NCBI GenBank assembly: GCA_965649825.1
Contig: OZ287705.1
Span: 830,314-894,313, forward strand
DNA from: Penicillus capitatus
Lineage: Eukaryota > Plantae > Chlorophyta
DNA: 64,000 nt
Direction: 5' to 3'
Shown: in pieces, positions 1 through 64,000 of the stretch
Position numbering within the stretch: the stretch's first letter is position 1
Layout of the letters: every line of letters begins with the position of its first letter
The notes under the pieces: generated by a model
Seen by the model: the letters and a program-made list of their open reading frames with translations, nothing else
What the model was told of the DNA's origin: nothing
Databases searched by the model: none
Program-made: the position numbers and the translations under genes

Positions 1-32
1 TTGCTTGATGTGACAGGCACTGTATTGAACAG

Positions 33-3000
33 TGAAGAACTTGCGGGGAAGAGTAAAAGGAACAAAGACGACAGGAGATGATCCACAACAACCACCAACA
101 GAACAGAAATCTCCCTTGTTGCACAAAAATCTCTCCAGCGATACTCTGCCAGTACAAGAGACAGTCATGATGCGTCCGCACAACTACGAAGCTCCTCCAC
201 AACGATGTAGAATATCAAGCAACACTGATGTGCCACAATGCGAGCGAATGGCTGCCTAGATGGCGACGTGGATGTACGGCATCCACACGAACCACCACCG
301 ATGATCATTAAGATGTCCAATGGAAAAACGGTGGATCATCCTGATGCATACAAGACACATGGACCGGCAGAGTTCTCGACTTCGCCACCCTCTGCATCTC
401 CATGGAGTCCTTCGGCCAGTGGATATCACAATGGGCCTTTTCCTCGGTACTGTTCTCGGGAAAGAGATTTTAAACAAAAATTTGGACGAATGATTAGGCC
501 AACAGATCGCCGACCTGGGTACGGAGCATCGCCCTATCCGTCTCCATGGACAGAAAACGACCCACCAGAAATCAAGAGACCTGTCGAAGTCTGCCGTCGA
601 TTGATGGGTTTTATGGCGACTGACTGTGTTATGGGTGAACAGAGTGCACAGCAGACAGCAACTTACGACAGTTTGCTGAGAGAAGCCCAAACCCTCCGGC
701 GCGATTTGGAAAAAGAATTTAATCTGAATCGTGGATCTAAGGTTTTTTTGTATGGTGTTCTGAGGCATGGGTGCTTACCAATTGCTTTTGACAGGAGGAG
801 GTGACTCAGCAGATAACGGTGACCAAAATCAAAATCGCAGAGGTTCAGAAAACGAAGCCCTCTGCAGAAATGTACGATGAAATAATCGTCACTCTTTCGC
901 AAGAACTCACTGACCTGGAGAAGAAAGTCAAAGAAGTCCGTCCAACAAAGCTCTATCTGCTCATTCTTTTTGGCAACATATGTACGTGTGTGTAGATTGA
1001 GGCGCGTATGTATCCGTTAGACCGGGCCATCTCTGATCTGAAAGACGTCGAGGATTTTATTACCGATCGCGAACTCGACAGCGATGGCGCCGCAATGTTG
1101 TTTGGAGAGATCATGAAGAAGATGTTCGATGATATAAACGTCAGTGGACATGTTTTAACTGGAGAGGCTGCATCTGCTGGTCAGCTGCCCCGGAATGTGC
1201 TGGATGAAATGAAGGTACCCTATTGCCCACTTCTACGTGCAACATAGATACTGGATCTGTTACCTGTCGGCGTAGGGCAAGATGTTGACTGGAGGTCTCA
1301 AGAAGACGGATGAGGGGAGGAGCGCATTTGATCAGGAAGCTGCTGACTGGGTAGAATTCGACACACGAGAGAAACTGACGTCCACTGATGGGTATGAGGA
1401 AAGCAATTTCCGCAAGAGAAGGAACAAGGCTAACTTTCAAAGAGCCTCAAGAAAACTCAGCAATATAACGGAATTCACACAAAGTCGACGGAATCCAGGA
1501 CGAACAGAGGCATTCAAATTTGTCGCCTTTGACCGAGCAGATGCGTTCAGACATGTAGACTACGTTCCAGGTCCAGACGTAGGTGGCAAAGGAATCATGA
1601 TGCCAGCAGCATTGTCTGTCACTTCGGAACAAAAGAGTATGGAAGATGCCCTTGAACAAATGGGTGTTGAGGCATGGATGGGGCTAAATCAGGGAACGGG
1701 TATGACGCCTGCCCCGTCAGAAGTGCCAGAAAGCATGAAGAGCTCCAAAAGCGTTGCAGATTTACAGGCCTTGGAACAGTTTCCAGGTTCTGCTGTGGAT
1801 GCCAGTGTTTCTGACAAGGAAGGTCTCTCAAAGAGCATTCCACATACATCGTCACAAGATTCCAAATATTCGACTGAGAACGCCTCTGAAAGGATGCGAA
1901 TCTCACCCGTGGGTAGTGGAGAAGGGAAACCGCCACTTGGAGTGAGAAGACCTATCCACTCAGCTGAAATCCAAACAGACACACATAAAGAGGCTTCAAG
2001 TCAAGTCGAAGAAGCCGATGACGTCAAGCAACAAGCAAAGGAGCCTGAGAAACCGATTGAAAAGGTCTCCCGTATTGCCAGCTTGGAAACATGCTTGATC
2101 AATGACACGATGTGTCGTCGTGTAGAAACCTTCTGTCGATGAAAAGAAATCTGATGAAGAGAAAGGGGGACTGGCACAAGAACTCACAAACGTGCAACTG
2201 AAGAAACCGTCTGAAGAGCAGCGTGGGCCGCCGCCAGTGGCTCCAGGTTGTGTTCTCATTGCTTGACGTTTGGCTTTTCGTTAAACAGTATGGGTTCTCT
2301 TAGATATGGACTCAGCTGATTTCGCTCTGCTGGCTGCCAGCATTATGGGGCCTCCAGCTGGAGCTACGAAGCCAGCAGATGGCGTTAAATTAGATCTCAC
2401 CGTGGAAGAACCCCCGCCACAACCAAAGAAACCAGCAACAAAACCGCCTCCTCCCCCGCCCAAGAAATCAGCACCCCCTCCTCCGCCGCCAGCAAAGAAG
2501 CGGTCGAATGCCCCACCACCTCCTCCAGGAAAGAAGCCAGGAGGAAAGGCGGGAGGTCCACCACCACCACCGAAGGGCGGACGTAAAGCGGTGGATGGTT
2601 TACAGCGAGCGCCGGAAGTCATTGCCATGTTCCAAGAGATGCGGAAAGCATTGTTGGGTAGCGCCGCCAAGGGATCAGGAGGTCCCAAGAAGATTGGAGG
2701 AGGCGGTTCGGCCGATCCAGCTGCATTGATGGAAGAGCTCGCAAAGAACTCAAAGTATGCAGCACAGGTGCAGGCGGATATTGTCCAGTATAGTTCTCTC
2801 ATTGAAGACCTCATTAAAGAAGTTTCTGGGTTCGATGCATCAGACATGAAAGACATTGTTGAGTTTGTCAAACGTGTGGATGCTTTTCTGGCAGAACTGT
2901 CCGACGAGACTGCCGTATTAAAGCAGTTCGACTGGCCAGCACGATACTATACGATGCTTGAAGCAAAGGGTCTGTATGAGGAACTGGAAAAGATGAAGAA

Positions 3001-3510
3001 GACATTCAAGTCATGGCAGAAAACTACAAAGACAGCAACTGAAGAACTCAAAATCGTACAGAAATTCATGGACAAGAGCAAGAATCGCGTAGATGTCATT
3101 CTACGAACAAAAGACGCCGATGAGAAGAAGTTCAAAGAGAATAAGATTCCGTGGAATGCTAAAATCTACACCGAAGTTAAGATAGCTTCTCTTTCATTGT
3201 TAATTGTGTACATGGATATTGTACTGAGCGAAGTAGAATCGATTATGCAGGCCGCTCCAGAACAACAAGGTCCACAGCGGAGCAAAGCCATTGAAAAGAG
3301 CATGGGATTGCTAACAGGTCGATCTCTCTCTGTCCTCCACAGACTCTCTTGGTCTAATCTCTGTGCTCTGCTGTGACAGGTGCAATCAATTTTGCCTTCA
3401 AGGGGCACCAATTTGCAGGTGGCTTTACAGAAGCATGCAATTCCAAGTTTGCTGATATTGCTTCAAAGACACGGGAATTAAAGTCAGAAGCTGCCAGTGC
3501 GGCCTCTTAA
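33..3510 (+). CDS. CHUP1/IPGA1-like protein: coiled coil, proline-rich region and CHUP1 C-terminal domain; 5' end lies outside the window
   Basis: Spliced by eye (introns 207-259, 742-794, 936-995, 1215-1275, 2065-2125, 2247-2303 and one near 3318-3379). C-terminal motifs RAPEVIAMFQ, LSDETAVLKQFDWP and AFKGHQFAGGF match the plant CHUP1 C-terminus, preceded by poly-Pro. Stop TAA at 3508-3510. Confidence 0.85.
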
Positions 3511-3532
3511 ATGATTCTCATGTGGATCTCCT

Positions 3533-4257
3533 CTATCCACCTGTTATCCCATGTTCTTCTCTCGAATTGGAGTTTTCAGTTTTGTCGCTGTCGAGATTTC
3601 CTGCACGCACTGTGACTCTGTCATCTAGTTCATCTTTTCTGCTTTCATGCACCTTGTCCGACGATGTATTCGATGACAACAGAAATAACTGTGTAATCCA
3701 TCAACAATGAACTTTAAATGCGCGTTTAAGCAATGTGTTGGCTGATGGGTGTCAAGATCTTTATTTAAAGTGTTCATCATAAACCTGAGAAACTTCCACT
3801 GTTTTGCCTGTTCAAGCGGCATTTCGTCGCTTAATGTATGACCAAATGTAGAGTAGAAACGGTCTGGGAATGGCACGGTGGCTGCTCAAGGTAAAATCGT
3901 AATATACACCGGTATCTCTCGTCCATTTCCCTGATCATCGTCTGCAGACGCCACAGCAATACATAATGACATCCGTACTCGAGATCGATCATCATTCCCA
4001 AACTAGTTAGACTAGAGCCAATCTTCGTTACTCGGGAAAGAACCACAATATCTGCAATTGGCCTACGTTGGTGTGCCACCACCACCACTAAGAAACCCCC
4101 ATCACGTGCAACAAGGAAAAGATATACAGATGCATGTCACTTTAAGTAGGCGAACACGAATCACACCGCCGTCGGGCAGTGCGATTCCAATTCTTCTGTT
4201 GTCGGGCAGATAACACTTAGTGATTAGTGAGTGACTGACAGACTGACAGACTGACAT
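3533..4257 (-). CDS. Possible cryptic multi-exon gene, unresolved
   Basis: Protein-like segments (DRFYSTFGHTLSDEMPLEQAKQWKFL; acidic tail ending GITGG*) with short GT-AG intron candidates. No consistent full model was obtained. Confidence 0.3.
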
Positions 4258-4466
4258 AAAAAATAGAGGATGTCCCAAATACAGAATGATTGGGATGAAA
4301 GGGTTTGTCTGACAGAGGAGAGAAAGACCTTTTCATTCCAAACATGTTGGTCATCATCAGCCACAGAGAACCAGACCCTGAAGATGCTGACTGAGATTAA
4401 GAAATTCGAAGTCTAAAGAAAAAAATGGCACTAAAGAAATCTAATCCTACACGCTCTCACAATACT

Positions 4467-6837
4467 CTAATGAAACAAATTTTGTGATGCATCGAAGCCT
4501 AGAGGTAAGTGGAAGGGCTGCACCAAAACATCTTCGGCATCGACGGACGGGCCTAGCTCTGACAAGACAGGAATGACTCCTGTGCCTCCCCTTTGCGTTC
4601 TCTCAAGGTCAAAGGTTAGGGGACCTTCTCTTTGCTTCGAACGGTTGACGTCTCTACTAAAATGCATCGTCTGTACAGGTATGGCTGAATTCGATTGAGA
4701 ATGGCACGGATAGGTTGAGGGGTGCAGAACCACATTCGCCATGTGTCCTGCGTGCCACGTGTTATTTTGGTGGCCAGCATCTTGTTCTTCTTGAAATGCA
4801 AAACCGTCCCCGTCTGTACCGTGAAGTGCTGCTGTAAAGGCACCATGATGCGTCAAATTCTTCAAAGCTATGTCTTCATCGATCATCATTGCACCATTAG
4901 GATCAGAGTCATGAACATTACTGCAGTACAAGGAAACATGACCCTGCTTTCTCTTCACAGTCGCAGTATTTGTTAAGCATTCGCACCTTTGAGGATTGAG
5001 ACCCACATGCAGTCCAGAACTGAGAATGTACGCCAAATTCTCCGATCTGAGGTTGCCGGAAATTGCATTTTGTAGAAGCCAGGAAGGCGGTTCTCCTTTG
5101 TACCCCATTTGCTTCCACACCTTCAGCAACTTTGAAATCTGTCTTGATGGCCAGCGAGTTATTCCATTCCTCCGACATGCTCTTTTCAAAGTGGTTGGAC
5201 AAATGCCTAACCGGCGTGCTGCGTCTTTCAGTCCATGTCCAAAATGTGCCTCGAGATCTCGATAGGTCAGCCTTTTGCCTGCTCCTCCACCTAAACGGTT
5301 TTCCTTCTTTTTCGCTTCGGATCCTTCTCCTTCGTCGTCGTTGTGTTTATGGTGTTCGTTGCAGTAATCGTCGCTGTTTTTGTCGTCATCCATTGTAAAC
5401 TTCATGTCTTCTTTAGGGGAATCGCTGTGCATGTCTTGATCAGCTTTTTGAGCGATTGGCAGGGATGCCCGACATACTCTGACAGCGTCTGTGGGAGTAG
5501 CGCTATTGTGCGAATGCGCTTCAGGAAATTGAATAGTGTTTGCAGAACTGCTGTCTGAAACACATTTTGAGATTTCTGTCCCAAATCCAAGCGCGCCGTC
5601 TATACTCATTGAGTTGTTGACCACGTGGCTACAATAACAATCCCCACCCACCGTATGAGCAACAGAAGACAGAACTGCACAGTGGGTACCTGCTTTGCCG
5701 TTGAAAGACCGTGTACCCTTCATTGAAACGTCCATGAATTGACTGCTCTTCATTCGTCAGTAAGTCCATCCCAATATTCATCAAAAAATCAGAAACTTGT
5801 CTGAAACCTGCATCCACAGATACACTCCCTGTCGACTGCAGGAGAATGCATGGTACAGCATTGATGGACCTGTTTGCATAGCCCTCCCGAGAATGTGCTG
5901 CTTAGAAATGTCTTGTTCGTCTGGATGTTTTTTTGAAAAACCAGAGTCTGCTATGTTGTTGAATGGAACAGAGCAGACCTCCACTGGCCACTTCCGCAGT
6001 CCCAGCTTCCAACTGTCCATTCGCACATTTGCTGTTCTCAATCGCATATAGTCCATTGCTTCTGTAAACAGCTGAATGATGTTTGCGAATTCCACCGATT
6101 TGTCATGATGCGATAACTCCACCACAGCCAAGGCTTTTGGATTATCTCCATCAAAAATTGGAAAGATCAGCGTCGAATGCATTCGACAAAGCTGCGCTTC
6201 ATTAATCCTTAAGTATGCATTCTTATCATACTGTTGAATATCTAAGCACAACTCAGGCTACATCCAAAACAGAACATATCCTATATAGATGGGATCCCCG
6301 CTAATAGGGACCACACTTGTCCATAGTGATAGACACGACCAACAGCACCCATAGAATCTCCATAGGATGGATCAGCATCAAATCTGTATTTGCATGAAAT
6401 GCAGCGAAACAGCGCCATCAAATCCCCAACTCCCGAGATGGAAAAAGGGAGACCCTATCGACTAAGCGATAACGCAACGCCTATTGAATAATGGAAACGC
6501 ATTACCTCTGTCGACAACAACACCCTCCCTCGAGAACAGAGTTCTGGCATCCATATCTGCGACAGCAAAACACCGGTCGGATGTGCGACGGATATTCGAG
6601 GCAAGGGGTCCACTCGTCTGACCCTCAATGTGGACCCGGTCGGTCGGCGCGCCCTTTGAAAGCCGACAGGATGTGGATATGACGTACTTGAATAAGTGCC
6701 CCTGCTTTTGACGACGAGAGTCCGTTGGAAAGTCGCTGAATTGCCTTCTCGAGTCGTTTTGTAAAACCAAGCATGTCATTATTGCCGCTGCTGTTTCTGA
6801 CACAGCTCGTGTCCGTCGGTGGAAAAGAGTGTTTCAT
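4467..6837 (-). CDS. NIT2/NIN-like transcription factor (GAF-like domain + RWP-RK)
   Basis: LTYRDLEAHFGHGLKDAARRLGICPTTLKRACRRNGITRWPSRQI is an RWP-RK domain. PELCLDIQQYDKNAYLRINEAQ...LIFPIFD...LAVVEL matches the NLP GAF region. The start (MKHSFPP, 6837) is inferred. Confidence 0.85.
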
Positions 6838-6994
6838 GATCTCGATTTTAGACGCGCCGAGTGGCTTGAGTTTGGTCAGTTGTGAAGAGCAGATATCCAC
6901 CTGGGCACGGCTGCTTCGCGATAACCTCCGCAGAAAGAAGACGATGTGACACGCTAATGCAAGACAGACAGGTGCCAAACGACATTTCGTCATC

Positions 6995-7461
6995 ATGACT
7001 GCGTGGAAAGCTCTTGCAACGCAGCTGCAGGAACTGCGGTACACGCCATCATCGCCTTGCCTCTTCCTCTACTGTGGCCGTCACCAGTGCCTCTGTGTGT
7101 TAGTGTCCATCTGTGCCCGACCTCGACTGCCAGCCAGGGCGTCAGGTCCGCCCACCTACGACACTGGGACAACGGTTGCAACGGTTATGTATCTGCACAG
7201 AGACTTCATACTTGGTAGTTATGTGGAGATCAAGAAAACGAATCCAGGATTCCCTTTCTTGATCAGAGAAGCGACAGATGTTGAACCGAAGTTTATTGCG
7301 CGCTACGGTACGGATGTTTTTTACACGAACCTCTGAAAATGCAGGAGGTGCCTACAGATCTCGGCGTAGAGAAATCCGTATCTCTGAAAAACAAGAGCGC
7401 TCATCAAGTGGCATCTTCGTTGAAAGATCTCATAAACAAACGTCTCCTCGGAGATGAGTAA
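6995..7461 (+). CDS. NDUFA2: Complex I subunit B8 (NDUFA2)
   Basis: Spliced product [70 protein letters not shown]...; three short introns. Confidence 0.92.
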
Positions 7462-7558
7462 CACATCCATCCCCTCACCATCTCTTTCATGATAGGCCCA
7501 TGAGAATGACAAGACATGGAAGCAGGCAGGAAGGCAGACAGCTGGATGGATTTAAGTA

Positions 7559-7985
7559 TCAAGCATTGTTTGTGTTGTCTGGAGTGTCAGGTTGCTTAAC
7601 ATCTTCCGGGGAACTATCGAAGGGATAGAAAGAGACAAAAGCCTTCTTCCAATTGGTTCGTTTGTAAGGTCTTCCATGACGCATTTTTGTTTTCCCTTCG
7701 ACATTCATCGTCCTCACGCTGCGCACTTTCATACCGTAAACAGATTCCAGGAATCCCTTGATCTCTAACTGATGAATCCCTTCACAGTGATCGATGGAGA
7801 AGAAACAGATGTCGTCGCACTTTGTTGACATCGGGCGTCGTGCGAAAGGCTGCATGTGGCAGCCAACCTGTCTTGACCACTTGCAGCATCTTCTCTGGTG
7901 TCAGCGGCAACAGTCGCAGATCGAGATTCGGGAAATAGGTAGGTAAGCGTCGGCCAAAGCGAAAGACATACTTTCCCTTCACCAT
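7559..7985 (-). CDS. MRPL23: Organellar (mitochondrial-type) ribosomal protein uL23
   Basis: FRTTPDVNK|LEIKGFLESVYGMKVRSVRTMNVEGK...NWKKAFV; one 52-nt intron. Confidence 0.88.
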
Positions 7986-8072
7986 CTCGTCTGCCGCGTG
8001 GCGATGTTCGTGAAATGAATAGACGGTGCGGGCACCGATCATTCACGAAATATCCATCCGTGTCCGTTGCCA

Positions 8073-9989
8073 ATGGCAGAGAATAGCGTTATCGAGAGGG
8101 CCATCCTAGAGACGCTTCACGAAAATGGCATCATTGAAGATACGAATCAGCTGGCAACCTCTCTTGACAAAGAGCACAACGACGTGGTGGGATCCATGAA
8201 GAGTCTTCAGTCCTCTGAAATGATTCTCGTCGAGGCGCGTCAACTGCTTCTCTCTGCCCTTTTGTTAAATGTGAAAGGGATCAGGATATCGATCATTTTG
8301 AGTATATGCTGACCGATGAAGCTAAAGCATACTTACAGATAGGGTCCCCAGAGGCACAGCTCTTTTACGCTATTCCAGAGGAAGGCATTTCCTTGGCACA
8401 ACTCAAAGTTCACAATTCTCACTCTTTTATGGATCATGAGATGCTTTCTTGTCAGACAACGATGGATGCAGCTGTGACAGGAATTGGATTCAACCAAGCC
8501 ATGGCGCAAAAATGGGTCGAGGTGAAGAAAGACAAAGGCACTTCATTGATCTTTCGAAAAGTTGTCAGATTGAGATAGCGCAATGAAATAAGGAATGCAT
8601 TCGTCGATGCAGGTTGAGGCGATCGTGGACAGTGTGAAGGAATGGCTACAGCTTGTGTCCGATGGGAAGGAGATTCCACAGAAAGATGCGACTTTACTAC
8701 AAAAGAAGCGCAAACTTATTACGCCAAGCACATGGAAGACATACAGGTTGCAAAAGGGACCCAAATTTGCATTGACACGATCAAAACAAGCCACGGATCT
8801 CACACATGAAATGCTGCTAAAGTAAGGCTTTCCCTTAGCAAACCCTTCTGTCTGAGTGCTTTGGTAATTGCAGAGGGACATGGAAAGATCAGTCCTTTAA
8901 GGCTTACAACTTCAATGCATTGGGGTTACCCTACCAGGGTGGCTGTCTCCACCCACTACTCAAGGTAACGATGACGATTCCGTTCGTCCTTCTTGAATAT
9001 GGATGCGTGTGGACATCGCGACAGGTCCGGAGTCAATTTCGCAAGATATTCACTCAAATGGGGTTTGAAGAGATGCCTTCCAATGCATATGTGGAGAGCA
9101 GTTTCTGGAATTTTGATGCACTGTTCCAGCCACAGCAACATCCAGCACGCGATGCCCATGACACGTTCTTCTTGACAAAACCTGCTTCGTCCGGCGGATT
9201 CCCCGATGATTACCTCCAGCGTGTGAAAGAGACACATGAAAAAGGCGGATTTGATTCCATTGGGTATGTCATCCACGAATTCGGCGATGGTGTCGAGGTA
9301 CATTCAGGTATGGCTACGCCTGGAAGCTGGCAGAGGCTCAAAAGAATCTGCTGAGAACACACACAACCGCCGTGTCATCGCAGATGCTGTACAAACTGGC
9401 CCTGGAGGGCTTTAAACCGACCCGGTACTTCTCAGTGGACAGAGTCTTTCGGAATGAAGCCATTGATCGAACACATCTAGCAGAGTTCCATCAAATTGAA
9501 GGTATCTCTTCTGCAGAATGTTGGACAGTTCTTGAAGAATCGGGAGATGTCGTCATGTAGGCCTTGTTTGCGACAGAGGTCTGACTTTGGGTGACTTGAT
9601 GGGCACGCTAAGATTGTTCTTCGATCGATTGGGTTTGAAGAAACTCAGATTTAAACCAGCCTTCAATCCTTATACTGAACCAAGTATGGAAATCTTCAGT
9701 TACTCGGAGCAGCTCAAGAAGTGGATGGAAGTCGGTAACTCAGGTATCATCAGCTTATCATCTCATGCATTCCATCCTTTCATGAAATGCTTGCGATGCA
9801 GGGATGTTTCGTCCAGAAATGCTTCGCCCTATGGGTTTGCCTGAAGACGTGAATGTCATTGCATGGGGTCTGAGTTTAGAGCGGCCGACGATGATTCTCT
9901 ACGGAATCGACAACATTCGTGACCTGTTTGGACACAATGTCAGTCTTGCGATGGTGAAGAATAATCCTATTTGCCGACTTGGCATGTGA
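8073..9989 (+). CDS. FARSA: Phenylalanyl-tRNA synthetase alpha subunit, cytosolic
   Basis: [59 protein letters not shown] and [11 protein letters not shown]; eight short introns, the first GC-AG. Confidence 0.97.
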
Positions 9990-10077
9990 AAGAACAACAA
10001 GTACTTAGAAATCGAAATCGATCAATTGATAGGTCCTTTCCTCGTACTACTGATCGATCTCACATTTCAATCGTTTA

Positions 10078-13000
10078 TCACTGCAATGCTGTAAAGACAT
10101 CATTGCCTTCAAGAGCTTCAGCGTAAAGCGATTTCTGCTTAGGTGTGTTTGCTGCACGCTCGTTCGATAGCAGTGTCATGACAGCACCCACAATACTGCC
10201 CCCATGCTCAAAGATATCGATATGGGGTTCACGGATCTGCCAAGGATGTGCATGTACAGTGAATCGACGATGATGATATGTATGACATACCTTCTTCTCC
10301 AAGAGCGATTGCAATTCAGATCGAAGAGCCACAATGACTTCGGCGACTTCGGGATCCGCGTTGAAGAGGAATTTTCCGTTTAGTATAGAGAAATTCCCTG
10401 GATTCTTCGAATCGATCTCCACATCTCCTCCAAACAACAGCAACGCCAAATCCGTTACCATTGTCGAATTTCTAAACATGATGCCGCCTGTCTGCACTTT
10501 GTCTGTGTAAACAAGCCATCGGTGCGGGAAATAATTGGCCGTATTGTTCACAGAGAACATATGAGGCCTTACGGTGCCGTCCTCCAGTGTCAGAAAGGAT
10601 GGTTTCTTGCCGTCGGAGACAATAGCGGCGACACTTGGGAACATTCCAGAACACAGGACCGCACGCAGCAGTTCTAGAGTAGCTGAATTCATACTGTGTT
10701 CATAGATGGCATCTTCCAGAGCATAAAAACTGTATCTCCCAGAAGGGGATCTTGTACGATTTCGATGGGCGTCTTCTGAGATTTTTAGAAATCCAATGTT
10801 GGCCAGGAGTTCTGCAAAGTGTAATCGCATTTTGTCCATCTGATCAAAGCTCTGTGCGATAAAGAAATTCTCTCGACAGTATGTCCACTTGGCTTCCGGT
10901 CCGTAGTTTCGTGCTTCCTTGTAGCCTTCAAATGCACGGAGCAGTGCAATGTGGTCTGAACATGTGTCGGCTGCCAGATTTAGTTTAATGGAATCCACTT
11001 CCTTGCGCATGGCCACAGGTCTCTGAAAAGGATCTTTGACAGTGGAGGCTGCAGCCAATGTCAAGCAAGGATCCAAGCAGCCAAAGATAGCACCCATCAG
11101 AATCATCTTTCCAATGGACGGTTCCACAGGAATATGTGCAAGATGTCTGCCTAATGGCGTCAATTCTTGCTTGGCATCGATCGCCCCAATAAGCCGCAGT
11201 TGCATCATGGCGTTGTGCACTGTTTGAGGGGACGGTGGATTGATGGCGCCTGCCATGAATTCCTGCATGCTCCCAAGTCCCAAACTCTTAATTTGCAAGC
11301 ACAGTTCTGCCAGTGGTGTTCTCATGATCTCAGGAAGCTGGTGATCCAAGAAACACTGTTCATACATTCCCCTTGGAAAGAGGTGATATACATTCCCTGG
11401 CTGAACACGACCGGCTCTGCCCTTTCTCTGAGTACAGGAAGCTTTCGATATCCATGTTGGAAACAGACAGGCGATCTTGTTCAGTGCATCATAGGATTTC
11501 TCTTTGGCTTTTCCTGCGTTCACAACATACACAATGTCGTTGATTGTGATGGAAGTCTCTGCAATGTTCGTAGCAAGCACCACCTTCCTACAGGTTCCAT
11601 CAGTAACATACCGCGGATGCATGGTGACAGGGGCACCTGATACCGGGATCCGGTGTCTTGAATATTTCTTCCTGGCTGACAGATTGAAGAGTGCTGTGCA
11701 GAGGAAGAAGTTTAACCAATGCCGGATTGCCAACAACACTATTGGAGCTGAGTAACTCCGTCATCGTCTGAATATCTTCCCAACTCGTCAAGAAAACGAG
11801 CACGCCTCCTGGTGGTTCATGATTGCAAATCTGTTCGATGATTGCTTCGATCAAGCCATAGTGTAACTGCAGGTCGTGAGTATATGTCACACACCAGACA
11901 AGGCATGCAGGCATACCTTTTCATTTGCACACGACGCCCATGTTCGAATAGAGGAGAACGTGCTCTCTCGGTATCCAATGAAGTCCGATTTTTTTGGAAT
12001 GTAATCAAGCATTGCCGGATTTTCAGTCAGTGACTTCGCCTTCTGATACCACTGCAATTTTCTGTCTTTGTGTCGATCGGATGCAGAAATCATATAGCCT
12101 AAAACAACAACATCCGTCTCCTGGCCCAAAGAAGTCTCCAAGCACCTGTCGATTCAAGCACGTCCTCCAAAAAATGCTCTCGGACAGGATGCATGAATCC
12201 AGGAACGTGAACCGTGGGTGCATTGGAGAAGTACTCAGAGAATGTCTTTGCATCCAGTGTGGCACTCATTAGAATTACTCTCAGATCTGGTCTTTCGGAG
12301 AGAAGGTTGCGCAAAATGATCAGCAGAAAGTCTTCATTCATGCCACGTTCGTGAATCTCATCCACAATCACATGGCTCACATTCTCCAGTCCACGATCGT
12401 GAATGAGTTTTCTCAGCAGTATTCCAGACGTGCAGAACAGCAACCGTGTGTTGGGTGATTTTTGAGACATCATGCGAATCTGGAACCCCACCATATCTCC
12501 CAACATCTCTCCCCGTTCATCTGCGACGCGTTTAGAGACGGACATGGCCGATATGCGTCGAGGCTGTGTGCATATGATATTGGTACTCGCAATACTCCCA
12601 GAGGAAATGGCCTCTTCCAGAAGGAATTGAGGAAGCTGTGTTGTTTTGCCACATCCTGTCTCTCCAGAAACAATCACCACTTGATTGTTGCGAATGAGAT
12701 TCAGAAGCTGCGTCTTGTACTTCCACATCGGCAACGATCGTCGCATCTCATCCATTCTTTGCCCTGACTCTGTTGTCATGAAAAGACTGTGGCCCAGTCT
12801 CAATCTCTGTAATTCCTTTTCTGTGATATCATTCAGAGGTTGAGGCTTGTACTCAGATGCATCGACATCCGTGCTCGGGCGGGTGTATTCATTGTCATCA
12901 CTGTCTGCTTCATCCTCGGCATTAGATCCTATAACATCTTTAAAAGACATCAGATTTGATGGAAGGAAGAAGAAGTGCCGTTGAGTGCTGCTGGCGATTG

Positions 13001-13955
13001 GAATGTCGACGAGTCATATTTATCCTCCTCAGCTGCATACGATATCTCTTCTTTCATGTCGTCTAAAAGCAGTACAGTCCAAGAAACCAAACGTGGATGC
13101 ATAAGTGGGTGTACCTGGGTGTTCTACCCAGTCCTCTTGATATCTGCCCATGTCGATGGTATTCAAAGTGAGACGAACCACATTTAAGATGTCTTTATCC
13201 AATTCTAATTTGTGTCTTGTCTTTGTTCGTTTGTCAAACTCTGGACGATAACGAGCTAGAGGATATTTGCTGATCAACTGTGTTACCGATCCTTTGGCGC
13301 CATACTTTCTCCTGAATCACACACAAGCCACAAGATAATATCTCTGCCTACCAACAACAACTGAACCAGTGCAGCCCCATTTCTTTGCATGTTGCATCAA
13401 AGGTTGTGTTCGCTAGCTGATCAAATTGCTTTGGAACAACGATCTCCATGTCCTCGGACTGCATCAAGGTTTTATTGAGGTATTCTTTCAGTTTTAATCC
13501 CTGCTGCTTTGCTTTTGTCGTTGACTCAGTGAGCGAAAACAGATCATCTACACATAATGAGTGTGTGCAACAACTCTAAATCCATGGAGGCAGAATCAAA
13601 GCACTGACTTGATTTTGTGCTCGCAGCATTCTCATCATAGAGTGACAGATTCCAAGCATCATCTTCACCGGGCCGGGTGACGTCATGGTCCTCAAAAGAC
13701 GATCCACTGACGCGAGATTTCTTTGATAAATCACCGAACGCGGATTCGTAGAAGTCAAGGTCTTCTTCTTTGCCGTCTTGAGAAGACACAAGCCAACTTT
13801 CTATCCCTTTGCTACTCTTTTTCGGCCGTTGAGCTTTGCGTCTGTTGAGATCTTCTCACAGCAAAGAACAACATCGTAAGACAAGCAAAATACGATTCTG
13901 CATACCTTTCCATGGCTGTTGCTTCGAATATCGAGGCTGTAGCGAAGCTGGACAT
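10078..13955 (-). CDS. DEAH/RHA-family RNA helicase (DHX36/DHX57-like)
   Basis: [29 protein letters not shown] and HA2/OB-fold regions. The start is either MSSFATAS (13955) or MERR (13913). Confidence 0.93.
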
Positions 13956-13963
13956 GATAATGG

Positions 13964-14454
13964 ATGAAAGACAAGGTGATGGTGAAGGCCACTTACTTCC
14001 CTTACTCTTGGAAGCCAAATGTCGAATGGCTAGGGAGAAAAGATATCGATCCGGGCGTTGATGGGAGCATCCTGTATACATACACTGTTTACCCCGTTAG
14101 GAAGATAAGAAGAACCTGTCGGGAAGGCAACATGCTGAACCCTTGAGAGTAGGATCTCTAGACATAGGTGTCTGGCTGTGCTCTACCGCAACACACCAAC
14201 AAGTGTATGAACAGGGATCCGATCTGAAGATGGGGCGAGTCGCACATGAATACTGCTGGCGCACGTCTTTCCGACTTCCGACAGCGCAAGCATTCGATTT
14301 TTTTGATGGCATAGAAGACGCGAATCATCGACTACAATCATCAAGACATTACACTCTCGCAGAGCAAGATGACGTGACACAACATGATCGGACTCCACTT
14401 TCATTCCTTTCTGTTGCATTCTCTTCAGGAATGTCAATTGATCTCTGCTAGATA
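13964..14454 (+). CDS. Hypothetical small protein (multi-exon, ends uncertain)
   Basis: Two protein-like ORF pieces (KATYFPYSWKPNVEWLGRKDIDPG; AHEYCWRTSFRLPTAQAFDFFDGIEDA) fill the gap between the DExH start and the lipase stop. No family recognised. Confidence 0.35.
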
Positions 14455-14649
14455 AAAAATCTCGACTACAATGATTCAGACAGCAGGGTCCGTGGATAGA
14501 AGTGAAAACGAAATGCCAGATAGACTGCACGAAAGTGAGAGAAGTGTATCCACACCAACTCGTCCCCATATTGCATGAGAAGGAAAAAAACAGCAATCAC
14601 TTTCGTATTTGAGATTGATGACATCAGAGAGTGTATTTTGCGGTTTAGG

Positions 14650-16873
14650 TTAAGAACTGTTGTCTTCTTCCTTTTCTACTGTTTTGGACGATTGGATCTC
14701 TTTTGTTTTGGTGATTCGCATTGGACGTCCACGCATCTTGACATCTTTCTTGAAGAATTTGTCAACAGCGGCTTTCACGATCTCGTAGTAGTACGGTTGC
14801 ATATGCGTCCGAACACTCATTCCAGCAAAAGCCCTTGCGCGGATGACTTTTCCATCGTCTTTGAACTCGTCCTCGATGTTTTGCACATCGTCTGCGATAT
14901 TTCCAGACTGAAAGTTCTTCCCCTCGAGGGTCACCTCTCCGTTGATCTGAAGGAGCACTTCGTATTTCGTGTGCGAATAGATAATTGGTGGAAGGAAATG
15001 GACAAGATCGGTCGAGTTGACAACCCGGAGACTTTTGTCAACCGTCTGGTTGTAGTTTCGCACAAAGCCATCGTTCCCAACTCGCGGAGCTCCAAAGTTC
15101 ATCATTCCCACCTTCGGACCGACAAATACGTCTGTGTTGTCACGATGGATCCTCAAGATGTTCATAAACGACTTCAAGAACGACTTGTCCACGGGTACTC
15201 TAGAGAGACAGACGGTTTGAGATTATCGTCATCATCATTGAGAGAGAACAACGCACTTTCTGTTTGCGATTTCAAAGGCACAGAATGTGGCTAATGCGCC
15301 GCCCAGAGAATGACCTGTAACACATACAGTCCAATCCTCGTCCCAGTCCGTAATATCGTAGACGATTCTGAGAACGGATTCTCGAATAGAATCGTAGGCA
15401 TCTCTAAAGCCTTTGTGGACTTTGATGTCTTTGTCTAAAAGCTCCGTGGTGGGCTTCATGGCATAGTTTGTCGATAACTGAGAGGCTGTGAGCGGCACAG
15501 GCGTGAACGTGAGATCCGTAAGGATATCTTTTAGTCTATTGATTTCTGTTCCTCTGAATGCAACGATAACCACTTTGGCGTCGTTGTTGACATGGATCCA
15601 TGCTTGTGTGCCAGTTGTCTTGGCGTCAATAAAGGCCACCGGATTTGTGCTGATGAACCCAATATCTGTCATATTCGTGATGTCCTTCCAGTTTGTTTCA
15701 TCTTCGTCTGTCTCTTGTCTCTCCATCCACTTGCTACTGTCCTCTTCCAAGTCCATTTCGGACAGAGCGTCTGTGACGGACATAAATTTGGCAGTAAAGC
15801 ATACGCTGCCATGTTTGCCGTTGTCCTCGTTCTTATGTGTGAGATTGACCTCCATTTTCTGAGCGCAATGTTTTTTCAGTTTGGAAAGATCCAACACTGC
15901 TGTTCCGAGATGATCATCCTTGTCGATAGCGTTCATCATTGCACCCATACCTGTCCGCGTGTCTTTGTCCAAAACAGAGATAGTCAACTGGGCATCTGTA
16001 ATCGGCTCCAGTTGACGTTTTCTGAGGAGCAAATAGTGAGTCGAATCATTCCACACAGGACTCCCTGTATCGAATTTGGTTTCGCTTTTGGAGCATGATT
16101 CCCCTACTGAAAAGATGACGTAGGGATCACTATGTCCTTGGAACAATCCCTAGTTCCATGACAAAGTGTTTAGTGCATGTCGCAGATGGATGGGATGATA
16201 TCTCACATCAGAGTCTCTGAGGCCTTTTGCACTGTGCAGTTCGATCTTCAGTATACCCTCCAACGACTTGGTCAGCTCAGCCCTATGCAATGCATTCATG
16301 CATAAGTCACTAGACAGAAGCGACACGCGAACGCACATACCATTGGAAGTGTCGAATCTCGTTTTCCCGAACGGTTGTTTCGACGAGCCCGTCGACTTGT
16401 GCATTCTCGTAAGCCGAGAATGCGTAGTTTCCCATATTAGAGATTCCAGCCATGAGGGTCGACCGAGCAGGGTCATACATGTTGATCGGCTTCAGATAAG
16501 GGAAAAGTTTGTTGAACGCATCGGCGACGGTCGTGTCTATAAACGTTTGAGATTGGGTCCTGCTGAACCCTGGCAGAAAACTCTAAACACGACAATTCGT
16601 CAGCTGGTTCGTGTCTCGAGAAAAAAAAGGTAACGATGTCGCGCGTTGGTGCTTTATTCGAACCGTCATTCACCAACAAGGCTCGAATGAGCGTTTTAGT
16701 TGCGCTTTTTACGCAGCACGGGTTTCGCGCGACCTTCGCCGTTGTGAGGGTTTTCACGATGCGTTTATCTACGCCGGGACGCGTGTTGGCAGCACAACGA
16801 GAAAACGCATTCGGGTCATCCGCATGTCACAGCACAGTGCTTAGCACACAGCACATACCTTGAGGCCTTCCAT
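14650..16873 (-). CDS. C2-domain + class 3 lipase (triacylglycerol/galactolipase-like)
   Basis: C2 (LKIELHSAKGLRDSD...DPYVIFSV...PVWN), lipase VAFRGTE, VTGHSLGGA (GxSxG), FGAPRVGN and RVVNSTDLV. The start is uncertain. Confidence 0.88.
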
Positions 16874-17160
16874 GGTCGATGAGAAGAAGCGGTGAAAGAC
16901 TGACTGGAGCGTTGCCGAAAGAAAGATGTGCGGAGTTTGTCTTCGAGTCGCACTTCTTAACCAAGTGTTTCTTTCGTCTACGCTGTTCTAATACCGAAGG
17001 ATACTGAAAGAGCGGAAAAGACGGGCCGGTCACAGAAACAAACGAACTATGTGCGAATTTGAAACTGTTTCACAAACACGTAGAACAAACTTGGAAAACC
17101 AATTTACGGCCTCAGGTTAAATAATGCCTTCTCTTCATGACATAAATTTGTCGATGAAGC

Positions 17161-17800
17161 TCAGCTTCCCGGCGGAGTAGGTCTCTCTACAAGAACGACG
17201 ATCTTAAAAAACCGTCGAAGCTGCAACGCATATGCCTGATCAAGTTCGCGGTCTCTTCTGATGGCGGCTTTTATCTGTTGAAGCTTCTTGCCATATACCC
17301 TTTCCCTTTTGGAGACGATGAATCTCTCTTTGATATTGCAGCACGTTATCTTAACACAGTAAAGAAGTAAAGAATGAGAGATGGTTGTTTCGAATCAGGG
17401 TTGTTTGGCTATCGATCAAAGGCCATAGGACAGCAACAGCTTCCTGTCTTCCAATTTAGGATAAGACATGCTGCGATGGTCATTAACAGTGACGCCTTGT
17501 TCCCAACCTGAATAACGAATGCTTCTAGCAGAGCCAGCCTCTGGTCCCAATGGATGATCTACACGTGTGCATACAACAGCACGCTGAAAGACATGTCGTC
17601 CGGCAAGAAACAGGTGTGATATTCGAGATGCTGACCCATGTGATCACATATGATGCCTCCAAGAAACAGCAACCCTTTTCTGTGGAACGTCCATTGTGCG
17701 CCGAAAGATTACCTTTAAACTTCTTGTTCTTGTTTGTATCCGTTGTCCCTCTTGGAATGGAGTTCGCTGGCATCTTTACTTCCATCTGCCTTGTCTGCAT
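17161..17800 (-). CDS. Hypothetical multi-exon protein
   Basis: Exons MQTRQMEVK...KKFK, GLLFLGGIICDHMGQHLEYHTCFLP, RLALLEAFVIQ and NIKERFIVSKRERVYGKKLQQIKAAIRRDREL...PPGS*, linked by short GT-AG introns. One junction is unresolved. Confidence 0.5.
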
Positions 17801-17954
17801 AAGAGGTGAACCATCGATCGCCAAGAAAAAGAGAAACTGGACAAGATACTCGAGAATGGATGAGGCATCTGTGGAGAGACAGAGAGAACATCCATCTATC
17901 TACTCCGCCGTCGAGAGTTGCCAGAACATCGTCCCCGGCGTCATCATTCTCATA

Positions 17955-19925
17955 ATGCAGCGTCTACGCGTCTCCTGGTTCTTCTGTGCTTCTCTTCTTC
18001 TTCGCCTTTGCGGTGCCGCGTTGAACATTGTTCATGACTGCGACGAGGTTTATAACTATTGGGAGCCTTTGCATCGATTGCTCTACGGATTCGGGAAGGA
18101 ACCGTGGGAATACAGTCCACAATATGCGCTCCGCTCTTATCTCTATATCATCCTGCATTGGATATTCGCCGCCCCGCTTTCGTGGATCTTTGGCAGCGCT
18201 GTCTACAAAGTTCTCGTTTTTTACGGTGTGCGATGCGTGTTTGCAGTCATCTCTGCCATCCTCGAAATGCAGCTGTACAGGTGTAGACCCAGATCATTGG
18301 ACATAGAGGTCTAAAAGCGGCCGTGCTATGTGTTAGGAGTGTGACTCGTGTATTTCCAGCTGTTTCATCTCTGTTGGCTGTCAGTCTTCTGTGCAATGCC
18401 GGGCTGTCTTTGGCAAGCACCACCTTTTTGCCAAGCACCTTCGCGATGCACTGCATGACAGCAGCTGCTGTCGCTGTTGTGCATCAAAACACCAAGGTCT
18501 GAAATCCTCTCTTGCCTTTCGGATGAGCGAAGCAGTCTTTTCAGGCAGTCATCTTTGCAGCTGTCTTGGCTGTTGTGTTGGGATGGCCTGTGTGTGGAGT
18601 GGCTTTTCTTCCGTATGCCATTCACGTTCTCCTACAACCACACCTCTTCCAATCGTTCTCTTTTCTGTTTGCATCACTGGTTGCTGTCCTCATTCCGTTC
18701 TCACTGAGTGATTTCCTGTTCTATGGTAGAACAACGGTTTGATCTGTGTCCCTTGTCGGGTCACGCACTCAATGTCTGACGTGTGTGACTAGTTGTCCTT
18801 GTGGAACTTCGTCGAGTATAATGTGATTGGAGGAGGCCAAAGTGCTCTGTACGGAGTCGAGTCGACAAGCTTCTACTTAAGGAATGGCCTATTGAATTTC
18901 AATGTGCTGCTTTTCTTGTCCTTTTGCTTTCCGGTATGTACATAGAACAATCTGCAGATGGTTTTGATTCGAAGTCATTGAGGTTCTTGTCTTGATTCTT
19001 CCTTCGAACAATTCAACGAAGGACGCTTCGGCCAACACAAGACAAACGGGAATACCAAATAGAGCTGACCTTAGAAGGCTGTTTCTGGCATGCTGTCCGG
19101 CCTATGTGTGGATAGGGGCATTATCCCTTTTGCCACACAAGGAAGAGCGATTCCTGTACGTTGTCTACTCTCAGGTAAATCTTCTGTCTTCCATTATCCA
19201 AAACACGAACATGCTGTAGATCTGTGTCAGTGGTGCATTGAGTCTCGGCCTCATTGCTCAGTGGATGGCGCACCTGCACATTCCCAAGGTGCCCATTAGG
19301 TGCCTAAGTCAGTTACTGGTATCGATGAGTCTCTTTGCCTACGTCACTCTTTCTATCATGCGGATTGCGGCTGTATGGGTGAACTTTCGAGCGCCTATGT
19401 CCATCTACAGGGCTCTTCCATTGTCTCCAACCAAAGACAGAGTATATGTCTGCACCGGAGATGAATGGCATCGATTTCCATCATCTTTCTTCCTTCCATC
19501 TCCCTCATACAGACTTGGATACTTGGAACAGAAGTTTGATGGTAAGACATCATCCATCCACTCTTTGACAGAGTTCGTCGTTGTCTCTGACGACATCGTC
19601 AGGTTTGCTTCCGGGCGATTTCTCTGAGGAGGAGATGGGAACATGCGTATTGCATCGTCACTTCAATGACCAAAACCGAGTGGCGCAAGAAAACTATGTA
19701 GATATTGGTGCATGCGATTTCATTGTGGATTTCGTAGCGCCTGGGGGAGATACCTTGGCAGCCCGGTACGATCCAGATGGCAAATGGTCGGTTATTTCGA
19801 GTTTGAAAATCATGGATCGCCTGTATTCTCCCTGGTTGACACGCGTCCTCTACTTTCCAGTCCTCAACGACGTCTATAACAACTTTGGGATGTATGTTTT
19901 GTACGAAAAGGCCCGCGGAACGTGA
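17955..19925 (+). CDS. ALG9: Alpha-1,2-mannosyltransferase ALG9
   Basis: IVHDCDEVYNYWEPLH...WEYSPQYALRSY, LPHKEERF and VCTGDEWHRFPSSFFLP. Confidence 0.93.
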
Positions 19926-20152
19926 ACTCGGGCGGAAGTGCTGTGTACTGGATTTAGAGCATACCGTCGCATTCACTGAAATTTCCCGTTTCAGCTAGAT
20001 CAGATGGCCGTTGACCGCTCGCTTTGTTATTCGCAATGCTCAGGACAAACGGTTTGCCTCTACTTAAAGGACGCATTTGGATGCAGATTCATAAACTCCT
20101 CACGCATAGTTAAAGCACTTCCTCTATCGTTCGTCTTTACTCGCGCAAGAGC

Positions 20153-21231
20153 ATGAAGATGACTCCTCTCGGACAGATTCTTGTCGTTGTCGTTCTCTCC
20201 GTTACCTTGTTGCCGGCAGAAGTTCAGGGTACATTACTGGCAGCGCATGCTCGCCGTTGACTACGGGCGTTGTGATAAGCCATCTTGGTTTCGCAGGGAA
20301 TAATACAAAAGCCACGGTCGTTGCAGAGGTGAATGGCAGTGGCCATGCAAATGGAATAGCAAAGGCCGTTACAGACGGGAAGACGGGCTCAGGAAACAGC
20401 GAGGCAAATGTCAGTCCTGCGTCCCGCCTCTCCGAGACCCAATAGCGAATTTGTATATATCGTTAGGTCAGAGTTGTCGGAAAGGATGGAGGCTCTGTTA
20501 AGGGTGAAGTGACAGCCGTATCTAAAGACGGCGGCGACGCGAAGGCTTCTCTTGCAGTGGAGGCAGCAGGTACACAAGGCAGATATTGATTGACTCATGT
20601 CAAACTGTAATGGGTCGCAGATGGTGCCACAGTCGATTCGAAGGTGGCGGCTGTTGCCGAAGGAGAAGGCGCAACGGCTGTGCTGGAAAAAGTCATCGCC
20701 GCAAGTAAGACACTCTGCTCGCTTTCCTGACCTGCGATTGCGAGCCTCGATTCGTGGATACAGATGGCAATGTTGATGTGGCGACTGTTTCTGTGAAACA
20801 GGCTATCGCTAAGGGAAACGGAGTTGTTGCTGCACGCATTCTGGACAAAGCCTTCGTGAATGGCAAACTTGTGCACGAGGACGTCAGGGAAGGTAAGGGA
20901 CATTCCGACCACATCGCATACAGAATTCACTCTCACATTTTTAGTCGTCTATGTCTCATTGGTCAAAGCCGTCGATGATCATTCCATCGATCGCTATGCC
21001 ATTGCAAAGTTCATCTATCAGGCAGTCTCCTCGTCTGAAGGCAATCCCGCTGCCTTTGTCAAGCTGCTTGCGCGATTAGTCAAGGAACGTGATTGCGATT
21101 ATGTCTTTCTGATTTTGGAAGAGGTCGAACGGCTTGCCGTCGCCGATGGAAAGGACGAATTCCTTCTCTCCATGATTTACAATGAACGTCCTCTTGTTCG
21201 TTGCTTCTATCCTGCCTGCTCAAGTAAATGA
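20153..21231 (+). CDS. Secreted Ala/Val/Gly-rich protein with a Cys-containing C-terminal domain
   Basis: Signal-peptide-like MKMTPLGQILVVVVLSVTLLPAEVQG, small-residue repeats (ATVVAEVNGSGHANGIAKAV) and C-terminus RDCDY...VRCFYPACSSK*; about four introns. Confidence 0.75.
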
Positions 21232-21259
21232 CATTGCCCACAACTGCTGCTTCATCTGA

Positions 21260-21840
21260 CAGATGTCTGCTGCAACAGCTCACGAGCCTTGTTGCTCCAT
21301 TAATCGCATCAAGACCAATTTCTGCGAACTCTGTCCAATGTGCGTTCTCATCCGTCTTTGATCGAGTACATCGTTCGATGGTATTGTGATGTGACTTAGG
21401 AATGGAATGTGTGACTATAAATCTTACGGGAAAAAATATATTGATGTCCTCAAGACGGCTCCAGATACAAAGGGCGTTATCAAGAAATGCGCATGCCCTG
21501 TTTAAGTTAAGAACCGAAGATATGCACTTCAGAATAAGAAGTAGTTATGCCTTCTCGTTCAAAGACGGCGGATAGAATCAAGTTTCGCTGGATGATATGG
21601 TCACGAGACATGTTCGCGGAGAATAGACATTTCTCCGTTAAGATGTTTCAGCCACTATCACTGGTTGCACTCCATCATAAGCGATTGCTCGTCGCGGAGA
21701 GAATAACAAGAGCAGTTCATTCGGACGTCCCTACCGTTTTGTTAAACTGACCGTGTAACACTGTCTAGTTATAACAACCCCGTATTCTTAACGGCACTGC
21801 CTCTCATTCCGAGATCTCCTTGAAAAACAGTTGTATACAT
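21260..21840 (-). CDS. Possible cryptic multi-exon gene
   Basis: Phase-compatible exons GRPNELLLLFSPRRAIAYDGVQP|RNLILSAVFERE and a GTAAG donor near 21430. The 3' end is unresolved. Confidence 0.3.
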
Positions 21841-21880
21841 GCATGTCAGTTGAATCCCTCTCTCCAATGCATGTCTCTCT

Positions 21881-23322
21881 CTAGGCAATGTTCAGGACAG
21901 TCCATCCAGGACTGTTCTCTTCGTAGGGGAGAACGGTAATCGGGCCACGGACAAATGTCCATAGATCTCGACGCACAGAGGTTCTGTCTTCAACCACCTC
22001 ACCCGTCGAACGAAAGAGCCTGTAGTGTTCATTTCTGGTGAATCGCACATATATCATCACAAAAAAGCTCTCCTTTCCATCCACCACATCTGGAATGTCG
22101 AATTCGTTGCCAAACCTAAAATCGATGCACAGATGCCACGTCGCGAATGTGAAATGCTGAGACATACTGAATCAGTGTCTTTGCTTTGACGATCTTCAAT
22201 GCATAGACGTATGCTCCGAGAATGTTCTCAGGGGTGATCGAAAACTGCAATCCTTTGTTTCGAAATTCATCCGATGCATCCCTAGAACGGAACGCACAAT
22301 TTTCAAACGAACTCTCAATCTCCAAAGCTTGCCTTACTTCATCGTTCTGTGCAGTTTGCTGGACACCATTGGCTTAAGTGTCTCGAAGTCTCCCTCTTCG
22401 AACAAGTGGTTCACTTCAGCAAGATTGTGAACCCATGGTGATTTCGATGGCATTTCATCGTACCCATATAGAACGCATCCTTTGCTCCTTCGAGGAAATC
22501 AGAGATGTCAAAATTGCTGTCGATCACATTCTTAACGATGTGTTGATAGAATCCATTCTACACAGCAGCAGATGGACTCGTTTTCTCGGCAAAGGCTCCA
22601 AAGAATCTCGTGGCCTTACGAAGATTGCCTCAACAAACGTGGACGTCCCTGCCAACCAATTCCGAAGAAATGGACTGAATCCCTGCAGCGCCTGCCCACG
22701 AAAGTTGAATGCCTTTTTCGAATTCTGAAGACCATCAAGAAAATCTGAGACAGAACGCTCATCCGGCATTCTATTCCCCATCCATCATAACGCACCTGTC
22801 AGTCTTTTCACTTGTTGCTTGATATCGTCGTCAACCGAAGTCGACGGATCGGAGGCAACATTTCCTTTCTCATTCGCCCCTCTCTTGTCGTTTGGATTCT
22901 CTTCTTTCATCTGATCCATGCGAGCAGACTGCTGCTTTCCCTCTGTTGTCTCTGTAGGTGTGGCAGGCGCAGCAGGACTCTCATTTTTGGCCTTGTCCGC
23001 TGCATTCTTGATGCCTTCTGTAGAGGAAGGCTTTGATTCTGAGGTTTTCCCGTTTTTGTGTTTATTATCCGATGAATACGTCGAACAGAATCGATTCAAC
23101 AGCTCCGACTTCGACTCTCCGACAGAAGACAGAAACTGAGAGAACACTTGTCTCGAGGACGATACAAGAGTCCCCTACCGGAAAGAGGCGTGTTCTTTCG
23201 GGAACTCTTGTACCCCTTTCGCTTTGTGGTTTTATGCGTTCGGCACCAATCCTTACCAAAAAGTCTCTCAGCGAAGAAGAAGAAGACTGCAGCGATCGCA
23301 ATGTTCTATAGCTGCGAGACAT
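21881..23322 (-). CDS. Tim44-like domain protein (Tim44/mL45/Mba1 family), mitochondrial
   Basis: Presequence-like MSRSYRTLRSLQSSSSSLR; C-terminal VMIYVRF...STGEVVEDRTSVRRDLWTFVRG...PGWTVLNI. Confidence 0.8.
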
Positions 23323-23573
23323 GGCTACGCGAACACGATATCGCCGTCATCTACTTCATTTTCAGCATCATCTTCTCGCAGTCGAAGCGGTGGAAGGTCC
23401 CGTCCACGGTAGACGGTTGATGAGAACGTCGAATGACACACAAATGCATGCACGCCATTCGACAACGAGGGGATAGCGGATGCAACAAAGTGCAAGGATC
23501 ATCATTCACAGAATAGAAGAGTGTCTAAACAGAGGTCTCTCACATTGGGTATTGTACCGTGTGCATCGGAGCC

Positions 23574-24382
23574 TTATGCTATTTCCTGTGTCGGATAATC
23601 AAAGACCACCTCTCTTCCAGTGAGCTTCTTGTAGACTCCCATGAATGTATCCAACTTATATTCAGTGGCGTTCCGCTCCTTGGCATCCAGAAAGACCTGA
23701 AACAAGCGAACATTTGGCGGCGGCAAAGATTGATTTGGCTTATGCCTTCAACACTTTGGAACCATCTGCTCGATATCGCACACGTTTGCCAACGACCTCT
23801 GTTGGAAAAACAACATCTTCCAGAATGGCATTATGGACCTGACATGCACACCACCATTACCACCATCATCGTTGCCGAGGCCAACATAGTTGGATACTAT
23901 ACCGATGTAAGCGTACGACTCCTTGGCCGTGCCCGAGTGTATCCCACTTTTGGGACACTCAGAATTCTTCGAACCCCGACGATCACAACGTCTTTGCCAC
24001 TAAACCTCTTTTCCAGCTCTCGCACTAACCGAGGCTGAATCTGGTGATAAAGATTCAGCAAACGGAATGGGACCTCAAAGAAGAGATGCCATTCGTTTGT
24101 AGGTTCCTTCATTCAAGAGAGAGCAGAACGGGTCACTTGAATGACAATCGCTTTTCTCGTCGTGCCAACGATGTCGACCTCTTTGGCACCACTGATGTAT
24201 AAATCTCTTAGAGCTGCTTTCAGTTCAGTGTTGGTAGCTTCGAGATCGAACAGTGCCTAGCCAGAGTACTTTGGCCAGGAAGTGTCTTTGCCGCCAAAGA
24301 GTGATACCTGTGCGACAGATGTTTCGAACGGATCCGGCTCGCCTCCTTTCTCTTTAAGGATTTTATTCCGAGCACCGGCCAT
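23574..24382 (-). CDS. RPS7: 40S ribosomal protein S7 (eS7)
   Basis: [20 protein letters not shown]..., [26 protein letters not shown] and [23 protein letters not shown]. Confidence 0.97.
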
Positions 24383-24464
24383 TGTCTTCAACCGCGAGCT
24401 CGCTCAGAAATGCGCCGCCAGATAGAGCCTTAACGATCGTATCTTTTTCATTATCTAGTGAGCA

Positions 24465-24806
24465 ATGTCTTCCATTCAAACGTTGACGGGTAGCGCGGAA
24501 AAATGGCGCCGTGCCATGCAACAACGATCGAGGAGATGCAGGGTGACGATCCGATGTGTCCGAAGCGAAAGGTCTATCTTTCAAGCACATCCGCCGAGAG
24601 GAAGAGTCACTCTCTTGGACGTCGAAGACGCAGTGATGGCTTGCTCTGTGTGTCGTGACGATAAGAGTCGCCACGAATGCTTCGAAATCTTCGGCATTGA
24701 TGCGAAGAGGGTCGACGTGTACTATCACATCACAAAAAGCCTCGAAGATACCATCCAAAAGAATGATCCTGTTCCAATGCGCTGCCGCATCATGTTTAAA
24801 AGATAG
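24465..24806 (+). CDS. Small putative plastid protein with a CxxC-x7-C motif
   Basis: Intronless 113-aa ORF with an Arg/Ser-rich transit-like N-terminus (RVTIRC) followed by AVMACSVCRDDKSRHECFEIFGID. Confidence 0.65.
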   Translation: MSSIQTLTGSAEKWRRAMQQRSRRCRVTIRCVRSERSIFQAHPPRGRVTLLDVEDAVMACSVCRDDKSRHECFEIFGIDAKRVDVYYHITKSLEDTIQKNDPVPMRCRIMFKR

Positions 24807-25048
24807 ATCATTATTTTTGTGTAGTCGCTGTCTCGCATCACACATTTGCCTGATGATGTTCTACTATGACGCGACAAACAATAATGTCCGCATTCAGCAA
24901 CTATCTTTTTTGTTTCTGACTGAGAAGAATGGAGCGTCTCTGTTTGATAATCGGGTTGTATTCCTGTTCAACGCGTAACGAATGCCGTGTGCAGCACAGA
25001 AGATGATCGGACTTGTAAATCGACCCATGTTTGTATCTGACATTGTCA

Positions 25049-25661
25049 TCATGTCTCTGTGTCCACAGTGATCGTGTCCTTGGTCATCACTGGCGAATGA
25101 CCCTCGTCCAAATCTACTACGGATTCTCCTTGTTCCTCCCAAAGCGTCTGCAGATCTAGAAACTTTCTTTTTTCGTCTGTCATGAGATGAATGAAGATGC
25201 TTCCAGCATCAACAACGACCCATTCCGAACTGCCATCTCCTTGAACTTCAGGAGGCAGATCTCTCGCCAAGTCAACGATTTGAGATCTTCTCATCTCTTC
25301 TTTCAGCTAAAACCGACACATTCCAAAATCATTGTGCTTCACGATCACGGCGACGGCCCACCCGAAAGAGGACAGCACTTCCCAGACGTTCGAGGTGTTG
25401 ATGCGAATGGCCGGTTGCCAGAATGAAGTAATCTGTATAATTACACTTCTGCCGCATATCCATGACAACGATGTCTCGCGCTTGTGCTTTAGAGAGCACA
25501 GACGTCACCTGCAATCGACACATATCATCATTCCAGACAGTGTCCCAGTCACTTACTGTCTCAGGTCGAAGTACGGAAGCGTAGATCTTTCTTTCGGACG
25601 CTTCCTTTGTCAACCATCTCACGAATGGATAGGCCAGATGCCTTATCGAAGGTATAGCCAT
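25049..25661 (-). CDS. Iojap/RsfS ribosome silencing factor (MALSU1-like)
   Basis: ARDIVVMD...DYFILATGHSHQHL and SEWVVVDAGSIFIHLMTDEKRKFLDLQTLW. Confidence 0.9.
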
Positions 25662-25711
25662 TTTGTATGCGTTTAGATGCAAATTGACAGTTAATGGAGT
25701 CGGGGTTTCAC

Positions 25712-28659
<2,948 letters not shown>

Positions 28660-28763
28660 TGGTCTCACATTCTTGATGTGACGTATATCGCTATCGGCAT
28701 CATTTAAAGAAGCGCCGTTCCTAATGCAAATCGGTTGCTTCGCCGTCTGCAGTTTTGTTCAAA

Positions 28764-31977
<3,214 letters not shown>

Positions 31978-32484
31978 CCAATGATCTGGGACTGGATCTG
32001 AGTTCCTTCGACATCATCTATTGTGAGAATGAGAAGCAGGGAGCGTATCAGGAATACTCAAATCGGGAGACCTCGATGTAAGCAACATATGACTTGTGTG
32101 TAAAAATGAGGAAAACTGTGTAACGTACTGCACTCGACTTTGTGCACGGAGTCTGATACGACGTACGATACAATGAATCATAACGTGCTGACTGACCCAC
32201 AACAAACCACGCTTCGGTCAGTGCACCTTAGAGCCTGTCTCTGCCAACCTAAGTGTTCCAATGTGCTACTCATTGTCTTCGAAACAGACGAAATGGATCA
32301 GTCTTCTTTGTGTGGCGATTTCTAGTTCTCTCCTAACATCGTTTGGTCATTGACTAGGTGAGAAGTGCATGTTTTCTGTTGTTTTGGTCTATCGAATACG
32401 TCTTCGATAGAGATAGATAGATGTGTGCCTGAGACAGGCGTTGGATAACCATCCATCCTCACATTATTCACTTGATTGATGCAG

Positions 32485-33671
32485 CATTACGAAATAAATG
32501 CGCATACGTTGAGTGAATATCTGTCGCATCTCAGAATGGAAAAGCAACCGGAGGAGCAGCGCGCTCTGATCGAAGAGATGCGTTTGGCGCACGTTGCAGA
32601 GATATCACAACTCAAACAATCCCAGTAATTTTAACCGATTTCTTTGGAATCTATGTGCACTTAAACGATGTCTGCCAAAGCGACAATGAAAGAACGAAAC
32701 TCTTCAAGACGATTGCCCGACTCAAAGCGTACGGAGATGGTAAACAGAACATCTCCGAGCTGCGAGACGCGCTCGAGAAAGAGAGAAGAAAAAACGAAGC
32801 GCTCGAAGCCAGAGTGGCAAATTACGAAAAGAGATTTGATGCGATTCACGACCTGTGTAGTAAAAACATGCGCGCCGAAGTGCCATCAGATGTGTACAAA
32901 GCAGAAGACGACTCAGATTCAGAGGAACCTTCTGACGCACACAGCGAAGCGAAAGGCAAGGACTGCCGCCTCAGTTGTCTCGCTGTGGTTAATCTTCCTG
33001 CGGCTGAACGATCTTGTAGAGAATGCACATGAAGACAAGGACACTGAGGTCGAGAGAGAATTGCCATTTAGCTTTACCCAGAACAAACTGGCGACTCCGA
33101 TGAAAAATGTCAGTGAAGAAAGAAAGACCATCGAATCTGATGCGGATGCCGAGCCCTGTGAACCGGGATTAAATTCGGAAGAGTTCATGCAGTTTCTCAA
33201 ACGAAGACGAGAGGAACGTCGAGAGGTAAAAAGCAGAACGATCCATGTCTCTTGGTGTCCTTATACACCTACTCATGCGTGCTTTCAGGAATGTATGAAT
33301 CCGCCAGACTACAAGTATGTGGACGTGGTTCGTCACAAAAAAATTAGAGCGCAGATGGATCCATACGAGTGTCCTGACTGTAAAGCATTCTACGAGTCCT
33401 TTGATGGCAAAAAACCGATGCTACCATGCCATCACCAATGCAAGACACCTGACAGTGTGTGCATATTCTCCCTCTGGACATGGACATGTGTGATCTGTGC
33501 TGATTAGAACTGGGAGATCGTCTACGGAAAATGGGCGGTAGACACAGAGCAAGATACAAGCCTCCTCGGACACCTCCTGGATTCTGGGATCTTGACTTTC
33601 CAGACTCAATCGAGAGAAAGAAGAAGGCTGCTGCAGAGGCTAAGAACAACAAAAAAGAAAGTGCCGGCTGA
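32485..33671 (+). CDS. COM1: SAE2/COM1/CtIP DNA end-resection protein (first exon upstream and uncertain)
   Basis: N-terminal coiled coil; YKYVDVVRHKKIRAQMDPYECPDCKAFY...GRHRARYKPPRTPPGFWDLDF. Confidence 0.9.
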
Positions 33672-33785
33672 GTCGTTCGCACGAACGTCAAAAACAATAT
33701 ACGATCATGTCGATGGAGAGAATGAACTCGAATGAAAGCTTTGACACATTGTACAGAATGTCAACAATGTGTGCTGTCTGCTGTT

Positions 33786-36700
33786 TCAACTGGGCAGCGA
33801 TCTTGTAATGAGATTTGGCTTGATGAACACAGCTGCCATTGCCATAGCTGTAAACGGCACCACAATCATCCACTAAGGACAAACACATGCAGCTGTAAGC
33901 AGGCACCGATATAGATCTTGAATGATGTACTTTGACGAATTTATACCAGTGCATGTGAAAGGACAGAGGGAATTCGTCTCGATACTCGAGCCTGTAAGCA
34001 TCCACCATTGTGAGCTGAATGAGTGCCGTTGTTCTCGTTCGAGGGCATGGTAACAGAAGTTCATATGTTCCTGGCTGAGAGTATGTGTCCACCACACCAA
34101 TGACAGGCGAAGCGCCCATGTTCATTTCACTGATGCCCACGTTCTGGATGAGACAATCACACTAAAGGAGTTACCAGATAGAGGATAGATAGATCGAACT
34201 TTCAGGACAGCCGTAACATTGTATGGGCCCTGTCCTTTTCCGTCCAGCACTTTTCGATTGTCAACAATGGAAAAGCGAACGGGGAACTTGTCCCCTCGAA
34301 TATCCCTGTTGACTCGACTGTCCTTGGATGCAAAAATGCCAACATGTCTGTCTCGTGCAACAAGGGGCTCTGTTCCTCTGATCTGAGCATAAAAATGTGC
34401 TTGCTTAAGAAAGCCGTGAAGGTCGTGGATGTATTACTTCTGCTGTCCATGTTCGAAGAGGGTGATAAGATCCCCCTGTTTCGAAGAGATAGACATTGCC
34501 ATTCATGGTTGTCACTATGAGATCCAGATAGCCATCATCGGTCACATCATCCACTAAGACCATCGAGTAAGAATCCTCTCCTGTACAATCTCTATGACGA
34601 ACAATGCAAAGCATCTAGCCGGAAGCGCACCGACGTCTCTTGCTTCGAGACATGCCGTTTCTCCGTCGATCACGTAGAGATATCCATCGAATGCCATAAA
34701 TACAAGCTGCTGTCCCGGGCTCTCTCGCAATCGAGTGATGGTGATGGGAGAGTGAATGCTTCCATGAACCCTACCATCATTTTTACTTAGTGAGCTGCCA
34801 TTCCGTGAACATGTAGAGAAGAGACCTGAAGGGAAAAGGAGAACGGTCATGACCAGTTTTGGCATCTACAACATAGACATGGCCAGAACTTGTTCCAAAC
34901 ACAACATCGAGTTCTCCATTTCCAGTAACGTCTCCTAGTGCGATCAACAAGCTAGTCTGTCTTCAGGGTCACCATGAATTCTCCTTGCCTGCGGTCAGCG
35001 CACCGTAAATGGCACTCTGGAAGTGTCTTTCCCACAGTTCGTTTCCATCGATGTCGAACATTGCCACATTCCCCAGAAGATCAGCTGATGGCATTGCATG
35101 GTTGTCAGTATAATAAAAAGACTAGGTGCTTGATATCACCTGCCAGAATTTCAATCTTGCCATCATCGTTTAGGTCAGCCACCAGTGGTCGAGACATAAT
35201 GTAACCCATCTGTTTAGGCCAACCCTCTCTTGCATCCCCCTTACTGTCCAAGACATAAAGAAATCCGGCATTGTTTCCCACAACGATCTCCAAATGGCCA
35301 TCTTGATCAATGTCTACTACAGCAGGTGGTGCAATCATGTATGCTGCATAGCGCACGGTTTTCGTTGTCATATCCAAATGCGTCGACCACTTGATATAAC
35401 GATGCGCCAAATCGAAGACAACGATGCCACCTGAACATGAAAGAAAGCTGAGTGTATGCGCATGGCAGAGAGCAAGGAGGAGAAGGATATATGCCTGCAA
35501 GGTATTTGTCGATCTCGACGTTCTTCGGAAGTAGATTATGGTCACTTCTGGAATAGAAGTCTTCATCAAAGAAATAAGAAACAGCCACGATGAGTTCCTC
35601 TGATCCATCTCCATCGATGTCTGCGACGACAGGAGTGGAAAAGACGTGTCCATCCAGAAAAACGAATTCGTCATCTTCATGCTCATGATAAACTGTCCTA
35701 AAGAGCGTGACACTCACCCCTTATCTCTATACAATCCTCTGTTGCCGAGTGTTTACGTGAACTCCTCGTGATCCCATCCATCATCACCGACATAGTCATG
35801 GTAAAGATCGTGGTAGACTTCGTCTTCAAAATCCTGTTCATCGTAAATGCCGCCACGTCGTCTTGAGCCTGTCCTTATGTTTGCATGTGCATTCATGTAG
35901 AAATCCGCATCTTCTTGATCATCCTCATTGCCACCATCGTCAGTCTCATCAAACACTTTGAAGGAGTCTGCAGCTGCATCTGTCAAGGTATTTCCATCTC
36001 CCTCAACTGTCATCTCCTCCATCAAGCGCCTTCGGTTGATGGTGACGTCCTCATCTTTCTTATCTTCATCTTCAACACCATTATTCTGTCCATAAACAAG
36101 CCGTCTCTGTTAAAGCTGATAAACTGTTTGGTTTGGGGTTTGCCTTGTTGTCGCCCACATCCATATGCGAATGATCAACTGGGTCAGGATTGAGCCCGAC
36201 ATACCAATTCTTCTTGACTCGCAACGGAGGGATCGACATAAAATGCCTGAGTTTTTCTCCCTAAAAGCGAAATCACTGATCAGTTGTCCATGTCCTCACC
36301 CTGATGAATGATGTCCTACTGTGTCCTTATAGAACTGTATCTCTCCATTGTATGTTGCAATTCCAACATCTGACACTCCATCACGATCGACATCAAACAG
36401 GAAAGGAGATCCATGCAGATGCGATTTGTGGAAGACGGGCCAACCCACTGCCGAAGCGCCATCCTCTGCCTCAAGGACTTCGAAGTAATGGACGTGTGAT
36501 GGAACAAGGATCTCTTTCTTGTTATCGCTGAAGAAATCCGTGATGATGGGCGTCGCATAGACAGATGAAGAGACTTGGGTCATCCACCTTAAGAGCATTC
36601 ACTTATTCACTGAATGTCCTGTGCATTTTGGGAACAGTTCAGATGAAATACCTCAGATATAAATCAAAGAAGCAGTGTTTCATCGAACTGATGATCTCTT

Positions 36701-36930
36701 CATCCTCTTCGCTGAAAGACATGTAGAGTGCTTCAAGATTTCTGCCTCTGCTTGCATCGAATAGACCGTGTGCGTTCTCGATCGAGTTCTGGTCTTCTTT
36801 GGAGGTATTTGTTGTTCTCAACATCCACAGCGCTGTCGTGGGCGATAGGTTTCGATAGCTGAGCGCCGATTCGTGTGCATTGTAACAACAGCAGGAGGCA
36901 CCAAATCACGCAGAGATGTCCCGCTCGCAT
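33786..36930 (-). CDS. DEX1: DEX1-like FG-GAP repeat membrane protein
   Basis: Signal peptide; [27 protein letters not shown] and [15 protein letters not shown] repeats; C-terminal transmembrane segment [16 protein letters not shown]. Confidence 0.88.
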
Positions 36931-36985
36931 TCTTAATGTGAACAAACAAACACGCGCATTCCATCCTCGCTACGTCTTCTTCAAC

Positions 36986-38869
36986 ATGGTCGTCCTCGCG
37001 GCATCGGTCATCACAAAAACAGGGAAACGTAAAGACCTGCCGTCATCCGATGGCCTTCTAAGACTGCGTGGATATTGTTTAGCCTTGGTTTCGCGCCAGT
37101 TCGTGGAAATGCCTCGTGTTCGTGTTGAAGGACTTCTGGCGGCTTTCCCGAAACTGGTCGGTACTGGGAAGCAGCACACCTTTGTGGAGACTGGGAACAT
37201 TCGTTATGTGTTCCAATCGATAGAGGTGGGTGGTTGATTCTCTATCTATGCTTTTCCAGCAATGACAGAGAATTCTGCCAAAAGGGTTTGTATTTGTTGC
37301 TGCTCACTAACAAGAACAGTAACATCGTGGAGGATTTGGAAACATTGCGTCTCCTCTCCAAAGTGATTCCTGAATATGCCAGTCCTGTCGATGAAGAGCG
37401 AGTAGCGAAAAGTGCGTTTGAAATGATCTTTGCTTTTGATGAAGTGATCTCGATGGGACACAAGGAGAACATCAGTTTCGCACAAGTGCGTCAGCATTCG
37501 ATCCTTTTTGATGGGTGATTTGAAGAGGGAGTGAATGCTCTGCGTTTTTAGATTAAGCAGAACATTGAGATGGAATCGATGGAGGAGAAATTGCACAACA
37601 TGATTCGTCAAAGCAAGATCGATGAAACAAAGGACCACATGAGGAAAGTGGCTCGAAAACTGGATCAGGAGAAGCTGGAAAAAGCAAAAGCTGAACGAAC
37701 GGGTGCCGGTGTCTCTTCGTACTCAGTGCAGTCCTATCACGACACCGTGGGCATCGGCAGTGGAGATTTCGATACTAAGCCATCATTGAAGATGTCCATG
37801 TCGGAGAAACCAACAGGCGGAAGCACATCGCAGAAGAAGGGATTGAAGTTAGGGAAAGGACGCAAGAACAAGGATATTCTGGAATCGTTGCGAGCAGAAG
37901 GCGAGACAGTGGAGACAGATGTGCAGATTTCGAAAGTCGGTGCAAGCAGTTCAGCAAGACCATCCCGTCCACCTTCAGAACAGGCATGTCATTCGAGCCA
38001 TGAATCCAGCCTCGAGTGAACAGAGAGTTCTTCGTTCAGGTGTCGATCGCTATCGATGAAAAAATCGTGGCACATTTGAATCGCGATGGTGGTGTCGAGC
38101 AGTTTGAGTTGAATGGTGTGATGACACTAGAGGTGTGTCTTAATTGGATGCGACTAGACAACGTGTCGCTGACGGGTGAATATGTTTCTCCTTAGATCAA
38201 TTCAGAGAATGCTGCTCGTTTGTGTGCCACGCTATCCATGGGACAGAACAAAGGATTCAATTTCAAGACACATCCCAACATCGACAAGAATCTCTATCTA
38301 TCAGACAGCAAGCTTGGACTCAAAGATCCCAATCGCCCTTTTCCGGTTGGCACGTCCTTAGCCGTGCTCAAATGGAAGTGGTCGACCCGGTGAGATGAGT
38401 TTTCTCTTTTCCACTCCATCAGCACATCGTTTTCTGTCTTAGCGAAGAATCCAAACTGCCGTTGACACTGAATTGCTGGCCATCCCCTTCTGGGAGTGAA
38501 ACATATGTGAATATGGATTACGAAGCTTCTGATAAATACGAACTAAGAAATGTCTGCATCTCGATTCCTCTGCCGGGAGGGAAGGCCCCTTCTGTCAACG
38601 AGGTCGACGGTGACTGGCAGTACAATGCACGACAGAATGCCCTGGAATGGATTATTGATCTGATCGACAGTAGTAACGCCACAGGGGCATTAGAATTCGT
38701 GGTGCCGGCAGCCGATCCAGATGATTTCTTCCCCGTTGATGTGTCTTTCAATGTTGCCTCTCTGATTTGTGAAGTGGATGTTGAGTCCATCATCGACACA
38801 GAGGCTGGAAGTGAATTGAAATGGTCGTGCACGAAGAGCTTAAAAACAGGAGATTACCAAATCGTGTAG
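36986..38869 (+). CDS. ARCN1: Coatomer subunit delta
   Basis: [14 protein letters not shown]|[34 protein letters not shown] and mu-homology C-terminus ...GDYQIV*. Confidence 0.96.
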
Positions 38870-38888
38870 ATCACTCAGTGTCACTTCC

Positions 38889-38893
38889 TGTAA
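38889..38893 (+). terminator. Putative chlorophyte polyadenylation signal TGTAA for delta-COP
   Basis: TGTAA lies 19 nt after the delta-COP stop. The same motif occurs about 28 nt after the VPS35 stop and overlaps the FtsHi stop (TTGTAA). Confidence 0.4.
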
Positions 38894-38904
38894 CTTCGGC
38901 GACG

Positions 38905-41661
38905 ATGTTACGACTCTCTCAAATTGTGCGTCGCCAAGGCGTCGCGAGTTTCCCTCTGTTGAAGTGTTCGATCCGTGGACGAGAAAACATCGTCGAAAAT
39001 CGGGAGGAACGGAGATGGGTGACGCGTGCGACGGTGGAGTCCTTGCTGCGAGATTATAAAGTCGTGAATCAGGAAGGCGTCTGTCGTTGCCTTTTTCTAA
39101 CAATCTTGCATTGTGATCAGGGTGGCAAGGTGGATTCTCCATCGTCCCAGGCGCAGCGAGAGATCGAGATACTCCTTTCACAAGCAGAAGTGAAGTCGAA
39201 ACAGGATCTGATCGAGTTCTTTGACAGAACACGGAAACTGCTGGCCACTCATGAAACTCTTTTACAGAAACACCATCTGATGCCATTGCTGGATCGCGTT
39301 GGGAGATTTGGTGATGCACTTAGAGCGCCACGGACAAGGGTTGGTGCTCTCTGTCTATTGCACTCACTGGTCGCGATGCGAACGTCTGCAGAACTGGTGC
39401 CTTCCGTTTTGGACATTGTTAGCTATTCGTGTTGGGCACGTTTACAAGTCATGCAGTTTTCCCGAGATATCCAAGATCATGTCTACCTTTCTCCTGTCGC
39501 AGCCAGACGATAGTCGGCTTGTGAAGAGAAGGAAGGATGCCAGTCAGAGACCATTGAGTTCTAGTGCTTACAAATCGGCGATGAAAACAATGTGTGAGCA
39601 GCTGATGAAGGCCATAGATATGCGACTGCGACAGGTGGAAGGAAAAGAGCATTTTGAATTGAAACCAGAGGAACTGCAACACATTCTCTCTATCCTTGCG
39701 ACCTCCTCTAAGTTGGACGGCTGTGTCATCTACCCGCCCTTGTTGCGGCGACTGGTGACGCGGCTGAAGTCGAATCCAGACGTCTGGACGGAACAAGACA
39801 TGGTATGTATTGTCTGCTGTTCTGTTGAGTGGAGTGTTTGAGACTCAAGTGCTGTGTGTTTTGACAGATTCATGCCTTAGATGCCTTATCTGCATTGGAA
39901 TACGAAGATAGCAGAACTAACTTCTGCAGATTTGTCTTAAATCTCCTAGCTAAGAAGCAGAGGGTCGACCAGCATCAGCTTTGTGCAATCGTGAAGAGAC
40001 TGCCGGGGATAAAGCCAAGAAATCTGTCCAATGCGCGAATGAACACCACACTCTTCAAGTCTTTGCTGCGTAGGCATGCATTAAATAATACTATTGCCGT
40101 ACAGATGCTGTTTCCTGCAGTTCCGAAGGAGCTGTCCATGACTGAATTGACAGATCTTGTGGATGCTCTGACGAAACTCGATGCAAATGTCATCGGCATG
40201 TCAATGAAAGACATACTGGACGAATTTTTCAAGAGATGTACTGAAGCCACTCCACAACAAGTTGAGTTGTTTGCCTAACCGTCTACTGGACGGATCGATC
40301 TTTGTTTCAGTTAGGATCCTTTACCTACAACCTGTCAATACTCTCGACCACTGACTGGAATGTGGTTCAGTGGACAGTGCCAGAGTATTGTGCGGAGGCA
40401 TCTATTGAACTCAGTATCCGTGTGACAAGTTTTACAGCGCATGATCTGGCAAAGATGATCAGTGGATTCATGATGTTGCATTTTCATCCAGGCAAATCAT
40501 GTTTGCAGCGTGTGATTGATCATGCAATCGACATTCTTCTGGGAGAAGGTATCTTGCAGGAACAATCAGAGGCGTACTTCTTGACGGTTGAGCAGTGGTT
40601 GAAAATTCGAGACTTTAAAGCTCATGCGGAACTGGACGATATACATGATCCGCAACGCTATCGCAACCGAAGAAAAGTGAAGGGCCTTAAGCGGATCATA
40701 ACGGGATCGGCCGATCGAGAACATCCAGACCATCAGAAGCAGATCTTCGACAACTTTACAGGAGCGGAGTTGGCCGCATTCATGTTCAGTTTGGCACAGT
40801 TGAATGTTCCAAAGCAGACAGAGAAGCTCTTTGATTACACCAAAGAAGAAGTCATGAGAGATGCTGTACAACTCAATGTGCGCCAGAGCCGTTGTTGCAT
40901 CATTTGCCTGAAATCTCACTTCTGCAGGAATTTGAGCTTTCCCATTTCTTGTGGGCAACAGCAATCAATGGACAATTAGATCGGAGACTCTTTCTGTTTG
41001 CGCTGGAAAGAATAGAAGGCGCCAATAAAAGCCGCAGCAACCCAATCATTATGGTAGAAGTCCGCCCAACTCATTCCTTTCTACGTGAAGGATCCCTTCG
41101 CATGCACAGGATCGCATTGCTCAGTGTCTTGTGTCGTTGCGTGTGCTGGGATCAAAATCGGACACTGTGACCATAGAACCCGACTCGTACCTCAAAGAAT
41201 GCTACGAATCCTGGTTGGAGGTCGAGTCCAGAGTGGAGGATTCAACGCCGATGATCATCAAAGAAGCATCGGAGTTTCTGAAGGAATTGCAATTGGACTG
41301 CAAACTGCGATCTCCGCTCTCCAATGGACTATTTGTAGCGGACACTGTCATTGGAAATGAACAGCAGAACTTTGCATTGGAGGTGAAACCCAAACCATTC
41401 GACAACGGGGAGAGACGCATCCTTGGCGATAAGAGATGGAGATTCAGGATGCTGGATGGTGCGCACACTCAGACATCCACCCGTCTGTCTCCATGACAAT
41501 GGTGTTGTTCTCTGTTCTTTGTAGCCCTCGGATGGACAGTGCTATACATCAATCAAGATGAGTGGAATGGCTTAGACGGCTTCGCTAAGCTGAACTACAT
41601 GCGATCACTCACAGGCAAAGTCGATGCACACGTGCTGAAAGCGAAGAGACAACGACAGTGA
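38905..41661 (+). CDS. Organellar helical-repeat RNA-binding protein with a C-terminal RAP domain
   Basis: Targeting-like N-terminus and helical repeats; C-terminal FVADTV...FALEV...KRWRFRMLDALGWTVLYINQDEW. Confidence 0.8.
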
Positions 41662-41941
41662 CGTGGATTTGTTGCCGTTGGTTATCGTGGATCGATCGTC
41701 CATGTCTGCGAGGCATTTCTATTCTTCGTTGCCCCGGTCTGCTGAGAACTCTTCGTTTTCGCTGCAGGGGTTCTTCGAATGGTTCACGCGACGCATCGCG
41801 AAGTCGTAAGTTTCGAGTGCACCGTTACGTGTGTCGTCTCTTTGCGCGCCGCTGCTGCCGCTGCAGCTGCTGCTGAGTTTTTTGGGCGTTGGTTCTGCCG
41901 CAGCTGCTGCGTCTTCGTCAGACAGCTCTTCTATTTGGACA

Positions 41942-42887
41942 ATGCCCCGCGTCACGAACTCTTCTCACGTTTCGATGCCGTCCCCTCACTCTAAACGCTG
42001 CTATTGCAGTGAGCAAAGGAAGAAGTCGCATATTCCGAGAAAGAAGCCGTTCCCTTGAGCATAGACACAGAGGACGCTCGAGAAGTCGTTCTCTGGATAG
42101 ACAGCGCAAACACAGAAGTCCGCACAGGTTCGATGCTGTGTATATATGCAAATTCGATCATCCTTCCAGTGTCTGTCATTCCTTACACTGTCGCTGTTAG
42201 GAGTTCTAGAAATCGTCAGCGATCTCTGACGCCGTGGAGAAGAAAACTGGATGCATTGAGAGATGATGGACTGTTGCGCATGTCAGACATCGACGACGAC
42301 ACCATGCGTGCCATAGAAGGTTCTGTCCGCATCGTTGCGTGCTTACCTTGCTTGATCTTGATGATGGTGACAGATTTGGAAGATGAATTAGCTGATACTG
42401 TGTTGGCGCGTTTTGCAGAGGTCAATTTTTCACGTGTAACGAATCTAAGTGGATTCTTAATGGGCATTGTGCGTCGAGTCCAGCAAGATGGACCTGGACA
42501 TGGTGCTCGGAATATGGATGACCTTCAGCCATCCATTCGTCGTCGACTCCTTGACCTTGTCGATGCTGTAGGAATTCTCTTCGCCCTTCATATGTAATAT
42601 TCATCGTTTCCTGTCCCGAAGGGTCGTCTCCATTATTCAGACATTGATCCAAGAATGACAAGGTCGTTACAATCACTGCCTTCCAATCTGGCAATGGAAG
42701 TGCTCGACAAGTTCTCCTACGCAGACCTGGACAATGTTCGAAGCAAAACGGGATTCATGCTTGGCATTGTTAAGCGTCTCCAGGTAAGAGCCAGAGAAGA
42801 TCCTCTCAGCACTGCCAGACCACCTTCATTATTTAGGGAAATGACGAACGATATTACCGGGGAGACAGACGTGATCGGTATAGATGA
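41942..42887 (+). CDS. RS-rich protein with two hnRNP Q/R acidic (NURR-like) domains
   Basis: RSRSRS N-terminus; two repeats of L...G.L..SDID...L.....VL..F......V.N/S..GF..GI; RD/RY tail. The start codon is uncertain. Confidence 0.75.
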
Positions 42888-42981
42888 TGACTCTGGTGGT
42901 CGTCTAGTGACAGAACGCCTTCGTGGATACGAACAGTGATGTGTGTTAAAATGCCGTGCAACGATGTGACTCAATCCGTAT

Positions 42982-44053
42982 TCAGTAGACTGGCCCATCG
43001 TCATCCCCGCCATCTTCGAAATCATCATACCCTTCGTCATCATCAAAATACTCTCCCTGAACCACAAACGAAGAATGAGAGAGATGCTACGGATCATGCA
43101 CGTCTTCCTGTCATGACCTGCTCGTAGTCGTTCTCCGAGTATTCATCCTCTCCTTCTTCCTGTGCCAAATCGTTGGCATCATTGTCGCTGTCCTCTGGTG
43201 ACACAAGTCCGCAGCACAGAAGAAGACTAGGAGTATATCAGTCACCTTTGCGCTCCTCATCTGTTTTCTTTGCCAACTCATCGAACTTGTCCATCTCTAA
43301 GACGTTTCGTGATGATCTCCTCAATAGAATCTGAGCGATTCTCTACCTTTGTCTGTTTTCATCTGATTCACCCAAAAGATTTCCAGCGCCTCGGATGATT
43401 CTGCAAATCTGTAACTCGCCCTACTCGCCACACAAAAATCGAATCCCCAAGGTGACGATTTGATCTCTGTCTGCGATTGGATGCATGAATGGATATCACA
43501 CCTCTTGTCTTTCTTCGAACTCAGTTCGTCAGGGAAGTAGTGAGATGACAGCGTCAGTACAGCTGTTAATGGAGGCCGCTTTGCTTCCTTTGGGCCCTCA
43601 TCTGTGTATCTCTTAACAGCAAACGGATCTGCCTTTGGCATCTAGTCAAAGCCATCTGTGACGTCGGCATCGAGGAAACAGGCTATCTTACTCGTTGCAT
43701 TTCTTCCGTTTCAACAAAGAATGGCCCTGATCGATAAGCATGACGAAATTTATGCCATTTATCCTGTGGCAATCGTGCTCATGGAATGCTCGAGCAGAAT
43801 GAAAGCTGTACCCACCAACAATCTCAGGCTGACACTATCTATTTCGGGGAGGGGTGGCATTTGTTTGGTTTCCTGCATAATGGTCTAATACCATAACGGA
43901 TAGAGGAAAAGCAGAGATCACCGGAAATGCTAGAGGAGGACCAGTGACCAGATCTGCCAGAAGTTTCCCTTCTTCATTGACAGGTGCCGAAGACACCCTC
44001 GACATGCGGCCTCGACCATACCCTTTGATCCTTCCACGGCCTCGTCCATACAT
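42982..44053 (-). CDS. RNA polymerase III subunit RPC7/C31-like
   Basis: MYGRGRGR N-terminus, PPLAFP, VKRYTD, HYFPDEL and an acidic tail ending DDFEDGGDDDGPVY*. Confidence 0.8.
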
Positions 44054-44386
44054 TAAGAAGCAGGACTGGTCTGTAAGAAAGCAGAATGCAGGCAATTTCC
44101 AGCGATGGTTAAAACACGAAAGTGCGTTCTCATTTTGGATTTGATTCCGAGAGGATGACCTGTAGGAATCGTTGAAAATTGCCACTTTTGAATTTGGGAT
44201 GTGTGTTCTTATGTGAAACGCAAGTCGCTTGTGCAACTAATAACAGTCACATCAATACGAGCGTCAGTCGTATCAGATTCTGTGCCACGAGGAGACATAG
44301 ACCATGTTTTGCTCGCTGTCACGAAAGCATTGGTTTTCCGACGCGACGTTCAACCCCCCCGGGTATATAACCCGACGATCTAACAC

Positions 44387-45094
44387 ATGGCGCCTGTTTC
44401 TCATCGGCGCTTTCCAAATGAAGAGCATCTTCGGCGTTCTAGTTCTCCTCTGTCTGCTCAGTGCGTTATTATCCTGTACTTAGATCGGCAAGAGACGCGT
44501 GTGTGGCTCATCATTCTAGGCGAGGGATGGATAAATGCCCAAGAAGCTTCTCGGGCAGATGTTCGAGAGTTACTTGCAACACTCACCGTTGGTGTCACGG
44601 ACGACAGCAAGTGTCGAGACAGCGTGCTCGATATCATATCAGGCAGGCATCTCTGTCGCACCACTCGATCTGCTTCAATGTCAGCGGAGACTGGACGTCT
44701 AGGATGTTTGACGGAGTTGTTTCCACGGTTATCTATGCTCCAGCTTCCGATGCTGTTCAGCAGAGTTAATGGCGATCGTGATGATGAATCGAGCTTGAAT
44801 GTCTTCGTCGACGCTCTGAACAAAATCAAAGACAGAGCAGATTCCTCCTCTTTCGTCGAAAAGTGCTGCCAGTTCGAGTGTGATATCGCGGGAGATGCGT
44901 GTCGCTGCTACCAAGACATGTTTGTCGCATTCAAAGACATCTTGCAGGATGAGACGCTGGGTTTGCTCACGAGATTCCGAGACGTATGTCTGGAGAGCAA
45001 CCCAAATCTGCATTTCAATTTGACGATCTTCGACACCGATAGTTGCAGGCTCGAGAAGATCAAAAAAGAGCAGGATTTCGAATGTCGTCCATGA
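44387..45094 (+). CDS. Hypothetical protein (may start near 44203 with extra exons)
   Basis: 235-aa ORF with globular-looking composition; no family recognised. Confidence 0.5.
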   Translation: MAPVSHRRFPNEEHLRRSSSPLSAQCVIILYLDRQETRVWLIILGEGWINAQEASRADVRELLATLTVGVTDDSKCRDSVLDIISGRHLCRTTRSASMSAETGRLGCLTELFPRLSMLQLPMLFSRVNGDRDDESSLNVFVDALNKIKDRADSSSFVEKCCQFECDIAGDACRCYQDMFVAFKDILQDETLGLLTRFRDVCLESNPNLHFNLTIFDTDSCRLEKIKKEQDFECRP

Positions 45095-45236
45095 AGCAAA
45101 ACAAAGATCGATCGTCTTTTCTGTTTATGGACTGTATGCCTTCGGGTTTCGCCCTTCTCATTGAACTGTCCCCTAGACGTTGTGTAAATGTCATCTCAAT
45201 AACACAGAAACAAGAAATCAAATCCATGTTGCCGTC

Positions 45237-46381
45237 TCATCCTCTCAGAGGGGCATAACCTTCTTCTTCAAGCTGATCTGCCAGGGTGAAATCTCCCGTT
45301 GTTGATATCTGACCATCTTGCATCACGTGAACAAAGTCGGGCTGGATATACTCCAACAGACGCTAAGACAGAGGAGCTGTGAGTTCATCGTTGTGCTTGT
45401 GATGATGGAGAGTACTTTGTAGTGCGTCACCATCAAGACAGCTGTCTTTTCATTCCTCAATCCATTGATAGCCCCAGCGACATCTCTCAATGCATCAATA
45501 TCGAGACCAGAATCGATTTCGTCCAGAATGGCCATGTCACTCTGAGAGAACACGGATGCACTTGCACTTCAATAGGATAAGATGATAGTGCTCTTACCTC
45601 CAACACAGCTAACTGGAGGATTTCATTCCTCTTTCTTTCACCTCCAGAAAAGCCTTCATTCACATTCCGATTCAGAAAACTCGGATCCATCTTAAGCGAC
45701 TCCAACTGCACGGCATAACTGAATGACAAGGTCTCAAACAAGGTCTCTAATGGGAGTACTTTGGGTGTGAGGTATGCGTAGAACTCTAGCGGATCAAGCT
45801 CTGCTTCGCCTTTTGCCTTTCTCCGAGCGTTACACGCCAGTCGCAAGAAATCGACATTGTTCACCCCAGGAATAGCAATGGGAGACTGAAAACTCAAGAA
45901 GAGTCCTTAAAGCATGATAAATATGTATGAGAACAGCCACCATCCATTGTCAAACCTAGATGGGATCTTTCTTCAGGTTCCAGCTCAAAGAGATCTTGTC
46001 CTTTGAATGTGGCTGATCCATCCGTAACATTGTAGTCTGGATGCCCAACGAGGACCTTCGCTAGGGTGCTCTTTCCAGAGCCATTTTTCCCCATCAAAGC
46101 ATGGACCTGTGGCGACAGAGGGAGGTCTGACTGACAGACGACGCCTTACGACTGACACAAACCTCTCCAGTGTTCACTGTGAGATTGACTCCTTTGAGGA
46201 CTCCTTCGCCGGTTGCTGCAATCTCAGCTCTGAGGCCTTCGACTTTTAAGAAGGGATCTGCAGCAGTTTGTGCAAGAACGATGTTTTTGCGATGTGCAGC
46301 AGATCGATGTCTCCGGAGATCTATCTTCGTGTGAAGGACCGAAGGGCCCAGCCACTGAACAGAACCCAGGCGCATCTCCAT
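45237..46381 (-). CDS. SUFC: Plastid Fe-S assembly ABC ATPase SufC
   Basis: Transit peptide; [37 protein letters not shown] and [14 protein letters not shown]. Confidence 0.95.
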
Positions 46382-46552
46382 TGCGGTAAGTGAACATCGA
46401 TCTCATGATAGATGATGACATGACGTTACATTGATTAACGCACAACGTATCTCGAGATGCGACAGGTTCGCACACGAAACAATCTCGGAGTCTATGAACG
46501 CCTGTTGGATGTTTGCATTAAAATATTAATCGTAACAAGGACGGATCCATGA

Positions 46553-46930
46553 TCATGAATTGTGCTTAAAGATCTTGAGCGAGAACCAGTTAAAAATAAC
46601 CTACGAGTAACTCCAAAGTCCTTCATTGATTTCATTAAAAGACAGAGCTGCACCAGATAGATCAGCATAGGAATCATCAGCGGGATCAGGAGGCAGTAAT
46701 ACCTGCCAGTGAATAAGGTAAGTACTTCACGGGGTAAAAACAGGAGAATCAAAATACCTGTCTCTCTGAATCCAAGAGGCCTCTGTGTCAACAATTTTGG
46801 AAACCTGTACAGAACAATCATGCCGTTGCAACTGCCACAAAGAGGGAAAAATCACGATGAGAGCATAGAACTCGTAGACTACCAATAGAATAGAGCTCAT
46901 CAGAAACGATACCCTGAACACTCGTCGCAT
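46553..46930 (-). CDS. PIGY: GPI-GlcNAc transferase subunit PIG-Y (about 72 aa, three introns)
   Basis: Spliced product MRRVFRVSFLMSSILLVVYEFYALIVSKIVDTEASWIQRDRYYCLLIPLMIPMLIYLVIFNWFSLKIFKHNS*. The DRYYCLLIP...NW.SLK.FKH signature is typical of PIG-Y. Confidence 0.88.
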
Positions 46931-47183
46931 TTCATCACTCTAAACAATGGATAGGAGAGAAACCCGAGACAAAAGATGTTCCGGCGATTTCTCGGTCTCT
47001 CTGTATCTTCAGCTTGCATGAGATCCTATATGAATGATCTCTAGACGACGCTGTCTTTTGCCAGTCACTTTGAAGTCATGAGTGGAGGCCACTCTGCGCC
47101 ATTGATTCTGAAGTCTGTTGAGATCCGACATCATTCTAAGATTGTTACTGTCGGTCGCGTTTGTTCGTGCACTGTCGAGCACC

Positions 47184-48730
47184 ATGCCGAGTGAAACTCT
47201 GGAGAAAGCGGTAGAACTGACCGCTGCTGCTATCATCGGTGCATCTTGCATGGCCGTTGGACCTCTTTTTCGTCGGTTGACAGCACGACCCGTGCGGGTG
47301 CTGATAACGGGAGCGGCAGGTCAGTAGGGTTTGCCATGAGTCGATGTCATGCATCAACCTTACAGGACAAGTCGGCTACTCCCTCGCACCGATGATTGCA
47401 AAGGGAGAGATGTTTGGACGTCATGTTCCTGTTCACCTGCATCTCTTTGACATCCCCTCTGCCGAGAACGCCTTGCTTGCTCTGAAAATGGAACTTGAAG
47501 ACTCTGCTTTCCCACAACTTCAAGGTGATCAGACAGATCATTGTCGACACCTGCAAAGAACGCTCCATAGATCTGATGGCGAGCACGGATGAATCAGAAG
47601 CCTTTCAGGGAGTAGAAGTGGCCATACTGATAGCGGGCTTTCCGTTCAAGTCTGGAATGAAGAGGAGTCACATCATTGAGAAGAACGTCGAGATGTACAA
47701 GCGACATGGAGAGGCTCTTTCAGAGTTTGCATCCAGGAAAGTGAAGGTTGACGGATGACAAGATCGATCTTGGATGTAGAAATGGGTACCTTGTGTCAGA
47801 TCGTTGTTGTGGCCAGTCCAGCAAACACAAATGCACTCATTCTCAAAGACAATGCAGCATCGATTCCACCAGAGAACATTACCTGTCTGACAAGATTGGA
47901 TCATAATAGAGCACTCTTTCAGGTTAAGATAGATGCCATTATCATGGAGCAGTACATGTTTTTCCCTTTGCAGATCGCAGAGAAACTAGAGTGTCATGTT
48001 TCTGAAGTGAAGAATGTCATCGTTTGGGGAAACCACAGTTCAACACAGTTTCCAGATGCCGCTCACGGACGAGCATCCAACATACCTGTCATCTCTCCCG
48101 CTTCTCTCTCTGTGTTCTGACACATATACTCACAACTGTAGATTCAAGAAGTCCTTGTTGGTGAGCCAGATTGGATTCGAACAGAGTTCATAAACGTTGT
48201 CCAGAGTCGGGAAGAAGATGTCATTAAAGTGTGTTCTTGAGGACGAAGGAATCCTTCAATGACTTCAGCATAGGCACGCAATTTCTCCAGTGCGTTGTCG
48301 ACTTCTAATGCCATCTGCGATCACATGAGAGACTGGATCAGAGGTGCAGCCAGACAGACATACACATTCACGAGAAAGGAGATCACATGTGGATGGATTT
48401 CATCAAGGTACCTCGCGCGGAACTTGGGTTTCAATGGGAGTCATATCTGACGGGAGCTATGGAGTCCCGATGGGTATCATATACTCCTTTCCAGTGACAT
48501 GTTCGCGGGGAAGATGGAGGATTGTGCAGGGTAGGTGATGGCTCAACATGTGATGAGTGAATGACTTCCAATTGAGAAGTGACGATGTCTCTGCTTCAGG
48601 CCTCGAAGTGTACGAAGAGTTTTCGCGCAAACGAATGAAGGCGAGTGCTGATGAGCTCGTTGAAGAAAGATCGATTGCATTACAGTATCTCTCTCAGAGA
48701 AGTAGCAGATCTTCAACAAGTCGAAACTAA
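47184..48730 (+). CDS. Cytosolic-type malate dehydrogenase homologue with an altered substrate site and an N-terminal hydrophobic extension
   Basis: [33 protein letters not shown] and WVSMGV. The specificity loop reads [10 protein letters not shown]. Confidence 0.9.
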
Positions 48731-49093
48731 TGCATCCCCGTTACTTACATACACAATGACCGAGGTGCTGAAATTGATAAGCTGCCTGCACCATTGACAT
48801 GTTTCTAGTGCAGGAGCTGCGTTTGTTAGAATGACTCTTATGCTCTTCGTCAGTGGCAAAATATACTTGACTGATGTCGGACCTTAAGGCTTACAATGTC
48901 ACAGCCGAAGGAAGAAAGACATAAGAAATCGGAGATGATGATTCTCATAAAGCGTTCATCTTCTTTCTTGTTGTCCGACTTGACGATACACGTTTAACAA
49001 AGATTTCATCTATGATCAGTCAGTCAGTCGTGCTTCGATAGATGTATGGTATGTATGTATGTATGGGCAGATGGAGATTGTCAACTTTATCAG

Positions 49094-50925
49094 TCATGAT
49101 GGGCGACGTGGTCGAGCACAAGCGTCTGCGGCACAGAGGCATGCCATCTGGGAAACAGAGAAATCTTTGGACACGAACGCTCATAGTAATCACAGGGACA
49201 GACTTGTAAGTCTGACACGCTGGCCTGCTTCGCTCGGTAGAGTTCCTCAGAACACGCAGTCAGTGAATACAGGACAGCTTCGAGTGTCTCGGCCACGTGA
49301 TTTAGTGAAAACTGCTGTGCAGTCTCCCTTGCCTTCGAAGCCAATGACTTCCTGAGATAAGGATCGTCACAAACACGGATGACGTAGGCAGCCATGGTAT
49401 TAAGATCTGTTGGATCTGCCATGAGGCAGTTTACTCCATGCGTCGCAAAACTTCGAACTCCAAGACAGTCCGTCGTTACAATAGCCAATCCACTCGCCAT
49501 TGCTTCAAGAACTGGCATACCCCATGCTTCGTAACGGGACGAAAACAGGAAAACATCATGCCCCCTAAGATGAAAGGAGAAAGATTCGTCTCCGTCAGAG
49601 ATTGCATCGATACCTGTAAAGAGTGGGGATTATCTTTTGATCTGGAGCAATGACATAGTGGATGTCGAGATCACAGATCTCGAGGATCGGCAGCATTGTC
49701 ACTGTTGGCTTTATTTGACACACCCACGTCACACTAATTGCCACAACCTGTACCATACTCATATGGCGTGGCTTTCTTGAACAACGACAGACAGACTTTG
49801 CTCACAGCCATCAGAATGCGCAGTGCACTATCAAATCCCTTCAATGGCAAAGCTGGATTGCCCACAAGTAAGATAGACTTTGTGTATGTGGCCGAGACCT
49901 ATTCGAAATCACTGAACAGAGCAAGTGAAAGTGATGGGACAGCTGGCCTGCAGTCCATTCGTCACAAACTGTAACTTGGAGCGGGGTTCTGCGCCGTCAG
50001 GGTGAAACTTGTCACAATCGATGCCATTGGGGACTATCAGACTCAGTCGTCCAAATTCATGGAACAGGATGTCTTGGATGGCTGTAGATACAGAAATGAG
50101 AGGGACTGGAAGCTGCATACACATATGAAATAAGCGATCCTTGAAGACAATCGACACTAAGCGATCAACACATCACAGCATCTGTGTACTTGTTTAATGT
50201 AATTCTGAGCAGTCTGGAGTCGAATAGGATCGCCGAAGACCCACTCATGACCTTGCTCCCAGTAGACCACAGGGACAGACACTCCTGCCAGCAATTCAGC
50301 GACCTGTCCAATCATAACAACACCCACCATCAACAAAGATGTCAGCTCTATTAGAGAAGCTAGACTTGATGGAAAATACCGACAACAACAACATCTATTT
50401 GATCCGTTGGATAAACATCAGCTAGCCTCTGTGATAAATTACAAACCACATCCACATCCACTTCCACATCTGTCCACGGAGGCATCGCCCTCTCAGCCGT
50501 GTTAGATCTGAATGCATAACCAACCAACCACTTGAGATGATCATCCAATACTTAAAGAGAATGGGATGGGTGTGTGGGAGTACTCACCTATGTACAGCAA
50601 TGGTTGTATGTCCCCTTGTCTTTAGCAGTCGTAAATGTTCGATAAGGCATTTCATTCCTCCCGTAATATTATGATGCGGTAGCATATATGCCACACGTAA
50701 TGGACGCATTGGAGAAAGCAACTTGGAAGTAAAGAGCTTATGACAGTGAGTGAAAAGAACATCCACAAGATCACAAACACGGTTTCCTCTGGTCCAGTTT
50801 GGTGGACATCCACATCCACCATAGTGAAGGGTCTCTACGTAGGGTAGACGTCTGGACCGGGTGTGTTGAAGCTGCCTAGGAGAAACTGGGACACGGCCAC
50901 CAGCACTGGAGCTTGTCGAAGCCAT
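49094..50925 (-). CDS. Family 4 (group 1) glycosyltransferase
   Basis: LRVAYMLPHHNITGGMK, IVPNGIDCDKF, VGNPALPLKGF and FGMPVLEAMASGLAIVTTD. Confidence 0.88.
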
Positions 50926-50979
50926 TAGAATTGACGATGCCTTGCTGATGAAATAGAAAAGTCATTCCACCCCTGAACA

Positions 50980-52929
50980 ATGGGCAGGAGTTCCGTCGAG
51001 ACGGCCTCCGAAAACAAAAAGTTGACTAGAACAGCAGGTAGTCAGAGTAGGCCGTTTGTGTCACATCATCGTCGAGAACGCATGAGGCCTTGTGATAGGC
51101 GACAACTTCGAGATTGGAGATTTCTGCGTGCACTCTGGTCGTTGTCGTTTTCTGGTGTCGGTGATGACGTTGACGTTCTGGTTCGAAGACTTCGCATGAC
51201 GAAATCTGAGGCTCTACGGCTATTGGAGCATTCGAAGGACAGGGCAGCGTGTGATCTGACGTCTGTTCTGGATACATTTCGAGAAACGGGTTTCAGTCAA
51301 AGGCGACTGCGTGATCTCCTTTTGGATAAACCAGAATTGCTCTCTGCAAAAACGATCCAGCGCATTCACAGATGCCAAGAATTCTTCGATTCTGTGCAAA
51401 TTGCTCCAAAGCAAGCATCACACATCCTGAGTACTCAACCTGGACTCCTTGATCCTGAGATCGGCAAAGAGATGGATTCAATGATTCAATTTCTTCGTAA
51501 AGTCAGGTGACATAGATATGTTCTTCTGCGACTGACCCACTGGCCTATTCCAGAAGCTGTCTTCTGTTTCTCTCCGTTGCGTACTGGTCTGTCACCCTGG
51601 TATCCTCAAGCTGTCTGTTAAGGAAGATCTTGAACCTCTCTTCGAGTAACAGAAGGCCATTCCTCATCTATCGATCTGAGATGGGTGGGACGCATAGGTT
51701 CTTCCTTTCATTGGGTCTGCGTGGGACGGACGTGGAAATCATTCTCAGCAGAGAACCGACGATTGCATCCCTCAGCCCGTCTTCAGTCATCCAGCCAATA
51801 GTCAAAGTGCTCAAACGTATCTTTCACAAGGAGTGGAATGAAGTTCTGCTGTCGTATCCTGCAATTCTATTGCATTCTCCTGATCGACTTCTAGCAATGT
51901 ACAATGCCCTCGTCAAGTACACAAGTGAGCACTCTCCTCACATACCATATAAGCGAAAATGCTACTAGGATGGAGAGAAGCTTATTTTGCTACCGTTCTC
52001 AAGAAGCAGCCTGTGGTCTTAACAGCTGATCCTGCAAGGATAACGATCGTGGCCGAACTGTTGAGTACAACATTCAGATGGCCTCCCTCAGATATCCGAC
52101 ATTTCATACGAAGATGCCCAGAAGCAAGAGTTAAAATGAGCCATTCACAAAGAGCATTTATCGGTTTCGATTAGATACTGACATATGCATTCGAAGAAGA
52201 TCTGCACCAGACAATGCAGTGCTTACTCAAAACAACGAATCGACGAAATAAAAGTGCGTTATGCAGTGCAGTGCATTGATGTGTGGCGTTCTGGGTAATG
52301 CGTTTGTAGTGATAGAACTTCACATTCGAAGTTCTCCGGCTTTGTTGCTTCTTGATCCTGTGAAGGATATCGAGCCCAGATTGACATTTCTTTCCGTACA
52401 GGGCATCAAAACACCCGAGTTAGAACAGGAACATGTTGTGACAGCAGAGTGAGTATTTTTGTTTGGAGGTCTCGTTTCCGGACCATGTTGCTGTGTTCCG
52501 ATGATGAATTTGCTCAATACCATGCCAAAGTCCATCCTTTGGAATTTAAAGCATTTCTTCTGCGAAGGAACGCCTTATTCTCTGCAACAGGTGGAGATCT
52601 TGATGAGGACAGGTCGTGACCCCAATGAAGGGTCCCATGAATGACGAGTATTGTCTGCCTGCTATATCAGAAGAATATCTCCTTGAAGTTTAATTCTTCA
52701 CTATTTGAGGAACAACGCATGATTAAAGAAACAGCCGTAAACTTTATTTTGACGAAGAGAATACAACCTCGTATATCGTGGATTCGAACAATGCAAACCA
52801 ATTCTCTCGATTTCACGCGTCATTCGGCAGTGGTTTGACGAACAGTTTGGTGGCATCTCAACCATGGACGACCAGTCTATCGTGTCTCTTTCTGAGGATG
52901 CAGCGAAGAGGTGGCTGTCTTCCTGCTGA
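50980..52929 (+). CDS. mTERF-family organellar protein
   Basis: Repeated L..P.LL motifs (LLLDKPELL, ILSTQPGLL, LSREPTIASL, LLSYPAILL, VLKKQPVVL, IEPRLTFL). The ends are approximate. Confidence 0.8.
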
Positions 52930-53407
52930 CGCACTCGACATCCGAAACACGACAGTGTGTGATATAGATCGCATTCAGAAAAGCAGCTCGGAATTTCGGA
53001 ACACGACCGTTTCCTGCTGGAGTTGGAATTTGTTCAATGCCTCGCCAGTCCACAATATCTTCAATGTCATCGCCACCTGTTTTGGGATTCTTGACACTAA
53101 AGGTGCTGTCGTACAAGTAGGGCTGTCCCAGACTGGATGGTTTGAGAAACCGGGAAGCGCCGAGTTTCTCGGTTACTTGCTTTACTGGAAACGGCCTGCA
53201 TATGCAAAATACCTCCTGTAAGATAGGGGAGAAATTGTGTGATGATAATATGGTCGTGCTGCAGATACCCACACTGTCTCAAATTTCTGGAGATGCTTCA
53301 GGACAGGGATTTTCGAAAAGCGATTGCAAGAGAAGACGTCAAAGCAAGAACAATGCTCCCGAGTAACAACACAGAGACGTCACTTCCCTCTGTAGGAATT
53401 GCTGCAT
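52877..53407 (-). CDS. Possible small cryptic gene immediately downstream of KsgA
   Basis: Protein-like ORF (SLGQPYLYDSTFSVKNPKTGGDDIEDIVDWRGIEQIP) preceded by plausible introns and an ATG at 53407. Confidence 0.35.
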
Positions 53408-53454
53408 TGTCAACAATTCTATTTCTGGATGCACTATCGCAGGCAGGCGTTTTG

Positions 53455-54822
53455 TCAGACACCTTCCAAAGAGGCAAAAATGGAAACAAATTGATGGTAG
53501 GTCAGCTCTTGGCCTCTGATATTCTCAGAAAAATTCAATCTCTCCAACGACGCCTTGACATCTTCTGGTTCGTACAATGGCCGCAGACTGTTTGTCAGTT
53601 TCTTTCTTTTTGATGAGAATGACTTGTTCACCTAAATCAAAGCATCACTTATGGAAAGAACAGACAGAATCTCCGTTCTGACAAAGGAGAGAAATCTCTT
53701 CTCCGAATCTACGTGGCAACGTTCAACAGGTCGTTTCAACTTGAAGTTGACAAATGCTCCATCCACTTGAGGTTGTGGAAAGTATGCAGTTTTGCTTATC
53801 TTGAAGAGATATTCTGGATGGCTATAATGATGTGTGTACACAGTCATTGCCTACGCAGCAACAGACATACTTATTCAACCGAGAGATATGTTCACGATAA
53901 CACACTCTGTAGGTCGCATCGCCCGTGCCGTCGTGACAGAGACGCTGTGCCACCTCATCTTGGATCATGAACATCAGGTTTGAAACGATGTCACCCATTG
54001 GTAGATAGAGTCTCAAGCAATCAGTTGTGATGTTGTACGGCAAATTGGAGATGATTTTAATACGCGAATGATCTGGATGCCTAACCGTCCATTCATCCAC
54101 ACTCGGCACCATGTGAGGCAATCATGCGTACTCTTTTAATAGGTCTTCGATTAATGATCTCATGTTGATGTTCATCACATCTCCATGTATAACTCTCAAA
54201 GAGTCCTGTGGGTATTCTTTCCTCAGTTGTTGATGCAGCGTATCATCCTTTTCGATTGCCGTCACACAAGCCCCCGATTTCAAGAGATGCTGTGTCAGAT
54301 TTCCAGTTCCTAATGAGAACGAGTTTCGAATGAGAGAGACCAGGCAGGTACTGCTCGATGACCTGGTCCAAATTCAATGACAGGCTCATTAGCAGAAATG
54401 CAGGACAAGGAGGCAATTCTTTCGAGAACGTCTTCGTCGTTGACAAAGTTCTGACCAAGTGACCTTAAAAAGATCGCAACATGGCATATCGTCACTGGAA
54501 AGGTGTCTTCTGAATGATCTTACTTCTTTGGACGCATGCGAAGAGGATCCAACTTCACCCTTGTTGTCTTGGCACTCAGCTCCCAGAGCCAACCCACATC
54601 GATCGGCGTAGAAGGAATCTCTGAACCTGAATTCATGGCTCTAGACAGAAACCGTGGATCTTGTTGGCGCCTCGATGCGCACTTCTGAAATTCTGTGTCA
54701 AAGCTGTGCTGACGACACAGACATGGTCGCGGTCTGCGTTGTCGACAATCAAAGATGCCGTTCGCGCGCAACGACTGTATGAAAGAGGACGACGCTTGAT
54801 AAGAGAACCTTCCAATTTTCAT
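53455..54822 (-). CDS. KsgA/Dim1-family rRNA adenine dimethyltransferase, organellar (PFC1-like)
   Basis: RMRPKK|SLGQNF, VIEFGPG, IISNLPYNIT, MIQDEVAQRL, FPQPQVDG and SFSSKRKKLTNSL. Confidence 0.92.
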
Positions 54823-54892
54823 TGAATTTTGAATGGGGCCTCTCAACACGCGTACATTCGACAAACACGACGATCTGACGTCATTCGAAGAA

Positions 54893-55660
54893 TTACCCTT
54901 CAGCTCCTTCCAGGAGACTCTTGAGCTTCCCTTGTTGATGTAGAGTGTAAGTATCTTTAAAGGCATGCAAAGATGTTGAAGATCATTCACTTGCAGCCAT
55001 GGCTCACCGTCGAAACCTCCGATATACTTCCCTCCAATGAATAGTTGCGGAACGGTACTGGATCCCGTCATAGAAGCCAAGGTGTTCTGGATATCGTCGC
55101 CTTCCACTGATTGCATCACACAGGTGTATACAGAGTCAGTGGATCGCAGGCAGAGGATACGGGGACACCTATGTTGTCGAGCTCGACGAATTTTGCCTCT
55201 ATCTTGTAGGAACCTAAAAGCTGGCGCATCTGCAAAGACACTGTCAGAACGACAGAAGAGAGAGCATCGTAGGCGCACACATCATTACAGAACGGACACC
55301 AGCTGCGGCTGTATACGATGACAGAATTCTGTGCGTTCTTCTGCTGAATCATGGAAACCTGTTTGACAGGAATTGTCCTCGATGTTCCTTCAGATGATGG
55401 GTATGTCAGAGATCTCTTACGTATTCTTCTGTTGCACACACAGGTCTAACAATCCGGCGAAGACCTTGAACACTCCAAACAATCAGAAGAAACGATTCTG
55501 ATGCTTCGTGAACAAGACCTCTGGTTGATGGAGAAAACGAAAAGAAAGAGGGGTGTGTTCGTTCTCCGCGAAGCAGTTCGCCACTAAGGACGTGGCGTTC
55601 CCTGATCGTTGCCGCCGTTCTCAGGACGCTCACTGTTGAAGCCGCCCACCGCGTGCACAT
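54893..55660 (-). CDS. Dithiol glutaredoxin (CPFC) with an organellar targeting extension
   Basis: VIVYSRSWCPFC, TVPQLFIGGKYIGGFD and LHQQGKL. Confidence 0.92.
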
Positions 55661-55754
55661 GATTCTCTATCCACAGAGAACGTTAGAGGCACGTGCAAAG
55701 AGGCAAGAACCGCCAAATGTTATACATGCGAGCATTTAGAATCCGATTCTTCTT

Positions 55755-55970
55755 TTAAAACGCTCCAAGTATTCGTCTCCGCCGCAACTGAACGTCCATC
55801 TGAGAAGGTATTCTTGCCTCCTCTCTTTCCACATTGTTTGGCGCAGATTGAGCTTTGGGTGTCTTGTTAGAATCTCCTTTGCCGTCGGCACAAAAACGTC
55901 GCTGCAGACATTGGTTTTTTTGATTCGGTTGAGATTTGAGCGTGTGTTTCAACGCGGCTGCTGAGTTCAT
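55755..55970 (-). CDS. Putative 71-aa small protein upstream of glutaredoxin
   Basis: ATG-initiated intronless ORF with a presequence-like start (...CLQRRFCADGK) and basic end (QLRRRRILGAF). Confidence 0.35.
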   Translation of the reverse strand: MNSAAALKHTLKSQPNQKNQCLQRRFCADGKGDSNKTPKAQSAPNNVEREEARIPSQMDVQLRRRRILGAF

Positions 55971-56029
55971 TCCTCCTTCTTTATTTCAACGCGACGAAAA
56001 TGACATTTGGTTCGGGCAGCGAGCTGTTC

Positions 56030-57127
56030 ATGAGCTCACAATCCTCCGGCTTTCCTATGCCTGCCGTGGCACTTGCTCCTGCCGCGTTTTTTCTGGGAGC
56101 GCATATGCTGAAGTGCGTACAAGAGGCGAGTGAGAAACTGAAGATTGGAGATTTCTGCAAATCAAAACCCTCGCCTCGACACTCAACTGCAGATAAGGGT
56201 ACGCAGACAGTGCTCTCTGCCTATAAGGGGAAGACACAGCAAAGCAAGAACACCCAAACAAGGCAAAGCGGGACCGAAACAAGTCAATCGGTCTCGACCA
56301 GTGACAAAGGGAAGCATGTGACACGCAGGATACCATACACCACCAAGACGACTGCTGGAGGTACTACAACTAATGAGCATATAACAGCATCACGAACCAG
56401 CCCAAGCATAAGACAATCAAAATCTGCAGTCGCGGACAGAAATAGGAGCAAGACGCCGTGTTCTTCGATCCTGCAACCGACGAAGGGAAGAACGCAGAAG
56501 GGAAGAAGAGTCTCAACAGGCGATTGTGAGAAACGAACGCCGGCATCTTGCACCGACTCGGATTTGGCCAATTGGTTGAAGAACCCCGTCTACGCCAGCG
56601 ATGGAGAGAGCGAGGGTCGACGGACAGATCGAAGTGAGATGTCGCCTCCGTGGCTCGACATCAGTATGGTTCAGAAAATCGCGAGGCAACGACGATCGGA
56701 CAGTGTATCCATGTCAACTGCCATCCAGAAAGCAACATCGAGGAAGAACAAAAGCACCTCAAAATCGCGGGCATCGATGTCAAAAATGGAACTCATCCCA
56801 GAGAAGGGACAAGAAGTTAATCCACGAGAGGAGCCAACTGCTGTCGGAGACGTGAAACCACCGGAAAGAAATTTGACAGAGACGGATCTTACTATTCGAC
56901 GGATAATTGAAGGAAAGTTGGGACGACGATATGAGGAACTGGATTCGAAGTCATTAAAATTGATTAGCAAAGAAAGAATGAAAGAGCTGGCATCAAAATA
57001 TGCTGGAGACAGGCCCAAAGTCCATTTGGCTGATCGCGACATCCCAGATCCTTCTGTGTCTCACCATGTCCCTCAAGGAGGGAAATTGAATGATCCGCGT
57101 AAAGAGGGTGCACAGCGAAGAAGTTGA
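56030..57127 (+). CDS. Orphan Ser/Thr/Lys-rich protein with an N-terminal hydrophobic segment
   Basis: Single ORF of 365 codons; PAVALAPAAFFLGAHML near the N-terminus; no domain recognised. Confidence 0.65.
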   Translation: MSSQSSGFPMPAVALAPAAFFLGAHMLKCVQEASEKLKIGDFCKSKPSPRHSTADKGTQTVLSAYKGKTQQSKNTQTRQSGTETSQSVSTSDKGKHVTRRIPYTTKTTAGGTTTNEHITASRTSPSIRQSKSAVADRNRSKTPCSSILQPTKGRTQKGRRVSTGDCEKRTPASCTDSDLANWLKNPVYASDGESEGRRTDRSEMSPPWLDISMVQKIARQRRSDSVSMSTAIQKATSRKNKSTSKSRASMSKMELIPEKGQEVNPREEPTAVGDVKPPERNLTETDLTIRRIIEGKLGRRYEELDSKSLKLISKERMKELASKYAGDRPKVHLADRDIPDPSVSHHVPQGGKLNDPRKEGAQRRS

Positions 57128-57237
57128 AGGTTCGTCTACGCTGTCGATGTCACTTCATTCCGTGAGAATGGGCACGTGTGTCTTCTAGGGTTGCTATAAA
57201 GCAAATGACTTTGTCAAGGTACGAAAGTCTTTCAATA

Positions 57238-57298
57238 AAACAGACGCGTACCAAGAGTGAGAGGATAGAATTATGCAACTCTTGGTGTTAGTCTGTTT
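57238..57298 (+). other. 21-bp imperfect hairpin (inverted repeat)
   Basis: AAACAGACgcgtACCAAGAGT pairs with ACTCTTGGTgttaGTCTGTTT: 17 Watson-Crick pairs, 2 G-U pairs, 2 mismatches and a 19-nt loop. Confidence 0.6.
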
Positions 57299-57449
57299 GC
57301 CTCCCGGTTTTGCATCACCACGGTGATGGGTTTAGAATGTCTTTGGAGTCAGTGCTGTACTTTTGTAGGTCTCTGCCTAAATCTACTTACTTCTCAAACA
57401 ACACCTGCTCGTCTAATTCTGTGACGTACGACACAACAAAACAGTATTT

Positions 57450-58659
57450 CGATTGTGACATTTCTGACGACACAAACAGGGAAATTGACAAAAAAAGGAT
57501 AGAGTGTGATAGCTGCTTAGAAGGAATAACTACTGGCAATCAAGACCGTTGATTTATCCGCTGAATATGAGCAAACGGCAAGGGATTGATGAGAGATGCC
57601 TTTAGCTGCGAGCGATCTCCGTGTTGCGCCCCGTATGATTAGAGATAGCATCATATCACACCGAATAGTAGTAAAGGGCACGGTGGCAAAGGAAAGTTGG
57701 CGGTTCGTTTGTTCATTCAGTCTGTCTAGAATTGTATCGTTTACTTATTGTCGAAGACTCAGTTCTTCCTGCCTGTTCGTCTGTCTTGAGCACTCACTGG
57801 CTTATGATCTACATCGAGCACTGCGGGTTTTTATAGAAAGATCTGGCAAGCTTTGCGTTAAAGAAGTCATCCCTGAACGGTTCATTTGGCACTTGTCTTG
57901 GAAGGGGGCTTTGCTCTACTGGTTGGCTACTATTACTATCGAACACACCTTATTCCGCCTATTGACCGTATTACGGAGAAGAAACTTTCAGGGATATCGC
58001 AGTTTAGAGTATCAAAGATTTTATTAGGCATGAACAGCCCTGCGACATCTGATTGAATTCTACAAGTGTCCGTCTATTTCCGTATCAATTCTTCCTCCAC
58101 ACAGTGTTCTCCTCCACAAATAAAGAAACGTTGTTTGTTTTTTCACTTGGTGTGAGTCGGCCATACATACTCCCGTCTGTGGAGAGGGAGAGAATACCCA
58201 GTCACTACTGGGTTTTCTCGATTGATGATGTAGCCATGTAAGCATGCCCCTGCTGTTGCAAGAAGACTTTGATAAAGGTCTTGGCATCGGCCTGTCTAAA
58301 AATCGACTGGAATTTGGCTGACACACACCAGTGGTCCATTGGTCTCCTTCTACACTTATTGTATCGTACTGGAGCATTGAAAACAACGACGAACCAGAGA
58401 GAGCACTTTCTGATGTCTGCTTCTGATTACCTGTGCCTCGTGCAAGTGATCAAGAGGAATCATTTGATTTGGTTGTGTTCACCGATATCCAACGTGGCGT
58501 CAATGCTGACTTACCGAGGCATATTATATTCTGCTCGGTGTCAATGTTAACCGACTGAAGCCTACCTAATGTGTCTGCTCGCAATTGATTTCAACAATCA
58601 AAACGTCTGCCGTAACTTCCAGTTTGTTTCGGCTCTGCGCGCTTGACAGCCGAACGCAT
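57450..58659 (-). CDS. Cryptic multi-exon gene, divergent from VPS35
   Basis: Phase-compatible exons such as GRCQDLYQSLLATAGACLHGYIINRENPV, IQSDVAGLFMPNKIFDTLN and EQSPLPRQVPNEPFRDDFFNAKLARSFYKNP; GTAAGT donor near 58510. The 3' end is unresolved. Confidence 0.45.
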
Positions 58660-58690
58660 CGGACGGTGTGAGCGATAAGCGAAGGGAACG

Positions 58691-61600
58691 ATGGTAAAGA
58701 ACTCGAGACGAGAAAAACAAACGACGGGGAAGACCTGTGTTTTGTACAGACGGATTTAAACTACTATCCGTCGCCGGCAGAACAAGACCGCATTCTGAAT
58801 GAGTCCTTGAATTCGGTCAAGAAAAGCGCCTTCTTCATGAGAAAGTCTCTGGTAAGGTGACGGTCTCACGTAGTGCTGTAAACGACGCGATTCCACACAG
58901 GACGAGGAGAATCTAAGAGAAGGACTGAGGTATGCAAGAGATGTCTTGGGAGAACTGCGTTCCTCGCAACTGAACCCTCAAAAATACTACGAGCTGTACA
59001 TGAATGTTTTTGATCAACTCATACATCTCAGAGTGCAAACTCGGACTATCTGTTGTATGGATAGTGACTCTTATGCTGTTTACGCAGTCATTCATTTCGG
59101 ACGAACAAAAGAAGGGACGTAAGTTTGAAGAGCTTTATGAATTGGTGCAGCACGCGGGGAATGTCTTACCGAGACTGTGAGCGTCTCTTTTCCTTTGACA
59201 GTAAGTCATCGTGGCTGTGGTGCAGGTATTTGATGTGCACCGTTGGATCTGAGTACATCAAGGCGAAAGAAGCAAGCCCTCGTATCATCCTCAAGGATCT
59301 TGTGGAGTTATGTAAGGGTGTCCAGCATCCGACACGTGGACTTTTCCTGCGTTCTTACCTGTGCCAGGTTCGTTCTCTGCCCATGCCATTATCTTCAGAA
59401 ATTCGCATATCGATGCAGGTGTCGCGTGGCTTGCTGCCGGAGAAACTTCCAGACAGTGATGACGAATTTGGAAACATCAACCACTCCATCGATTTCCTTT
59501 TGTCTAATTTCGTCGAAATGAACAAACTGTGGGTCCGAATGCAGTTTCAAGGAAGCAAGATGGATCAGGAAAAGCGCGAAAACGAAAGAAAGATGCTGCA
59601 AGATCTAGTGGGTAAAAATCTGACATACCTGAGTCAACTGGACACGCTTGATTTCAACTTGTTCTCGACTTCGGTGTTGGACAAAGTGCGTACTATATCT
59701 GTGTGTGCACATGGCCATGACAGTTCTGTGGTCGACCCAGATACTGGGACAGGTGATCAGCTGCGATGACGTGATTGCACAGCAGTACTTGATGCAGTGC
59801 ATCATCCAGTGTTTTCCTGATGAATATCATCTTGGAACATTGGATGCTCTACTAGAATCATTGCCCAGACTGAAGCATGGTGTGAAGTTGCATCTTATTC
59901 TTGCTGGATTGATGGATCGATTCGCTGACTATGCACAGCAAAAAGCAGATACAGTAAAGGACGCAGACGCTTTTCAACGACTCGAAGAAACATGTTCAAC
60001 GGTGAACGATCCTGCAAAGCACGAAGGATATTGAGGGGCCAGTTCTTTCAGATTCTGAAGGCCCATGTAGATATGCATGCCGCAGATGTCATTGACATGT
60101 ATGTGGCAATGTTGAACTTTACGGCAAATGTCTATCCAGATCGATTGGATTACGTGAATGGCCTACTGACAACCTGTTTCAAGGTTTATTTTTTTCTCGC
60201 ACAATGAAGACATTCCTGTTTTGCAGGCGTTGACAAACAGGCCAAGTGTATACGATCAGTTGGGAGAAAACGCATTGTCGCGTTTGCTGTCAAGGCCATT
60301 GAGTCGCTACAATGTTGTGAAGTTGCTGGCTTTGGATAGCTATCCCAAACTCATGTGTCTTCTACGTCCGAAGAAAAGAAAACACATGGTGTGTTTGCTG
60401 CAGCGACTTAGAATTGAACGAGGACCATTCCCAATACTTGCAGGCACGGAAGATTGCGGAGGCCATTCTTGACGGTGGAGTGATTGTTGATACGGCTGAA
60501 AATGTGACGCGGTTGATGTCTTTTATCTCTCCTCTAATGAAGGATGTCGATGGAGTGGGGCAGGAAAATGAAGAAGTGCGTCCATTCAGTATTCCTGTCC
60601 TGTAATTATGCGCTAACTACAGGAAGAGGTCGATTCGTCTGCACAGCAAGAAAATGAGGAAATCGAAGAAGAGCAGACTTTGGTTGCACGGTTGTTACAT
60701 AACCTCATTTCTCCAGATCCGGTTGAGCAATTCTCGATCTTGAAAGGTTGTCCTTGCATGCAAGAGAACTCATCGAATTTGTGTTTCTGCCTCAGATCTA
60801 AGCAAACATTTGGAAGAAGGAGGCTTTCACAGAATGAAGTTCACACTGCCTTCCATGGTGTTCAATGGACTCAAACTTGTCCGATGCATAAGTAAGTTTC
60901 GTTCATGTACAGAATCTTCATAGTTCTTTGTCGCGTTAGAGAAATCGGATGGCGATAACACAGTCTCATACGAGAATATCTTTGACTGGCTGCTCTACCT
61001 TTGCGGTCTAATTGTCGAGATTCCAATGCCGATGATGGCTGTTCGTTGTTTGCTTCAATGTGCATACTCTGCCAGCGAAGAGGCAAACTTGGAGGACACG
61101 ACATATGATTGTTTTGAGCAGACATGTACTCTTTTCGAGGAGGCAATTGGACAGTCGAGTGAGAAAGGGACAGCGCTTCAGGCAATCATTGGAACATTGC
61201 ATCGCTGCCATGTGTTTGGAGACGAGAGCCGTGCATCTCTTAACCAAGCAATCCTAGGATACTGTTCGCAGATGTTGACGAAAGACGAGCAGTGTCGTTC
61301 GATTTGCCTCTATTCGCGTATCTTCTGGCAAGAAGCCTGCGAGGAGGGGAATACGAAGCAGGTGGTCAAGGATGCAGATAGTGTGATGACGGCACTAAAG
61401 AGGTGTATCAAATTGGCAAGTGCAGCGCAAAGGAGGGCCAACATTCTGAAACGTCTCGGAAAAAATATTGAAACTGTTTGCTTTTCGTTCACCGTACCGA
61501 TTCACAGTCCGTGTTGCTTACTAGGTCGGACTGTATGTGGAGCTGTTAAACAACTACCTCTACTATTTTGACAAAGGAAATGATCAGATATCGAAGTCTG

Positions 61601-61823
61601 TGCTGCAACAGTTTATTGATCTTGTGGCAAATGAAATGGCAGATGAAAAGGTGTGTCGTTTTCTTTTGACAGGTATCTTACGTGCAATGTGCATTTTCAG
61701 GTCAGCACCTCAATGGCAAAGTTCTATGACAATACACTGGAACACGTCTTAATCCAGCAAGAAGACAACGCGGAAGACAACAAGTACGATGGAGTTCAGG
61801 TTCCACCTTTGTTGAGATCGTAA
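58691..61823 (+). CDS. VPS35: Retromer subunit VPS35
   Basis: LRSSQLNPQKYYELYM, LYELVQHAGNVLPRL, GVQHPTRGLFLRSYL, NFVEMNKLWVRMQ and QQYLMQCIIQCFPDEYHL. The first exon is ATG only (intron 58694-58749). Confidence 0.96.
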
Positions 61824-61864
61824 GAAGATATATCCACCTTACTCTGCTGATGTAACAAGGCATA

Positions 61865-62426
61865 TTAGTGTTCTTCTCTCAACTTTCTGGATATTGCAAT
61901 GGTGTCCGTGTCAAAGAATATCTCTCTGCGATAGCACAGATTCTACACAGAATCAGAAGAGACACTCGCAAAGTGCTTCTTCTTGCTTTGTCTGTAGGGC
62001 ATGTGAGAGTTTTTGATCCGTTTCTGAAATGTCTTGTAAAAGTAAGAACATCTATTGTTGAGGGTTTTGTGCGAGAAACATTTACATCATTAGCCAGGAA
62101 GTGTCGCGTAGCAGCTGAAGAGGACATTGCTTTTCAAGCGTGCTGATCACTTGGCCTGTTCACTACATGTGGATCCCGACTGCTTTCATATACATACTCA
62201 TGAGTTATATCCTATAGCTAAAAGAAAACACCTCTCGAATCGAAGTCGGAAAAAGAGACAGATCCTTGTCTAAAATGAGTCAGCAGTATTCGATCCTTCA
62301 GCTATCCGAATTCTGCCAGCTTCACTTCGTTACTGTACTTAAATCAGATCTCCTACCTCTTCGTCTGGTTACGAAATCGTTGGTAACACGAACGAGGGTG
62401 TTCGAATACTGCAATGGGTCATGCAT
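61865..62426 (-). CDS. Possible cryptic multi-exon coiled-coil protein
   Basis: Exon-like pieces LKDRILLTHFRQGS, QVISTLEKQCPLQLLRD, LLLQDISETDQKLSHALQTKQEEAL and REIFFDTDTIAISRKLREEH*. Junction phases are not fully resolved. Confidence 0.35.
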
Positions 62427-62866
62427 GCTTATTCTTAGATGCCCGCTTAAGAGAATTAACACCAATGTCTCAAAAGATGCGGCAAATCAATTACAGTTAT
62501 TTGAATTTAGATGTCGACGAGAGAATCTGACTCATCTTCTATACTGCGAACTCTTCTGCGCACTTTCGCAGAGTTGCAGTAACATGTCTGCTTTCCACGT
62601 TCGCGTCAACATGGTGTTACAGCATTCTGTTGTGTAGGTCACGGAAGACGGAATGCCAATCTCTGGACGAAAAATTGTCCTCAGAGTCGCTGCCCGTGTC
62701 GGAAAGTGGCGGAATCCGCGTCCCAGATTTTAACATTCAAGAAAGAAATCGACCAAAGCTTTTGCGTGTTGTCGCAAAAAAGCATAACATTGTCAACACC
62801 AAGACGCTTGTCGCAGCATACAACTCCACGACGGATAAGAATGAGCGAAGTGTTCTCTTTGAATGG

Positions 62867-63013
62867 TGTCAGTGGACAGCTGTCCACCTTCGTGCAGCTG
62901 CCACGGGACGCGTCAAATGTCACATCGACGCGTATAAAGACCGAACATTACTTGTCAGAACAGTCTTTTAAGCTTTACGCCTTCGTCGTTAACCCGTCCT
63001 GACGAACACGACA
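62867..63013 (+). repeat. 5' LTR (147 bp)
   Basis: Identical to 63528-63674; TG...CA ends; TATAAA at 62933-62938; 16-bp palindrome at 62872-62887. Confidence 0.93.
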
Positions 63014-63025
63014 TGGTTTCGGAGC
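63014..63025 (+). promoter_or_regulatory. Primer-binding site (initiator tRNA-Met type)
   Basis: TGGTTTCGGAGC directly after the 5' LTR; the canonical tRNAi-Met PBS is TGGTATCAGAGC (10/12 identical). Confidence 0.8.
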
Positions 63026-63128
63026 GACAAAGATTCCGGCGATAGAATCCCGTCATCAAAGACTGAAGACTTTCCAAGACACGACCGTGGTGACAGCGTT
63101 TTACCTACCACCTGCAGTCTGTAGTTCG

Positions 63129-63212
63129 TTCCATCGTCCGAGCTGCTGTGTTTCAGTTCCACCGTCCGAGTTGCTGTGTTTCAGTTCCACCGTCCGAGTT
63201 GCTGCGTTTCAG
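63129..63212 (+). repeat. Three tandem 28-bp repeats inside the TRIM
   Basis: TTCCAYCGTCCGAGYTGCTGYGTTTCAG x3, head to tail with no spacers. Confidence 0.9.
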
Positions 63213-63425
63213 TTTCACGCTGCGATAAGCGTGCTGTTGCGCATTGTTGTGTTTACGTTCATTGTTACTTTGTCCGTGTTTACGTTTTCTATCTGGGTCA
63301 CCACGGACGTGTTGTCGCTGTGAAGTACGGTTCGAATTTCCAGAGTCGGCGCTGAAGTCTCAGAGACGTAAGAGCTACAAAGCTGCGGCGAATGGGCCGC
63401 AGAGGGAGAAGCCACGTGACGATGG

Positions 63426-63450
63426 CCCTGGTTCGACTCCTGGCCAGCCT
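63426..63450 (+). promoter_or_regulatory. tRNA T-arm / Pol III B-box-like motif inside the TRIM
   Basis: GGTTCGACTCC at 63430-63440 matches GGTTCGANTCC; flanks CCTGG/CCTGG form a 4/5 T-stem. Confidence 0.5.
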
Positions 63451-63509
63451 GATGACATCCCGACTATCGTGAAATGTGTTCCGTATACATTATTCGGAGT
63501 CTGCACAAC

Positions 63510-63523
63510 GGAAAGGGGGTGGG
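63510..63523 (+). promoter_or_regulatory. Polypurine tract
   Basis: GGAAAGGGGGTGGG, 4 nt before the 3' LTR. Confidence 0.8.
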
Positions 63524-63527
63524 CACA

Positions 63528-63674
63528 TGTCAGTGGACAGCTGTCCACCTTCGTGCAGCTGCCACGGGACGCGTCAAATGTCACATCGACGCGTATAAAG
63601 ACCGAACATTACTTGTCAGAACAGTCTTTTAAGCTTTACGCCTTCGTCGTTAACCCGTCCTGACGAACACGACA
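63528..63674 (+). repeat. 3' LTR (147 bp)
   Basis: Identical to the 5' LTR. Confidence 0.93.
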
Positions 63675-64000
63675 ATGGTTAAGCAAATATGGCGAAAGAA
63701 GCGAAGACTGCCTCACACCGAAGGTCGTCCTTGAGTATGCAGAATTGGCCAAAGTCTTCCATGCGTCCGAACAAGATGCGGACTTTCTGAGGGAGTTGGT
63801 GTATGCCCTCGCTTCTCGAATCCGTCCAGGCGAATTTCTTAACGAGAACGTCGCAAAGGCTCTTTTAAACGCACTCACCTGGGTGGATGCGACCGTCTAC
63901 GATGACCCCGCACAGCTGATTGTCCTTGCCAAAAAACTACTGTTTAGTTTGTCCTCAGATCTAAGACTAACGAAGCACAACTTTGCAAAATACGAAGCGA

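Follow-up and report, generated by a model that had tools for sequence, protein, structure and literature searches.

TRIM elements of plants were reportedly described by Witte et al. in 2001. Of the 48 genomes of plants and algae surveyed by Gao et al. (2016), 43 had annotated TRIMs, and the survey listed six TRIM subfamilies in Chlamydomonas reinhardtii and five in Volvox carteri; the features published for these elements are small size, a duplication of 4-6 bp and enrichment in genic regions (PMC4717578). [quoted passage not shown] Penelope-like elements are characterised by 5′ truncation, tandem or inverted partial copies, tails of 30-40 bp and a bias towards microsatellites (PMC8557442).

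Here we report an 808-bp element, found in a 64,000-nucleotide stretch of DNA (the window), which is very probably a recent and complete non-autonomous LTR retrotransposon of the TRIM type, inserted in a coding exon. The preliminary description of this locus knew of no TRIM family with this organisation described in chlorophytes. The premise that there is none was wrong, and chlorophyte novelty fails because TRIMs were already described in Chlamydomonas reinhardtii and Volvox carteri, as six and five subfamilies (PMC4717578). What we have found appears to be a new family of a known TRIM kind, behaving as expected; it has no sequence match in the collections searched, and was compared with the TRIMs of Gao et al. 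by description.

The element and its relatives in the same assembly (the window family) resemble TRIMs in being shorter than 1 kb, with short LTRs, a target-site duplication (TSD) within the 4-6-bp range, a putative primer-binding site (PBS) and a polypurine tract (PPT) placed around a non-coding interior, multiple copies and a location in or near genes. Unlike the PBS consensus of the usual plant TRIMs, that of the window family seems not to be of the initiator-Met type. The family is also set apart from known TRIMs by an interior (97-99% identical between copies) that is better conserved than the LTRs (81-97%), and by a 28-bp repeat of variable copy number. Retrozymes, which are non-autonomous LTR elements of plants with hammerhead ribozymes, are similar in being 600-1000 nt long and non-coding with a 4-bp TSD, a PBS (putative in the window family) and a PPT; unlike in retrozymes, no hammerhead was detected in the LTRs of the window element. 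With MRC1 and Chlamys elements the family shares small size, lack of coding sequence, recent activity, terminal direct repeats and a green-algal setting, but those elements have pseudo-LTRs, truncation, tails and a microsatellite bias where the window family has a putative PBS, a PPT and a fixed TSD (PMC8557442). Cassandra, Helenus and Ajax, which are derived from small RNAs (PMC10886601), are likewise non-autonomous LTR elements of similar size; unlike these, the window element has no detectable 5S rRNA- or tRNA-like module.

Results

The window element lies on the forward strand, as do all of its features described here, and occupies 62867-63674. It is bounded by two direct repeats of 147 bp (62867-63013 and 63528-63674) that are 100% identical (chance expectation 0 matches); searching the window with 76 nt of the repeat gave exactly two occurrences, against none in 100 shuffled versions. 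Each repeat starts with TGTCAG and finishes with CGACA, thus having ends of the TG...CA type, and these boundaries are the same in five copies of the element; we refer to the repeats as the 5′ LTR and the 3′ LTR. The element is flanked by a duplicated target site, ATGG, at 62863-62866 on the left and 63675-63678 on the right. Both LTRs carry a perfect 16-nt palindrome, GTGGACAGCTGTCCAC, near their start (62872-62887 in the 5′ LTR) and a TATAAA (62934-62939 and 63595-63600).

Directly 3′ of the 5′ LTR is a PBS-like sequence, TGGTTTCGGAGC (63014-63025), which is invariant in 5/5 full-length copies, the invariance of this region among the five extending through GACAAAGATTCC. At the other end of the interior a polypurine tract, GGAAAGGGGGTGGG (63510-63523), also invariant in 5/5 copies, is separated from the 3′ LTR by 4 nt (CACA). 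The interior as a whole measures 514 bp (63014-63527), and includes a 28-bp tandem repeat, GTTCCACCGTCCGAGTTGCTGTGTTTCA, for which repeat analysis gave 3.2 units in the window copy (63128-63218). Identical 147-bp LTRs (TGTC...GACA), an ATGG duplication, a primer site adjoining the 5′ LTR, a PPT, a TATAAA in the LTR and a 514-bp non-coding interior had all been listed in the preliminary description, and each of these was borne out.

No Pfam match was obtained for the interior or for its ORFs, which reach 139 aa, and an Rfam scan of 62700-63800 on both strands, at E<=10 with permissive filters, gave no match to a hammerhead, 5S rRNA, tRNA or any other family. Eight ORFs, taken from their longest start and contained in the element at least in part (some internal, others extending into an LTR or a little beyond it), were looked up exactly in the protein collection, and none was present. 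Comparison of the family copies showed that variable sites in the longest interior ORF are spread 4/5/4 across the three codon positions, and that indels, together with the 28-bp repeat, disrupt the interior reading frames from copy to copy; the interior is therefore non-coding. A strongly structured interior RNA was also considered and rejected, as the interior folds no better than shuffled sequence (z=+0.63). The interior does contain a string resembling a tRNA T-loop, GGTTCGACTCC (63434-63444), which is altered (GGCTCGA) in 3/5 copies and has no backing from ARAGORN or Rfam.

The element interrupts what reads as a coding exon on the same strand. The upstream part of this exon (62638-62866) would encode an ARM-like N-terminal region, with a weak match to ARM_5, and follows a putative splice acceptor predicted from the DNA alone (tgtgtag followed by G, 62637/62638). 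The downstream part (63679-64000) continues past the window end, and a gene caller's truncated product, P0002, starts within it at 63799. Joining the flanks without the element, with an expected empty-site junction of ...TTTGAATGG running directly into TTAAGC..., restores a continuous open frame of 412 aa in L002, a locus which reaches beyond the window end on the same contig. Downstream of P0002 in L002, and on the same strand, are ORFs with NACHT and many HEAT/PDS5-type repeats; the interrupted gene thus appears to encode a NACHT/HEAT (NLR-like) protein with an ARM-like N-terminus.

A homologue of this gene, P0001 (L001, ENA ERZ26696514), is found on a 1.15-Mb contig from a related organism. 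Its 266-aa ORF shows 69% amino-acid identity to the joined flanks, gap-free through the insertion point, and the DNA of its locus, aligned over 523 bp at 76% identity, has no element at the exact point where ATGG is duplicated in the window. As the neighbours of P0001 differ from those in the window, P0001 may be a paralogue and not an orthologue. In the window copy, translation running on from the exon would reach a stop codon 34 codons into the LTR, so that the gene is interrupted by the insertion, barring use of a start further downstream. The insertion into a coding exon with an intact host frame, as initially proposed for this locus, is upheld by the 412 open codons and by the uninterrupted P0001 at the same site.

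Further copies were sought with the translated frames of the element as protein query against a gene-call collection, which yielded four ORFs, followed by BLASTN and alignment. Each of these ORFs comes from a contig of its own, distinct from that of the window, in the same ENA assembly (ERZ25074695, in which the window contig is ctg340175_43x_l, 274 kb). With the window copy (62867-63674, +; 808 bp, TSD ATGG, LTR-LTR identity 100%) the full-length copies are those of L003 (9711-10452, +; 742 bp, TSD ATGT, 89.4%), L004 (9421-10202, +; 782 bp, TSD GCGT, 99.3% with 1 mismatch), L005 (9513-10300, -; 788 bp, TSD GCGG, 100%) and L006 (9373-10300, -; 928 bp, TSD ACAG, 100%). The TGTCAG...CGACA ends are common to all five copies; their flanks are unrelated, and the targets are unrelated, non-repetitive sequence. 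There is also a solo LTR of 165 bp with a TSD of its own, ACGG, located at 16550-16714 of L002 on the window contig, 6.7 kb past the window end, and 82% identical to the window LTR. An older LTR remnant is present in L005. Relative to the window LTR, a 26-bp segment of the solo LTR between ACGCGTC and GACGCGT is inverted; this solo LTR represents a related subfamily.

Three more ORF fragments of the family (P0008, P0009 and P0011) came from a full HMMER scan of 1.84 billion representative proteins; their contigs, again different ones, measure 777, 13 and 954 kb. These ORF fragments would mark three further copies, which takes the family from a minimum of five full copies to a probable eight members or more. 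Searches with a DNA pattern from the LTR core gave 0 matches in JGI metagenomes and IMG/VR, and a pattern spanning the LTR-end/PBS junction gave 0 matches in JGI metagenomes, GTDB genomes and IMG/VR.

Several of the loci have features of their own. On its 12.9-kb contig, P0009 reads from a family LTR into a flank identical to that of L004, 108 bp further left (~9312 vs 9421); it marks another insertion, independent of the first, into an allelic or paralogous version of the L004 region. Between 14000 and 19500 both strands of L004 also have overlapping open frames of great length (up to ~1800 codons), with no Pfam match. The order of the trypsin and ankyrin genes in L003 recurs at an offset of ~13.4 kb (150-2040 vs 13605-15508, and 4045-4644 vs 17165-17716), as if the segment around the L003 copy had been duplicated in tandem. 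The L006 copy sits antisense inside a 368-aa open frame (8913-10906) with a coiled coil and a CCHC knuckle (weak Pfam match). This frame may belong to another element, as its gag-like or ORF1-like gene; neither RT nor integrase was found near it, and the weak CCHC knuckle was the only result of a Pfam scan of the long ORFs beside the other copies.

Within single elements the LTRs are identical in 3/5 copies and differ by one mismatch in 1/5, those of L003 being 89.4% identical; the family was thus mobile both in the recent and in the more distant past. For the window copy, zero differences in 147 bp bounds LTR divergence only to ~1% or less, a loose bound owing to the short LTR, so that a 'very recent' insertion is plausible and the dating is not tight; gene conversion between the LTRs could also hold them identical. 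As regards the very recent mobility that had been claimed for the element, recent activity of the family therefore stands, given the identical LTRs in 3/5 copies, and the age of the window copy is bounded only to ~1% divergence.

Between copies the interiors are 97-99% identical and the LTRs 81-97%. L003 has a replaced U3 segment, and L005 and L006 have identical LTRs, yet 9 sites of the interior and the number of repeat units distinguish them; across the copies the 28-bp repeat varies from 2 to ~7 units. This suggests, on small numbers, that LTRs and interiors have been exchanged between co-packaged RNAs.

The six TSDs (ATGG, ATGT, GCGT, GCGG, ACAG and ACGG) all fit RYRK. The probability that six random 4-mers from the window would have no more than two different bases at each of the four positions is ~9e-5, and we tentatively suggest that RYRK could represent a target preference of the integrase. 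TGTAA, which is a poly(A) signal of chlorophyte type, is present in the LTRs of 4/5 copies, and the window copy is without its G in both LTRs (62970-62985). In the host, only 2/17 long ORFs have TGTAA within 400 nt downstream, with no enrichment, and TGTAA as a host poly(A) signal was dropped as evidence.

The PBS consensus common to plant TRIMs is TGGTATCAGAGC, of the initiator type, from which TGGTTTCGGAGC differs at 2/12 positions. One of the two mismatches faces position 72 of the tRNA, where the PBS implies A72; the complete sequence implies a tRNA ending in ...GCUCCGAAACCA, that is, one with U1:A72 and discriminator A. In the initiator tRNAs of eukaryotes this pair is A1:U72, and for this reason the label 'tRNAi-Met-like' initially given to the PBS is probably wrong. 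ARAGORN detected no tRNA genes in the window or in the six loci.

No RT, integrase or gag was found by Pfam in the window or in ~104 kb from the other contigs and beyond the window end (~170 kb in total), nor did the pattern scans of JGI metagenomes, IMG/VR and GTDB genomes bring to light a partner with matching LTR ends or PBS. The preliminary description had put forward, as a check, that copies, solo LTRs and a gag-pol partner be looked for in the genome; four more full copies and one solo LTR were indeed found, and no gag-pol partner was present within the ~170 kb examined.

The window lies on a contig of eukaryotic nuclear DNA, in which introns are short and G+C is ~47%. Its FtsH-like gene (25903-28081, +) has a degenerate HEXXH motif (HEAST), and finds its best PDB match in Chlamydomonas Fhl2/Ctap6, from the chloroplast Ycf2-FtsHi import motor (E=3e-44, vs 1e-34 for generic AAA proteins); for the N-terminal, non-AAA part of the protein Fhl2/Ctap6 is the only PDB match. 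The presence of an orthologue of Chlamydomonas Fhl2 supports a host of the green lineage, and a chlorophyte host is plausible. The window also encodes an RWP-RK domain protein (4467-5753, -), in which RWPSRQ replaces RWPxRK, and other loci of the family carry Spond_N, trypsin and PKD-channel genes, which are compatible with a green-lineage host.

Discussion

The window family has short LTRs of the TG...CA type, a total length below ~1 kb (742-928 bp), distinct 4-bp TSDs, a PPT and no gag or pol. The exact LTR ends, the constant 4-bp length of the TSDs, the solo LTR, the invariant PBS-like sequence and PPT, and the lack of coding capacity are direct observations, from which, together with the general biology of LTR elements, we infer a mechanism of transposition. 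As a TRIM-type element it would make no protein of its own, and would be copied by the Gag, RT and integrase of an autonomous LTR retrotransposon in the same genome. Transcription would begin in the 5′ LTR, past its TATAAA, and terminate in the 3′ LTR, and the resulting RNA would be packaged by the Gag of the partner. A cellular tRNA, annealing at the TGG... site which adjoins the 5′ LTR, would prime minus-strand DNA; the purine tract by the 3′ LTR would prime the plus strand; and strand transfers would restore two identical LTRs. A DDE integrase would then insert the TG...CA-ended DNA, its 4-bp staggered cut giving rise to the ATGG duplication.

Given the history of MRC1 (PMC9940879, PMC8557442), it could be asked whether the window element is in fact a non-autonomous Penelope-like element of the Chlamys type, its 'LTRs' being pseudo-LTRs that arose via partial tandem insertion. 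The green lineage of the host and the tandem repeats of the interior, which are frequent in Chlamys elements, would suit such an origin. However, 5/5 copies are full-length with exact TG...CA ends and a constant 4-bp TSD, a TGG... PBS-like site adjoins the 5′ repeat and a purine tract adjoins the 3′ repeat, a solo repeat has a 4-bp TSD of its own, and the copies are without 5′ truncation, head-to-tail multimers, 30-40-bp tails or microsatellite targets; we consider a Penelope-like origin highly improbable. There is similarly very little chance that this is one of the specialised small LTR elements, a retrozyme or an element of the Cassandra/Helenus/Ajax type. The size range and the 4-bp TSD do resemble those of retrozymes (PMC5680766), and the T-loop-like GGTTCGACTCC in the interior might recall a tRNA module, but Rfam (62700-63800, E<=10) detected no hammerhead, 5S rRNA or tRNA, ARAGORN detected no tRNA, and the T-loop-like string is mutated to GGCTCGA in 3/5 copies. 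We exclude a retrozyme because no hammerhead motif was detected in 62700-63800, and Cassandra, Helenus and Ajax because no 5S or tRNA module was.

The insertion could also be old, with LTRs kept identical by gene conversion and a host 'exon' that is a pseudogene still open: short LTRs date poorly, NLR-like families tolerate dead copies, and the putative ATG region of the window gene is out of frame with respect to the P0001 start, as we read the alignment. Such an age is improbable when 412 codons remain open over the joined flanks, which is unlikely for an old disrupted gene, and when LTRs that are identical in 3/5 copies and one base off in 1/5 present the pattern of recent transposition, while those of L003 (89.4%) show that LTRs of this family do diverge over time. 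An assembly artefact, or a simple local duplication which is not mobile at all, might be suspected in a contig from a metagenome assembly; this is barely conceivable, as the same structure stands on at least five contigs with distinct flanks and different 4-bp TSDs, and is therefore not an artefact of assembly, and the homologous gene is without the element precisely at ATGG. A recent insertion of a complete TRIM-type element thus remains our preferred explanation of this locus.

The window element leaves the understanding of how TRIMs work unchanged. It does show, cleanly and in full, what a recently mobile TRIM family looks like in a green alga known from a metagenome, and is itself a candidate active element; the family offers an insertion that disrupts an exon of an NLR-like gene, a solo LTR, and subfamilies between which LTRs appear to have been exchanged. 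It can be used in the transposon annotation of algal metagenome-assembled genomes and is a possible marker of ongoing retrotransposition.

A more far-reaching proposal, which we think unlikely, is that the family forms an unusually tractable, currently active non-autonomous LTR system of an uncultured green alga, in which a persistent, conserved 0.5-kb interior is shuttled between divergent LTRs (probably by RT template switching), a non-initiator tRNA serves as primer, RYRK sites are targeted, and long ORFs are hit repeatedly. If this were the case, the family would be a recurrent source of gene knock-outs in natural populations, NLR-like genes included.
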